Below, piece by piece: positions 1 to 64,000 of a stretch of 64,000 bases of DNA (position 1 is its first letter; each line of letters begins with the position of its first letter). The position numbers were made by a program, and so were the translations under genes. This DNA comes from an uncultured Verrucomicrobiae bacterium. Lineage in GTDB: Bacteria > Verrucomicrobiota > Verrucomicrobiia > Chthoniobacterales > JAFAMB01. Under the pieces are notes generated by a model that made no database searches, was not told where the DNA came from, and was given only the letters and a program-made list of their open reading frames with translations. The stretch lies in NCBI GenBank assembly GCA_963813025.1, contig CAWEXO010000011.1:672001-736000 (forward strand), in the 5' to 3' direction.

Positions 1-925
1 GGACTGCAGCAGCCATGTGTTACGCATGCAGAAGGCCTTAACCGAAATGAATATCCAAGTGCACCGCGTGTTGAGCGACATCACCGGTTATAGTGGCATG
101 GCGATGATTCGGGCGATTTTGGCCGGAGAACGCAATCCGCTCAAGCTTGCCCAGATGAAACACCCCCAAGTGAAAGCATCCACTGATCAGATCGTCAAAG
201 CCTTACAGGGAGATTACCGAGCCGAGCATCTCTTCGCCTTGCAAACGGCCCTGGAACTCTATGACACCTACCAGCTCAAGATCACCGCCTGCGAAAGCAA
301 GATTGAGCAACAACTTGAGCAATTCGACACTAAACTAGATTTGGAGCAAGCCCTCGAGCAAAGCGGGGCGGCCCAAGCACGGTCGGCCCAAGTTCGCCTA
401 GCCCTGCAGCGCCGAGCGCATCTGGCCAGCGTTTGTGGTGTCGATCTGAGTCAGTTGCCTGGCTTGAGCACCTTGGCGGTGGAAGTCATCATTTCGGAAA
501 CGGGTTTAGACATGACCTGTTGGAAAAGCGAAAAACACTTTTGCTCCTGGCTTAAACTCTGTCCGGACAATCGCATCAGCGGCGGCAAACTGCTCAGTTC
601 CAGCCCCAGAAAAACCAAGAATCGCGCGGCGGCCATGTTCCGGCTGGCGGCCCAAGGAGCCATGCAAAGTAAGACGGCCATCGGCGCTTTTATCCGCCGC
701 ATCAAAGCCCGATTGGGGGCACCCACCGCCATCAACGCCGGAGCTCATAAACTGGCACGCTTGTTCTATCGCATGCTCAAGTTCGGAGCTGCCTATGTCG
801 AGCAAGGGCAACTCTACTACGAGAAAAAATACAAAGACCGCCTACTTCACAATCTCAGCCGACGAGCCAAAGAATTCGGACTCCAACTCACGCCTCTAGA
901 CCCAGCCACGGATTTAGTTTCTTAG
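1..925 (+). CDS. IS110-family recombinase/transposase, C-terminal part (5' end outside window)
   Basis: RMQKALTEMNIQ, LSQLPGLS, SWLKLCPDNRISGGK and the tail YVEQGQLYYEKKY..LSRRAKEFG are typical of the IS110 Tnp (Transposase_20) domain; the RuvC-like N-terminus is upstream of the window. Confidence 0.9.
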   Translation, partial: DCSSHVLRMQKALTEMNIQVHRVLSDITGYSGMAMIRAILAGERNPLKLAQMKHPQVKASTDQIVKALQGDYRAEHLFALQTALELYDTYQLKITACESKIEQQLEQFDTKLDLEQALEQSGAAQARSAQVRLALQRRAHLASVCGVDLSQLPGLSTLAVEVIISETGLDMTCWKSEKHFCSWLKLCPDNRISGGKLLSSSPRKTKNRAAAMFRLAAQGAMQSKTAIGAFIRRIKARLGAPTAINAGAHKLARLFYRMLKFGAAYVEQGQLYYEKKYKDRLLHNLSRRAKEFGLQLTPLDPATDLVS

Positions 926-1225
926 GAGCCAGAGGTCATGGATGGACAAAAAGAAATCGGTTTGTTTTGGAACCGCCGGTAAGTAGCGATTCTACATCAG
1001 TCAGTAGGTTTAAAAACTTCGGTTAACCTTTTTTGCGTTATGCAAGTGGAACGCGGAGCACCAAGCAAAATGCTCGCGAACAACAATAATAGAAAATGAT
1101 CAATAGGTAACCGACTCGTTGGAATTTGCTATTGTGAGAGCAAACGGACCCTAGAGTCTGGGCCGAAACCATTCGAGCGGTCCTGCCGATCTCCTTAATA
1201 TGCTGAACATCCCTAGTCTTAACAG

Positions 1226-1945
1226 TCAGCGGCCACCCAGCAGATAGGTGGTTGGAACCGCCGGCAGAGTCGACTGGGAAACTGTAAAATGGTTGCCGAC
1301 CCGCACAATGTTTCCGGTGCCTCTCCAATCGAAGCTGCCAGTGTAGCTGATTGGAACAATGATTCTCGGGCGCAGCCGTTCAAGAGTTATCCGGCGTTTT
1401 TCGGCGTTGAAGTTGGGGACACCCCCGCCTGGAATGAAAAGGACATCCACAGGGCCAATATTCAGGGCTTCGGTGGGTGAGATGGCATCCTCGATCGCCC
1501 CCAGGTGACAGAAGCGTACGCCGTCCATTGACCAGACAAACGCGACGTTGATCCGGCCAGTTACCTCCAGGTTTTCCGAGCTGGTTCGAACACCCCGGAC
1601 CAGCAGTCCGCTCGCTCGATTCACGCCGGACGCCATCGAGCTCCGGAAAATTTGCGGCGACCCCGCCGCAAGATCCGCGTAACTGGCAAGCTCGTCCTCG
1701 TGGGTGATGAACACGGCGTCCGCAGGGACGCTGGCCACCTTTATGTTCACATGCGCGGCCGAAGGATTAAATGGATCGATCAGGATCGACAGGCCTATCG
1801 AGGAAGTGACAAGGAAAGAGCCCCGGCCCAGCCACTCAACAGTCGCTTGGCGTGGTCCGGACGGATATGGGTTTTCCCGACGGTGACGATGAAAGCAGCC
1901 AGTTAACGTGAGGGCCGCGAGAAGAAAGGGGAGACTTCGATGCAT
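1226..1945 (-). CDS. MBL-fold (Lactamase_B_3-like) lipoprotein with degenerate metal motif
   Basis: Lipobox LTGC; VEWLGRGSFLV, ILIDPF, FCHLGA, VDVLFIPGGG, LRPRIIVPI. Confidence 0.75.
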   Translation of the reverse strand: MHRSLPFLLAALTLTGCFHRHRRENPYPSGPRQATVEWLGRGSFLVTSSIGLSILIDPFNPSAAHVNIKVASVPADAVFITHEDELASYADLAAGSPQIFRSSMASGVNRASGLLVRGVRTSSENLEVTGRINVAFVWSMDGVRFCHLGAIEDAISPTEALNIGPVDVLFIPGGGVPNFNAEKRRITLERLRPRIIVPISYTGSFDWRGTGNIVRVGNHFTVSQSTLPAVPTTYLLGGR

Positions 1946-2062
1946 GGTTCGATTTGGAGCTATAGAAAAACCGAGACTGACACAGAGGGATCGCGCGTTC
2001 AACGGTCTTCTCGGATCGCTTCCTCGCGGATCCGCGATCGAAACTTCAATTGTTCAAGGGCA

Positions 2063-2866
2063 CTAATGGCGCAAGGCGGTAACAATTCCCGCGGGTCCGT
2101 TCCAGCGCAGGCTCCCGCGGATCGCCCTGGTTACAAACCGCTTGGCCGAACGGCAGGCTGCCGCCAGATCTTTACCGCAGGCGAGGTTGGCGGCGATCGC
2201 CGCCGAGTAGGCGCAGCCTGTTCCGTGAGTCGAAATGCCAGCGACAAATCGGGCGGATAAACGGAGAATCCGTCCTTGTTGAGCAAGCAAGTCGACCGCG
2301 ATCCTTTGGTTGAGATGGCCGCCCTTCAGCAGGATAGGTTTTCCGAAACGTCGCTCGAGTTCGAGCACCGCTTTCCTCATCTCAGACTCATTCCGGACCC
2401 ATCGATTCAGGAGGACGCCGGCCTCATCGAGATTGGGAGTGATTACCGCTGCGAGCGGAAAAAGCCGGCCGGTGTATTGCTCGATCGCGGACGCTTCAAG
2501 CAACCGGTCTCCCGAACTTGCCACCATTACGGGATCGACCACGATGGGAGGCCGCCGCTCCACCGGAATTCTCTCCAGACATTCGCAGACCGCGTCGATA
2601 ATTTGACCCGAGCAGAGCATCCCGGTCTTTACGGCGGCAACCGGGAAATGTTGGAAGCTGAGCGCGACCTGTTCCCTGATCTGTTCCGGAGCAAGCAGAA
2701 AGATTCCCGAGACTTTCCCCGGAACCTCCGCCACGACGCAGGTCACCGCAGTCAAAGCGTATACCCGAAAATGAGAGAAGGTTTTCAGGTCAGCCTGGAT
2801 ACCCGCGCCAGCCGAGCTGTCCGAACCGGCGATGGTAAGGGCGATGGGGAAGGCTTCGCGTTTCAC
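2063..2866 (-). CDS. thiD: Hydroxymethylpyrimidine/phosphomethylpyrimidine kinase
   Basis: ALTIAGSDSSAGAGIQADLKTF, VVDPVMVASSG, ITPNLDEA, LLKGGH, THGTGC. Confidence 0.95.
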   Translation of the reverse strand: MKREAFPIALTIAGSDSSAGAGIQADLKTFSHFRVYALTAVTCVVAEVPGKVSGIFLLAPEQIREQVALSFQHFPVAAVKTGMLCSGQIIDAVCECLERIPVERRPPIVVDPVMVASSGDRLLEASAIEQYTGRLFPLAAVITPNLDEAGVLLNRWVRNESEMRKAVLELERRFGKPILLKGGHLNQRIAVDLLAQQGRILRLSARFVAGISTHGTGCAYSAAIAANLACGKDLAAACRSAKRFVTRAIRGSLRWNGPAGIVTALRH

Positions 2867-2998
2867 CTTTCGGGTTTCACGTTTCGCGTTTCGCGTCTCA
2901 CGTTTGATGGTGCCAGTATCAGTATCAGTATCAGTGGGGTCAGCGAAAAGTATGTGATCCGCGTCTGACTCCTAGCACTAGCACTGGCACTGACACTA
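2866..2998. repeat. Heptamer run (GTTTCRC)n, then inverted hexamer arrays (CAGTAT)n ... (CTRRCA)n
   Basis: gtttcac/gtttcgc repeats at ~2859-2905; gccagtatcagtatcagtatcagt ... ctagcactagcactggcactgacact. Confidence 0.75.
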
Positions 2999-3050
2999 CC
3001 CAAAACGCTTCTTTCCAATTCCAGGCGAGAGTCGTAGTACTGGCTTTGAC

Positions 3051-3431
3051 GTGTTTCGAGAGCTTCCGGATGTCCGTGTGATAGTCGATAAGGTGATTTA
3101 CGTACCGACATTGGAGGCGCCTCCGGCTCGGCCCTTTCCGTTCGTTTATTTTATCACAATCGAGAATGGGTCGAGCGAAACGGTGACTATTCGCGGTCGT
3201 AAATGGGTCGTCACCGACGCTCGCGGCGAAACCATTGTCGTAGAAGGCGACGGAGTTGTGGGAGAATTGCCTCGGCTCCGGCCTGGTGAACGGTTCTCCT
3301 ACAACAGTTATCATGTGATCGGAGCGGATAGTGTCGCGGAAGGCTCTTTCCTTGGACTCTCTGAGGATGGAGACCCATTTGTGGTGCGGATCCCCCCGTT
3401 TGAGATGCGCGCGCCGAGTGAGGAAATCTAA
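3051..3431 (+). CDS. apaG: ApaG family protein
   Basis: FVYFITIEN, RGRKWVVTD, VEGDGVVGELPRLRPGERFSYNS. Confidence 0.9.
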   Translation: MFRELPDVRVIVDKVIYVPTLEAPPARPFPFVYFITIENGSSETVTIRGRKWVVTDARGETIVVEGDGVVGELPRLRPGERFSYNSYHVIGADSVAEGSFLGLSEDGDPFVVRIPPFEMRAPSEEI

Positions 3432-3448
3432 AGAATAAACCGCCGGCC

Positions 3449-3856
3449 TCAATCGTGGCCGGGTCGATCTTCGAGCGGAGGTTTTGCGGAGCGCTCGAGA
3501 ACATGCTTCAGAAACACATTTTTGTAGTTCTCAAAGACAGCAGTAACGATCGCCGCGTCGTCGGCGTAACCGGTTCGCGGGATTTCATCCGGAATGAGAT
3601 CGACCGCTTTCCGGACATAGGACAACGCGAAAGCCGCCTCCGCGATCGCAGTGTAAGGGATGTTTCTGTTGAGACCGGAGTGAAAGTCCTCGATGAGTTC
3701 GGCAAGAAATTCGACCTGATCGGCCAGATGAGGAAACTCCGTTATCTGGGTAACAGCGAGCCGGATATCGGAAAGCTGGCGCACGAGCTTTTCAAGTTTC
3801 CTCGGCGTGATCTTCCGGGCGCCATCGGCAATGAACTGCTGGAGTTCTTTTTTCAT
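3449..3856 (-). CDS. YkvA/DUF1232 family protein
   Basis: ALSYV..VDLIPDEIPRTGYADDA motif. Confidence 0.8.
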   Translation of the reverse strand: MKKELQQFIADGARKITPRKLEKLVRQLSDIRLAVTQITEFPHLADQVEFLAELIEDFHSGLNRNIPYTAIAEAAFALSYVRKAVDLIPDEIPRTGYADDAAIVTAVFENYKNVFLKHVLERSAKPPLEDRPGHD

Positions 3857-3918
3857 CGAATGAATTAGTTGATCAGCTGGCCGGCCAACAGTCAATTGGG
3901 ACGACGAGACAGGAGTCC

Positions 3919-3972
3919 AGGAGTTCAGGGAAGTTCAGGGAAGTTCAGGGAAGTTCAGGGAAGTTCAGGGAA
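3919..3972. repeat. Tandem 10-mer (GGAAGTTCAG) x~5
   Basis: ggagttcagggaagttcagggaagttcagggaagttcagggaagttcagggaag. Confidence 0.95.
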
Positions 3973-4114
3973 GCACCAGCCAATGCCCCAGATTCACCGA
4001 TTTTCGCAGATTCAGAAAGAGTTTTCGAGCGGATTCCAGAGTTGCTTCCGGCAATCCATAATCTGTGAAAATCTGTGAAGGTCTGTGGTTCACAGGCCCT
4101 CTCCCGACGGTATT

Positions 4115-6751
4115 TTACAACGACGCGATGAGCGCCCGTGCTCGCTCGACCGCTTCCGGCAACTGGGACGGATCGCGGCCGACTCCGCGGGCCAAATCGG
4201 GGCGGCCCCCGCCTTTTCCGCCGAGAATGCCAGTCAGTTCCTGAACCAATTTCCCGGCGTTGAATTGCGCGGTCAAGGCGCTGGCAACGTAGACAACCAC
4301 GTCGATGCTGCGCGGCGAAACACCAAACAACACGACGACGCCTTCAAATTTCCTGGCCTTTAACGTTTGGGCGATCGCCTGGAGATAATCGTCCGAGCCT
4401 TCCGGGACTACCTCGACGACCCGAGGTTCGCGGATAGTCCTGATAAACTCAGCGGCTCGTCGTTCGAGCGCCGCTTCTTTTTCCTTGTCCGCTGCTTTCC
4501 GGAGCTCGACAACCTGTTGATTCAAGCTGGCGATTTTCGCGGTTTGCTGGTCGAGCTGGCCCGTCAAGTGGTCCCAAGCGGTCAGTCCGGTGAGCGCTTC
4601 CACCCGGCGCACTCCGGCCGCGATGGCGCCTTCGCTGATAATGCGGAAAAGCCCGATCTGGCCGCTTCGTAGAACGTGGGTTCCGCCACAAAGCTCCATG
4701 GAAAAACCGTCGAGGCGCCCCGCGTGGCCGCCAATCTGTACGACGCGCACCTTAGTCCCGTATTTTTCGCCAAAGAACTGCATGATCTCGGGGCGCGCCT
4801 TGACTTCTTCGTAGGGAACCTCGGTCCAGCTCACGGGTTCATCGGCAATAACCCGGGAATTGACCAGCTTTTCGATCGCCCGGAGTTGGTCGCCGGACAG
4901 CGGGGAACTGTTGAAATCGAACCGCAGCCGATCCGGACCGACATAAGAACCCTTCTGCCGGGCCCCTGGATCCACAACCTTATGAAGAGCCCAGTGGAGC
5001 AGGTGTGTCGCCGTGTGATTGGCTTCAATCATGCGCCGGCGCGCCGCGTCCACTGAAAGGGTGACCTCGGTCCCGGTGAGGATCGAGACATCAGCAGGCA
5101 ACTCCAGATAGAAGGTTCCTCCCTGTTTTACCACACCAAGAACCGGAAGGCTGGAGCCATTCGCCAAGATGACCGACCCCGTGTCGCTCACTTGTCCACC
5201 CATCTCCGCATAGAGCGGAGATCGATCAACACTGATCAAGGTCTGCGCTGGTCGATGCTGGACGTTGGTTACGACCGCACTGGCATGCTGGCTCAAGAAC
5301 CCGACAAACTCAGTTGGTGGTGTGTCTCCGGCAGCGACGACCGTTGTTTTCTCCTGGGCCGCGCGGGATCGTACACGTTGTTCCTCGAGGAGACGCGAAA
5401 CCTGGGCAAGGTCGAGTGTGAAGCCACGCTCGCGGAGGAGCACCTCGGTGAGATCAATCGGGAAACCGTAGGTGTTATAGAGCATGAACGCTGCTTCCGG
5501 CAAAAAAATCTTGGTGGAGTGTGAGGAAAGCTGTTCTTCAAAAAGTCGGAGACCACGATCGAGCGTCCGGTTGAACAGCGCTTCTTCCTCGTCCAGAATT
5601 TCTGCCACTCGCGCCTGGTTTTGGCGAAGCTCGGGAAAGGTTTGTCCGAAATTGTCGACCACTGCCGGCATCAGCCGGCGGAGAAATCCGGCGGTGCCGA
5701 AGCCGAGTTGCCGGCCGAACATCACCGCGCGCCGCAGAATCCGTCGGACGACATAATTCCGATCGGTGTTACCGGGCAGGATGCCGTCGGAGATGGCAAA
5801 AACCAGGGTGCGCAGATGATCGGCCACGACCCGGAAAGCGACATCGACGAGCTCCTGTTCGCCCAGGCCAGCCCGGGACGAAGGCAGGGTGCCGCGGTAC
5901 TCTTTGCCGGACAGCAAAGCAATTGCGTCGAAGATTGGCCGGAAAACGCTCGAATCGTAGTTGGAGACCGGATGCTCAAAATGCTTGAAACCGCCACTGC
6001 ACTCAATAATAGCGGACACCCGCTCGAAGCCCATGCCTGTGTCGACGTGGGTCGCTGGCAGAGGTGAGAAAGTACCGTCTGGATTGGCATTGAACTGAAT
6101 GAAGACGAGATTCCAGATCTCGATGCAGAGGGGGTCGCCCTGATTGACCAATCTGGCTCCTGACTCGCCGGCGGGCGTCAGGTCGAAATGAATTTCCGAA
6201 CAAGGACCGCATGGTCCGGTATCGCCCATCATCCAGAAATTATCGGCGCGATTGCCGGGTAGAACGTGAACGCCGGGATCGAAGCCAGCCCGGGAAAACC
6301 ATTCCGACCAATACCGATGAGCTTCTTCATCGAACTGTGCGGGATCGCCTGGGCCCGGCCGATAAACCGTGACATAGAGGCGAGCCGGCGGAAATTTCCA
6401 GCGTTCGACCAGAAGTTCCCAGGCAAAGGCAACGGCTTCTTTCTTGAAGTAATCGCCAAAACTCCAATTGCCTAACATTTCAAAAAAAGTGTGATGATAG
6501 GTATCGAACCCAACGTCATCGAGATCGTTATGTTTGCCGCCGGCCCGAATGCATTTCTGGGTGTCAGCCGCTCGCGGCGGATCAAACGGAGGTTTTTGTT
6601 CCCCGAGAAAGTAGGGAACGAACTGGTTCATTCCGGCGTTGGTAAAGAGCAGGTTCGGCGCGTCTGGAAGCAAACTGGAGGAAGGCACAATCGTGTGTTG
6701 CTTCTCGCGAAAGAAATCCAAAAAAGACTGTCTGATCTCGGCCGCCTTCAT
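4115..6751 (-). CDS. alaS: Alanine--tRNA ligase
   Basis: LLFTNAGMNQF, HHTFFEMLGNWSFG, NHTATHLLH, ELCGGTHV, GKGGGRPDLARG. Confidence 0.98.
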   Translation of the reverse strand: MKAAEIRQSFLDFFREKQHTIVPSSSLLPDAPNLLFTNAGMNQFVPYFLGEQKPPFDPPRAADTQKCIRAGGKHNDLDDVGFDTYHHTFFEMLGNWSFGDYFKKEAVAFAWELLVERWKFPPARLYVTVYRPGPGDPAQFDEEAHRYWSEWFSRAGFDPGVHVLPGNRADNFWMMGDTGPCGPCSEIHFDLTPAGESGARLVNQGDPLCIEIWNLVFIQFNANPDGTFSPLPATHVDTGMGFERVSAIIECSGGFKHFEHPVSNYDSSVFRPIFDAIALLSGKEYRGTLPSSRAGLGEQELVDVAFRVVADHLRTLVFAISDGILPGNTDRNYVVRRILRRAVMFGRQLGFGTAGFLRRLMPAVVDNFGQTFPELRQNQARVAEILDEEEALFNRTLDRGLRLFEEQLSSHSTKIFLPEAAFMLYNTYGFPIDLTEVLLRERGFTLDLAQVSRLLEEQRVRSRAAQEKTTVVAAGDTPPTEFVGFLSQHASAVVTNVQHRPAQTLISVDRSPLYAEMGGQVSDTGSVILANGSSLPVLGVVKQGGTFYLELPADVSILTGTEVTLSVDAARRRMIEANHTATHLLHWALHKVVDPGARQKGSYVGPDRLRFDFNSSPLSGDQLRAIEKLVNSRVIADEPVSWTEVPYEEVKARPEIMQFFGEKYGTKVRVVQIGGHAGRLDGFSMELCGGTHVLRSGQIGLFRIISEGAIAAGVRRVEALTGLTAWDHLTGQLDQQTAKIASLNQQVVELRKAADKEKEAALERRAAEFIRTIREPRVVEVVPEGSDDYLQAIAQTLKARKFEGVVVLFGVSPRSIDVVVYVASALTAQFNAGKLVQELTGILGGKGGGRPDLARGVGRDPSQLPEAVERARALIASL

Positions 6752-6921
6752 CGGGTAAACCGTTCGACTAATGTAGGAACTCGCGAGCTGCAAGGAGGAA
6801 AAGGACCGTAAGATAAGCTTCCAGCTTGCCAGCGCCAGCAATCCAGCCAGCTTGTCCGGCGATTGAGTCAACGAGCGTTACGCGTCGCCGGCGAGAATCT
6901 CGTCGACGCTGCCGGCGCTGA

Positions 6922-7966
6922 TCAGATCCGCCGATGCTGCTCCTCGAGCACGGCCTTTACCGCGACTTCGATCTCTTCGTACAGCGACTGGTCGGCTTTC
7001 AGCGCTTCCTTGGCGGCGTCGCGACCCTGCGCAAGCTGTTGGCCTTTGTACGAGATCCAGGAACCGCGTTTTTCCAGAACGTTTTTTTCCAGTGCCAGGT
7101 CGAGCAGCGCACCCACGTTGGAAATCCCTTCGTTGTACATGATATCGAACTCGGCTTCCGTAAAAGGCGGAGCGACTTTGTTCTTTACGATCTTCACCTT
7201 GGTGCGATTTCCCACCACGACGCCGTCGGTCTGCTTGATCGCGTTAATCCGGCGGATATCGACGCGTACGCTCGCGTAAAATTTGAGCGCCTTTCCGCCC
7301 GGGGTCGTCTCCGGGATTACCAAACATGACGCCGATCTTTTCGCGGATCTGGTTGGTGAACACGCAGCAGGTCCGGGCCCGGGAAATCAACGATGTCAGT
7401 TTACGAAGGGCGGCGCTCATCAGGCGAGCCTGCGCACCAACCGTCGCATCGCCGATCTCACCTTCCAGCTCCGCTTTCGTGACCAGGGCGGCTACCGAAT
7501 CGACGACGATCACGTCCAACGCGTTGGACCGGATGAGCGTCTCACATATCCGGAGTGCTTCCTCACCGGAACTCGGTTGTGAGACCAACAGGTCATCGAG
7601 ATTGACCCCTAGCCGGCGGGCATACTGCGGATCCAGCGCGTGTTCGACATCAATAAACCCAGCCAGACCGCCCCGCTTCTGCGCCTGAGCGATGACGGTC
7701 AGGGTCAGGGTCGTTTTTCCGGAGGATTCCGGGCCGAAGATTTCCACGACTCGACCACGCGGGAATCCGCCAACACCGAGCGCCCGATCTATGAGAATGT
7801 TTCCGGTCGGGATCACTTCGACAGGCGCGATATGATCGTCGCCCAGCCGCATAATTGCTCCTTCACCGTAGTCCTTGGCAATCTGCTGCAACGCCAGATC
7901 GAGATTTTTTTTGCGAGCGGCGTGAGCGGGATCGGGAGCGCTTACCTCGGAGTTCTTGACGGCCAT
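6922..7966 (-). CDS. recA: RecA, split by a +1 indel near 7313 (probably a sequencing error)
   Basis: [57 protein letters not shown] across two ORFs. Confidence 0.95.
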
Positions 7967-8579
7967 CAGGTGAGACTATCAGCGAACGAGGATGAACGTC
8001 AACGGACGAGCCTGCATCGCTCGCAAATCTCCAGGGATTTGCGAGCGGTGCAGGCTGTGGCAGCAGAAGAGAAATACCAATCCCAGATTCACCCTTTTGG
8101 GTGATGGAAAAGCCGCAAAAACGGCCGGATTGTACGCACCTGCCATGAAAACTCGTACCTTGTCTGATTACCCTCTGCTGATCGGTGAGATTCTCCGTAG
8201 AGCGGAGTTACGCAAATTGCGGGCAGCCGAGCGGAGCCGTCGGTTTCGCGAAATGTTCGGTATCCGGCCCACGCGTTAGCCGATCAACGATCTGCCGCGG
8301 AACTTCAATCCCCTCAAGGAACCAGGGTGAATCTGGTGCACCGCCAGCTTCGCGGTGTTCCGGCACGGAACCGTCGAAAACGGGTGAATGCCACTTGTTT
8401 CCTCGATTTCTTCTGGCTTGCCAGATGCCACGGATAGGAAGACGATCGCAATGAGGCCTTGGCAAGCGCGCTCGACCTGCTAATGAGATTGGTTTGAGGA
8501 AACGGTTTGGAAAGATGCAAGGACGCCCGCCCGCTGGCGAATGCATTTGCCGGCCATCATCTACCCAAGCACACATCTT

Positions 8580-9728
8580 ATGGCACTCAACCTTGTCGAA
8601 ATGGCTAAGAGCCAACTTAGCGGAAACGTCCTTGGTCAGCTCAGTTCGTTGATCGGGGAAAGCCCGGAGAAGACGACGTCTGCCACCGGCGCCACATTGC
8701 CTGCGATTTTGGCGGCGGTGACAAACCTTGGCAGCAAACCCGAGGGAGCAACGCAGCTGCTGTCGACATTGCGCAACGTGGATCCGAGCATAGTCGATAA
8801 ATTCTCCAGCCTGCTTGGATCACAGGGCACCAATGTGGCGCAGCAAGGAAATTCCCTGCTTGGCGGCCTTTTTGGTGGCAGCATGATCGCTGGGCTGGCC
8901 GGGGTGGTGGCGAAATTCACCGGCCTGCGCCAGGAAACAGCGACGACCTTGATTGGGACCTTAGCCCCTATGGTTCTGGGTGTGCTCAGCAAGCATACCC
9001 AGGCGCAGGGACTGAACGTGTCGTCTCTCGCCGGTCTTTTGGCTGGTCAAAAGAAAAACGTCGAGGCAGCGCTTCCTCCTGGAATGGCTCCACTTCTGTC
9101 CAACGTTCCGGGTCTCCAAGGCTTCCTTGGGCCGACCGGTGATGCGGCTCGTTCGGCGGCCGACACTTCGCGAGCGGCAGTCTCCAGTGCTGGGCAGGCA
9201 GCCCGGGACACTGCTACGGAGACTCGCTCCAAGATGCCGGGCTGGCTGGTACCACTGGCCGTGCTCGTCGTGCTTGCTTTACTGCTCTTTCAATTCCTCA
9301 AACCTCGACCAGCTCCTCCGGCTGCCAATGAAGCGCCGACAGCGACTGAGACCCCGGCCGCGACCGCTGCCGCTACTGAGACGCCCGCCGCGACTGCCGC
9401 CCCGGCCGGCGCAACGGCCAATTTTACCGGGCAGTTGACCGGCGTGCTCACCGGCGTCACGCAGACTTTGAGCGGCGTCCATGACGCGGATTCGGCCAAA
9501 GCGGCAGTCCCGCAGATCAAGGATGCAAGTTCAAAACTGGACAGTTTAAAGACTGTGTGGGCACAGCTGCCGGACAGCGCCAAAACCGAGGTCCGAACAT
9601 CGGTGACGCCAAAGATCACCGCTGTGCAGGACTTGGTTACCAAGGTTGAGGCAATGCCCGGTGTTGGAGATATTCTCAAACCGGCTGCGGACGATCTGGT
9701 TTCGAAGTTGAAGGATTTGCTGGGCTGA
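8580..9728 (+). CDS. DUF937-domain membrane protein with Ala/Thr/Pro-rich linker
   Basis: N-terminal DUF937-like helices (LLGGLFG, LAPMVLGVL, LLAGQK..ALP), one TM segment, TETPAATAA repeats. Confidence 0.75.
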   Translation: MALNLVEMAKSQLSGNVLGQLSSLIGESPEKTTSATGATLPAILAAVTNLGSKPEGATQLLSTLRNVDPSIVDKFSSLLGSQGTNVAQQGNSLLGGLFGGSMIAGLAGVVAKFTGLRQETATTLIGTLAPMVLGVLSKHTQAQGLNVSSLAGLLAGQKKNVEAALPPGMAPLLSNVPGLQGFLGPTGDAARSAADTSRAAVSSAGQAARDTATETRSKMPGWLVPLAVLVVLALLLFQFLKPRPAPPAANEAPTATETPAATAAATETPAATAAPAGATANFTGQLTGVLTGVTQTLSGVHDADSAKAAVPQIKDASSKLDSLKTVWAQLPDSAKTEVRTSVTPKITAVQDLVTKVEAMPGVGDILKPAADDLVSKLKDLLG

Positions 9729-9745
9729 ATGCGCGCCGAGAAACC

Positions 9746-12700
9746 CTAAAGTGCTTCGGCCGCACTTTGCAGGATGCCGGCCAACCGTTCGCGAAATAAG
9801 GGCGAATCCTTCACGGAGAACTCTCTGGCTGTCCGCAATTTTACCTTTTCACCGAAAGGAGAAATGAAGCGCAAGAAGAGAGGCTGCTCGCCCGGAAACT
9901 GCCGGATTAATTCCCGAATGCCTTCCAGCCGGCGCTCGTCCAACTGGTCTGCTGGCAAATCGATAGTGAGCGGGCGAGAAGACTTGTCGGGCGCGATTGA
10001 GCCGATCTCGTTAGCTACCAGACGAACGCCATCCTCTTTTCGATCGAGCCTGGCCTTAACCGAAACTATCCTGGATTTCTCGATCTCGCGAGCCGCACTG
10101 GTATAGACCTCTCCCCAAATCAGTATCTCCACTTGTCCAGTGAAATCTTCGAGGGAGACGATGGCGAACGGTTTGCCTTCTTTTTTGGTAAATTTGCGAT
10201 CGACGGCGACGATCGATCCCGCAATCTGGACAGCCGCTTTGTCGTCCTTGGCCTGCAACTCACCAATCGGCAAGTACGATCCCTGCTCGAGCTGTGTTCG
10301 ATAGCTGTCGAGTGGATGACCCGTGACGTAGAAGCCGAGTAGATCCTTCTCGTACCCGAGTTTCTCGGCCAGAGACCAAGGAGTAAAGTTCACCGCTTCG
10401 CCAATCCTGACAGGAGCGGACTCCAGTTCGAGGTCGCCAAAAAGCGAGACTTGGCCACTCATTCGATCTCTCTGGGCGGAAGCACCCGAACTGAGGGCCA
10501 GATCGATCCGGGCAAAAAGTTCAGCCCGATCTCTACCCGTGAAATCGAAAGCACCCGCCCGGATCAGATTCTCCAGGATCTTTCGATTGACGGAGCGTGA
10601 ATCGAGCCGACTGCAGTAATCCTCCATCGATTTGTACGGACCGTGCGCGAGCCGCTCGGAAATTGCGGCGTCCATGGCAGATTCCCCGATATTTTTGATG
10701 GCGGCTAAGCCATAACGGATCGCGCGCCGGTCGCCGGCCGTCTCCGGAACAAACTTGAGATGGCTCTGGTTGACATCCGGAGGCAGGATGGAAATGCCGA
10801 GCCGCTGGCACTCGGCCACGAACACCGAAATTTTTTCGGTGTTGTTGACTTCGTTGCTGAGCAAGCCGGCCATGAACTCGACCGGATAGTTCGCTTTCAG
10901 AAAAGCGGTCCGATAACTGATCAGGCCGTAGGCGGCGCTGTGGCTTTTGTTGAATCCGTAGCCGGCGAATTTTTCGAGCAGATCGAAGATCGCGTTCGCC
11001 TTTTTCTCCTCGATCCCGTTCACCCGTCTTGCATCCGGCGATGAAGTTGACGCGCTCCTTCGCCATTTTGTCCTTGTCCTTTTTGCCCATCGCGCGGCGG
11101 AGCAGATCCGCTTGGCCGAGGCGTGTAGCCGGCCAGGACATTGGCGGCGCGCTGCACCTGTTCCTGGTAAATCATGATGCCGTAGGTGTCGGCACAGACC
11201 TCCTTGAGCAGCGGATGCTCGTATTTGATTTTGGTCAGACCTTTCTTGCGCTTGATGTAGTCCGGGATCAGCTCCATCGGTCCCGGGCGATAGAGCGCGA
11301 TCAAGGCGATGATGTCATCGATGCTGCAGATATCGAATTGCTTGCAGAGGTGCACCATGCCGCCGGATTCCAACTGAAAAATGCCGATCGTTTCGCCGCG
11401 GTTGAGGAGGTCGAAGCTGGTCTGGTCGTCGAACGGGATTTCCTCGATCGAAAACTCCGGCTCGCGTTGGCGGATCAGGTTCTCGGTATCCTGGATCACC
11501 GTCAGCGTCTTAAGCCCGAGGAAATCCATCTTCAGCATGCCCAGATCGGTCAGCGGACCCATGGCATATTGGGTGATGACCTCGTTATCGTTACCTCGGC
11601 AGAGCGGGATGTAATCGTCGAGCGGCCGATCGCCGATCACGACGCCGGCCGCATGCATGCCGGCATTGCGCGTGAGGCCTTCGAGCACGGTCGCGTAATT
11701 CCAGAGCTGTTGGGTGGCCGGCTTCGGTCTCAACGGCTTTTTTCAATTCCGCATTCTTTTCCAGCGCGAATGTCAGCGTGATTCCAAGTTCGTTCGGGAT
11801 CATCTTCGCGATGCGGTCGGCGTCGGAGTAGCTCAAGCCCATGACGCGGCCGACATCGCGGACGACGCTCTTAGCGCCTAGTGTGCCAAAGGTGATGATC
11901 TGGGAGACGCGCGCAAGCCGTACTTTGCGCGCACGTAATCGATCACTTCGCCTCGCCGGTTCTGGCAGAAATCGACGTCGATATCCGGCGGGCTGACCCG
12001 CTCCGGGTTCAGGAACCGCTCGAAGATCAAGCCGAACCGCAACGGGTCCAGATCGGTGATCTTCGAGCACGTAGGAGACCAGCGAGCCGGCCGCCGAACC
12101 GCGCCCCGGTCCAACCGGAATTCCATTCTGTTTCGCGTAGTGGATGAAATCCCAGACGATCAGGAAATAGCTGATGAACCCGGTTTTCTCGAGCATGCTC
12201 GAGTTCGTACTCGAGCCGGTCGCGCAGTGTCGGAGTCGCTCTCGCGCTCGGTCCCCATAGCTTTCCCGCAAGCCCGGCAAAGCAAAGCTCGTGCAAATAT
12301 GCGTCCCGCGATTTGCCGGGCGGAGGCTCATACGCCGGATATTTCGATGAATCCGAAATCAAGCTTGAAGATCGCACAGTTCAGCGATACGCAGCGTGTT
12401 CGTCAGTGCCTCCGGTACGTGCGGGAAGAGGGCGCGCCATCTCTTCGGGCGATTTGAAGTATACCTCGGTAGGGTAATGCATTCGCCGTTCGTCGTGCAC
12501 CATCGCGCCGGTGCCGATGCAGATCATGACGTCATGTGCTTCATGATGCGAGCGATCCAGAAAATGCACATCGTTCGCCGCGACCGACCGGGATTTGCCA
12601 ACGTTTCGGAGATCTGCAGAAGCGCTCATTGCAGAGATGCTGCGCCTCGATGCCGTGATCATGCAGCTCGAGGTAAAAGTATTCCGGTCCGAAGATATCG

Positions 12701-13198
12701 GCAAACTCTTGGGCCGCGCGTTCCGCCTTTTTTAAATCGTCGTCCTGGATCGCCACGTTGATTTCGCCCTTCAGACAAGCGCTCATACCGATCAGGCCCG
12801 CGGCTGTGCTGCGCCAGGATCTCTTTGTCGATCCGCGGCTTGTAATGGAATCCCTTCCAGATGCGCCGGCGGAGACCAGTTTGACCAGATTGCTATAGCC
12901 TTCGAAGTCGCGCGCCAGGAGAGTGAAATGATAAGCGGCGTCGCGCTGGCCGATGAGGCGCTCCGGTCGGTCATGAGCCGGGCGCCATGTAGACTTCGCA
13001 CCCGATGATCGGCTTGATGCCGGCCTTCGTCGCCGCCTGTAGAATTCGATCGCGCCGAACATGTTGCCGTGATCGGTGATGGCTACGGCGGGCATGCCGA
13101 AATTCGGCCGCCTTTTTCATCAGATCGGGTATCCGGACCAGCCCGTCGAGCAGCGAGTATTCAGTATGGAGATGCAGGTGAACAAAGGAGTCGGACAT
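9746..13198 (-). CDS. dnaE: DNA polymerase III alpha subunit, fragmented by many indels
   Basis: [63 protein letters not shown] and a C-terminal OB fold in successive frames. Confidence 0.95.
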
Positions 13199-13276
13199 CA
13201 GAAGAAACAGGATAACCGGGAACGAGATAACGATCAATGGTATGAGCGGGGCTGAGCGGACTTAGCGGGGCGTTCC

Positions 13277-13440
13277 GTAGAGCGGACGGCCTCGGGCGTG
13301 TCGGACTTTGGAAAATCTGTAGCACGCCGCCCAAGCGATTGGTCGCCCGAGCGATTAGAGACCGTCTCAGATTGCCGCACTGTCCTGTGCCGGTGCCAAG
13401 GGGTGAAAGCAAGAGTACGGACGAGGCCGTCCGCGCTACG
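13277..13440. repeat. Inverted pair of GTAG-type REP-like palindromes (related copy at ~50592-50615)
   Basis: gtagagcggacggcctcg ... ggacgaggccgtccgcgctac; cf. ggacgagggcatccgcgctac. Confidence 0.6.
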
Positions 13441-13477
13441 CAAAAAGCAGGTCCCGCGCTTGCCAGACCACTCCTAA

Positions 13478-14260
13478 CTAAGCGGTCAGTTTCCCGCGGA
13501 TGTCACGAAAGCTGATTTGGCAAAGAATCACGGAGTAGATCAGCAAGGCCAGGCAGTGGAGGAGCACCGGCACCGGCTGCCAATCGCCCCAGGCCGCGGA
13601 TTGCATCAAACGCACTCCATGATAAAACGGAGACAACTGGATGACGGCCGCCAAAAACGTGCCGCGGGGAATCGGGAAAAAGACTCCCGAGAGGAAATAG
13701 ATCGGAGCGATCAAGAAGGAGTAGACCGTCTGGAATTGATTGATATTTCTGACGCGCGCGGCCGAGATCAATCCGATCGCGCCGCAAGGGATCCCGAGCA
13801 TCCCGCCGATAACGGGAAAAAGCAAAACGGCGGCGACCGGATTCGGCAGCAGACCACAAACGAGCAGAACAAGACCGACACCGAAAGCCATGCTGGCCGC
13901 GCGGACAAAAACCCAAATAAACTCGCCGAGAACGACTTCAGCCACACCGATCGGCGTGGTCAGCATCGCTTTGAAAACTGCTTCGAAGCTCATCCGGACA
14001 AAGAAGCCGTAGCTGCATTCAAAGAAGGCTGTGAACAGAGCGGTAGAGGCGGCTAAACCCGGGGCGAGAAATTGAGCGTAAGTGCGGCCTTCGATGTGTC
14101 CAATGAATGGTGATAGACCGAGCCCGAGCGAGGTCAGGATCAAGGCGGGATCGGCCAGGGTAGGCGAAATGTTTGCCAGGAAATCCTTGCGATAGACTAC
14201 CCAGTTGCGGACCACGACCTGCCAAGCGAGTCGCGTAGTGATAGTCAGTTCATTCATCAT
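13478..14260 (-). CDS. ABC-2 transporter permease, NodJ-like
   Basis: YAQFLAPG, MLTTPI, PIYFLSGVFFP, SPFYHGVRL; six TM segments; coupled to the ATPase gene. Confidence 0.85.
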   Translation of the reverse strand: MMNELTITTRLAWQVVVRNWVVYRKDFLANISPTLADPALILTSLGLGLSPFIGHIEGRTYAQFLAPGLAASTALFTAFFECSYGFFVRMSFEAVFKAMLTTPIGVAEVVLGEFIWVFVRAASMAFGVGLVLLVCGLLPNPVAAVLLFPVIGGMLGIPCGAIGLISAARVRNINQFQTVYSFLIAPIYFLSGVFFPIPRGTFLAAVIQLSPFYHGVRLMQSAAWGDWQPVPVLLHCLALLIYSVILCQISFRDIRGKLTA

Positions 14261-15215
14261 CGGCGAGGCCATGTCCGGTCAACCGGAGATAGACATCTTC
14301 CAGGTTAGCCGGCCGCAACTGGAGTGCGGTCACCCCGGCAGCAGCCTGCAAAGCAGTTAAATCCTCTAGTCGCGGGACTCGGATGCACGTTTGATGTCCT
14401 TGTTGAAAAACCGGCCAGTCGGGCTGGATCTGTTTCCGGAGGATGGATTCTTCCTGAATCCGGAAATAGCCGACATACCCCGGCGCGTGACGATCGATCA
14501 GATCGCGCGGTGTTCCGGTGGCAATTACTTTGCCATGGTTGAGAATGACCACCCGGTTACAGAGCAGTTCCGCCTCGTGCATATAGTGGGTGGTGATCAG
14601 CACTGTCTTGCCGCTCTGACGATAGTTCAGCACCTTTTCCCAGAGAAGATGGCGGACGGCTGGATCCAAGCCGGTGGTCGGCTCGTCGAGAATGAGGAGT
14701 TCGGGATCGGCCAGTAACGCCCGGACAAAAACCAGGCGACGTTTCATCCCGCCGGAAAGCGAGCGGATCGGCGCATCGCGTTTGTGCTCAAGGGACATTT
14801 CGGCCAGGAGCGCTTCGATTCGGTCGCGGGCTGCCTTCACCCCGAGGAGAGCAAAACGGGCGTAGAGCCGCATGTTCTCGAGCACCGTGAGTTCCTCATC
14901 GAGAGCATTCTCCTGCGGGACCACGCCGAGCCGAGTCTTGATCGTTCTCGCTTCCTTGTGCGGGTCCAGACCAAATACCAGGAGGTTGCCGCCCGAACGC
15001 AAGACCGCTCCGTACAGGCAGCCGATGAAGGTTGATTTGCCGGCTCCGTTTGGGCCGAGTAAACCGACGCACTCTCCCCTGTCCACCTCGAGATCCAGCG
15101 CTTGAAGGGCCTCAGTCTCGCCGAACCGCTTCGTGACGGCTTGGGCTTGGATGACCCCAGCCGGCTCCGACACGGCTCGTCGGGGAGATTGCGGGGTTTC
15201 GATAATCGCCGGCAT
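14250..15215 (-). CDS. ABC transporter ATP-binding protein, NodI-like
   Basis: GPNGAGKST, LSGGMKRRL, LILDEPTTGLDP, THYMHEAE. Confidence 0.9.
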   Translation of the reverse strand: MPAIIETPQSPRRAVSEPAGVIQAQAVTKRFGETEALQALDLEVDRGECVGLLGPNGAGKSTFIGCLYGAVLRSGGNLLVFGLDPHKEARTIKTRLGVVPQENALDEELTVLENMRLYARFALLGVKAARDRIEALLAEMSLEHKRDAPIRSLSGGMKRRLVFVRALLADPELLILDEPTTGLDPAVRHLLWEKVLNYRQSGKTVLITTHYMHEAELLCNRVVILNHGKVIATGTPRDLIDRHAPGYVGYFRIQEESILRKQIQPDWPVFQQGHQTCIRVPRLEDLTALQAAAGVTALQLRPANLEDVYLRLTGHGLADDE

Positions 15216-15333
15216 GAGCGCCAACTAGTCCTAAAGCCCGCCCTCAGGCAAGCGGTGTTTCCTTGCTCTGTCTACGGTTCCCGGCGGCCCATTTTGAACG
15301 TAACGATGGCACGAGTATACGAGAGACGGTGCA

Positions 15334-16734
15334 CTAGCGTGGGGCCTTTTTCTCGCGGTTCCGCGCCTTTCCACGGAAGGCTTGCCTCTCCGTTGCCGCG
15401 GTCGGTCCTCTGTCGTGCGCGCCCGGGTGTGCCTCCTCCGTGCCTGCCGCCTGCGAATGCTCCTTGAAAATTGCGCAAGCGATGTCTGTTGGAGAGAAAC
15501 CTAGCTCGAGAAATCGATCAACAACCCGCCTCTCGGTCTCAAAGTCATCCTTGAGGAGATGCTCACGGATTTTTTCGATAAAGACGTTCGATCGTTTTTC
15601 TTCGATTTCTTCGCGGCTGGGTACCTGGCGTCGTTGAATCTTCGACCGCGTGAATCGCTCAATACTTTGCAGTCTATAAATCTCTCGTCCTTCGACCAGG
15701 GAGACCGCGCGACCGAAACGACCAGCGCGGCCAGTGCGCCCGATGCGGTGCAGGTAATCTTCCTCGTCCCAAGGAAGATCATAGTTGAAAACTACCTCCA
15801 CATTTTCGACGTCGACGCCGCGAGCGGCGACATCAGTCGCAACAAGAAATTCCAGCTGTGAATTGCGGAACTTTCCAATCGCGCGTTCGCGTTGCGCCTG
15901 GCTGATATCGCCGTGAATCCGTTCCGCCGAGTATCCGCGCGCGATCAGTTCATCAGTTAGCTGATCAACCATCTTCTTCGTATTACAAAAAATGATAGCG
16001 AGCTTGATATCATTTAAGTCAATCAACCGGGTCAACGCCTCAGTTTTTGCTCTGCCCCGGACATCGTAGTAAGTCTGCTCGACGGTGGGGACAGTTAGTT
16101 GTTTGTGTTCGATCCGGATGGTTTCCGGATCCCGCGTAAACCGCCGGATTAACTCCTGAATCGGCCGGGAAAACGTCGCGGAAAAACAAACCACTTGGCG
16201 ATTCGCTGGGAGGGTTTCCAGGATTCGTTGAATGTCGTCGCGGAAGCCCATGTCAAACATTTCATCCGCTTCATCCAGAACCACCATCTTCACCTGCGTT
16301 AGATCCAGTGTTCCTCGCTCCAGGTGATCGAGCAGGCGGCCCGGTGTACCAATCACAATCTGCGCCCCGTGCCGCAGAGCGCGGATCTGACGGTCGTATG
16401 ATTGACCACCATAGATTGGCACCGAGTGAACGCGTCGTTTGAATGCAGCAAATTTGTAAATTTCCTCGGCCACCTGAAGGGCCAGCTCCCGGGTAGGGCA
16501 AAGGATCAGAACCTGCGTGTGAGTCGAGGCCGGATCCGCGAGTTCGACAGCGGGAAGGCCAAAAGCGGCGGTTTTGCCCGAGCCGGTCTGGGATTGACCA
16601 ATCACGTCTTTGCCTCTCAATAAGGCGGGAATAGCGGCCGCTTGGATCGGAGCGGGTTTCTCGTAACCGAGTTGGTCGACGGCCTTCAGCAGAGCGGGAG
16701 AAAGCCCAAGTTCAGAAAAAGCGGAAGCTGTCAT
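15334..16734 (-). CDS. DEAD-box RNA helicase (DeaD/CshA-like)
   Basis: Q motif, QTGSGKT, PTRELA, DEAD, SAT, HRIGRTGRAG. Confidence 0.95.
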   Translation of the reverse strand: MTASAFSELGLSPALLKAVDQLGYEKPAPIQAAAIPALLRGKDVIGQSQTGSGKTAAFGLPAVELADPASTHTQVLILCPTRELALQVAEEIYKFAAFKRRVHSVPIYGGQSYDRQIRALRHGAQIVIGTPGRLLDHLERGTLDLTQVKMVVLDEADEMFDMGFRDDIQRILETLPANRQVVCFSATFSRPIQELIRRFTRDPETIRIEHKQLTVPTVEQTYYDVRGRAKTEALTRLIDLNDIKLAIIFCNTKKMVDQLTDELIARGYSAERIHGDISQAQRERAIGKFRNSQLEFLVATDVAARGVDVENVEVVFNYDLPWDEEDYLHRIGRTGRAGRFGRAVSLVEGREIYRLQSIERFTRSKIQRRQVPSREEIEEKRSNVFIEKIREHLLKDDFETERRVVDRFLELGFSPTDIACAIFKEHSQAAGTEEAHPGAHDRGPTAATERQAFRGKARNREKKAPR

Positions 16735-16894
16735 CAAAAGCGAAAATGCCGTCGCCGGGCGCGACACCGACTGCTGAAGCTGGAGCGCAGCGTGCCGTTA
16801 CATAGGGCGACGAACCGGCTGGAGTCAACCGGTAATAAGCGTTTGCCTTATCGGGGCGTAAAGCTGTGCGGGTGTCTCGCAATGTGTCCTTGGC

Positions 16895-17040
16895 CCTGTT
16901 GCCGGTGGGGCGATCCGCCTTGGCGGACGAGGCTCAGGCGAGAACTTGTTTGAGCATCTGGAGCGGGTGGCTCACCCAAGCGTCCGGCTCAAACAAGTTC
17001 TCGCTAAGGCTCGAATAAATTTTCGCCCTACCGCCACAGG
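16895..17040. repeat. REP/MITE family A, copy 1 (long imperfect palindrome)
   Basis: cctgttgccggtggggcg...ggctcaaacaagttctcgctaaggctcgaataaattttcgccctaccgccacagg; homologous to copies at 21929, 32946, 37695 and 61629. Confidence 0.9.
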
Positions 17041-17198
17041 ACCAAAGGCGCCTTGGGACATCCCTCGAACCTCTTCCGAACCATAGCTCGATTGCGCGCG
17101 CTAGGGCCCTCCAAGCCGAACTCACTTCCGCTCCGCAGGCAGCAAATAACGGACGACGCGTGCTTGTCCTGAACGAAGCCTTAGGATTGGTTGAGAGG

Positions 17199-18386
17199 AT
17201 GGTCAAGCCGCGTCTGTTAACGTTGTTTTGCTACGGGTCGATGATGAGTTTGGCGATCGGCTTGAATCTCTTGCCGGTCTTCCTGACCAGCTTGAGCGCT
17301 ACTTTCGGTGGGAGTGCGGGGTTGACGCAGGAACAACTGGGTCGACTTGGTGCCATCGGTTTTGCTGGTCTGGTTCTCGGTATCCTGATCACTGGTCCAC
17401 TGGCTGATCGCTGGGGAGCAAAGGGCTTTGCTCTGGTCGCGAACGGCATCATCAGCGCAAGCTTGGCTGGAATGTCGTTCGCACCAGACTACGGGATTCT
17501 TTCTGCGACCATCTTTTGCCTGGGGTTCGGAGCCGGCGTTTTGGACATGATTCTCAGTCCGGTGGTGGCGGCTCTCAACCCGGGCCGGAGATCGGCGGCG
17601 ATGAATTGGCTGCACTCGTTTTATTGTGTGGGTGCAGTCGTGACGATCTTTGCGGGGACTGTCGCGCTACGGATTGGATTAGGCTGGAGACACGCATGTC
17701 TCGTGCTTCTCCCTTTGCCACTCGTTTTACTCGGCGGTTTGGCACAACTCGCTTTTCCGAAGCTCTTGACCGGACAAGGGAAGCGCTTGCGGATGCGCCG
17801 TCTGCTGCGTGAATGGTGGTTCGCGGGTGCGCTGATCGCGATCTTTCTCGGAGGAGCGACTGAGCTGGGAATGGCCCAGTGGCTTCCGGCCTACGCCGAA
17901 ACGACACTGGGATTTCCGCGGTGGATCGGTGGCATCGGGTTGTTGCTCTTCTCGGTTGCCATGGCCGCCGGACGAATGGTAGTAGGTGCCGTCGGCGCAC
18001 GAGTGGATCCCTTCGCCATTATGGCCTGGTGTTGCGGTTTCTCGGTTTGTCTCTTCCTCCTCGGATCCTTTCTACCCGTACCTCTGACGGCGTTGGCGGC
18101 CTGCGTGGCAGTCGGGTTCACGGGAAGTGCGCTATGGCCTACATTGCTTGCCGTTACGGGAGACCGATACCCGCTGGGAGGTGCGAGCATGTTTGCTGCC
18201 CTCGCCGCCTTTGGCAACGCCGGTGGGATCCTGATGCCTTGGGTCGTCGGATGGATTGGCGACCTTTTCAATCTCCGTTGGGGCCTGGCCATTTCGGGAG
18301 TCGCACCGCTCTTGATGTTGCCGTTAGTGCTTCTCTTGAAGCGCCAAAACACCGAAGCCTTGGCTGCGCCCGCGACAGTCGCGTAG
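17199..18386 (+). CDS. MFS transporter (FucP/TsgA-like)
   Basis: ~12 TM segments, GPLADRWG motif A, MNWLHSFYCVG. Confidence 0.9.
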   Translation: MVKPRLLTLFCYGSMMSLAIGLNLLPVFLTSLSATFGGSAGLTQEQLGRLGAIGFAGLVLGILITGPLADRWGAKGFALVANGIISASLAGMSFAPDYGILSATIFCLGFGAGVLDMILSPVVAALNPGRRSAAMNWLHSFYCVGAVVTIFAGTVALRIGLGWRHACLVLLPLPLVLLGGLAQLAFPKLLTGQGKRLRMRRLLREWWFAGALIAIFLGGATELGMAQWLPAYAETTLGFPRWIGGIGLLLFSVAMAAGRMVVGAVGARVDPFAIMAWCCGFSVCLFLLGSFLPVPLTALAACVAVGFTGSALWPTLLAVTGDRYPLGGASMFAALAAFGNAGGILMPWVVGWIGDLFNLRWGLAISGVAPLLMLPLVLLLKRQNTEALAAPATVA

Positions 18387-18501
18387 CGTCTTGGCGGAGA
18401 GCAGCGCGATTGCGATCGGTTCTTTTGCTTCGCCGCCTTTGACGCGATACTCGGCACTCGGGACTGGGGCCTCGGCACTCGGCACTCGGCACTCCTCGAG
18501 G

Positions 18502-19502
18502 CTACCAAGCGTAGGCCTGGGGCGCTTCGCCGCCGGGACCTGGGAAAATCTCGTCGAGCTTTTTCAAGGTATGCTTCATCCAGCGTGATTTCCGTGGCGT
18601 GCAGGGTGGACTCCAGCTGCTCGATGGTTCGAGGGCCGATGATGGGCGCAGTCACGATCGGGTTGTGCAAAAGCCAGGCCAGGGCTACGGCTGCGGGAGG
18701 TTGCCCCCAACTGTTTGCAGAGAGCCTCGTACTGTTCCAGCTTGGGCCGGTTCTTGTTGATTTCCTTCAGGGACTCCTCACTGGCGCGCCGGCCGCTTTC
18801 CAGCTTCTCCAGGGCTCCACCCAGAAGGCCGCCGCCCAGAGGGCTCCAAGGGATCAGTCCCAAACCGTAGTGCCGGCAGGCGGGAATGACCTCCAGCTCC
18901 ACCATGCGGTTGTTCAGGTGGTAGATGCTCTGTTCGCTGGACAACCCATCAAGCCGCGTTTGGAAGCCTCCTGGCAGGCGGTGGCGATGTCCCATCCCGC
19001 GAAATTACTAGACCCTACATAAACCACTTTGCCCTGGTTGCCCAGTTGTTCGAAAGCTTGCCAAGTCTCGTCCCAAGGACAGTCCCGGTCCACGTGGTGC
19101 ATCTGGTAAAGGTCGATATGATCGGTCTGGAGCCGTTTTGAGGCTGCCTTCGCAGTGCTTGCGGATTTTGTACGCCGAAAGACTGCGGCCGTCGGTATTA
19201 GGTTCTGCCCGGTTGGCCTTGCGTCTGACGGGATTGAAGACCTTGGTGGCCAGGACCACCGCGTCGCGGCGGCCGCCGCCCTGGGCGAACCCGCGCCCCA
19301 GAATCTCCTCGGTGTCGCCCTGCTCGCCACCCCAGCCGTAGACGTCGGCCGTATCAAAGAAGTTGATGCCGAGCTCCAGGGCCCGGTCCATGATCAGGAA
19401 ACTCTCTTTCTGGGCGGTGTGCCAGCCGAAATTCATCGTACCCAGGCAAATGTTGCTTACCAGGGCTCCGTGTTTTCCCAAACGTTTGTGTTCGATTGCC
19501 AT
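18502..19502 (-). CDS. Aldo/keto reductase, frameshifted in this assembly
   Basis: ICLGTMNFG, FFDTADVYG, LQTDHIDLYQMHH, YVGSSNFAGW, IPWSPLGGG, PIIGPRT. Confidence 0.9.
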
Positions 19503-19640
19503 GTTCGTTTACCTCTCTTGCTTGCCTTCAGACGCGGAGTCAATTGCGCAAAGAAAGCCTTGAGCCAAAAGTCGCGAAACCAGTTCCGACTGGTCCGGGC
19601 CTGAACTGTAACAGAGAATTAACATCGGAAGGACCGTAAA

Positions 19641-21679
19641 TTGAAAGAGACTGAAGTTCGTTTTCGTCAGATTCACCTTGATTACCATACGAGTGAGCAC
19701 ATTGAGTCCGTCGGGTCGAACTTTGATCCCGACGAGTTCGCGGAAACCCTGGTTAAAGCCAGGGTTAATTCGATCACTTGCTTTGCTCGCTGCCACCACG
19801 GCTGGCTTTATTTCAATTCGAAGAAGTTTCCGGAACGTAAGCATCCCTACCTGCAACAGGAGTTGCTCCCGCAGCAAATCGAAGCGTGTCACCGTCGCGG
19901 CATTCGGGTTCCGATTTACATCACGGTCCAGTGGGATCACTACACCGCAACGCGTCATTCCGAATGGGTCTGCCTGGACGCCAAAGGCGCCCTGATCGGT
20001 AGTCCGCCGTTTGAGCCCGGTTTTTACCGGCGACTGTGCGTGAACTCACCTTACCGTGAGTTTCTTAAGGACCACACCACGGAGGTTCTGGAGACCTTTC
20101 CAACCGACGGCTTGTTCTTCGACATCGTGTGGCCGGAAACCTGTGCCTGTCGGTATTGCTGCGAGAAGATGCTCGCGGCCGGCCTCGAACCAAGCGATCC
20201 GGAAGTCCGGGAGCGATTCGGGCTTCAGACGATCAACGAGTTTAAGGAGGACATGACGCGGTTCGTTCGTGAACGGAATGCGGATTGCACAATCTTCTAC
20301 AACGCAGGCCATATTGGACCGCGCCATCGCTCGGTCAAGCAGGCGTGTAGCCATTTCGAATTGGAAACGCTGCCGAGCGGCGATGGGGCTACATCCATTT
20401 TCCAGTTAGCATCCGCTACGCCCGAACCCTCGGGCTGGATTGCCTGGGGCAAACGGGGAGGTTGCACACTTCCTGGGGGGATTTTCACTCATTCAAGAAC
20501 CTTCCAGCGCTGCGTTACGAATGCCTCCGGATGCTGACTCATGGTGCCAAATCTTTGATTGGCGACCAGCTGCCTCCGGACGGACGAATTGACCAGGAAG
20601 TGTACCGACTCGTGGGCGAAGTTTATCAGGAAGTCGAACAAAAGGAGCCCCGGTGCACCGGGGCGCGGCCGGTGACCGAGATTGGGGTTCTCACCCCGGA
20701 AGAATTTACCGGCAGTGGAGTTGGAGTTCTGCCCGATGCGATCAAAGGGGCAACGCGCATCCTGGAGCAAGGCGGACACCAGTTCGACATCTTGGATTCG
20801 GCCAGCAAATTCGCTGATTACCAGGTGCTGGTTTTGCCCGATCACATCCCGGTTTCGGCCGAACTCGCCCACAGATTAGAACAGTACGTCGGGGCTGGCG
20901 GAAGCGTCATCGCGAGCTTTGCTTCCGGCATGGACGAAAACCAAACGCGGTTTATGACGGACTTGTTTGGGGTGACTGTGATTGGCCCGGGTCCGCACGA
21001 TCTAAATGGGAGTCTTGTCCGCGGCAAAGCCTTTGGGCGTCATGATTACTGCGAATACCTTCTCCCGGAAGGCGCGATCGGTCGAGGCTTGCCGGAAACT
21101 GAACACGCCATGTACCGGAGGGGCATCGCCGTCGAGGCTGATGAAGGGGCGGAAGTCCTCGCTCCCATTGTGAAATCCTTGTTTGACCGGACCTACCGTC
21201 ACTTCTGCTCTCATCGGCAAACGCCCTCGTCCGGTTCGGAGGGTCAACCCGGGATCGTCTGCCAGGGGCACTGCATCTATTTTTCCAGTCCGATTTTCAG
21301 CCAATACAACGACAACGCCCCCCTTTGGTGCAAGCGGCTGGTTCTGAACGCGCTTGACCTTTTGCTACCAGAGCCCCTGATCAAACACAACGGGCCCAGT
21401 ACGCTCCAGGTGACCCTTACTGAACAAGCGAGCCAGGACCGCTGGATCCTCCACCTTTTGCATTTTATCCCGGAGCGGCGGAGCGAAGAGCTCGACGTGA
21501 TCGAGGACGTAATCCCGTTGTTCCAGGTCAACGTGAAGGTGAAGACGCCCCGGCCCGTTCGTGATGTGGCGATCGCACCCGCAAAAGCGTCCCTCGCCTT
21601 CCGTACTGAAGAATCTTACACAGTTTTCGAAATCGATCGGATCGACGGCCACGCGATGGTTAGTCTCGCTTTTGGTTAG
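19641..21679 (+). CDS. Putative glycoside hydrolase (GHL6-like TIM barrel plus beta-galactosidase trimerization-like domain), one frameshift near 20385
   Basis: FRQIHLDYHTSEHI, FARCHHGW, DGLFFDIV, FELETLPS|WGY, LHTSWGDF, CSHRQTP. Confidence 0.75.
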
Positions 21680-21791
21680 TATGCATCGATCCCTGCAACA
21701 AGCTGCAATAATCAGTGTTGTGCCAGCGGTTTTGCTGACAAACTCAAGAAACGGCGTAGCCGAAACCACCTCGTCCGCGCAGACTCCAGTA

Positions 21792-21813
21792 ACAGGCTGG
21801 AAGCCCGTGCCAC
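21792..21813. repeat. REP family B (ACARGCTGGAAGCY...); other copies at 6808-6829, 34323-34344, 47337-47358, 50361-50382
   Basis: acaggctggaagcccgtgccac / acaggctggaagcctgtgccac / acaagctggaagcttgttttac / acaagctggaagcttaccc. Confidence 0.8.
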
Positions 21814-21928
21814 TTTCCCGCCGTGACACCGCATCTTGGGTCTGTCGAACTTTGAGTTATCGGTGGCCCGCGCGATCGAGCTATCCTTCGTAATGGAGGT
21901 TAGAGACTTGTCCCAACGCATCTTTGAT

Positions 21929-22047
21929 CCTGTGCCGGTAGGGCGAAAACTTGTTTGAGCCGCCTGGAGCGGGTGGCTCACCCCAGCGTCCGGCTCAAAC
22001 AAGTTCTCGCTAATGCTCGAATAAATTTTCGCCCTACCGGCGCCGGG
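21929..22047. repeat. REP/MITE family A, copy 2
   Basis: ccggtagggcgaaaa ... ttttcgccctaccgg terminal inverted arms with inner aacttgtttgagcc/ggctcaaacaagtt stem. Confidence 0.9.
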
Positions 22048-22421
22048 CAGTGCGGCACTCTGAGAGGATCTCTAACTTTCGCGCGGCCAATCGCTCGATG
22101 GCGCACCGCAGATTCCCAAAGTCCAACATGCCCATCTTGCCGGTGAAACTTCAAATTTTGCTTTGTCTTTACCTTTGCGACCTCCTGTTCAGTTAAATCT
22201 CCTCTTTCCGGTCATCTTAGAACCTCAGTCTACCGATAGCGGTGCACGGCGCCCCCTCCGGTCGAGTGTTTGCGCTCTAACCTCGCGCGAACTGAGCCCA
22301 CCCTCAGATCAGCGCGGTTTAGTTCGCGTCCTTGCACGGTTTGTGCGATTATGTCAGCTTTCACGGTTTCCGCCCCGCTCCGGATCACTTGATCCATCAT
22401 CTCAGCCCGTTGCCCAATTTT

Positions 22422-24791
22422 ATGAAAGTCTGCCCGACGTCCATTCTGCTCTTCTCTATCACCCTCGCGCTCTGGCCACGGGTAATTTCACCGGCAGCCG
22501 CCGCAGGTACAGAGATAGCGGCAAAGGGTTCTCTCTCGGAACCAACCGACCCTGGTTGGCCGCGCGAGATTACCCGGAACGGGATTCGTTTCGTGTATTA
22601 CCAGCCCCAGGTCGATGACTGGAAAGACTTTCACGAGCTCCGGGCGCGACTTGCTTTTACCCTTACCCCCAAAGGCGGAAAACCCGTCGCCGGAATCGAA
22701 GAGTTAAGCGGCCGCACCGTGCCTAATCTGGAGACTCGTACTGTCGCAATCGATAATATCGAGATTGTCGCTGTCCGATTCCCGTCTTTATCGGACTCAG
22801 AGGCTGAGAAGATGAGCGAACTGCTTCGCTCGACGTTTCCAGGCAAACCGCTAACCGTCTCTTTGGACCGTCTGATTGCGAGTGCCCAAGTGGGCGAAGA
22901 AAAGGTTAAACCCGTTGCGGTAAAGACTGACGCACCGCCCATCTTCACGAGTACGGAACCAGCTGTGCTTTTAACGGTTGACGCTAAACCGGTCTTAGCG
23001 CCGATCAAAGGTTCGCAGCTGAAATTTGTTCTCAACACCAATTGGGACCTTTTTTTCGCTCCAAGCGATTCGCACTATTACCTCTTGATCAAGAAGCTAT
23101 GGCTCAGCGCCGATTCGCTGGATGGTCGCTGGACCCCAACGAGAAAATTGCCTGTCGAATTTGGAAACCTCCCGAGCGACTGGGATCGAGTGAAACAGGC
23201 GCTTCCGCCCCGAGCCGAACAGGGAAAGCCGCCTAAAGTGTTCTTTTCGGCGGTTCCAGCGGAACTCATCATCTTTTCCGGCGCGCCTAGCTTCAAGAGC
23301 ATTCCAGGAACACAACTTTCGTACGCCACCAATACGAAGAGCTGGATTTTTCGGGACGCGGCGCAGAACGAGATTTATTACCTGGTGACCGGGCGTTGGT
23401 TCCGTGCTGATAGCTTAACCGGTCCGTGGAGTTATGCTGGAAACGACCTCCCGCCAGATTTTCAGCAAATTCCCACCGAAAGCGCGGCTGCAGAGGTTCT
23501 CTCTTCCGTTCCGGGCACCAGCGAGGCCGAAGATGCTGTCTTGTTGGCGCAAATTCCAACTTCTGCGGTGATTGACCGGGCGGACGCCGAATCCAAGGTC
23601 AAGGTCGAGTACCAGGGTGAGCCGCAGTTCGCGGCAATCGAAGGGACGGACCTTCGCTACGCCACTAACACCGATGCGACCGTTATCCAGGTGGAAGATC
23701 GATATTACCTCTGTGCGAACGCGGTGTGGTTTGTTGCTCCTGACCCCACTGGGCCATGGAAAACAGTCACGGAAGTACCGCCAGTGATCTACACGATCCC
23801 ACCGAGCAGCCCGGTCTATCGCGCGACGTACGTAAAGGTTGATGGATCCAATGAAAAGGAAGTCACCTGTAGCTATACGGCCGGCTACTCCGGGGCTTAC
23901 GTTGCCAAGGCGGCTGCGGCGGCTGTGCTGGTCTGGGGAACGGGTTACTATTATCCGCCGTACGTTTATCCCGCGCCGGTCCCAATCTACCATCCCTATT
24001 ATCCCACCTATGGAGTTGCCGCCACCTATTATCCGGCGACTGGCTACTACGCTACTGGAGGATATGCTTACGGACCGTACAATAGCGCCGGTCAAGCGGC
24101 TTGGTATAATCCGAGCACGGGCGCCTACGGGCGGGCCTACACCACGCAGAGTTCCTACGGCGGCCAAACCAGCGCCTGGGGCTACAATCCCAGCACGGGC
24201 ACTTCCTGGAACACCCAGCAAGGGCACAACTATTACAGCCAATGGGGAACTTCCACGGCCCAGCGCAACGGCGAGACCTACCAGGCGGGACACGTCGTGA
24301 CGAATTATGGTAGTACCGCGGTGGCGAAAGGCCCGGATAACTTATACGCCGGTCACGATGGCAACGTGTATAAACGAGATGATAACGGGAACTGGTCGAA
24401 GTACGACAATGGTCAGTGGCAACCGGTCAGTCAGCCTCAGCGAAATAATGAATCAAGGCAGAAACAGCCCGGAACTCAGCAGAATAACAGTTTATCAAGT
24501 CAGCCCAGCTCCGCTTCTCCGAATGCGCAAAGCAAGCGACAAGCGAACAATACTCCTTCGCAGAACCAGGGGCAATCGCGCGAAGCCAGGCAGACAACCA
24601 ATGGTCGAGCAAAACAGCGCTCCGACGAACCGACAGCCGGCCTCGAGCGCGAAGCGTCTGCGCGACAACGCGGCTCCGAGCGCGTGAACCTGCAGCAGCG
24701 CCGCGCACAATCGGGGGCTGCGAGAAATCGTCGTTTCGGAGCTGAGCGTGGATCAAGAGGTTCGCGAGATCGATTCTCCGGTCGTCAGTAA
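22422..24791 (+). CDS. Large secreted protein with Tyr/Gly-rich region and Gln/Arg-rich tail
   Basis: Signal peptide, WPREI..YYQPQV, repeated W-x-A-x-S-L-x-G-P-W units, YNPSTG repeats, YAGHDGNVYK. Confidence 0.75.
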   Translation: MKVCPTSILLFSITLALWPRVISPAAAAGTEIAAKGSLSEPTDPGWPREITRNGIRFVYYQPQVDDWKDFHELRARLAFTLTPKGGKPVAGIEELSGRTVPNLETRTVAIDNIEIVAVRFPSLSDSEAEKMSELLRSTFPGKPLTVSLDRLIASAQVGEEKVKPVAVKTDAPPIFTSTEPAVLLTVDAKPVLAPIKGSQLKFVLNTNWDLFFAPSDSHYYLLIKKLWLSADSLDGRWTPTRKLPVEFGNLPSDWDRVKQALPPRAEQGKPPKVFFSAVPAELIIFSGAPSFKSIPGTQLSYATNTKSWIFRDAAQNEIYYLVTGRWFRADSLTGPWSYAGNDLPPDFQQIPTESAAAEVLSSVPGTSEAEDAVLLAQIPTSAVIDRADAESKVKVEYQGEPQFAAIEGTDLRYATNTDATVIQVEDRYYLCANAVWFVAPDPTGPWKTVTEVPPVIYTIPPSSPVYRATYVKVDGSNEKEVTCSYTAGYSGAYVAKAAAAAVLVWGTGYYYPPYVYPAPVPIYHPYYPTYGVAATYYPATGYYATGGYAYGPYNSAGQAAWYNPSTGAYGRAYTTQSSYGGQTSAWGYNPSTGTSWNTQQGHNYYSQWGTSTAQRNGETYQAGHVVTNYGSTAVAKGPDNLYAGHDGNVYKRDDNGNWSKYDNGQWQPVSQPQRNNESRQKQPGTQQNNSLSSQPSSASPNAQSKRQANNTPSQNQGQSREARQTTNGRAKQRSDEPTAGLEREASARQRGSERVNLQQRRAQSGAARNRRFGAERGSRGSRDRFSGRQ

Positions 24792-24828
24792 CTCCACTTG
24801 CATGGGAAAATCGCGGGCGGACACAGGC

Positions 24829-25990
24829 ATGAGCAGGTTTTTCCGGCTTGTTCTCGAATCGTTGAAGCGTTCGCCCGAATTCGGTTTGTGTTTCGCCAGT
24901 CTGACACTCTCGAGCTGTTCAAAACCGCCGCGGAATGAAGTCATCCCGGGTCCTCCTGAAGTTCTGGTGACGGAGGTCCTGCAACAGGATGTGCCGATTG
25001 TGCGAGAATGGATCGGATCACTGGACGGTTCAGTAAATGCTGACATTCGAGCGCGAGTATCCGGCTACATCATTTCCCAGAGCTATAGGGAGGGCGCCGT
25101 GCGTCCAGAAAGGTGACCTGCTCTTCCAAATTGACGACAGCGCGTACGAAGCTGCTTTGGAGCAAGCAAAAGCGGCCCTCGCTCAAGCGGTCGCCAACCA
25201 GCTCCAAACCGAACAAACGGAAAAGCGTGTCCAGGAGCTTTTCTCCCAAAGGGTGGAGAGCGCTCAGGACCGGGACAACGCAGTTCAGCAAAACGACGCG
25301 GCCAAAGCAGTCGTAAAGGCCCAGGAAGCCGCGGTCAAACAGGCTCAAGTGAATCTTCAGTTCACCAAATTGACCGCACCGGTCACCGGTATCGCCGGGA
25401 TAGCCAATCCGGGCATCGGCGATCTGGTTAGTCCAAGCGACGCGCAGCCGCTCACTACAATTTCCACCGTGGATCCGATCAAAGCCTACTTCCAATTGAG
25501 CGAGCAGGATTACCTCAAAGCCGCAGAGAGTCTCGAACGTGACCGAAACGGTCGGATCCAACAACCACCGGTGGAAATGGTCCTTTCCAATGGCCAATTG
25601 TATCCAGCGAAGGGAACGTTCTCTGCCGTCGATCGGCAAGTTGACACACAGACCGGCACGATTCGCCTGGCGGCGCTTTTCCCAAACCCACAGAATGTCT
25701 TGCGCCCAGGGCAATTCGTGCGCATTCGGGTGACGGTGAAAACCCAGCGCGGAGCCTTACTCGTCCCGCAGCGCGCGGTAAACCAGTTACAAACCAGCTA
25801 TGAGGTGGCGGTGGTGGGCAGCGACAACAAAGTCCAGATGCGTTCCGTAAAGCTTGGCGAGCTCTTCGGTTCGCTTTGGATCATCAAGGAGGGTTTGCAG
25901 GCCGGAGAACATGTTGTCGTAGAAGGACTCCAGAAAGTGAAGGACGGCGAACTAACCAAGCCGATGCCGTGGACCAAGGCTCCGGGCTAA
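24829..25990 (+). CDS. RND efflux membrane fusion protein (AcrA-like lipoprotein), frameshift near 25095
   Basis: Lipobox LSSC, IRARVSGYI, VQKGDLLFQID, TAPVTG, VDTQTGT, LRPGQF. Confidence 0.9.
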
Positions 25991-25993
25991 GGT

Positions 25994-28900
25994 ATGGCGC
26001 ATTTCTTCGTCCAACGGCCGATTCTCGCGGTTGTTGTTGCTATCTTTACCATCATTCTCGGTGGGTTAGCGCTGACGGTTCTGCCAATTTCCCTATTTCC
26101 CAATATCACCCCTCCGGAAATCATTGTGTCAGCCAGCTACCCGGGGGCTGATGCGGTGACCGTTGAGCAAGCCGTGGCTACGCCGATCGAGCAGCAGATC
26201 AGCGGTGTAGATAACATGAATTACATGTACTCCCTCAATGCGAACACTGGTCAAATGCGGTTGCGGGTGAACTTTGACGAACAATCAAATCCCAAAACGG
26301 ACCAGGTGCTCACCCAGATGCGCCAGGCGCAAGCCAGTGCGCAGCTTCCGCCTGAGGTAGCGGCTCAGGGCGTCAGCGTTCAAAAGTCTTTCGCTGCTCC
26401 GTTGATGCTCGTCGCCCTCCGCTCAGCCGATGCCCGTTATGATTCCCAGTTCCTGACTAATTACGCCTATATCAATCTTAATGACCGCCTGACTCGCCTC
26501 CCGGGCATTTCTAATGTCCAGGTATTCGGATCGGGACAGTACGCGATTCGCATCTGGCTAAGTCCGGACCAACTCGCCAGATTTAATCTCACGGTATCGG
26601 AAGTCATCAACGCTCTTCAGCAACAGAACGCCGTTAATCCCATCGGAGTGCTCGGCGGAGAACCAGTTCCGAAAGGGCAGGAATTTGCCTTGATGGCGGT
26701 CGCCCGCGGCCCGCTCGTCACGCCAGACCAATTTGGCAACATCGTCGTTCGGGAGACATCCAATGGAGGGATTGTTCGAATCAGAGATTTGGGCCGGGTC
26801 GAATTGGGCTCCCAGGTTTACACCACAAAGGCCCGGTTGAACGGCGAGCCGAGTGCCATTGTTGCCATCTATCAGCTACCTGGGAGCAATGCGTTGGCGG
26901 CGGCCCGAAGGAGTCAAGCGGCTGCTGGCCGAGCTCAAGCCGCATTTTCCGCGCGGGCTGGATTATGTGGTCTCGCTGGACACGACCTTACCGGTCACGG
27001 CGGGGATCAAGGAGATGGTTAAGACCTTGTTGGAGGCGATGGGGTTAGTGATCCTGGTTGTTTACCTGTTTTTACAGAGTTGGCGGGCTACCCTGATTCC
27101 GTTGTTGGCGGTGCCGGTCTCCTTGATTGGCACCTTTGTATTCTTTTCCGCTGCTGGGTTTTTCCATTAACACCCTTTCTTTGTTCGGTCTGGTCCTGGC
27201 CATTGGCTTGGTGGTTGATGATGCCATTGTGGTGGTCGAGGCGGTCGAGCGCCATCTGGAAGCCGGACTTAGTCCCAAAGAAGCTACCCTGCAGGCTATG
27301 AAGGAGATCACCGGGCCGGTCATTGGGGTAGCCCTGGTGTTAGCCTCGGTTTTTGTGCCCACGGCTTTTATTCCGGGCATCACCGGGCGACTCTATCAGC
27401 AGTTTGCCGTCACCATCGCCGTGTCGGTGCTCATTTCGGCATTCAACGCGCTGACCCTCAGTCCGGCGCTCTGCGCGCTCTTGCTACGTCCGCGCCGCCG
27501 GCAGAGCGGTGTGTTGGGCCAGTGCTTTGTTGGTTTCAATGATCTCTTTGGCCGAGTTACCAATGGTTACATTCGGGTGGCGGCCTTCTTTATTCGCCGC
27601 ACCGTCCTGGCGCTGTTTGTGCTAGCGGCCTTCGCGGCCGCCGCCTTCTTCTTTGGCAAAAAACTGCCTACCAGCTTTCTGCCCGACGAAGACCAGGGCT
27701 TCTTCTATGTCAATCTCCAGCTGCCCGCGGCGGCCTCGCTCCAGCGTACCGACCAGGTCTGTCGCCAGATCGAAGCGATCCTCGCCCAAACACCAGGCGT
27801 TCGTTACACCTCGACGGTAGCCGGGTTCAGTTTACTGAGCAACGTCCAGACTACCTATAATGGCTTTTTCTTCGTCAGCTTATCGCCCTGGGCGACCCGT
27901 AAGCAGCTTGCTGAGCAATATCAGGTGATTAAAGGCAGGTTAAACCTGAAGTTAATTCAGCTCCCGCAAGGCACCGTTTTCGCTTTTTCACCGCCGGCGA
28001 TCGCGGGGATCGGCTCGGCCGGCGGCGTTACCTTTGTCCTGGAGGATCGGGTCGATAAAGGCGCGGCTTTCCTAGCTGCCAATGTCGACCGTTTTCTAAT
28101 TGCGGCTCGGCAACGGACCGAGTTAGCTCGAGTAACCACAACCTTGTTGCCGAGCGTGCCGCAAGTTTACGTGAAGATCGACCGAGAAAAGGCTTTGAAG
28201 CAAGGAGTCGCTTTGCAGGACATCCAGCAAACCCTCCAAACCTTTCTCGGCGGAGCGCTGGTGAATACGTTCAACCGCTTTGGCCGGCAGTGGCAAGTGT
28301 ACGTCCAGGCGGAGGACAAATTTCGCGCCAGGGCGGCTCAGCTTGGACAGTTTTACGTTCGCAATAACTCGGGCAAAGCTGTTCCGCTCGCAGCGGTGAC
28401 TCTGATGGAACAGCGATTTGGCCCCGAGTTTACCATGCGTTACAATCTCTACCGTTCCGCGCAGATTCAGGCGACGGCCGCGCCCGGCCACAGTTCAGCG
28501 CAAGCGATGAGGGCACTTGAACAGGTTTTTGCGCAGACGATGGCTCCAGAGATGGGTTTCGACTACCTGGGGATGTCATTTCAGGAACAGAAAGCCCAAC
28601 GAGCTGCTTCGCCGATGGTTGTTTTTGGATTTTCGTTGCTGTTCGTCTTTCTGATCCTGGCTGCGCTCTATGAAAGTTGGTCGCTGCCATTCAGCGTACT
28701 CTTGAGCACGCCAGTTGCTGTTTTCGGGGCATTGGGCGCTCTTTACTTGCGACGAAACATCACCGCGGCGGTGCTGCCTCCCATTTTGGTCCAAATCGAG
28801 AACAACGTGTACGCCCAGATCGGTCTGGTGATGATCATTGGTCTGGTGGCGAAGAACGCGATTCTTATTGTGGAGTTTGCCAAGTCAGAACACGAGCGAG

Positions 28901-29214
28901 GCGCTGCCGCGAGCGACGCCGCTCTCACCGGTGCTCGCCTTCGGCTTCGTCCTATCTTGATGACCTCTTTCGCTTTTATCGTCGGCTGCGCTCCGCTCGC
29001 TTTTGCGTCCGGTTCCGGCGCGCTCGCGCGTCAGGTGCTGGGTACAGGCGTCATCGGCGGTATGCTCGCGGCGAGTCTGCTCGCTATCTTCCTCGTGCCG
29101 GCGGGATATTGTTTCACCGAAAAGCTGGCAGCACTCTTCGGGAGGCAAGTCCAACCCCAGCGTTCTAGCCTTCCCCGGCCGCTCGATAATCCGCCGCGAG
29201 GCGCGGACAATTGA
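25994..29214 (+). CDS. RND (HAE1) efflux permease 1, two +1 indels (~26905, ~27145)
   Basis: FFVQRPI, ATPIEQQ, GLVVDDAIVVVE, AKNAILIVEFA, RLRPILMTSFAF. Confidence 0.92.
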
Positions 29215-29232
29215 CCGTCACCGTGAAATAGC

Positions 29233-32200
29233 ATGTCAGGTTTCTTTATTCGCCGGCCAATTGTCGCCATAGTTATTTCCGTCCTAACCGTGATCCTGGG
29301 ACTGCTGGCCGCCGCCGTTTTGCCGGTCTCTTTATATCCGGAGATTGTTAACCCGGAAACAGTCATCACCGCCAACTATCCGGGAGCGGATGCGAAAACG
29401 GTCGAACAATCGGTTGCTACGCCGGTCGAGCAGCAGATGAGCGGGGTGGATGACATGAACTACATGTACTCCGTCAATGCGAACAGCGGGCAAATGGTCC
29501 TGACTATAAACTTCGCGCTCAACACCGATCCAAACACGGACCAGATTCTTGCTCAGATGAGGCAGACTCAAGCGTCGTCTCAGCTGCCTGCAGCCGTAAC
29601 GAATCTCGGCGTCACCGTGCAGAAGTCCCTCTCGGCACCGCTCATGGTTATCGCCTTGTACTCACCGGATAATAGTCGAGACGCTTTGTTCCTCTCAAAC
29701 TATACTTATATCAATCTCAACGACGCTCTGACCCGAGTACGCGGAATCTCCAACGTTCAGGTGTCTGGTGCCGGACCTTATGCCATGCGCTTATGGCTGA
29801 ATCCCACTCAACTGGCCAATCTACGTTTAACCGTCCCGGATATTGTTAGCGCTGTTCAAGCGCAGAATACGGTCAATTCCGCCGGCCAACTGGGCAGTGA
29901 ACCGGCACCGGCCGGCCAGGAGTTTACCTATACGGCACGGTCTCAAGGTCGACTGACTAGTCCGGAAGATTTTGGCGAGATCATCATTCGGTCCGAATCC
30001 AATGGTGGTAGTGTCAAGCTCCAGGACCTCGGCAGGGTGGAACTAGGTGCGGAATCCTATTCCACGATGGGCAGGCTAGATGGAAAGCCGGCCGCGGTGG
30101 TATCGATTTATCAGCTACCTGGGAGCAATGCGTTGGCGGCGGCCCAAGGGGTCAAGCGGCTGCTGGCCGAGCTCAAGCCGCATTTTCCGCGCGGGCTGGA
30201 TTATGTGGTCTCGCTGGACACGACCTTACCGGTCACGGCGGGGATCAAGGAGATGGTTAAGACCTTGTTGGAGGCGATGGGGTTAGTGATCCTGGTTGTT
30301 TACCTGTTTTTACAGAGTTGGCGGGCTACCCTGATTCCGTTGTTGGCGGTGCCGGTCTCCTTGATTGGCACCTTTGTATTCTTTCCGCTGCTGGGTTTTT
30401 CCATTAACACCCTTTCTTTGTTCGGTCTGGTCCTGGCCATTGGCTTGGTGGTTGATGATGCCATTGTGGTGGTCGAGGCGGTCGAGCGCCATCTGGAAGC
30501 CGGACTTAGTCCCAAAGAAGCTACCCTGCAGGCTATGAAGGAGATCACCGGGCCGGTCATTGGGGTAGCCCTGGTGTTAGCCTCGGTTTTTGTGCCCACG
30601 GCTTTTATTCCGGGCATCACCGGGCGACTCTATCAGCAGTTTGCCGTCACCATCGCCGTGTCGGTGCTCATTTCGGCATTCAACGCGCTGACCCTCAGTC
30701 CGGCGCTCTGCGCGCTCTTGCTACGTCCGCGCCGCCGGCAGAGCGGTGTGTTGGGCCAGTGCTTTGTTGGTTTCAATGATCTCTTTGGCCGAGTTACCAA
30801 TGGTTACATTCGGGTGGCGGCCTTCTTTATTCGCCGCACCGTCCTGGCGCTGTTTGTGCTAGCGGCCTTCGCGGCCGCCGCCTTCTTCTTTGGCAAAAAA
30901 CTGCCTACCAGCTTTCTGCCCGACGAAGACCAGGGCTTCTTCTATGTCAATCTCCAGCTGCCCGCGGCGGCCTCGCTCCAGCGTACCGACCAGGTCTGTC
31001 GCCAGATCGAAGCGATCCTCGCCCAAACACCAGGCGTTCGTTACACCACCACAACCATAGGGTCGAGTCTGCTGACCGGTGTGCAAAGCACCTACAACGG
31101 GTTCTTTTTTGTTACCCTGAAACCGTGGGAAGAACGCCGGGCGGCCGCCGAACAGTTTCAGGAAATCAAGTCCTCGCTGAACCGCAATCTGGCAAAGCTC
31201 CCATCCGGAATGGCGTTCGCCTTTTCTCCTCCGGCCATTCCCGGTGCTGGCGCCTCTGGAGATCTGACCTTCGTCCTGGAAGATCGCTCCAGTGGAGAAA
31301 CCGGGCATTTGGCCGAGAATGTTACCCATTTTCTGGCGGCTGCTCAAACCAGACGTGAGTTAGGGCAAGTGAGCACCACGTTTCAAGCGGAGGTTCCCCA
31401 AGTCTACATCGACGTCGATTACGAGAAGGCTTTAAAGCAGGGTGTGTCGGTGAGCGACATCTATACGACTATGCAAGCTTTCATGGGTGGAGCATTTGTT
31501 AACTACTTTAACCGTTTCGGTCGCCAGTGGCAGGTCTACCTGCAAGCCGAAGGAGAGTTCCGCACCAATCCGAACGACCTCGACCAATTTTACGTTCGCA
31601 ACTCGAACAACAGCATGGTGCCGCTCAACGCGCTCGCCCGGATCGAGCGCCGTACTGGACCCGAGTTTACGATGCGATACAACTTGTACGACTGCGCCCA
31701 GATTAACGCCACGCCGGCTGTCGGATTCACTTCAGACCAGGCGATGCGGGCCTTGGAGGAAGTCTTCCAGCAAACCATGCCTGATGATATGGGGTATAAC
31801 TATATCGGAATGTCTTTTCAGCAAAAGCAGGCACAGCAAGGGCTACCGCCCGCGGCGATATTCGGTTTTTCAGTACTTTTCGTTTTTTTGATTCTGGCGG
31901 CACTGTACGAGAGTTGGTCCCTCCCTTGCAGCGTGTTGCTGAGTACTCCGATTGCGGTCTTTGGCGCCTTCGGGATGCTCTACCTTCGACGACTCGCGGA
32001 CGAAGCATTCGGTTCGCCGTTCCTTGTTCAAATCGAAAACAATGTCTTCGCCCAAATCGGGCTGGTCATGATGATCGGGTTAGTGGCCAAGAACGCGATC
32101 CTGATTGTCGGATATGCCAAAGCCGAATACGAGAAAGGTCTTTCCCTAGTCGACGCCGCGCTCACGGGAGCGCGACTCCGCCTGCGGCCAATCTTAATGA

Positions 32201-32442
32201 CTTCCTTCGCGTTTATCCTCGGTTGTCTGCCGCTCTGGACGGCGTTCGGCTCGGGCGCGCTAGCCCGAAAAATCATGGGGACGACCGTGATTGGAGGAAT
32301 GCTCGCGGCAAGTCTTCTCGCCGTATTTTTTATTCCTGTTAGTTTTTGTTTCGTAGAACGGCTCACGCGTGCTCGGAAGGTTGACCGCGCAAGCCAAAAC
32401 CCGAGTCCGACCTTCCGATCGACAGAAGAAACCAAGTTATGA
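29233..32442 (+). CDS. RND (HAE1) efflux permease 2
   Basis: Intact 1069 aa ORF with the same RND motifs. Confidence 0.95.
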   Translation: MSGFFIRRPIVAIVISVLTVILGLLAAAVLPVSLYPEIVNPETVITANYPGADAKTVEQSVATPVEQQMSGVDDMNYMYSVNANSGQMVLTINFALNTDPNTDQILAQMRQTQASSQLPAAVTNLGVTVQKSLSAPLMVIALYSPDNSRDALFLSNYTYINLNDALTRVRGISNVQVSGAGPYAMRLWLNPTQLANLRLTVPDIVSAVQAQNTVNSAGQLGSEPAPAGQEFTYTARSQGRLTSPEDFGEIIIRSESNGGSVKLQDLGRVELGAESYSTMGRLDGKPAAVVSIYQLPGSNALAAAQGVKRLLAELKPHFPRGLDYVVSLDTTLPVTAGIKEMVKTLLEAMGLVILVVYLFLQSWRATLIPLLAVPVSLIGTFVFFPLLGFSINTLSLFGLVLAIGLVVDDAIVVVEAVERHLEAGLSPKEATLQAMKEITGPVIGVALVLASVFVPTAFIPGITGRLYQQFAVTIAVSVLISAFNALTLSPALCALLLRPRRRQSGVLGQCFVGFNDLFGRVTNGYIRVAAFFIRRTVLALFVLAAFAAAAFFFGKKLPTSFLPDEDQGFFYVNLQLPAAASLQRTDQVCRQIEAILAQTPGVRYTTTTIGSSLLTGVQSTYNGFFFVTLKPWEERRAAAEQFQEIKSSLNRNLAKLPSGMAFAFSPPAIPGAGASGDLTFVLEDRSSGETGHLAENVTHFLAAAQTRRELGQVSTTFQAEVPQVYIDVDYEKALKQGVSVSDIYTTMQAFMGGAFVNYFNRFGRQWQVYLQAEGEFRTNPNDLDQFYVRNSNNSMVPLNALARIERRTGPEFTMRYNLYDCAQINATPAVGFTSDQAMRALEEVFQQTMPDDMGYNYIGMSFQQKQAQQGLPPAAIFGFSVLFVFLILAALYESWSLPCSVLLSTPIAVFGAFGMLYLRRLADEAFGSPFLVQIENNVFAQIGLVMMIGLVAKNAILIVGYAKAEYEKGLSLVDAALTGARLRLRPILMTSFAFILGCLPLWTAFGSGALARKIMGTTVIGGMLAASLLAVFFIPVSFCFVERLTRARKVDRASQNPSPTFRSTEETKL

Positions 32443-32801
32443 TCGAAAAGACACCGTCCCGTTATGTTGTATTACTTTTTGTCGGCATGTTGGCATTGGC
32501 TGCCAATGGCTTAGCGCAATCCTCGCCTGAGGAGCAGATGCGAGGAATGAGCAGCAAGCTCCAGCTTACCGAGAAGCAAAAGGTGCAGATGGCCCCGCTA
32601 GTAAGGAAACAATTCCGCGATTTCAAAGCGCTCGAAGAAAACACCTCGATGGGCAAATTACAGAAGCTGCGTCAAGCTAAAGAACTGCAGGCTAATTTTC
32701 ATCATGAAGCATCGAGAGTTTTGAGACCCGACCAAATGAAGAAGTTGGAAGAGATGCAGGCAGAGCGACGGGCGGGCTTAATGAGCGGCGGACGGTCCTG
32801 A
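32439..32801 (+). CDS. Small exported helical protein, Spy/CpxP-like
   Basis: Signal peptide; LQLTEKQK and VLRPDQMKK resemble LTxxQ motifs; overlaps RND stop (ATGA). Confidence 0.6.
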   Translation: MIEKTPSRYVVLLFVGMLALAANGLAQSSPEEQMRGMSSKLQLTEKQKVQMAPLVRKQFRDFKALEENTSMGKLQKLRQAKELQANFHHEASRVLRPDQMKKLEEMQAERRAGLMSGGRS

Positions 32802-32945
32802 CGCGGACAGTTGCCAGAAATAGGGTAAGCTCCCGGTACGTAAGGCGCAGTGCCTCCTGCGTCAGCCTTTGGTCTTGCTGACCGACCATAGATAGCCTGC
32901 ACACTCGGTCTCGCAACGTGGCTTAGTTTGCTCGCTAGTTAGACT

Positions 32946-33085
32946 CTGTGCTGGTAGGGCGAAAACTCATCTGAGCCTTCGGCGAAGACTCGTTTGAGCC
33001 GGACCCGGAAGGTCGCAGCGCCGAAGACGGCTCAAACAAGTTCTCGCTGAGGCTCGAATAAATTTCGCCCCTACCGGACCTGGAC
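32946..33085. repeat. REP/MITE family A, copy 3 (between convergent genes)
   Basis: ggtagggcgaaaactcatctgagccttcggcgaagactcgtttgagcc...ggctcaaacaagttctcgctgaggctcgaataaatttcgcccctacc. Confidence 0.9.
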
Positions 33086-33137
33086 CGAACGACGTTGCGA
33101 GAAGCGCCGCGAATTCTCGCCTTATCGGCACGATTAG

Positions 33138-34157
33138 TCAGGCGATAGGATCACTGAGCAGCTCCCAGCTGTTGGTTTTAGCCGATTGGAAAAGTGCCTC
33201 GATGGTTGCCATGTTCCGAATCGAATTTTCCAAGGGTACGGGTACTTCGAAACCCTCGCGGATACTTTTCGAGAATTGATCTCCTTGGACCGTGTACTGA
33301 TCGCAAACTGGAAGCTCCACTATCTCCGCACTGCGCCCGGAAAGATCGGTGCCGTCATCGACAAAAATCCGGCAGGGCCGATCCGGCGGAGCATTGAACG
33401 GAATTTCAATTTCGATCCGCCCTTTTGTTCCCAGGATCTGCACCCGTTGGTAAGGCACGAGTTGAGTGCCGCAGGTAAAGACACAATGACCTGACGGAAA
33501 TTGCAGAAGCGCCGAACTAAGGCGATCGGTGCCCATCTCCGGATCTCGTTCGATGAGACCGGCGACTCGCATTGGTTCTTCGCTAAAGATCAAGCGCGAG
33601 GTGAAAACCAGGTAGCAGCCAATGTCCAGGAGCGCTCCACCGCCATAATCCGCGATGTTCCGGATATTTTTGGGATCCTGGTTCAAGTAGCTAAATCCGC
33701 CGATGATGGAGCGAACCGGTCCAATCCGGCCGCTCCGAACGAGATTGAATGCCTTGAGCCACTGGGGATGGGTGCGCACCATAAACGCTTCCCCGATTTT
33801 CCGGTTGGTACGGTCCCGGACAGCCAGGAGAGACAACGCTTCTTTAACCGTTAGGCTGATCGGCTTTTCGCAAAGCACATGCTTACCGGCCTCCGCCGCT
33901 TTGATCGACCACGGCACATGAAGATGATTCGGAAGCGGATTGTAGATCGCCTCGATTTTGGGATCAGCTAATAATTCTTCGTACGAGCCATAGATTTTCT
34001 CGATGCCCAATGCTTCTGCGATCGGTCGAGCTTTGTCTGGGGCTCGTGAAGCGAGCGCAACCACTCGTGAGTACTCACCTTTCTGCATGGCGGGAATAAC
34101 CTTCTGCAGAGCGATTTTCGCGGCCCCAAGCACACCCCAACTGACTTTATCATTCAT
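33138..34157 (-). CDS. Gfo/Idh/MocA family oxidoreductase
   Basis: WGVLGAAKIA, YNPLPNHLH, HVLCEKP, GGALLDIGCY. Confidence 0.95.
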   Translation of the reverse strand: MNDKVSWGVLGAAKIALQKVIPAMQKGEYSRVVALASRAPDKARPIAEALGIEKIYGSYEELLADPKIEAIYNPLPNHLHVPWSIKAAEAGKHVLCEKPISLTVKEALSLLAVRDRTNRKIGEAFMVRTHPQWLKAFNLVRSGRIGPVRSIIGGFSYLNQDPKNIRNIADYGGGALLDIGCYLVFTSRLIFSEEPMRVAGLIERDPEMGTDRLSSALLQFPSGHCVFTCGTQLVPYQRVQILGTKGRIEIEIPFNAPPDRPCRIFVDDGTDLSGRSAEIVELPVCDQYTVQGDQFSKSIREGFEVPVPLENSIRNMATIEALFQSAKTNSWELLSDPIA

Positions 34158-34617
34158 GGTGTTCTTGTTACTTCGATTGACTCAACACTACCAGAAGATA
34201 ACTGCAATAATCAGGGTTGCGACATTGGCTTTCCGGACAAAACAAAAAAAACTGGTTAACAGAAGGTCACAAAGGTCGCAGCGCGGGCGTAGCCGCAACC
34301 AAAGCGGCCGCGCAGTCCACGGACAGGCTGGAAGCCTGTGCCACTTTTCCACCCTGACACCGGCATCTTGCCCGTGAACCTTCAAACTGTTCAGCTCCTC
34401 GCAAATCCTCGCAGGAAAACAACATTTTCACGGACAGTAGTACAAAAGATGAAAGATTTGATGCTTCTTCTTTGCGATCTCTGCGACCTCCTGTTCAAGC
34501 TACTATTTCTTATCGTCTTGGGATCTCACTCAGTCCACGATAAAGGTTCACCAGGCATCTCGGAGCCCACACAAGATCGGAAGAACTCGATCCATCCGCA
34601 CGAGATTCGCTCCGCGA

Positions 34618-35850
34618 TCAGGCGGCTAAGACGTCATTGACGGGGATCCCGCGCAAGTCGAATACCCGGAAGATAGTCTCCTCGATCAGGTTATTCGGGC
34701 AGGACGCTCCGGCCGTAATGCCGATCGTTAACGGCCCGGCCGGGAGCCAATTCTCGGTCACAATCTCGGATTTGAGATGGAGATCATAATGAGTGATGTG
34801 CGCACTGCTGGTCAGCTTGTCCGCACCCTTGATGAAGTAGGTGGGCAGTTTGGCTTCGCCCATCTCCGCCAGATGCGAAGTGTTGGAACTGTTATAGCCT
34901 CCGACTACGAGGAGCAGATCCATCCGTTCCTTTAAAAGCTGGTATAGCGCATCCTGCCGCTCCTGGGTAGCGCCGCAAATCGTGTCGAAAAATCGGAAGT
35001 TCTTTGCTCCCTCCGCGGGGCCGTCCCGATCCAGAATCGCCTGCCGGATTCGCCGCTGCACTTCTTCGGTCTCGCCGCGCAGCATCGTCGTCTGATTCGC
35101 TACGCCGATCGCGCGGAGGTCGCGGTCCGGATCGAAATCCGGCGAATGAGCATTGCGGAAGCGTTCCAGAAAGGCTTCCTTGCTTCCCCCGTACCGGATG
35201 TAATCGCAGACATAATCGGTATCGGCCAGCGTGAGCACCACGAGATAATGTCCTCCGCCTGCACCCAACGCCCGCGAGGCGGTCGCTTTCGTCTCTTCAT
35301 GTTCGGCCTTGCCATGAATGATCGAGGTTACTTTTTCGACCGCGTTCTGCCGGACCCGCTTCCAGACACTCATCACATCGCCGCAAGTCGTGTCCACAAT
35401 CTGACAGCCGCAAGCGCGGATCCGGGAGAGTGTCTCCAGATCAGTTCCAAAAGCTGGAACGATCACGATGTCGTCTGCTCGCAAATCGGCAATCTCGGCT
35501 TCTTTCTGCAAGCCGATGAGATTCTTGATGCCCATTGCGGCGATCTGCTCGTTGACCAGCGGGTTGTGAATGATCTCGCCGAGAATAAACAAGCGACGAT
35601 CAGCAAAGACTCGCCTGGCCGCATAAGCCAAGTCAATCGCCCGTTCGACACCGTAGCAAAAGCCAAACTGTTTGGCGAGGAGCATGGTGGTGTCGCGGAC
35701 CGTCAGAATGCCGCCGGTAGCGCGCAATCGCTCGACGATCACGCTGCGATAGTGCGACTCGACTTGCTCCTGGACGCGGGTCATGACGTCCGGAGTGCGG
35801 AGATTAATTTTCTTAGGATGGACGGCTGCAGAGGAGGAAGGCGTAGGCAT
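34618..35850 (-). CDS. ispH: 4-hydroxy-3-methylbut-2-enyl diphosphate reductase
   Basis: GFCYGVERA, EIIHNP, VDTTC, NQTTM, DTICGATQERQ, SSNT, TAGASCP. Confidence 0.95.
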   Translation of the reverse strand: MPTPSSSAAVHPKKINLRTPDVMTRVQEQVESHYRSVIVERLRATGGILTVRDTTMLLAKQFGFCYGVERAIDLAYAARRVFADRRLFILGEIIHNPLVNEQIAAMGIKNLIGLQKEAEIADLRADDIVIVPAFGTDLETLSRIRACGCQIVDTTCGDVMSVWKRVRQNAVEKVTSIIHGKAEHEETKATASRALGAGGGHYLVVLTLADTDYVCDYIRYGGSKEAFLERFRNAHSPDFDPDRDLRAIGVANQTTMLRGETEEVQRRIRQAILDRDGPAEGAKNFRFFDTICGATQERQDALYQLLKERMDLLLVVGGYNSSNTSHLAEMGEAKLPTYFIKGADKLTSSAHITHYDLHLKSEIVTENWLPAGPLTIGITAGASCPNNLIEETIFRVFDLRGIPVNDVLAA

Positions 35851-35908
35851 CGGCGGAAACTAAACGAGTCTAAACGAGCCTAACCGAGTTTGCCCGGCCA
35901 TGCAGCTG

Positions 35909-36589
35909 TTAAGTTTGCGGAACGAGCAGCGGTCCCGGAATCGGAGCAAAAGCCTTGTCAGAGGTCAGGATCGCCGCCGGAAGATCCGGGTCATTGTAAT
36001 CAGCGGGACGAGGCGCGGTTTTGCCGATCGTAGCGTCCTCGGGTTGACTGCGCGCAATGTTCACGGGCGTACCGATATGGACCAGTGCGAAAAATTTAGG
36101 AGCGGCTTGCGGATGGAGACGCAAACAACCATGTGAGTGAGGGATTGGCCAGACAGCGCCCTGATGGAACCCGTAAGCCGGCTTGAATCCAACCCAGTAA
36201 GCCATCGGATAACCGACATAATGATAACCGGGACCAGGTTTGTGATCGCTGGTACCAACTCGGAAGTCGTTGCCGCGGACCCAGAATCCATAACTGCTCG
36301 ACCGTTTTCGCGGGATCTTTTCAGTAACGCGATAAGAGCCCGTCGGCGTAACCGCGCCCGCCTTCCCGATCGTGGTTGGAGTGACCAGCAGCGGACGATT
36401 GCCTTCCATGACATAGACCATGCGATTTTCCAGGGAAACCTTGACGCGAACGTTGTCCGGATTTTTCGGCTTATAAGCCACGACCGTGTAAGGCTTTTTT
36501 CCCAGTGTTAATGGAGTATTGCAACCGGTCAGCAAGACGGATCCTGCGAGACCAAGCAAGGCGAGGGTGCGAAGGCAAATACTTCTCAT
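35909..36589 (-). CDS. L,D-transpeptidase (YkuD) lipoprotein
   Basis: Lipobox LTGC; YGFHQG...SHGCLRL. Confidence 0.9.
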   Translation of the reverse strand: MRSICLRTLALLGLAGSVLLTGCNTPLTLGKKPYTVVAYKPKNPDNVRVKVSLENRMVYVMEGNRPLLVTPTTIGKAGAVTPTGSYRVTEKIPRKRSSSYGFWVRGNDFRVGTSDHKPGPGYHYVGYPMAYWVGFKPAYGFHQGAVWPIPHSHGCLRLHPQAAPKFFALVHIGTPVNIARSQPEDATIGKTAPRPADYNDPDLPAAILTSDKAFAPIPGPLLVPQT

Positions 36590-36617
36590 ACGGGCTGAAT
36601 TGGGTCTATTTTAGCGG

Positions 36618-37670
36618 ATGCCGGGAATTTGCAAGAAGCAAAAATGGTCAGAGGAAGCCGGACCAAAACCATTTACTGATCTCAAGCGGATCCGGTATTG
36701 GTTTGAATGGATCGGTGTCAGTTTCTTTGCGAGGCTCATTCCCAGCCTGCCGCTGCCTTTGGTGCGCTTACTGGCCAGCTTGGCTGGAGCGCTCTATTAT
36801 CGCTTCGATGCCAAAACGCGTGCCGTAATCCGGGCAAATCTGAAAGCGGCTCTGGGTGAAAGCCGGTCTGCGGCGGAACGCGAAGACATCGGACGAAAGT
36901 CCGTACAGATATTTGCGCGCAGCTTTCTCGAGCTCTTTTGGACGCCTCGGCTGAATCTCCGGAACCTGTCGAAAGTGGCTTCTTTCGAAGAGCCGGCCGC
37001 GTTCGCGCAGATGATGGCCGAGGGGCGTCAGGCCGCTATTTTCGTGACCATGCATTTTGGTAATTTTGAATGGGGCAGCGCACTGCTCGGCTTCAATGGC
37101 TGTCCCGGGCAGGTGCTGACCCAACGCTTTAAGAACGATCGCCTGACTCCGATCTTCGCCCGCTTCCGCGAAATCTCCGGTTCTAAAGTGATCACGCGCG
37201 AACGCTCTATGATTCGCTTATTGAAGCTGGTGCGCCAACGGAAAACGGTTGGCATTTTGGTTGATCTCACGCTGAAGATGGAAGATCCCGGAATGATCAT
37301 CGACGTTTTCGGCATGAAAATGCGGACGACGTTGCTCCATGCGGTGTTGCACCGGCGGACCGGCGTCCCGATCCAGCCCTTCCTTACGCTGCCGCGAGCT
37401 GATGGAGGATGGCTCGTGCGCTTGTTCCCGCCGCTGAGCTTCCCCGCCGGGGCGTCCGATCAGGAGATCGTGCAGGCTTGTTGGGACCTGTTCGAGCCCG
37501 TGATCCGGCAGTACCCCGAGCAATGGCTATGGAGCTATAAACATTGGCGTTATCGCCCTGCTTTAGCGGAGCGGACTTATCCGTTTTACGCCAAGGTATC
37601 GGAAGCGTTTGAAAGAGAATTGGCCGCTCAGGAGAGGGCCTCTGAGGAAGGCGCGTGCAGCTCCTCCTGA
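36618..37670 (+). CDS. Lipid A late acyltransferase (LpxL/HtrB family)
   Basis: HFGNFEW, GILVD, IRQYPEQWLWSYKHW. Confidence 0.88.
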   Translation: MPGICKKQKWSEEAGPKPFTDLKRIRYWFEWIGVSFFARLIPSLPLPLVRLLASLAGALYYRFDAKTRAVIRANLKAALGESRSAAEREDIGRKSVQIFARSFLELFWTPRLNLRNLSKVASFEEPAAFAQMMAEGRQAAIFVTMHFGNFEWGSALLGFNGCPGQVLTQRFKNDRLTPIFARFREISGSKVITRERSMIRLLKLVRQRKTVGILVDLTLKMEDPGMIIDVFGMKMRTTLLHAVLHRRTGVPIQPFLTLPRADGGWLVRLFPPLSFPAGASDQEIVQACWDLFEPVIRQYPEQWLWSYKHWRYRPALAERTYPFYAKVSEAFERELAAQERASEEGACSSS

Positions 37671-37694
37671 GAGGCTGTCTTGCAACATTCCGCT

Positions 37695-37760
37695 GGTCCA
37701 GGACCGGTAGGGCGCAAATTCATTCGAGCGCGGTCTTTGCATTTTGCGCCTTACTATAGG
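37695..37760. repeat. REP family A, short copy (between convergent genes)
   Basis: ccggtagggcgcaaattcattcgagc...attttgcgccttac. Confidence 0.7.
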
Positions 37761-37766
37761 ACGCGT

Positions 37767-39380
37767 TTAGTGCCTTGCCTGGTCAGCAGATCTTTTCCGA
37801 TACATCTCCCGGAACGGATGTTCATCCAACAGATTCGGTTCGATGCCTCCGAATTTCACGGAGTCATAGATCTGGATTCCCATGTAGAAATAGAGGGGAC
37901 AAATCGGTGTCCCCCGGTTGAGCAGAAGATCTTCGGCTTGGGCGAAAATCTGCAAACGCTTCCGCTCGTTTGATTCGCGCGCGGCCGCTTCGATGAGGCC
38001 ATCGTAAGCGGCATCGCTCCAGCCGGTCCGGTTGTTGCCACCATGCGAGACGAAACAATCCAGGAACGTGTTTGGGTCGTTGTAATCGCCAACCCAGCTG
38101 GACCGGGCAAAATCGTAGTCAAGCCGATTCAGAGAGTTCAAATACACTTTCCATTCTTGTTTAGCCAATTGTACGTGAACGCCAAGCTCGGTCGCCAGCA
38201 TGCTCTGGATCTCGACGGCAATGTCTTCGTTGAGTTTTTTGCTGTCGTAGAGGTAGGTAACTGTCGGGAATCCCTTTCCATTCGGGTAGCCGGCGGCCGT
38301 CAGAAGTTCACGGGCGCGCTGAGGGTCGCGCTGAAACGTCTTTGGCGGTTGATACTGATGCGCTATTCCCGAAGGGGTGAAGGAGTAAGCCGGCGGTTCG
38401 CCCGCCTGAGTTATCTTGTGGACGATTCTCTCGCGATCGATGACCATTGAGAATGCTTGGCGCACCCGTGTATCGTTGAACGGCGCTCGAGTGACGTTGA
38501 AGCGGATAAAGTAAGTCCCCAAGAAAGGAGCGGCATGGAAATCAGGCCGCTTCCGTAATTCCGGAATCAGGGAGGGAGGAGTCAAACCTTTATCCAGAAT
38601 CAGGTCGGCCACCTTGGAAGCGTAGAAGTTGTAGGCGGTGATGGAATTGTCGATTGGCAGCGCGTCGATCGTTTCCAGCCGGACATGATCCCGGTCCCAG
38701 TAGGTTGGATTTTTTTTAAAGCGAATCCGGTAATTCAGACGCCAATCTTCTAGTAAGAACGGCCCGTCGTTAACCAGGTGGCCCGGTTTCAGCCATTCTT
38801 CGCCGGCCTGCTTGATGCTCGGAAGATAGACGGGCGCAAAGGTGGCAATGGCGCAAAGATCCAGAAAATACGGTGTGGGCGAGGTCAATTCGACACGCAA
38901 GGTGCGCTCGTCCAGGGCCTTGACCCCGACCTGGCCGAAATCTTTCAGCTTCCCTTCGTTGAAAGCCTGCGCGTTCACGATGTGGTAAAACAGGTAGGCG
39001 TATTCCGAAGCCGTTTCTGGCAGGAGCACGCGTCTCCAGGAATTGAGAAAGTCTTGCGCGGTGACCGGCTGCCCGTTGCTCCATTTTACTCCTGGACGGA
39101 GCTGAAAGGTGTAGGTCCGTTTGTCGTCCGAAATGACCCAGCTCTGGGCAACAGCCGGCTGTGCCTGACCAAACCGGTCGAAATGTAAGAGCCCGTCGAA
39201 CAGGGCGTAAACCAGCCGCATTTCTAGCTGGCCGGTGACCACGGCCGGATCGAGGGACTCCGGCTCTGCCCCGTTCAGGATGACTAGATCAGCCCGTTTT
39301 TCGGCCGGCTTGCATCCAGCAAGTACGAGCAGTGTCAACGCTAACCAGATCGGAAAACGAGCTCTGATCCGTCGCCGCAC
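37767..39380 (-). CDS. oppA: Oligopeptide ABC transporter substrate-binding lipoprotein
   Basis: Lipobox LAGC, EPESLDP, KWSNGQPVTAQDF, WVGDYNDP. Confidence 0.9.
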   Translation of the reverse strand: MRRRIRARFPIWLALTLLVLAGCKPAEKRADLVILNGAEPESLDPAVVTGQLEMRLVYALFDGLLHFDRFGQAQPAVAQSWVISDDKRTYTFQLRPGVKWSNGQPVTAQDFLNSWRRVLLPETASEYAYLFYHIVNAQAFNEGKLKDFGQVGVKALDERTLRVELTSPTPYFLDLCAIATFAPVYLPSIKQAGEEWLKPGHLVNDGPFLLEDWRLNYRIRFKKNPTYWDRDHVRLETIDALPIDNSITAYNFYASKVADLILDKGLTPPSLIPELRKRPDFHAAPFLGTYFIRFNVTRAPFNDTRVRQAFSMVIDRERIVHKITQAGEPPAYSFTPSGIAHQYQPPKTFQRDPQRARELLTAAGYPNGKGFPTVTYLYDSKKLNEDIAVEIQSMLATELGVHVQLAKQEWKVYLNSLNRLDYDFARSSWVGDYNDPNTFLDCFVSHGGNNRTGWSDAAYDGLIEAAARESNERKRLQIFAQAEDLLLNRGTPICPLYFYMGIQIYDSVKFGGIEPNLLDEHPFREMYRKRSADQARH

Positions 39381-39386
39381 AAAGAA

Positions 39387-39926
39387 CTATTTTGCCGGGG
39401 TACCGCTCCCCGGTGTGGGGTTTTTCGGAGGAGCAGCCATTGGTGTGGCTGGCGAAGCAGCGGGCGGGGGTGTGGTTGTGGCAGTCGCTGTGGTTACGGA
39501 TGCTGGACTAGAGGCGGACGCATGCGTCGCCAGCGGGGTTGTCAACGGTGCCGGACTGCCAGTAGCTCCAGGGTTTGCCGCAACTGCTGGTGAAGCCGCG
39601 GTAACAGCCGGAGCGGGATGCGCCGGTGCGGCGGCGCTTGCCTTTCTGGCTTCGCTTTCCAAAAGACCGACCCGCCGTTCGAGTCCTTGCCGGGCGGTCA
39701 GGACCGTCAAGAGCAATGTCACCCCGAAAAAAGCGATTCCCAGATATACCGTGGCTTTTGTCAGCACAGTTGTGGTCTGAGCGCCGAAGATGTTTTCCGT
39801 CATCCCTGAGCCGAAAGCGGCGCCCAAGCCTTCGCTGCGCGGTCTCTGCATCAACACTACAAGGGTCAAGAGGATGCAGACGATCACGAGAACCACGAGC
39901 AGGAAAGGGATGAGGATCGACAGCAT
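39387..39926 (-). CDS. secG: Preprotein translocase subunit SecG with Ala/Pro/Thr-rich tail
   Basis: VLMQRPRSEGLGAAFGSG, LTKAT; two TM segments. Confidence 0.92.
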   Translation of the reverse strand: MLSILIPFLLVVLVIVCILLTLVVLMQRPRSEGLGAAFGSGMTENIFGAQTTTVLTKATVYLGIAFFGVTLLLTVLTARQGLERRVGLLESEARKASAAAPAHPAPAVTAASPAVAANPGATGSPAPLTTPLATHASASSPASVTTATATTTPPPAASPATPMAAPPKNPTPGSGTPAK

Positions 39927-40060
39927 AAGAGCGGGAATATGTGCACTGGTTTCCGGGAAAAGCAAGTGGGTGCGCTGAGGAGCGGAGGCCAGTCCCAGTG
40001 CTCTGCTTGACACTGCGGGCTATTGGCAGCGAGACTCATTGCTGCACGAGTAAATCCTTC

Positions 40061-40873
40061 ATGGCCGAAGAGACCCAGAGAGTCACGGCACCGGACCGGC
40101 GCCAGCTGTCGGCCGCGATGAATTTCTTTTTAAAGCAGACACTTCCGCGCTTCGACGTCGAATCTTGTGCCAAGGCCATCCTTTTCACCTTGGATCAATT
40201 CTTTCCTGCGAAGTCCTTGATGGCCTATCTCTGGCATCCGGTCCATGAAGCTAATCAGCGCGTTTTTCTGCATTTGGCGGACGGCGTAGTCTCGCGCACA
40301 CTCCAGGTGTTTCCAGACGCGACGGCGATCCGTTCGGAAAAAGCACGCAAGAACTCAGATGATCTGGATTTGATCGCTCATCGTTCGCTGCAGTCATTCC
40401 GATTGGACCCGGAGGCGCATAACCTTTTGGAGCTGGCCGGTTGTCGTGGCGCGGTTGAAGGTCGTTTTCGTTATTACGGAAAGCCCTTTCTCTGGGTCAT
40501 TCTGGGCGTAGCTAATCCGCGGGTACTCCGGGAATCGGCGGCCGAGGAGTTTCTCCTGCTTTTCAGCCGGTGTTGTCTCGTCTCTTTGCACGGCGCCTAC
40601 ATTGCGGAGTCCGATGAAGGACGGGATCGGTCGCGCGAGTTGAATAACACCAATCTGAGCCTCACGCTGCAATGGTTTCACTCTGTCCTGCGCCACCTCA
40701 ATCTTGGACTGCTCGATCTGCAAACTGGTGAGAAGGCCGAGGCGCAAAGCGCCCTGGAACGTGCGTCAACGGTCGCCAGCCTCTGCCTGGCACAGCTGTT
40801 GTGGTACATGCGCGAGAGGACGGGCGCGGCATCAACTGAAGCCACGGTAGTGCGGAGTGCGGAAGAAAGCTAA
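40061..40873 (+). CDS. Hypothetical protein, possible GAF plus degenerate HisKA_3-like helical hairpin
   Basis: 270 aa ORF; C-terminal RSRELNN...LQWF...EAQSALERASTVASLCLAQL. Confidence 0.55.
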   Translation: MAEETQRVTAPDRRQLSAAMNFFLKQTLPRFDVESCAKAILFTLDQFFPAKSLMAYLWHPVHEANQRVFLHLADGVVSRTLQVFPDATAIRSEKARKNSDDLDLIAHRSLQSFRLDPEAHNLLELAGCRGAVEGRFRYYGKPFLWVILGVANPRVLRESAAEEFLLLFSRCCLVSLHGAYIAESDEGRDRSRELNNTNLSLTLQWFHSVLRHLNLGLLDLQTGEKAEAQSALERASTVASLCLAQLLWYMRERTGAASTEATVVRSAEES

Positions 40874-40876
40874 CGG

Positions 40877-41131
40877 AGTGTCAGTGCCAGTGCTGGTGCT
40901 AGAGTCAGTGCCAGTGTGTGCGGCAGGCTCAGTTCGAGCTCGACACGTTCCCGAAGCGAGAAACCTACGGGTTAAGCAGTCAGCTCCGTCGCGCGGCCGT
41001 CTCTGTTCCGAGTTGCTGGTGGACACCGATGAGATCGGACGAATGTGTAACGGATTGACCAACGTTTTGCGCCGCCCGCGATCCCGCCGACCCAACTAGC
41101 ACTGGCACTGACACTGGCACTAACACTGACT
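40877..41131 (+). repeat. MITE-like relic flanked by inverted hexamer arrays, copy 1
   Basis: (CAGTGY)n left, (RCACTR)n right; core homologous to 43283-43526. Confidence 0.85.
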
Positions 41132-41150
41132 CTGTGGTTCCGTGCTCGCC

Positions 41151-43274
41151 ATGATTCGCCTTCTGCTAGTTTTTCTGGTGACGGCCACCGTCAGCTTGGC
41201 CTCCGGTCTCCCCTATCCCGAAGCGAAGAAAGGGGATGTGGTTGACGACTATCATGGCACAAAGGTCGCCGACCCCTACCGCTGGTTGGAGGCTCTGGAT
41301 TCACCGGAAACTGGCGCCTGGATCAAAGCGCAGAATCAAATCACCGCCGGCTATCTCAGCACATTGCCCGACCGGAGCTATTTCCGGGAACAGCTCAAGA
41401 AATTCTGGAACTTTGAGCGCTACACGACTCCGATCTGGGAAGGGGGCCGCTACATTTTTCGCCGAAACGACGGGCTCCAGAATCAGAGTCTCATTTATAC
41501 GGTCCGCCAATTGCAGGACACGCCCAAGCTGGTGCTCGATCCGAATCAAATGTCCGCCGATGGAACGGTAGCAGTCACCGCTCTCGAGCTGAGTCACGAC
41601 GGCAACTTGCTGGCTTATTCCGTCGCGGCCAGTGGGTCTGATTGGACCGAGATCCACGTCCGAGATCTCACGACCAATAAAGACCGGCCAGACGTGATCA
41701 AATGGGTGAAGTTCTCCGAACCCGCCTGGACGCACGATAACCGTGGTTTTTTTTATGCGCGATTTCCCGAGGCGGTCCCCGGCCAAGACCAGACCTTTGC
41801 AGCCCTGAAAAATCAGAAGCTTTATTATCATCGCCTGGGCGATCCCCAGGAGAAAGACACCCTGATCTATGAAAGACCCGGCCAGCCGAAGGAGTTCTTC
41901 TCTGGCTACGTAACCGAAGACGGGCGCTACCTTCTCGTCTCAATCGAGTCAGATGCCGGCGAGAAAAATCTTCTTTACTACAAAGATCTCAAACAGCCCG
42001 ATCAGCCGGAGCTCACCGGACCGCTGGTTGCCTTGATCGAGAAATACGAGAACGCGTACCGGCCGGTCGAGGTGGTGGATAACCAGCTCTATGTGCAAAC
42101 CGATAAGGACGCTCCCCGCTATCGCGTGCTGCGGACCGATTTGAGTCAGCAAGATCATCAGTGGACAGAGGTCGTACCGGAAACCAAAGACCTGCTCGAA
42201 AGCGCTGACATCATCGGCGGCAAATTTGTCCTGAACTACCTGGTTGACGCCAAGAGCGAACTGAAAGTCGCCGGAATGGACGGCAAAGTCGAGCGTAGCA
42301 TCCCGCTGCCGACACTTGGCGCAGTTTCTGCGGTTTCCGGGAACGTGTCGCGGCCTGAGCTGTTTTACGCTTTCACCTCTTTTCTGTATCCGCCTACGAT
42401 TTTCCGTTACGACATTGATTCTGCCCGCAACGAGATCTTTCGCCAGCCCCAGCTGGACTTTTCACCGGACGCGTTTGAGACCGAGCAGGTCTTCTTTCAT
42501 TCGAAAGACGGCACCTCAGTCCCAATGTTCGTGGTCAAAGCTCGGGGAACGAACCTGGACGGAAAAAATCCGGTCTATCTGACCGGGTATGGCGGGTTCA
42601 ACGTTTCGATCAAACCACAGTTCTCCGTGCCCGCGCTTTGCTGGATAATAAAGGGCGGTGTCTTTGCTGTGCCGAATCTGCGGGGTGGGGGTGAATATGG
42701 GCGAACTTGGCACGAAGCTGGAATCAAGGAACGTAAGCAAAATGTGTTCGATGATTTTCGCGCGGCGGCGGAGACGCTGATTAAAGAAAAGTACACTGAA
42801 CCTGGCCGCTTGGGAATCGTGGGTGCTTCGAATGGGGGGTTATTAGTGGGAGCGACACTGACCCAGCATCCGGAACTGCTCGGTGCCGCCGTTGCGGAGG
42901 TAGGAGTCCTCGATATGCTGCGCTATCACAAATTCACCGTCGGATGGGCATGGGCGTCGGACTACGGCACATCCGATGACCCGGAAGTGTTCAAGTATCT
43001 GATTCGGTATTCCCCGCTCCAGAACGTCAAACCAGGTACTTGTTATCCCCCAACCCTGATCACGACAGCCGATCACGATGATCGGGTGTTTCCGGCGCAT
43101 TCGTTCAAGTTTGCCGCGGCTCTGCAGGCGGCGCAAAGCTGCCCTAACCCGATCGTGATCCGGATCGAAACGAAAGCCGGACACGGCAGCGGAAAGCCAT
43201 TGTCGAAGGTGATCGACGAAGAGACGGACGTACTGGCGTTTCTGTGGAAAAACCTGGCGCAACCCGCACGTTAG
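41151..43274 (+). CDS. Prolyl oligopeptidase (S9A), exported
   Basis: VADPYRWLE, GYGGFN, GASNGG (catalytic Ser), DHDDRV, AGHG. Confidence 0.96.
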   Translation: MIRLLLVFLVTATVSLASGLPYPEAKKGDVVDDYHGTKVADPYRWLEALDSPETGAWIKAQNQITAGYLSTLPDRSYFREQLKKFWNFERYTTPIWEGGRYIFRRNDGLQNQSLIYTVRQLQDTPKLVLDPNQMSADGTVAVTALELSHDGNLLAYSVAASGSDWTEIHVRDLTTNKDRPDVIKWVKFSEPAWTHDNRGFFYARFPEAVPGQDQTFAALKNQKLYYHRLGDPQEKDTLIYERPGQPKEFFSGYVTEDGRYLLVSIESDAGEKNLLYYKDLKQPDQPELTGPLVALIEKYENAYRPVEVVDNQLYVQTDKDAPRYRVLRTDLSQQDHQWTEVVPETKDLLESADIIGGKFVLNYLVDAKSELKVAGMDGKVERSIPLPTLGAVSAVSGNVSRPELFYAFTSFLYPPTIFRYDIDSARNEIFRQPQLDFSPDAFETEQVFFHSKDGTSVPMFVVKARGTNLDGKNPVYLTGYGGFNVSIKPQFSVPALCWIIKGGVFAVPNLRGGGEYGRTWHEAGIKERKQNVFDDFRAAAETLIKEKYTEPGRLGIVGASNGGLLVGATLTQHPELLGAAVAEVGVLDMLRYHKFTVGWAWASDYGTSDDPEVFKYLIRYSPLQNVKPGTCYPPTLITTADHDDRVFPAHSFKFAAALQAAQSCPNPIVIRIETKAGHGSGKPLSKVIDEETDVLAFLWKNLAQPAR

Positions 43275-43282
43275 TTAGTTAG

Positions 43283-43526
43283 GAGTGCCAGTGCCAGTGC
43301 CAGTGCTAGGTCAGTGTCAGTGTCAGTGCCGGTGTGGATGCGTACGAGAGACTCGGTTCCAGCTTGACACCTTCTCGAGGCGGGAAATGTACGGTTTAAG
43401 CAGTCAGCGCCGTCGCGCGGCCGTTTCTTCTGAGTGACCTCGCGGAGGGTACACCGAGGATATCGGACGAATGTATAACGGACTCATCAACGTCTTGCGC
43501 TGCCCGCGATCCGCCGGCACCAACTA
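43283..43526 (+). repeat. MITE-like relic copy 2, interrupted by IS630 (right hexamer array resumes at 44645-44660)
   Basis: gtgccagtgccagtgccagtgctagg...ttaagcagtcagcgccgtcgcgcggccg...atcggacgaatgtataacgga...ccaacTA. Confidence 0.85.
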
Positions 43527-44644
43527 GTGCAATAAGTCGGTGACTAGTTGTGCGATTATGTTGTACGCTATCTGGCGTGAGTTTAGGCAGAATTGTGTTG
43601 GCGCCGCCTGAGCGGCGTGAATTGAAGCGCAGGGCGCGGAAACGGTCTCTGGCGATGGAGTTAGTCAAACGTGCAGAGGTCATTTTGATGTTGGCATCAG
43701 GTCATTCTTACCGGGAAGTTCGGCAGCGGCTGGATTGCAGTGATGAGTATATCCGGGAGTGGAAGAAGCGCTTTCAAGAGGAGCGGTTGGCGGGACTCGA
43801 TTCGCGTTATCGCGGTAGTCCACGCCGAACCCGTACAGCTGAGACCGAGGCGCGTATCTTGGAACTCACGCGTCAGGGTCCCAAGGACGGTACGACCCAC
43901 TGGAGCAGCTATCGGCTGGCAAAAGATCTGGGCATTAGCCAGTCGAGCGTGAGCCGTGTCTGGCGCCATTTCGGCATTCAGCCTCATCGGCTGCGTGGTT
44001 ACATGGCCAGCGATGATCCTGAGTTTAAAGAGAAGGCGGCAGATATCATTGGCTTGTATCTTGAGCCACCGGTAAACGCCGCGGTCTTCTGCGTCGATGA
44101 GAAGAGCGCTATCCAAGCGCTCGATCGACTTGACCCAGTTTTGCCTCTTTCCCCCGGCCGAGCTGAACGACATGGCTTTGAGTATTTTCGTCACGGCACC
44201 CTCTCACTGTATGCGGCGCTCGACACTCGCACCGGCGACGTTATGGGAAAGACCACCGCTAGGCATACCAGTGCTGAGTTTGTCGGCTTTCTCGGCCAGA
44301 TCGTCGCCAGCCAGCCCGATGGCCGAGAGATTCACATCGTCGCCGACAACTTGAGCGCACATAAAACCAAGCATGTTTTCGAGTTCCTCCAGGCCAATCC
44401 AACGGTTCGGATCCACTACACCCCGACCTATTCCAGTTGGCTCAATCAAGTCGAGATCTGGTTTTCCAAAATCCAACGCGATGTCATCGCTCGCGGAATC
44501 TTCACTTCTACAACCGACCTCTCCAGAAAGCTGATTCGCTACATCAGGCAGTACAACAAAACCGCCACACCCTTCCGCTGGAGATATAAGAATGCCGATC
44601 ATCGCATTAAACAAGTCACTCAACGAGGCTCTGACTCACTGCAC
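43527..44644 (+). mobile_element. IS630-family element, complete, with TA target duplication
   Basis: Imperfect TIRs GTGCAATAAGTCGG / GTGCAGTGAGTCAG (11/14); TA at 43525-43526 and 44645-44646, both in CTAG context. Confidence 0.9.
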
Positions 44645-44647
44645 TAG
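43577..44647 (+). CDS. IS630 DDE transposase
   Basis: THWS, CVDEKSAIQA, YFRHGT, IVADNLSAHK, YTPTYSSWLNQVEIWF. Confidence 0.95.
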   Translation: MSLGRIVLAPPERRELKRRARKRSLAMELVKRAEVILMLASGHSYREVRQRLDCSDEYIREWKKRFQEERLAGLDSRYRGSPRRTRTAETEARILELTRQGPKDGTTHWSSYRLAKDLGISQSSVSRVWRHFGIQPHRLRGYMASDDPEFKEKAADIIGLYLEPPVNAAVFCVDEKSAIQALDRLDPVLPLSPGRAERHGFEYFRHGTLSLYAALDTRTGDVMGKTTARHTSAEFVGFLGQIVASQPDGREIHIVADNLSAHKTKHVFEFLQANPTVRIHYTPTYSSWLNQVEIWFSKIQRDVIARGIFTSTTDLSRKLIRYIRQYNKTATPFRWRYKNADHRIKQVTQRGSDSLH

Positions 44648-44665
44648 CACTAGCACTAACAGACG

Positions 44666-45166
44666 CTAGTAGAAGTGCTTGATCTCGGCGATCATGCGGC
44701 GCACATGCGCATAGTCTTGCCGCGGCTTGAGGATACGGTAACTCTGCCAAGGATCACCCCAACGAAGGATTTGAATCGTCACCCGACGCACTCCCCAATC
44801 GTTCATCTCGTTCCGCGTTGGACAATAGAGATCGATCGTGTTCCGACCGGCTAAATCCCAACCGTAGTCGTCGATTCGATAGATCTGACCGGTCGCAAGG
44901 ATCATGAACTGTGTACCGAGCGGCCAACGCGACCAGTCCGCCGCCGCGCTGCGCATTTCCGCGTTCTGCAGCACAGAGCCCGCAGCGCTCAGATTACTAT
45001 AAGGCAGATGATCGGTCTCGGTATGGGTGTACGCCGTGGTCCTGACTTTCATAAACTGGCTGCGCCTCAGCGGCGGCTCGTAGGTCGGCAGTTGGCGTTC
45101 AGCGCACCCAACAAGAAAGAGAGCCGCTCCTGTCAAGGCAGCGAGCGAGGCGACTCGGTGCTTCAT
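44666..45166 (-). CDS. 3D-domain lipoprotein
   Basis: Lipobox LVGC; VRTTAY, AAADWSRWPLGT, IDDYG, TIDLY. Confidence 0.85.
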   Translation of the reverse strand: MKHRVASLAALTGAALFLVGCAERQLPTYEPPLRRSQFMKVRTTAYTHTETDHLPYSNLSAAGSVLQNAEMRSAAADWSRWPLGTQFMILATGQIYRIDDYGWDLAGRNTIDLYCPTRNEMNDWGVRRVTIQILRWGDPWQSYRILKPRQDYAHVRRMIAEIKHFY

Positions 45167-45323
45167 GTGCGCGGATCATAGCGGGTTTCTAAGCGAACGT
45201 TCAATGTTTACGTTATGGGTAATTGAAGAGCGCGGGAGTGCCTGAGTTCGTTTGTTTGCCCAGCTGTTTCGTTATTTCGTTGCGTTGCATTTCCGCGGAG
45301 TTTGGCCTAAGAAACGTCCCGAG

Positions 45324-46415
45324 ATGTGGAACCCTTGGATCATTCGTACAAGCCTGATCGCTTCTTGGCTGGTCGGCGCACCCTGGCCGAGCGCTGGTCA
45401 GAACAGCACGGTTTGGCGCGAGGCACCGGTGCAACCAGCGCCGCTGAATTCCTTTGGATCAGAACCAACCACCCGACCGTCGTGGTTCAACAGCGTGGCC
45501 GACGATCCGGAGCAGGCTCGCGGATTGGCGGAATACCCGGCGGATGCTCCGCCGACCATCGCCAGCTCAGCGATGATGATCGATGCGAAAAGTGGCGAAA
45601 CACTTTTTTTCAAAAACCCCGATCTCCGGCGTCCGGTTGCCAGCACGCAGAAACTCATGACGGCGCTTCTGATCGCCGAGCACGGCGGCCTGGATGAGGC
45701 GGTGCGGGTCAGTCCCGCAGATTGTCGCGTGGAGCCGACCAAATTGTCTTTCCGCCCCGGAGAGGTCTATACCCGACGCCAGCTCTTGCCCGCGCTGTTG
45801 GTCCACAGTTGTAATGATGCCGCCCTCTGTCTGGCGCGCAACGACGCCGGGAGCATTGCCGCTTTCGCGCAGAAAATGAACGCGCGCGCCGCGATACTTC
45901 GAGCCAGCAACACGCATTTCGTCAATCCGAACGGTCTGCCTGTTCCCGGCCAGTACTCGACCGCGCGCGATATGGCGCGCATTGCTTACGTCGCTTATCA
46001 CAACGCGACGCTTCGACCCTATATGCGTTTGACCGGACTGAATTTCACTTACAACTCCGGCCGGCATCGTTTTTTGGAGGCGACCAATAAACTCATTGCG
46101 CGCTCGCCCATTTTTACCGGAATGAAGACTGGCTACACCGAAGCGTCGGGCCGCTGTCTGGTGTCGAGTGCCTCCAACGAAGGTCACGAAATCATACTGG
46201 TGCAGCTCGGAGGGACGCACAACATGCTGTTCAACGATGCGGAGCGGTTGTTACTGTGGTGGTTGGAGCGCGATGGAGGCGGCGGGGCAGAACTGGCTCG
46301 CCTGGCACACTCTGCACCGTCTGTAGGAGAAGCCGCGGTCAGCGGACAGGGGGCGGCTCGTGTTCGATGGCCAAAAACCCGCGCGGGATACCCTTCGAAT
46401 CAAGTATCGGATTGA
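45324..46415 (+). CDS. D-alanyl-D-alanine carboxypeptidase (peptidase S11)
   Basis: ASTQK (SxxK), SCN (SxN), KTG, FVNPNGL, STARD. Confidence 0.92.
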   Translation: MWNPWIIRTSLIASWLVGAPWPSAGQNSTVWREAPVQPAPLNSFGSEPTTRPSWFNSVADDPEQARGLAEYPADAPPTIASSAMMIDAKSGETLFFKNPDLRRPVASTQKLMTALLIAEHGGLDEAVRVSPADCRVEPTKLSFRPGEVYTRRQLLPALLVHSCNDAALCLARNDAGSIAAFAQKMNARAAILRASNTHFVNPNGLPVPGQYSTARDMARIAYVAYHNATLRPYMRLTGLNFTYNSGRHRFLEATNKLIARSPIFTGMKTGYTEASGRCLVSSASNEGHEIILVQLGGTHNMLFNDAERLLLWWLERDGGGGAELARLAHSAPSVGEAAVSGQGAARVRWPKTRAGYPSNQVSD

Positions 46416-46596
46416 TACCGATGGAAACGCGATAAGCGTTTCCGTTCTTGTGATAGTTGATCAGCTCTTCCCGGCACGGTTTTCCCTGTGGAATTGCGTC
46501 CCCCATGCGCGCGATCGCCGCGGGGTGGCTCCTGGGACCCTGCAGCACAGCGCCTGGCTTTTTGCCGCGCAATTCTCTCAGCCCGTAACCGCACAT
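46339..46596 (-). pseudogene. N-terminally truncated PAS/PAC domain
   Basis: MCGY..ELRGKKPG.LQGP...LINYHKNG..Y.V.I.I.PI.D...F.AIE. Confidence 0.65.
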
Positions 46597-46632
46597 CTCT
46601 GCTTTACGACTTGGTGCTGTCGCTGGATGTAG

Positions 46633-47220
46633 TCAGGTCGGACGGCCGACCACGACGTAGTCCATTCCGCCGGCCGCGGCGGCCTCAAACCCGGCAATGC
46701 TATCTTCCAGAACAACGCAGTTTCCGGCCGGCACCTCCATTCGCCGCGCAGCTTCCAAAAACATGTCGGGAAACGGTTTTCCGTGCGGCACCTGTTCCGA
46801 GGTGACGATGACCGAAAAGAATCCCTCCAGTCCGATCGCCTTCAGAGTTCGGCGCACAATCGGCAGTTCACCCCCAGAGGCGACCGCCACTTGCGCCTGC
46901 TCGCGGACTTTCCGAGCGAATTTGATGACTTCAGGGATGGGCTCGATCGCGTCGATCAAAGTGAGGTAAAGACTCTCTTTACGCGTCGCGACAACGATCG
47001 GGTCCAGTGTGGTACCGTATTGCTCGTTGAGCGCCTCGACGACTTTCGGGCTCGGCAATCCACCGAGGGAGTAAAAGATCTCTTCGTTGATCATACCATT
47101 GAACTCCGTGACCGCCTCTTTCCATGCTCGATAGTGCACCGGCATGGAGTGGGCCAGCGTTCCATCGCAATCGAAAATATACCCGTCATAGAGTTTTTGT
47201 GGCTCCGTGAAGATTCCCAT
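46633..47220 (-). CDS. HAD-family phosphatase (YqaB/beta-PGM-like)
   Basis: IFDCDGTL, VASGG, GKPFPD, VLEDS. Confidence 0.92.
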   Translation of the reverse strand: MGIFTEPQKLYDGYIFDCDGTLAHSMPVHYRAWKEAVTEFNGMINEEIFYSLGGLPSPKVVEALNEQYGTTLDPIVVATRKESLYLTLIDAIEPIPEVIKFARKVREQAQVAVASGGELPIVRRTLKAIGLEGFFSVIVTSEQVPHGKPFPDMFLEAARRMEVPAGNCVVLEDSIAGFEAAAAGGMDYVVVGRPT

Positions 47221-47359
47221 AGATGCGGCAGATTAGCAGAGTTGGCGAGCTTAGGAGTTCAGAATTCAATTCATTGCCTCTTCGGGACGAGAGCCAAAGT
47301 CCGACAGAGCCATGCTTGCCGGTGAAGAAAATCCTGACAAGCTGGAAGCTTGTTTTACT

Positions 47360-48982
47360 ATGCAGGACTCGATGGAATCAGCCGTGGTTACAGAGCGACA
47401 GACAATTCGGGCGACGTTGAGCAGGATCGTCGAGCTGGCCGGCCGCTATCCGTTCTGTGTTCTGGCGCTGCCCTCGATCTATCTACTCCTCCGCTATCCA
47501 ATTCTTTGGAAAGACATCGACGCGCTGGCCCAGTTGGTCTGGCGCGCGGGCGCGGTCAATATCCTCCACTATCCGCCCATCTATTGTTTCGGGGGGAGAG
47601 TTCCTTTCTGGATCGACCACGCTGTTTCCAGCCTTTTGGGTGGCGGAAAGGTTCCTCCGCTTGATCTGTTCGGTCCGCAACAGCCCACTTTACACGGCCT
47701 TTACCTTTTGATCATCGGGCAGCATCTGGCGCTGGTGCTCAGCCTGGCTTTTTTCGTGTATTCGGTCACTCCATCGGTCGCCGGACGTGGCTGGTTGACG
47801 CTCGGCACTCTTGGATTCAGCGCGTTCTATGCGAACCAGCAATGCGCCGGTTCAGAGTCCCTCAGCGTCGTTGCAATAATCCTCGTTGTCGCCTTTACGG
47901 TGCGAGTCGTGCGGGAAACCCAGCCGGGCAGTGCCAGAGAAAAATTCTGGCTGACGTGGCTCGGCTACGGCGCGAGTCTGACTCTGGCGGTTGGCACCCG
48001 GCATATCAATGTAGTGCTGGGCGCCTGCCTTCCTTTGAGTCTGCTCTTCTTTTTCGGCGGGAAAACCGGGGGATGGTCCAAAATCGTCCCTTTAGGGAGT
48101 CTCGCCGTGCTGCTTGCCGGGGGAGCGCTCTTGATCAATTTAACGCTGGCTTCGTGGCTGATCCGCTCGGTTGGCGACGAGTTCCGGACGATTACCGGGA
48201 TTGCCCTCAGCGCTCGCATCGAGGGATTCTTGAGAAAACTGCCGCCCGCCAAGCGTCGCGATCTTGCCGAAAAACTAGCCTCCCGTGAAGAAAATGCCGT
48301 GGTTCGTGCGGCGATCTTCAGCCTGGTCAACGTAGGCTCCTTTGAGCACGGCTCGGATAAAGTTATTCAACAAGCGCTGCGCGCAGCTGGCTATCCGGAA
48401 CAGAAAATCCGGTCGGAATCCGAACGGATCATTACCCGCGCGTCGCTCGCCTATCTGCGATCACTTCACCCGAAACTGATTGGTGCGATCCTCAAAGATT
48501 TTGACTACGGATTCGTGCGTTCGACAAATGGCAAACTCAGCCGGGTTCCATTCCTGGCGAATCTGGGCGCGGCCGAGCTGAGCCGGGATAATCCAGAAAT
48601 GTGGAAGCCCGTCCTTCGCTCTTTGGATCTAGCGACGGCCGCTCACGAACTGCAAAGGGCCAGGCGGGACTTTTTCCTCGGTTTTGGAGGCCGAATGCCG
48701 TTGCTCCTCCTCCTTTTGGCTGGCGCGATCCTGGGGATATCTGGCTCGCGGTTTTCCAGTCTGGGGACAGTCTCGCTCGCCCTGGTCGCGACTGGCGCGC
48801 TACTCTATCTTGTTAACTGTATCTTCATCCCGACGATTGACCGTTATACGTTGCCGCTGCTGGTGACTGGGTACGCTTCGTTCATGACAGGACTGGCAGC
48901 GTGGCTCGATCATCCGAAAGGCACTCTGCGGGAGGCTGCTGCGCGACCGATCGTCCAATCTCGCGCCAGCATTGGTCGGTAA
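47360..48982 (+). CDS. Polytopic membrane protein, putative GT-C glycosyltransferase (paralog 1)
   Basis: YPILWKDIDAL, HYPPIYC, QCAGSES, GTRHIN, DRYTLP; homologous to 53562 and 55218. Confidence 0.6.
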   Translation: MQDSMESAVVTERQTIRATLSRIVELAGRYPFCVLALPSIYLLLRYPILWKDIDALAQLVWRAGAVNILHYPPIYCFGGRVPFWIDHAVSSLLGGGKVPPLDLFGPQQPTLHGLYLLIIGQHLALVLSLAFFVYSVTPSVAGRGWLTLGTLGFSAFYANQQCAGSESLSVVAIILVVAFTVRVVRETQPGSAREKFWLTWLGYGASLTLAVGTRHINVVLGACLPLSLLFFFGGKTGGWSKIVPLGSLAVLLAGGALLINLTLASWLIRSVGDEFRTITGIALSARIEGFLRKLPPAKRRDLAEKLASREENAVVRAAIFSLVNVGSFEHGSDKVIQQALRAAGYPEQKIRSESERIITRASLAYLRSLHPKLIGAILKDFDYGFVRSTNGKLSRVPFLANLGAAELSRDNPEMWKPVLRSLDLATAAHELQRARRDFFLGFGGRMPLLLLLLAGAILGISGSRFSSLGTVSLALVATGALLYLVNCIFIPTIDRYTLPLLVTGYASFMTGLAAWLDHPKGTLREAAARPIVQSRASIGR

Positions 48983-49130
48983 CGCGAGCGGCTCCTTGCT
49001 GGCGGATTCGAGGTTGTCTGGGTTAAAGCGGTGGGGCGAAGGTTTTTTTCGCCCCAACCGGGTGGAAGTCAGTCACACTGACGTGGTACCGGAAAAAACC
49101 GAGCGCCGGCTTAGCGCCGAGACAGCGGCG

Positions 49131-49514
49131 CTATTCCAGCTTAATCTTCCGCGGCTTGACGCTTTCCGCTTTCGGCAGCGTTACGATTAAAACGCCGTTC
49201 TCGACACGCGCGCTAATCTTTGTCGTGTCAATTGAGGCATCTAGTTCATACGAACGCCGGTAATCAAAGGGCCGTCTTTCTGAATAAATCAGCTCACCGG
49301 CCGGTTGAAGCTGCTTACGGTGACCCTCAAGCACCAGATCGCCATTCTCGACGGTGACTTCGATGCCGTCCTTATCAACGCCGGGCATCTCAGCGCGCAG
49401 AACGTATCCGTCCGCTGTGGACTCGATGTCCGCCAGCGGAGCCACATAATAACGCCCTTCGCTTTGGTTGCGAACGGGTACTGCTTGGTTCTCTTGTTTC
49501 GCAAGGGTGTTCAT
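49131..49514 (-). CDS. Hsp20 small heat shock protein
   Basis: AEMPGVDKD, IDTTKISARVENGVL.VTLPK, PRKI. Confidence 0.93.
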   Translation of the reverse strand: MNTLAKQENQAVPVRNQSEGRYYVAPLADIESTADGYVLRAEMPGVDKDGIEVTVENGDLVLEGHRKQLQPAGELIYSERRPFDYRRSYELDASIDTTKISARVENGVLIVTLPKAESVKPRKIKLE

Positions 49515-49557
49515 AGATTTTTCAATTTGTGGGATCCGCGGGTGCGGATCCGAAGGT

Positions 49558-50019
49558 TTAATTCAGAGAGACTTCGATCTGCTTCGGTTTTGCCTCTTCG
49601 GCCTTGGGCAGCACAATCTGCAGGATGCCGTCCTGGTAAGACGCCTTAACCTTGCTGGCATCAACCGGCGCCGGCAGAGTGATTGTTCGCTGGAAGCTGC
49701 CAGAGAAACGCTCGCTGCGAAGCCCTTCGTCGTCTTTTTCCTCCCTATTGCGGTTGCCAGAGATGGTCAGGGCGTCGCCTTGCAATGAAATATCGACGTC
49801 CTCTTTTTTCATTCCTGGCAGGTCAACCAGAACAGTGAACTCGTCGCGGTCCTGGTAAAGATCGAGCGGCGGAGCCCAGCTGCGGAACGAAGCGTTCAAA
49901 CGGCTGACGGGATCCACGGCAGGATCGAACAAACGGTTCATCTCTTCCCGGAGCGAGTTGAAGCGCTCAAACACGCTCGGAAGACCGGATTCCGGATAAC
50001 GATAACGGATCAGATTCAT
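49558..50019 (-). CDS. Hsp20 small heat shock protein
   Basis: WAPPLD, DLPGMKKED, ERFSGSFQR, YQDGILQIVLPK, PKQIEV. Confidence 0.95.
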   Translation of the reverse strand: MNLIRYRYPESGLPSVFERFNSLREEMNRLFDPAVDPVSRLNASFRSWAPPLDLYQDRDEFTVLVDLPGMKKEDVDISLQGDALTISGNRNREEKDDEGLRSERFSGSFQRTITLPAPVDASKVKASYQDGILQIVLPKAEEAKPKQIEVSLN

Positions 50020-50058
50020 AAGTTTAGAGGTTTTCAGAAGTAAACAGAGACCGTAAGA

Positions 50059-50074
50059 AGCTTTTCGTATGCCA
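50059..50074 (-). promoter_or_regulatory. Putative sigma54 (-24/-12) promoter for the hsp20 pair
   Basis: Minus strand TGGCATACGAAAAGCT has GG-N10-GC spacing, 40 bp upstream of the ATG; IHF-like AATCAGGTAATTA at 50105-50117. Confidence 0.65.
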
Positions 50075-50239
50075 AAAACAGGATGATATCCCTAACCAGC
50101 TGATAATCAGGTAATTAGAACGTTCCAAATAATAAATGACCATAATACATGTGTCATAATGTCGCCATTATTCAGAAAATTGCCTAGAACCGTGTGCGCC
50201 ACTATGGCTCTTGGTCTTCTGTTCTTGTCGCACCAGTCT

Positions 50240-50660
50240 GTAGGGGAAAGGAGCGATAGCTGTGCTTCGTCGAAGCGTTGTCGTCGAAGAGTGGGTCTTC
50301 AGTCCTCGAGGCGCATGCCTTGCGCATGGCGAAGAGTCGGCAGCCGGGCTCTGAAAGCTCACAAGCTGGAAGCTTACCCAATCGTTGGTCGCCAAACTGT
50401 CGCGCAGGTGCCGAGGACCTGCGCAGGGTGCCGGGGCACCCGTCCCTCGGGAGGGTCCCTCCCGGGCGGACCTGTCCCCAAGGAACGGACCTGTCCCCAA
50501 GGAACGGACCTGTCCCCAAGGAAAGCGGACCTGTCCCCATCGGAGGTGTGGTCCCCATCGGAGGTGTGTCTGGCAGCGGAGGGACCGGAGCACGGACGAG
50601 GGCATCCGCGCTACGGGACGCGTATGCCTCGCGCGCCACTGCGGGGTGACCTTTCCCCAC
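50240..50660. repeat. Composite repeat cluster including 19-bp tandem (CGGACCTGTCCCCAAGGAA) x3-4
   Basis: Bounded by GTAGGGGAAAGG ... CCTTTCCCCAC; tandem at ~50467-50540. Confidence 0.8.
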
Positions 50661-50782
50661 AACCGGGCGACGCTTGGACAGCCAAAGAGTACAGCCCGGC
50701 CGCTTTCGAAAAATGAGCTTCGACCTAGGTTTAGAATGGCGAACGCTCTGGTGTTCAGGTCAGATTGTTTGAGCTTATGACC

Positions 50783-51223
50783 ATGAAACCCGACCCAGTT
50801 ACACAGATTCGTGAAGCAAAACTCGCCAAAGGTTTGACCTGGGAACAGATCGCCGAACACGTGGGCAAGTCGCCGGTGTTCCTGACCTCGGCCTGCCTCG
50901 GAGAAAACAGCTTCTCGCGTGAAGACGCGGGTAAACTGTGCGCTCTGCTCGGCCTAGACGAGACGATTGTCCGGCATCTGCAGCAATGTCCGCTGAAGGC
51001 GCAGCGCTCTCTCGCTATCCCGCAGGACCCGCTGATCTACCGTTTTCACGAGATTACGCTGGTCTATGGTGAGACTATCAAAGAGCTTATCCACGAGAAG
51101 TTCGGGGATGGCATCATGAGCGCGATCGACTTCACGATCGACGTCGACAAAGTGGAAGATCCTAAAGGCGATCGCGTGAAAGTGACGATGTGCGGCAAGT
51201 TCCTCCCGTACAAGAAATGGTGA
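50783..51223 (+). CDS. cynS: Cyanase
   Basis: PQDPLIYRFHE, IHEKFGDGIMSAIDF, GKFLPY. Confidence 0.95.
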   Translation: MKPDPVTQIREAKLAKGLTWEQIAEHVGKSPVFLTSACLGENSFSREDAGKLCALLGLDETIVRHLQQCPLKAQRSLAIPQDPLIYRFHEITLVYGETIKELIHEKFGDGIMSAIDFTIDVDKVEDPKGDRVKVTMCGKFLPYKKW

Positions 51224-51226
51224 CTG

Positions 51227-51547
51227 ATGAAGGCGAGTGAGCAAATTCATGAGGCTGTGATGAGCTGGTCCGGTGTAACGGCGCGGCCTCATCGCTTCGG
51301 TGGCACCGAATATCGTTTGGAACGCCGAGAGCTTGGACACGTTCACGGGGATTACCTGATCGATATTCCGTTTCCCAAAAACGTTCGAAACGAACTGATA
51401 GCCGCGGGGTTAGCCGAGCCGCACCATATCTTGCCAGAAAGTGGTTGGATAAGTTTCTACATCAAACAAACCGACCAGGTGGAGGCAGCGATAGCATTGC
51501 TCCGTCGCTCGTACGATTTAGCGATCGCTCGGAAAGCCGCGAATTAG
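51227..51547 (+). CDS. DUF5519 (luciferase-like domain) protein
   Basis: PHRFGGTEY, ELGHVHG, AEPHHILPESGWI. Confidence 0.85.
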   Translation: MKASEQIHEAVMSWSGVTARPHRFGGTEYRLERRELGHVHGDYLIDIPFPKNVRNELIAAGLAEPHHILPESGWISFYIKQTDQVEAAIALLRRSYDLAIARKAAN

Positions 51548-51637
51548 AGCGTCTCTTTGACCCGAGGAATCCCGTTTGAAAAATTCGGGAAATGCCTTAT
51601 CGCAGCCGATGACCGGTTTCGGCTTCCCGGACAATCC

Positions 51638-52876
51638 ATGAGTGAACCCGCAGGTACAACTGAGCGCTCCAGACACGGTGACGCCAGCCTGAGCGAGGTC
51701 GAGACGGCGGCGAAGAAAGTCGAAATCTCCATCGTTATGCCGTGCCTCAATGAGGAGGGAACGATTGGCAAATGCATCGAAAAAGCACGTCGCTGGATCG
51801 AGCTCAGGCAGCTGGAGGCGGAGATTATCGTAGCTGATAACGGCAGCATTGACGCTTCCCGACAAATCGCGGCAGCCAATGGAGCCAGGATTTGTTCCGT
51901 GCCCGAGCCGGGCTACGGTTGCGCTCTGATGGGCGGCATCCAGATAGCTCGGGGCCAATATGTCATCATGGGGGACGCCGATGACAGCTACGATTTTTCG
52001 AACCTGGACGGATTTCTGGAAAAATTGCGAGCTGGCTTTGACCTCGTTCAGGGATGTCGCCTCGCTGCTGGTGGCGGCAAAATTATGCCGGACGCCATGC
52101 CCTTTCTGCATCGGTGGCTCGGCAACCCTTTGTTCAGCCTGCTGGCTCGGGTTTGGTTTGGTGCACCGATAAACGACGTCAATTGCGGTTTACGGGGGTT
52201 TTCGGCCAACTTTTATCGGACGCTCAATATGCAGTGTGCCGGAATGGAGTTCGCAGTGGAGATGGTGATAAAGGCCTGTCTTTCCGGGGCGCGCATGACT
52301 GAAGTACCAATTACCCTCCATCGCGACGGGCGCATTAATCAGCGGCCGCACCTGCGGACTTTTCGAGACGGCTGGCGCACCCTTCGTTTTTTTCTCATGT
52401 TCAGCCCGCGTTGGTTATTCGTCATTCCAGGGCTTATCCTCGTGGTGGTAGGGCTTTCGGCGTACGCGATTTTATTGCCCGGAACTTTTTTTATCGGCCG
52501 AATCGGTCTCGATATTCACACGCTGCTTTTTGCCGCGGCCCTGATTATTGTTGGATTCGATGCGGTTGCCTTTGGCTTTTTCACCCGGGTCTTTGCAGCT
52601 TCGGCCCGGTTGATGCCGGGCGAATCTGTTTTCAATCGGTTGAACGAACAATTGACGCTCGAGATCGGGCTGATCGGATCCGCGCTGTTTTTGTCGATCG
52701 GAGCGATCCTTGCTCTCGTGGCGTTTCTCCACTGGCGCGCCACTGATTTCGGGGCTCTGGATTCTGGCGCGTCTGTTCGTTTAGTCGTGAGCAGCACGAC
52801 GCTGCTTATCCTGGGTTTCCAAATGGCATTTGCAACGTTTTTTCTAAGTATTCTCAACCTGCAGCGCCGCGGATGA
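51638..52876 (+). CDS. GT2 polyprenol-phosphate glycosyltransferase (DPM/GtrB-like) with C-terminal TM segments
   Basis: SIVMPCLNEE, ADNGS, MGDADDSYD, LRTFRDGWR. Confidence 0.9.
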   Translation: MSEPAGTTERSRHGDASLSEVETAAKKVEISIVMPCLNEEGTIGKCIEKARRWIELRQLEAEIIVADNGSIDASRQIAAANGARICSVPEPGYGCALMGGIQIARGQYVIMGDADDSYDFSNLDGFLEKLRAGFDLVQGCRLAAGGGKIMPDAMPFLHRWLGNPLFSLLARVWFGAPINDVNCGLRGFSANFYRTLNMQCAGMEFAVEMVIKACLSGARMTEVPITLHRDGRINQRPHLRTFRDGWRTLRFFLMFSPRWLFVIPGLILVVVGLSAYAILLPGTFFIGRIGLDIHTLLFAAALIIVGFDAVAFGFFTRVFAASARLMPGESVFNRLNEQLTLEIGLIGSALFLSIGAILALVAFLHWRATDFGALDSGASVRLVVSSTTLLILGFQMAFATFFLSILNLQRRG

Positions 52877-53559
52877 AAGCCTACTTCGACGACTTCGCGC
52901 AGAACTACGAGAGAGTCCTTGAGCAAAGCTTAAGCGTCACCGGCGAAATGGCCGGCTTTTTTGCGAAGGCGCGGGTGATTCTGACTAGAAATATTCTGGA
53001 GCAGATGCATGCCCATCCCAGATCAGCAATTGATTTCGGCTGCGGGATTGGTACTTCGGTTCCGCTTCTGCAGAAGCTCATCGGACTAGAAGAGGTTATC
53101 GGGATCGACGTTTCGCGGGAAACCCTCGCCGAAGCGGCCAAGAGGCATCCTCAAGTCCACTTTTCCGTGCCCGGAGATTTCTCGGGATCGGTGGATCTTG
53201 TTTTTTCCAACGGAGTATTTCACCACATCGAGCCGGCGGATCGGCCTGCTGCGCTTGCCTTTATTCGGCGCGTTCTGCGCCCCGGCGGCCGCTTGGTGCT
53301 TTGGGAGAACAATCCGTGGAATCCTGGAACCCGATTCATCATGAACCGTTGCGAGTTCGATCGAGATGCTCATCTCCTTTCGATACCGTATGCTGCCCAA
53401 TTACTAAAGGCGGCTGGCTTTGCGATCCGGAGACGGACGTCGGCCTTCTTTTTTCCCCGTTGGCTGGCCGCGTTTCGTTTTCTGGAACCGTTCCTGGCCG
53501 GATCATTGCTGGGCGGGCAATACGCCCTTTTCGCGGAGAGCGGCTCAGGACGCCGTTAG
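52873..53559 (+). CDS. Class I SAM-dependent methyltransferase
   Basis: IDFGCGIG, GIDVS, VFHHI, LRPGG, ENNPWNP; ATGA overlap with GT2. Confidence 0.9.
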   Translation: MKAYFDDFAQNYERVLEQSLSVTGEMAGFFAKARVILTRNILEQMHAHPRSAIDFGCGIGTSVPLLQKLIGLEEVIGIDVSRETLAEAAKRHPQVHFSVPGDFSGSVDLVFSNGVFHHIEPADRPAALAFIRRVLRPGGRLVLWENNPWNPGTRFIMNRCEFDRDAHLLSIPYAAQLLKAAGFAIRRRTSAFFFPRWLAAFRFLEPFLAGSLLGGQYALFAESGSGRR

Positions 53560-53561
53560 AC

Positions 53562-55221
53562 ATGGAGCGGCACAGGAAAATTGGCGCACTGGTTTGGCGC
53601 TGGCTGATGATTGTTTTGCGCTGGGTCGGGAACCGTCCGGCATTCTGTTTGAGTCTGCCATCGGTCTATCTCCTTTTGAGCTATCCGCCGCTGTGGAAAG
53701 ACATTGATGCCTTGGCGCAGATTATCGAGCCTGCTTCAGTCACGAATATCTACCACTTTCCAGCGCTGTACTGTTTTCTTTCCCGCATCCCGATCTGGCT
53801 GGGAGACCTGCTCCAGCGGCCTCACTGGCCCAATTTATTAAGTCGGCAGTACCCGACTCTGGCTGGCCTCTACCTGTTGATTGCTTTGCAGCAGGCGGCT
53901 CTCGTGACGAGCCTTGTTCTCTTGGCGCGGACCGCTGGACGAAACCCGGTTGGTCGCGGACTCATTGTTCTGCTGCTCGCGAGCGGTTCTGGTTTATACG
54001 TGCAGGCGCAGACTTGCGGTTCGGAAGCGTGGGGGCTGATCGCGCTGGTCCTGGTATATGCCTTTGGTTTGAGGCTGTTCCGCCGAGAGACTGCAAAACG
54101 GCTGATGTGGATCGGGTACACCGGCGCGCTGCTAATCGCGACCGGTTCCAGGCACATCGACATGCTCCTCGGGTGCTGGTTGATCGTGCTCTTTGTTTTG
54201 TCCGGGCTTAGTCCAGGTGGCAATGGATTCGCTGACTCGTGGCCGTGACCGGGAATTTAAGGAGAGTGAGGACAACGCTCGGTTCAATCGGCGAGCCGAA
54301 GTTCACCACTGCTTCGTCGGCGCTGCGCTGGCTCTGATTTGCTTCGTGGCGGCACTCGGACTCAACGGGGCCATTTCGTTCGCCTTTGCGCGTGTTGCCC
54401 AGGTCGAGCCGCGGACGACCTTAGGGCGAACTTTGAGCGACCGGCTTAAAATTTTCCTCGAAGCCTGTTCGCCGGCCGAGCGGAATCTGATCGCAAATCG
54501 AGTGGCTGCGAGCGTAACGGATCCCGATGTCAAAGCTGCCGTGCTGGATCAGAATGTGATCGGCAGCTTTTACGACGGTACCGAACGGGCAATCGTCACG
54601 CGGCTGGCGGCAGAGGGTTATCAGGGAGAAGCACTCGGAGCGAAGACCGATCGGGTTATCCTGGCATCCTCGCTCGCCTACTACAGAAGCCTCCACCCGA
54701 AGTTGATCGAGGTTATTTGGCGCGATTTCTGGAAGGGTCTTGCTCGCGGAAACAATTCCGGGCTAGCCGCCGCGCCTTTTGAGCACAACCGGTTCGTCGC
54801 CGAAACGCGCTCAGCCGACCCGTCACTTTGGAAACCACTCGTGATTCTGCCGACAACTTTCGCGCCAGCCGCGCTGGTCCTGCAGCAGCGGGCCAGCAAA
54901 GACGTTTATTTAGGTTTCGGAAACCATTGGCGGTTTGGCTACCTTCTTCTCGCCGCCGCGGTTGCCGCGATTATCTTAACAATTTGGCGGGGCGCTGGTC
55001 TGAGAGTTGGCCTCCCGGTTTTGACTATTCTGGTAACCGGATTTGTGGTGTTCGGGGCAACGATGATCTGTGTTTATTACATGGAGCGTTACACAATACC
55101 TCTGGAAGTCTCGGCCTTAGCCGCTTTGAGCCTGGTCATTGGTGAGATTTGTGACTGGCCGGTCCATGGCGCCAGATCAACCGTGCGCTCCGCAGAGGAT
55201 TTTGTTTCGCAAGGCAGATGA
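53562..55221 (+). CDS. Putative GT-C membrane protein (paralog 2), frameshift near 54200
   Basis: YPPLWKDIDAL, HFPALYC, QTCGSEA, GSRHID | TLGRTLSDRL, SLHPKLI, ERYTIP. Confidence 0.6.
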
Positions 55222-56840
55222 AGAGTGCCGGCGCTAATGACACGATATTCCGGAAAGTAGGTCAGAAAGGCCTTTTGATCGCTGTTCTGGCCGCTCCGTC
55301 CATCTGGATGCTGCTGCGCTGGCCGCCGTTGTGGCGGGATGTTGACGGATTTAACCAAGTCGCATCGACCTTTGCGCCAAATGGAATTATTCACTGGTTG
55401 CCGGGTTACTGTTTGTTTGGCCGGTTGATTCTCATCGTGGGAGGTGTCCTCGGTAGCCTGCTTTCCGGACATGGGCTGCCTTATCTCTCACTGGGCACCC
55501 CGACCCTCAACGACGCCGGGATTTACAGCTTGATCATCGTCCAACACGCACTTCTGGTCGGATCGCTCGTTTACCTGCTTTGTTCCCTGACGACCCGCTT
55601 TGGGTGGCAGATAGTTTTTGGGTTATTTCTTGTGGCGACGCCCTGGATGTACGCCTTTGCCCAGTGCATCGGAAGCGAAGCATTCAGCAATCCCCTCATT
55701 ATACTCTGCGCGGCCTGCGGCTGGCGTCGTTGCCGGGAAGACGGGACTAGCCGAAAAAACCTTCTTGTGTTTTTCGGCCTGCTGGTGGCGAGTTTACTGA
55801 CACGGCAGATCAATCTTCTACTGATAACCCTTTTACCGATCGCGCTGCTCTTGTTGATGCTGCTTCAGTCGGGATGGCCGACACGATCAGCGCCGACAAA
55901 TCGGTTCCGCGAAATGCTGCCGGTGCGCGGCAAATTCCTGGTCTTTGTGATCGCCGGATGTCTGGCCGTACTCACATCGTTCGGTATTCAAACCGTTTTA
56001 TGCTGGTGTTTTCGTGTCCCGTTTCGTTCAACGCTCGGCCGCACATTTGAATGGCGGCTCCGGTATTTGCGTGATTTTCCAGCGACTGATCGGACGGCAT
56101 TGCTGACCAGGATTTCCCGGAGCTTGAACGACCCGGTGCTTGTCGCCTCGCTTGCCGACCTGGACACATCGCTACGGGGTGGAGCATCCTGGGACGATCT
56201 CTTCTTACTCCACGACTTGCAGAGACGATTGGAGGCCGCAGGCATAAAAGATCAGCGGCAACGCGATTACCTGGCCGATCAAAAACTGAACCGGCTGGCC
56301 AAAGAATTCCTGCTGCCTCCTGAGCCGTCGCTGGTCCACGCCATCATGACGGATGTAAACCGTATTCAGTTTCTGACCCAGGCTCATCTTTCCAGAGGAC
56401 CCTTTGATGGAACTGTGGTGCTGGCCAACTTCCTTGCTGAGCCGCGGTATGCTCGGTTGCGCCGGTTAACCACATTTCAGCAGCCGGCGGAGCGCCTGGT
56501 GAGTCGCTGGGAACAAAGTCCTTATCTGCAGCTGCTGAACGGCATTCCGCTCATCTGGTTGGGGCCGATCACATTCGGCATTGCTTTCTTAATCCTGCGC
56601 CGGCGGAGCAGAACAACGCTGACGGGTTTTTCCTATGTGGTTGCGTTGCTGGTGGTCGGCGGCCTTTTCGCGGTCGGCAGCTTTTCAACGACCTGTTTCG
56701 ATGCGCGCTTTCTCTTGCCGACTTATTCCTTCTGGCAGATCGCGCTGATGCTGGCAATCGCCGTCAATCTGGATGCGAGCGCCAGCCGAGCAGAGACGAT
56801 TTCGCGCTTTCAGACGGCTCGGAGCACGGCCCTACCTTGA
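55218..56840 (+). CDS. Putative GT-C membrane protein (paralog 3)
   Basis: WPPLWRDVDGF, HWLPGYC, QCIGSEA, LTRQIN, STLGRTF, ARFLLP. Confidence 0.6.
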   Translation: MKSAGANDTIFRKVGQKGLLIAVLAAPSIWMLLRWPPLWRDVDGFNQVASTFAPNGIIHWLPGYCLFGRLILIVGGVLGSLLSGHGLPYLSLGTPTLNDAGIYSLIIVQHALLVGSLVYLLCSLTTRFGWQIVFGLFLVATPWMYAFAQCIGSEAFSNPLIILCAACGWRRCREDGTSRKNLLVFFGLLVASLLTRQINLLLITLLPIALLLLMLLQSGWPTRSAPTNRFREMLPVRGKFLVFVIAGCLAVLTSFGIQTVLCWCFRVPFRSTLGRTFEWRLRYLRDFPATDRTALLTRISRSLNDPVLVASLADLDTSLRGGASWDDLFLLHDLQRRLEAAGIKDQRQRDYLADQKLNRLAKEFLLPPEPSLVHAIMTDVNRIQFLTQAHLSRGPFDGTVVLANFLAEPRYARLRRLTTFQQPAERLVSRWEQSPYLQLLNGIPLIWLGPITFGIAFLILRRRSRTTLTGFSYVVALLVVGGLFAVGSFSTTCFDARFLLPTYSFWQIALMLAIAVNLDASASRAETISRFQTARSTALP

Positions 56841-56882
56841 GCCTACCAATTCGAGTTTGCCTAGTGCTTCGATTTTTGCGGG

Positions 56883-57839
56883 TTAACTAAGGGCCTGTTC
56901 CTTCAGCGAACAACTGGCGTGTTCCAGTTCGCACAGGTAACGTTCTGCTTCCATCGCGGCCGCGCAACCTTCTCCAGCCGCCGTGATCGCCTGCCGATAC
57001 ACGGGGTCAGCGACGTCGCCCGCCGCGTAAATGCCGGGGAGGTTCGTTCGGGTGCCTTTCTTCCTCAAGAGATAGCCATTCTTATCCATATCGAGCTTCC
57101 CACGGAAGGGAGCGGTGTTTGGATTGTGGCCGATCGCGACAAAAACGCATCCAACCTCAAGCCGGCTCTCCTCCTCAGTCTGCACATTCTGCAGCCGCAC
57201 TGCCTGCATTTCGCCACGCTCGTCCGGAATGTATTCGGTAACAATGGTATCCCAGATCGGTTCAATCTTTGGATTGCTCAAAGCGCGATCCTCCAGAATG
57301 GCTGAAGCTCGTAATGTATCGCGTCGATGGATGAGATAGACCTTCGACGCAAATCGCGTCAGAAAGACTGCCTCTTCACAGGCAGTATCGCCTCCTCCAA
57401 CCACGCACACGGGCACATCTCGATAAAAGGCGCCGTCACAGGTTGCGCAGGAAGTCAAGCCGTGGCCGATCAGCCGGTTCTCGTTTTTCAACCCGAGCCA
57501 ACGAGCTGAGGCGCCGCTGGCGACAATCATCGCCTGGGTCGCAATCAAGTGTTCGTCTGTTTCGAGGAGATAATGCCCGTCGTGACGAGAGAACTCCTTG
57601 AGCTCAGCGTAGCGGAAGCGGGCTCCAAACTTCTCGGCCTGCCGATGCATCTTCAGAATAAGATCCGGTCCGTCTATGCCGTCCGGGAAACCAGGGAAAT
57701 TCTCGACGAGCGTCGTCGTCGTTAGCTGTCCACCTGGTTCCCGACCTTCGAGAACCAGTGGAGACAAATTCGCTCGGGCGGCGTAGATCGCCGCCGTCAG
57801 GCCAGCGCAACCGGTACCAACGATAACAACTTTTTCCAT
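56883..57839 (-). CDS. trxB: Thioredoxin reductase
   Basis: GTGCAG, GGQLTTT, CATCDG, GGGDTACEEA, AAGDV, QAITAAG. Confidence 0.97.
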   Translation of the reverse strand: MEKVVIVGTGCAGLTAAIYAARANLSPLVLEGREPGGQLTTTTLVENFPGFPDGIDGPDLILKMHRQAEKFGARFRYAELKEFSRHDGHYLLETDEHLIATQAMIVASGASARWLGLKNENRLIGHGLTSCATCDGAFYRDVPVCVVGGGDTACEEAVFLTRFASKVYLIHRRDTLRASAILEDRALSNPKIEPIWDTIVTEYIPDERGEMQAVRLQNVQTEEESRLEVGCVFVAIGHNPNTAPFRGKLDMDKNGYLLRKKGTRTNLPGIYAAGDVADPVYRQAITAAGEGCAAAMEAERYLCELEHASCSLKEQALS

Positions 57840-58082
57840 GCTTTGTTTAAGTTCCACGAAATTATCAGGGAAGCAAAAGCCTGTATCGCTCACAAATCCC
57901 TGGGAGCAAGGAGCTAGGATCTAGAATTCGGCACCCAGGGAATTTGGCCGCTTCCTCCGAGATCCCGACTCTAAATCCTAGATTCTAGATTCTAGTTCCT
58001 TTCTTCTCCCAGAATGCCGGATTCGGGACAATTTGGTTTTCCTGCTCTTCCCAGATCGGTTAAGGGAGAACACTCCATTGGC

Positions 58083-59234
58083 ATGAAGGTTTGCGATCTG
58101 ACGCAGTTCTATTCCCCATTCAGTGGAGGGGTGCGCCGTTACCTCGAGGAAAAACGCCGTTTTTGCGAGCGTCATGGTCACGAGCACATCCTGATTGTAC
58201 CGGGACCAAAAACCGAGAAGCTCGAAGAGGATCGCGCGCGCACTTATTTTCTGAGAGCTCCCCTGATCTCGAGAACCTCACGATATCGAGCCTTGTTCGA
58301 TCTCAACGCGGTCGAACAAATTCTGGAGCGGGAAAAACCGGAAATTCTGGAGACAAGCGATCCGTATCAGATTGCCTGGAAAGCCCTTGCCTCCGGAGAG
58401 GCCCTGCGGATACCGGTCGTGGGCTTTTATCACTCCCACTTCCCCGAGGCTTACATGAGGACTGCGGCAAAGTATTTTGGCGAAACGGCCGAAGCCGTCG
58501 TCATGGAGATCGCCCGTCACTATGTTCGGGCGCTCTATAATCGCTTTCGGGCGACCTTTGTGCCTTCGGAAGCGCTGGCGGCGGTTCTGAAGAGCTGGGG
58601 GTTGAAAAACGGCGTGATCGTCGAACTTGGCGTGAGGACGGAGGTCTTTCATCCCGGAAAAGACAAAATGGCGACCAGGGAGGAGCTCAGGGTGCCCTCT
58701 GATCGATTTCTCCTGCTTTACGTGGGTCGTCTCGCGCCGGATAAAAACATCAGGACACTATTCCAGGCATTTGAGGAATTGTGCCGATACCAGCCTGGGA
58801 TGTTTCACCTGCTAGTCGTTGGCGATGGCCCCTCTCGAGAACGCCTGATGACACTTCGAAAGGAAACGCGGTCCGTCACCTGGCTCAGGTACTGTTCCGA
58901 TCCGGTTGCTTTGGCAAAGATTTATCGAGCTGCCGATCTTTTCGTGCATCCGAGCGTGCAGGAAACCTTTGGCCTGGTTGCCTTGGAAAGCCAGGCCTGC
59001 GGTGTCCCGGTCATTGGTATCCGGGGTAGTTATCTCGACCGCATCATTTTCACTGACCAATCTCACTGGGCGGCGGACAACTCCAGCTCATCGCTCGCGG
59101 AAGCCATTCGAAAGATGAAGCAGAGCGATCTGCAACAACTTGGCCATCAGGCCAGTGGGCGAGTCGCTACTCGCTATTCCTGGGAAAACGTCTTTCACCG
59201 GATGTTTGACATTTATGCCCAGATCAGGGTTTAA
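58083..59234 (+). CDS. GT4 glycosyltransferase
   Basis: SGGVRRY, YVGRLAPDKN, ETFGLVALESQACG. Confidence 0.92.
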   Translation: MKVCDLTQFYSPFSGGVRRYLEEKRRFCERHGHEHILIVPGPKTEKLEEDRARTYFLRAPLISRTSRYRALFDLNAVEQILEREKPEILETSDPYQIAWKALASGEALRIPVVGFYHSHFPEAYMRTAAKYFGETAEAVVMEIARHYVRALYNRFRATFVPSEALAAVLKSWGLKNGVIVELGVRTEVFHPGKDKMATREELRVPSDRFLLLYVGRLAPDKNIRTLFQAFEELCRYQPGMFHLLVVGDGPSRERLMTLRKETRSVTWLRYCSDPVALAKIYRAADLFVHPSVQETFGLVALESQACGVPVIGIRGSYLDRIIFTDQSHWAADNSSSSLAEAIRKMKQSDLQQLGHQASGRVATRYSWENVFHRMFDIYAQIRV

Positions 59235-59955
59235 GTCCTTTGTGGAAGGCGAAGTTCTTGCGCCAAAGTCGTTACACGTCCGGCGATATCAATCGAGCGA
59301 TCGCTCCATCGTCCGCCAGCTTTGTTGTGACACAGGCTTTCTGGGTAATCCCATCGACCCGGTGTTTGAAGATCGCGAACTGTTTGCCGACTTTTTGACC
59401 GGTTACTATCTGCGTCACGAACCGGATTCCGCTTTCGTGCTGACGATCAACGATGAGGTCAAGGGTTACCTGCTCGGTTCTCGGCGACCGTTGAAACATC
59501 AGATCTACAGCTTGCGCCAAAATCTGGTGTTGGCCGTAAAAGCAAGTTTCCGATATTTTTACTTAAACCGGGAATCAAAGCGTTTCCTGCACTGGATGCT
59601 GCTCAATGCCCCGCGCGAAGTGCCGGCGGCACCGCGCCGAACGGGACATTTTCATATCAACCTGCTGCCCGCAGCGCGCAGCATCGAAGGCTGCCGGCTC
59701 CTGCTCGAGACTTATCTCCGATTTCTTTACGAAAAAGGGGTTAAACGCGTTTATGGCCAGATGGTCACCTTTGACGATCGGCGTGGCTACAAGCTCTTCG
59801 AGCGGTACGGATTCAGGGTGATGAACCGGTCTGAAATTACCAAATACCGGCGTTTCACGTCCCGGAACGTTTATCTCTGCACAGTAGTCAAAGAGCTGGA
59901 AGGCCGCAGCGATCGTATGCTCTTTCCGGAACGCAAGGTGAAACAGACGGGATAG
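59215..59955 (+). CDS. GNAT-family acetyltransferase
   Basis: VRRYQSSDR, GYLLG, HFHINLLPAAR, LFERYGF. Confidence 0.75.
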   Translation: MPRSGFKSFVEGEVLAPKSLHVRRYQSSDRSIVRQLCCDTGFLGNPIDPVFEDRELFADFLTGYYLRHEPDSAFVLTINDEVKGYLLGSRRPLKHQIYSLRQNLVLAVKASFRYFYLNRESKRFLHWMLLNAPREVPAAPRRTGHFHINLLPAARSIEGCRLLLETYLRFLYEKGVKRVYGQMVTFDDRRGYKLFERYGFRVMNRSEITKYRRFTSRNVYLCTVVKELEGRSDRMLFPERKVKQTG

Positions 59956-60215
59956 GGGCTTGGCTCGGGGTGCGGGGGAACCCGCTACGCAGCGATCGTC
60001 GCGGCAGGGAAATGTGAGAAAGTGAAGAGGCCCGCGCATCGTATCAAAACGGGACGGCCACGCGCGCAATTCGCTGGCGCACAACTGCCAGATCAAACGT
60101 CTCCGGCAAAGGCGTTTCGTACTGCGTCAAGACGCTTGGGGCCAAGTCCGGACTGGAAGCAGGCGTGAGGTCGCGTCAATGAGGAGGAGCGTCTCGATCT
60201 GGACGAGCAGGAGCT

Positions 60216-61628
60216 GGTAGTGTCCGCTTTTTTGTGTGCGGGTCGATTGGTGCTTTGCTGTTTAACTCCGGGCAAGTTGTTCTGAGGACGTCAGCTCGAG
60301 CCGGCGAGACCGCCCTCCAGGCGGTCGGTCCAGCGCCGGGCGAGCTGTGAGCAACGGGCTTTGGCGTTGTTCAAGTCCTCGGCAACAACTTGCCACTTTT
60401 CTCTTTTCTTTCTCCATCACAGGCCGGCTTCCGTTGCCAGAAAGCGCTCGCCAAATTGGATGGCAAACTGGGTTGCCGCCAACTTCCAGGTGATCGGCGG
60501 ATTTTTCCATTTCTTAGTGATGTTGCGTAAGGCGAGGTAAATCAATTTAGTCGCGGCTTCATCATTGGGGAAATGACCTCTGGTTTTGAGCACCTTACGC
60601 AATTGCATGTGCAAACTCTCAATGGCGTTGGTGGTGTAAATGATCCGGCGAATCTCCACTGGATAAGCAAAGAAAGGAACCACTTGGTCCCACACTCTTC
60701 GCCAGCTCTGGACCACAGCTGGTAGTTTTTTACCCAACTCGCTTGCGGCAAATTCCTCCAACCGTTTGGCAGCTAGCTCCGCCGTCTCGGCGTTGTAAAT
60801 GCGCTTCAGTTCCCGAGCCACGGGCTGATGCTGTTTCCAGTTACAGAAGGATAGTGAGTTGCGCATCAGATGCACAATACAGGTCTGAATTTGGGTCTCG
60901 GGAAAAACCGCGGTAATGGCTTCCGGAAAACCTTTAAGCCCGTCGATGACCGCGATCAAAATATCCTCCACCCCGCGGTGTTGAAGCTCGTTCATGACCG
61001 CTAGCCAGAACTTGGCTCCTTCGGTTTGCTGGATCCACAGGCCCAGCACCTCTTTGGTGCCATCACGCTGGATCGCCAAGGCGAGGTAAACCGCTTTGTT
61101 TTTCACGTTCCTTCGTCGCGGATTTTGACCCGTAGGGCGTCAAAGAAGATCACCGGATACATCTTCTCCAGGGGTCGGTTCTGCCACTCCAGCACGTCCT
61201 CCAGGACCGAATCAGTTACCGTGCTGATCAGATCGGCCGAGACCTCCACCTTGTATTGCTCTTCTAAAAACGCCTTGATCTCCCGCACCGTCATTCGTTG
61301 GGCGTACATGGCAATGATTTTGGAATCGAAGCCACCAAAGCGTCGTTGCCCTTTGCGAATGAACCGCGGCCCTTCTCATAACCCAGGTAATGGGTCATCT
61401 CGGCTCCAAGCACCCGTTCGTACAGGCGCTTGGTAAGTTGCTCCATGATCCCTCCCGGACCGGTCAAATCTTCCGGCCGCTCGTAGCCCTTCATCAGCTC
61501 TTCAATGATCGCCGGATCGATCTCCGGCTTCCTGCTTTGCTTCCCCTGCTCTGCTTGCTCTTTTTTCTTGGTCACTTCCATCTTCTTATCTCAGGTTGTG
61601 ACCCACACACAAAATTTAAGACACCCTC
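60216..61628 (-). mobile_element. IS256-family element, decayed
   Basis: Imperfect TIRs GGTAGTGTCCGCTTTTTTGTGTG (60216) and GAGGGTGTCTTAAATTTTGTGTG (from 61628, minus strand). Confidence 0.85.
60417..61581 (-). pseudogene. IS256 transposase pseudogene (internal deletion near 61370, frameshift near 61105)
   Basis: AEMTHYLGYEK, WQNRPLE, FFDAL, IDGLKGF, QTCIVH, YTTNAIES. Confidence 0.9.
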
Positions 61629-61731
61629 TCTGGAGCGCGTGGCTGCCGCAGATTCCGGCTCGAACGAGTCTTCGCCGAAGGCTCCTCCTTCGCTAAAGCT
61701 TCGGCGGACACGTCAAATGAATTCTCGCCCT
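61629..61731. repeat. REP family A copy interrupted by IS110 (continues at 63055-63066)
   Basis: tccggctcgaacgagtcttcgccgaaggctc...atgaattctcgccCT|accggcacaagg matches the reverse complement of 32946-33005. Confidence 0.88.
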
Positions 61732-61745
61732 TGTACCTTGCCCCA

Positions 61746-61972
61746 CCAATTTTTTTTCCCTTTTAAAGCCGCCCGCAAGGGCGGAACTCTGGAGGTGAAG
61801 AACTTGGCCGAGGAGGGTGGAAAACTGCCTCGCCCAAAGGTCGGTAGAACCTGTCCGGTAGATTAGTCCACCCTTCCTCGTGCCGCACCTGCATAAGACC
61901 GTACCGTATCTTAGGCCGTTCCAAACAGGGTTGGAACATAAGCCCGTGTTCACAAGGCTCTGTCAGCAGGCG
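61746..61972 (+). ncRNA. Bridge RNA (5' hairpin, target-binding loop, donor-binding loop); ends approximate
   Basis: Hairpin CCGCCC-GCAA-GGGCGG; stem 61809-61821/61867-61880 enclosing CTCGCCC and CCGGTAG; stem CCTGC/GCAGG enclosing ACCGTATCT and ACAAG. Confidence 0.85.
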
Positions 61973-62026
61973 CGCGCCCAAGCGCTTCATCAAACAAAGA
62001 ACCAATTCAACTCGAATTCCTGTCTG

Positions 62027-63037
62027 ATGAAAAAACGCTACTGCATGGGTATTGATATGGCAAAAGCAAGCTTTGACTTTTGCCTGCTCTCCAAGAATGG
62101 CACTCGCCTGTGGCGGGGAAAGTTCAGCAATGATGCGACCGGCATTGGAGCATTTTTAGCCCAACTCCAGGCCCGCTCTTGGCCGCTCTCCCAGATCCAC
62201 TTCGCCCTGGAAGCCACCGGGGTCTACGGGAAGAGATTGATCGCCGCTCTGCACCAAGCAGGCTTGGCGGTCAGCGTGCTCAATCCCGCCCAAGTCAAAT
62301 ACTTTGCTTTCTCGGTCCTGCGCCGCACCAAAAATGATCGGGTTGATGCGGCCATCATTGCCCAGTTTTGTCTGGAGCGAAAACCACTGGCCACTCGGCC
62401 GCTGCGCCCCCTTGAGGAAGAATTCAAACTGCTGGTGCGGGAGCGCGAAAGCCGGGTTGGCGAGCTCATCCGGGAACAGAACCGGGTGAAAAAAGACCCT
62501 TACCCAATTGCGCTGCCCGAGCTTATCAGCCAACAGCGTGGCCAACGACTCGCCCAGCTCAAGAAAGAAATCGCTCAGCTGGAGTCGGCCATCTTCGGCT
62601 TAGTCGCGGCTGATCAGGCTTTAAGCCGCCAAAGCCAACTGCTGTGCTCTATTCCCGGCATTGCCCAGCTCACAGCCGCCAAGCTGCTGGCCGAGCTGGC
62701 CGGTAAAGAGTTCCAATCGGCTCGGCAGTTGGCGGCCTATGCTGGGCTGACTCCTTCTGAATTCCGTTCCGGTGTCTCGCTCTACGGCAAAACCACCCTG
62801 TGCAAAATCGGCAACGCTTTCCTGCGCAAAGCACTCTATTTGCCGGCCGCCGTTGCTCGCCGCTGGTGCAAACCCATCCAGCAATGGGCCGCAGGTCTCG
62901 AGTCGCGCAAGCTCCACTCCCTGGCTATCCGCGGTGCCGTCATGCGAAAACTCCTGCACATCGCCTTCGGTGTTCTCGCTCACCAACAACCCTACAATCC
63001 TAACCTGGCCCGCCATTCCTTAAAGCAATGCCCTTGA
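62027..63037 (+). CDS. IS110 DEDD recombinase
   Basis: GIDMAK (D), LEATG (E), KNDRVDA (D,D), SIPGIA, AAYAGLTP, FRSG (Tnp Ser), MRKLL. Confidence 0.96.
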   Translation: MKKRYCMGIDMAKASFDFCLLSKNGTRLWRGKFSNDATGIGAFLAQLQARSWPLSQIHFALEATGVYGKRLIAALHQAGLAVSVLNPAQVKYFAFSVLRRTKNDRVDAAIIAQFCLERKPLATRPLRPLEEEFKLLVRERESRVGELIREQNRVKKDPYPIALPELISQQRGQRLAQLKKEIAQLESAIFGLVAADQALSRQSQLLCSIPGIAQLTAAKLLAELAGKEFQSARQLAAYAGLTPSEFRSGVSLYGKTTLCKIGNAFLRKALYLPAAVARRWCKPIQQWAAGLESRKLHSLAIRGAVMRKLLHIAFGVLAHQQPYNPNLARHSLKQCP

Positions 63038-63145
63038 CATCCAAGACCGTATCTACCGGCACAAGGCCATAGATTACGTTGCAAGACAACGTATCACCGC
63101 GACAGAGAAGAACGATTTTTACGAAGCGAGGCCCGGCCTCGTTCG

Positions 63146-63664
63146 CTAGGGAGTTCTCAGCGATTGGAGCCATCGCCGCATCATGTTGGTTTCAGTCCCT
63201 ACGGGGCCGGTATTAGGTCCCCGAGACGCCCGGGAGCCGGTATCAACCAGCCGCTGCGAACCGCTGGCCACGATGCGACCGGATGGATCTCGGAGCACAT
63301 AATCAAACGCTAGCCTGGCGGGGGTTCTAGTTCGAACAACTCTCACCGATTGCGGTCCGGTTGTCCGCCGGCCCGCGAGATCGATATTCGTGAAGCGAAG
63401 GTCAAGCGTATGAGCCGGAAATCGCCTGGCCATCACGGGTAGGAGCGCGCTGGTGACGTTCTGGGTAAAAACCGTCGACGAATGTTGGAAATCGCGATTG
63501 TTGATACGAAAGTCAGTAAATCTTCCTGGATCAACATAATCGATGGTCACCACCGCGGGAGCAGAAGGGGTGCCAGGCGCGGCGGTCCGAGTGGTGGTGG
63601 AGGTGCAACCGAAGTTACTAATGATCAACGCGAACGCGCCTATCGCGACTAATGATAGTTTCAT
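63146..63664 (-). CDS. DUF3016-like lipoprotein
   Basis: Lipobox NFGC; YVDPGRFTDF, FTNIDLAG, VRVVR..PARLAFDY, MMRRW. Confidence 0.7.
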   Translation of the reverse strand: MKLSLVAIGAFALIISNFGCTSTTTRTAAPGTPSAPAVVTIDYVDPGRFTDFRINNRDFQHSSTVFTQNVTSALLPVMARRFPAHTLDLRFTNIDLAGRRTTGPQSVRVVRTRTPARLAFDYVLRDPSGRIVASGSQRLVDTGSRASRGPNTGPVGTETNMMRRWLQSLRTP

Positions 63665-64000
63665 AACACACTGACTATCTTTTGCTAATAATTCGGTTCC
63701 AGTTTGCCTGCCAGCAGTAGCCCACCGCGATCGGGCTAACACGCGGATTGCTGCAACAGGCGCACAAAGAGTCGATCGTTTCACAGAGGGTTGGCCGGCC
63801 AGTCAGCCCGAATAGTTACAGCGTGTGCCCGGCCAAGCAAGAAAATACTGGTATCATCTGCTCACCTTAACTCCGTTTGGCTGAAAGCGCTAAATTACCT
63901 CGGTGACAAAATAGACGATGTCCGATTCTTTTTCGGCATTATCTGCGCCATTGGTTTCTTTGATCTTCACGAAGCCTCTGGACTCATAGAATTCACGGGC

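What the first reader, a model, noticed from the sequence alone, without database searches (positions are those of the whole stretch)
61730..63054. Complete IS110 bridge-recombinase system with a fully decodable bridge RNA
Seen in sequence: an intact DEDD+Ser recombinase (62027-63037) follows a ~295 bp non-coding left end, and the element is bounded by CT on both sides. The reconstructed target is TCTCGCC-CT-ACCGG and the reconstructed donor junction is ACCGTAT-CT-TGTAC. A first stem-loop (61809-61880) carries CTCGCCC (61829-61835, same as the left target) and CCGGTAG (61855-61861, exact reverse complement of CTACCGG). A second stem-loop (61888-61970) carries ACCGTATCT (61903-61911, exact left donor) and ACAAG (61952-61956, reverse complement of CTTGT). 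Established: this is the target-loop/donor-loop layout of the IS621 bridge RNA, whose donor I recall as ACAGTATCTTGTAT. Inference: this is a new programmable RNA-guided recombinase ortholog with its own target specificity and longer loops. The mechanism class is known; this element probably is not.
Basis: partly seen in the sequence, partly recalled or inferred. Interest (0 to 1): 0.92.

Follow-up and report, generated by a model that had tools for sequence, protein, structure and literature searches.

The report
IS621-type bridge recombinase targeting a repeat
This is a real, recently mobile jumping gene whose small guide RNA steers it into one spot of a common repeated sequence in its bacterium; it is a clear new example of a well-studied RNA-guided system, not a new kind of system.

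Summary
Window 61730-63054 is an IS110 element of the IS621 group. The 336-aa recombinase has intact D10/E62/D104/D107/S248. The genome holds 13 left and 12 right ends with identical boundaries; 11 of 12 complete sites rebuild to TCGCC-CT-ACCGG. That motif is the GTAG end of a REP-like repeat, with 95 empty copies against about 1 expected. Guides follow targets across homologs: right guide 76 of 85 bases, left guide 111 of 120, and no permutation reached either value. It differs from IS621 in a shorter left target guide that does not pair with the core T, a full 7-bp right guide, and longer outer hairpins. Expression, circles and recombination were not observed. The mechanism is published and thousands of orthologs were predicted, so this is a new member of a known kind. 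The scan had noted other IS110 families in this genome, not this element.

The parts
61730..63054 (+). IS110 element (IS621 group), 1325 bp including both CT cores
   Evidence: same ends in 13 left and 12 right ends in the genome
61723..61729 (+). left target (positions 1-7), end of a REP-like repeat
   Evidence: TCGCC before CT in 12 of 13 left flanks, TCGCT in 1
63055..63059 (+). right target ACCGG (positions 10-14)
   Evidence: 12 of 12 right flanks
61730..61736 (+). left core CT and right donor TGTAC
63046..63054 (+). left donor ACCGTAT and right core CT
63034..63039 (+). -35 box TTGACA of the predicted circle-junction promoter (overlaps the stop codon)
   Evidence: TTGAC at this spacing in 57 of 62 homolog right ends; function inferred
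61734..61739 (+). -10-like box TACCTT, 17 nt from the -35 box once the ends are joined
   Evidence: TAYYTT in 47 of 47 parsed homolog left ends, but the parsing pattern itself fixes part of it; only 3 of 6 consensus; no promoter in the linear form; inferred
61746..61972 (+). predicted bridge RNA (start and end inferred)
   Evidence: fold z -3.74; constrained fold; no RNA data
61769..61784 (+). 5' hairpin of the bridge RNA
61809..61880 (+). target-binding stem-loop
61829..61835 (+). left target guide (target positions 2-8); the next base A61836 does not match the core T
   Evidence: covariation; spacing against IS621 linkers
61855..61861 (+). right target guide, full 7-bp complement of CT-ACCGG
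61862..61863 (+). target-loop handshake bases AU (complement donor positions 6-7)
   Evidence: sequence; same as IS621 A81/U82
61888..61970 (+). donor-binding stem-loop
   Evidence: RNAalifold did not recover the inner part
61903..61911 (+). left donor guide
   Evidence: follows the donor where homolog donors differ
61948..61956 (+). right donor guide, 9 nt pairing with 7 bases around a 2-nt bulge
   Evidence: first base is G with donor TGTAC, mostly A with donor TGTAT; same pattern as IS621
61957..61958 (+). donor-loop handshake bases GC
   Evidence: first base complements target position 7 in 26 of 32 guide sets
62027..63037 (+). DEDD/Ser recombinase, 336 aa; D10, E62, D104, D107, S248
   Evidence: PF01548 and PF02371; NF033542 208 bits, cut-off 140; IS621 chain E 2.4e-46; residues
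61629..61729 (+). right half of the REP-like paired repeat that received the insertion
   Evidence: repeat family; identical 101 bp flanks the C13 copy
60216..61628 (-). neighbouring frameshifted IS256-family element (context only)
   Evidence: PF00872; ends

Best explanation
An IS621-group IS110 element that moves by bridge recombination. Shown here: the ends, the target consensus, guide-target and guide-donor covariation, intact catalytic residues and recent spread. Inferred from IS621: excision joins the right end to the left end, creating a TTGACA-17-TACCTT promoter and the donor ACCGTAT-CT-TGTAC. A roughly 225-nt RNA from the left end binds a recombinase tetramer. Its first loop pairs with TCGCC-CT-ACCGG at the outer GTAG end of an intergenic REP-like repeat, and its second loop pairs with the donor. 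Strands are exchanged at the CT through phosphoserine links. The handshake bases make 0 Watson-Crick pairs before exchange and 3 after, which favours insertion. Deleted copies that keep both ends probably move in trans.
For: Same ends in all copies. 7 copies have a full 336-aa ORF at 99% or more DNA identity. Right-guide covariation: 76 of 85 bases over 17 distinct guides, permutation mean 40.8, 0 of 20,000 reached it. Left-guide covariation: 111 of 120 over 20 guides, mean 83.0, 0 of 5,000. In-genome test of the far end of the right guide: 12 of 12 occupied sites end in GG against 95 of 231 empty TCGCCCTACC sites (Fisher p 3.7e-5). A second IS110 family in the same repeat shows GG in only 4 of 10 sites. 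The linker G residues and the RNA scaffold sit where IS621 has them.
Against: No expression, circle or recombination was observed. Homologs are related, so the permutation counts overstate significance. The guides were parsed by patterns modelled on this element (52 of 85 loci parsed; 55 of 139). One homolog family has a right guide matching only 3 of 5 bases (L001 type). With the guides forced open, the fold is 11 kcal/mol less stable than the free minimum (-75.3 against -86.6). The -10 box is weak (3 of 6). The third wedge residue is Ala, against Met in IS621.
Confidence: 0.93

Rival explanations
1. Base pairing is needed but not sufficient: the repeat's own hairpin next to the target is a second determinant, as reported for ISPpu10.
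For: All 13 left flanks end in the repeat's terminal motif. ISPpu10 needs a target stem-loop (abstract only). The left guide is short.
Against: Nearly all perfect 12-mers lie in the repeat anyway, so the genome cannot separate the two. The DNA hairpins are modest: -4.7 and -12.3 kcal/mol.
Confidence: 0.25
2. The protein or the repeat's structure picks the site, and the guide-like matches are leftover fragments of repeat or element ends.
For: The target is an abundant repeat, so fragments of it could be captured.
Against: The guides change together with unrelated targets in homologs (e.g. CACAAAG with CT-TTGTG, CCCGAAG with CT-TCGGG), on the strands that the IS621 structure predicts.
Confidence: 0.03
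3. The family is active, but this particular copy arrived by gene conversion or recombination from the C13 copy rather than by its own insertion.
For: The window copy and the C13 copy share an identical 101-bp left flank found nowhere else. The neighbouring IS256 lacks matching direct repeats. SNPs among copies are mosaic.
Against: The right flanks differ and are unique. The genes on both sides are syntenic with a congener that has a repeat unit but no IS there. Identical 101-bp repeat halves also occur among empty sites (5 of 231). The two copies differ at 8 aligned columns.
Confidence: 0.25

Closest known systems
IS621 of Escherichia coli and its bridge RNA (PMC11208160, PMC11208158)
   Same: DEDD plus Ser recombinase; RNA in the left end; CT core; four guides on the same strands; split right donor guide; AU handshake; junction promoter; insertion at CT-AC in a REP-type repeat (IS621 target ATCAGGCCTAC).
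   Different: Distant protein (E 2.4e-46). Target TCGCC-CT-ACCGG. Donor differs at 2 of 14 bases. Left target guide of 7 nt without core-T pairing, against 9 nt. Right target guide of 7 bp, against 4. Outer hairpins +3 and +11 nt.
ISCro4 / IS622 (bioRxiv 10.1101/2025.05.14.653916; PDB 9t56)
   Same: Same family and two-loop RNA recognising 14-bp target and donor around CT.
   Different: 88% identical to IS621 and experimentally active in human cells; this element is distant and untested.
ISPpu9/MITEPpu9 and ISPpu10 of Pseudomonas putida (PMC12288879; bioRxiv 10.64898/2026.03.19.712850)
   Same: IS110 elements in REP or conserved intergenic repeats; non-autonomous derivatives likely moved in trans.
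   Different: The derivatives here are internally deleted copies of a sister element that keep their own bridge RNA; a hairpin requirement is untested here.

Membership tests
IS110 family | RuvC-like DEDD domain (PF01548) plus C-terminal serine domain (PF02371) | tested here: met
   both above cut-off; NF033542 above cut-off; D10/E62/D104/D107/S248 align with IS621 D11/E60/D102/D105/S241
IS110 family | insertion at a short shared core without a longer target duplication | tested here: met
   CT at both ends of 12 of 12 complete sites; 95 empty sites carry one CT
IS110 group (not IS1111) | long left end holding the RNA, short right end | tested here: met
   left end 297 bp, right end 17 bp after the stop codon; group definition
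IS621-type bridge RNA | 5' hairpin plus two stem-loops with internal loops | tested here: met
   constrained fold; the alignment fold recovers the target loop and the donor outer stem but not the donor inner stem, with only 4 of 45 pairs showing double changes
IS621-type bridge RNA | left and right target guides covary with target | tested here: met
   111 of 120 and 76 of 85; no permutation reached either
IS621-type bridge RNA | left and right donor guides match donor, right guide discontinuous | tested here: met
   both outer right-guide bases complement donor positions 13-14 in 29 of 32 guide sets, a feature the parser scored for; left guide changes with donor
IS621-type bridge RNA | handshake bases pair after strand exchange | tested here: met
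   AU with donor positions 6-7; G with target position 7; 26 of 32 homolog sets complementary at that base
IS621-type bridge RNA | left target guide pairs through both core bases (9 nt in IS621) | tested here: not met
   A61836 faces the core T; U in only 3 of 14 rows of this clade but 13 of 13 distant rows. The paper allows 8 or 9 nt for 5' guides, so this is a variation rather than an exclusion
IS621-type bridge RNA | sigma-70 promoter formed at the circle junction | tested here: inconclusive
   -35 perfect and conserved, spacer 17, -10 only 3 of 6
IS621-type bridge RNA | RNA is expressed, binds the recombinase and directs recombination via a circular form | not testable with these tools
   no RNA holder listed; only contigs could be laid

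The most novel reading that the evidence does not exclude
This verrucomicrobial clade uses a rebalanced target loop: a short left guide that has given up pairing with the core T and can slip by one base (the L041 type reads TCGCCG-CT), offset by a full 7-bp right guide. The freed base may pair with the matching base of the donor loop. If so, it is a natural scaffold variant with different specificity or strand-exchange rules from IS621.
Probability: 0.15. Interest if true: 0.55.

Novelty: new member of a known kind. Interest (0 to 1): 0.3.

Why it matters
It adds a distant, recently mobile bridge-recombinase ortholog with a well-defined 12-bp natural specificity, and the genome itself shows that the far end of the right guide is enforced. 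That makes it a ready candidate for ortholog screens. It also shows two unrelated IS110 families using one repeat three bases apart, and deleted copies that still spread. None of this changes the known mechanism.

Tried and rejected
1. RNA-RNA pair between the 9th bases of the two left guides. It looked complementary among close homologs. In 32 guide sets it was Watson-Crick in 15 (permutation mean 9.3; 128 of 20,000 reached it), but 11 sets are U/U and the complementary sets cluster on the tree. Inconclusive; not claimed.
2. Expression and circles. No RNA holder listed. Four contig sets were laid and showed no end-to-end joint; contigs cannot show absence.
3. A RAYT transposase for the target repeat. 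Three Y1 hits in the genome, none with the repeat motif in its locus; the assembly is 80% complete.
4. Rfam: 0 matches in 60000-64000.
5. Exact empty allele. The congener G401 is syntenic with one repeat unit and no IS, but too diverged to give the allele. The C13 flank was not found in G401.
6. Viral-contig searches added no parsed guide set, nor did the 30 loci; the phylum sample gave 0 of 300 other genomes.
7. Nearest plasmid proteins are 37-42% identical in the 12 rows shown; none reaches 60% among 5000 records.
No covariance model, structure prediction or ISfinder search was run.

Full report
Observation. The 336-aa ORF at 62027-63037 hits PF01548 and PF02371, NF033542 and the solved IS621 and ISCro4 recombinases. 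D10, E62, D104, D107 and S248 match the IS621 catalytic set; A63, G65 and N86 match its core-reading residues. The stretch 61746-61972 folds better than all 200 shuffles. One of 100,000 resampled left ends held three or more of the four guide motifs.

Copies fix the ends. The genome has 13 left ends and 12 right ends of this element, all at the same base. Nine are of the window's type (about 99% identical): 7 with a full ORF, 1 with an in-frame deletion, and 1 whose middle is replaced by other sequence. Four are a sister type, about 80-90% identical, all internally deleted, and one of them lacks its right end. Left flanks end in TCGCC in 12 of 13 and TCGCT in 1; right flanks read ACCGG in 12 of 12. 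Two sister copies (C9:218159, C15:124629) are 99.4% identical and share one deletion, which in C15 removes D104 and D107, yet they sit in different flanks. They most likely moved after losing the enzyme, in trans. An intact sister copy in the missing fifth of the assembly cannot be excluded.

The target is a repeat. TCGCCCTACCGG occurs empty 95 times against 1.1 expected; 5 of the 95 lie inside long ORFs, which cover 66% of the genome. Of 115 minus-strand TCGCCCTACC sites, 71 have an opposite-strand partner within 250 bp, mostly about 105 bp away. The unit is therefore a paired repeat with GTAG at its outer ends. Calling it a REP or REPIN rests on my recall of those repeats; no associated RAYT was found. 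IS621 also inserts at CT-AC in REP elements. In a congener the flanking genes are syntenic, and the spacer holds one repeat unit and no IS.

The RNA maps onto IS621. Against the IS621 numbering and its sequence in the supplement, the linker G residues fall at 61827, 61853, 61901 and 61946. The left target guide is 61829-35, the right target guide 61855-61 and the handshake 61862-63. The left donor guide is 61903-11; the right donor guide is 61948-56 with a two-base bulge, followed by the handshake at 61957-58. The spans from left guide to right guide are 3 and 11 nt longer than in IS621; the extra length is in the outer hairpins. The handshake bases give 0 Watson-Crick pairs before exchange and 3 after, against 1 and 3 in IS621. 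Joining the ends gives TTGACA, 17 nt, TACCTT; TTGAC is kept at that spacing in 57 of 62 homolog right ends. The -10 box is weak, and transcription is not shown.

Covariation. I examined 85 homolog loci after dropping 29 that repeated this genome or other loci and 3 unrelated Y1 loci; 52 were parsed. Over 17 distinct right guides, 76 of 85 non-core bases complement the right target (permutation mean 40.8; 0 of 20,000). Over 20 left guides, 111 of 120 bases at positions 3-8 match (mean 83.0 with the same best-window search; 0 of 5,000). Of 41 loci with a right target, 28 match 5 of 5, 6 match 4, 6 match 3 and 1 matches 2. Relatedness inflates these statistics, but the changes are many and clear, such as TTGTG, TCGGG, CCGGG, ACGGG and ACCTG targets with their complementary guides. 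Within the genome, 12 of 12 occupied sites end in GG against 95 of 231 empty sites (p 3.7e-5). A second IS110 family, inserted 3 bases away in the same repeat, shows GG in 4 of 10. Position 2 is C in 6 of 13 occupied sites against 12 of 95 empty ones (p 0.008; 0.02 after dropping the copy with the duplicated flank). That fits the C in the intact type's guide, even for 3 of 4 sister copies whose own guide has U. The numbers are small.

Differences from IS621. The left target guide covers positions 2-8 only, and the base facing the core T is A. It is U in 3 of 14 rows of this clade and in 13 of 13 distant rows. The right guide pairs over 7 bases; longer right guides in some orthologs are already reported. 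One close group reads its left guide one base further along (L041 type). A suspected pair between the ninth bases of the two left guides did not hold up in the wider set.

Mechanism and rivals. The best reading is bridge recombination as solved for IS621 (confidence 0.93). The chemistry, the circle and expression are inferred. A role for the repeat's hairpin on top of base pairing is open. This copy's local history is also unclear: it shares an identical 101-bp left flank with the C13 copy, and the adjacent IS256 lacks matching direct repeats.

Literature. PMC11208160: abstract, passages, sections 6, 7 and 12, and a term search of 6 of 7 supplement files, two of them cut. This element's donor, target and protein start had 0 hits there. 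PMC11208158: passages and sections 7 and 8. PMC13626964: passages. bioRxiv 2025.05.14.653916: passages, with 0 hits for 'Verrucomicrob'; supplement not seen. bioRxiv 2026.03.19.712850: abstract and outline only. PMC12288879: passages. Two searches combining IS110 with Verrucomicrobia terms returned 0 papers. ISfinder could not be searched, so 'not catalogued' is not established. The host's group is inferred from the record titles of the closest homologs.

Verdict. A real, recently spreading, unusually well-documented IS621-type element. New member of a known kind; interest 0.3.

Noticed in passing
G000, 10 copies, e.g. C13:93100 and C11:83624: A second IS110 family (about 23% protein identity to this one) inserts in the same repeat at the G three bases left of this element's CT: 10 of 10 left junctions and 9 of 10 right junctions agree.
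   Followed up: partly
window 61629-61729 and G000 C13:237717-237817: Identical 101-bp left flank shared by two copies whose right flanks differ; found nowhere else in the genome. Unexplained.
   Followed up: partly
window 60216-61628: Frameshifted IS256-family element without matching direct repeats; the left half of the paired repeat seen in the congener is missing here. A sister IS256 at C4:45491 sits in the centre of the repeat next to another copy of this IS110.
   Followed up: partly
G000 C9:218159, C15:124629, C12:154616, C14:421125: Internally deleted sister copies that keep the bridge RNA; two share one deletion at different sites.
   Followed up: yes
G000 C9:67089-69147: Copy whose middle is replaced by about 1.45 kb with a different 345-aa ORF, probably another insertion sequence.
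   Followed up: no
L015, left end of the element: The first 11 bases of the left end are repeated in tandem three times.
   Followed up: no
L001-L003, L007: Homolog family whose right target guide mismatches its targets next to the core yet has several copies; L007 shows one extra C at the left junction.
   Followed up: no
G000, whole genome: 40 matches to the IS110 DEDD domain in several families; one 10-copy family inserts next to CTAG-like sites.
   Followed up: no
L024 and L025: Y1 (RAYT-like) genes surrounded by a different GTAG-type repeat.
   Followed up: no
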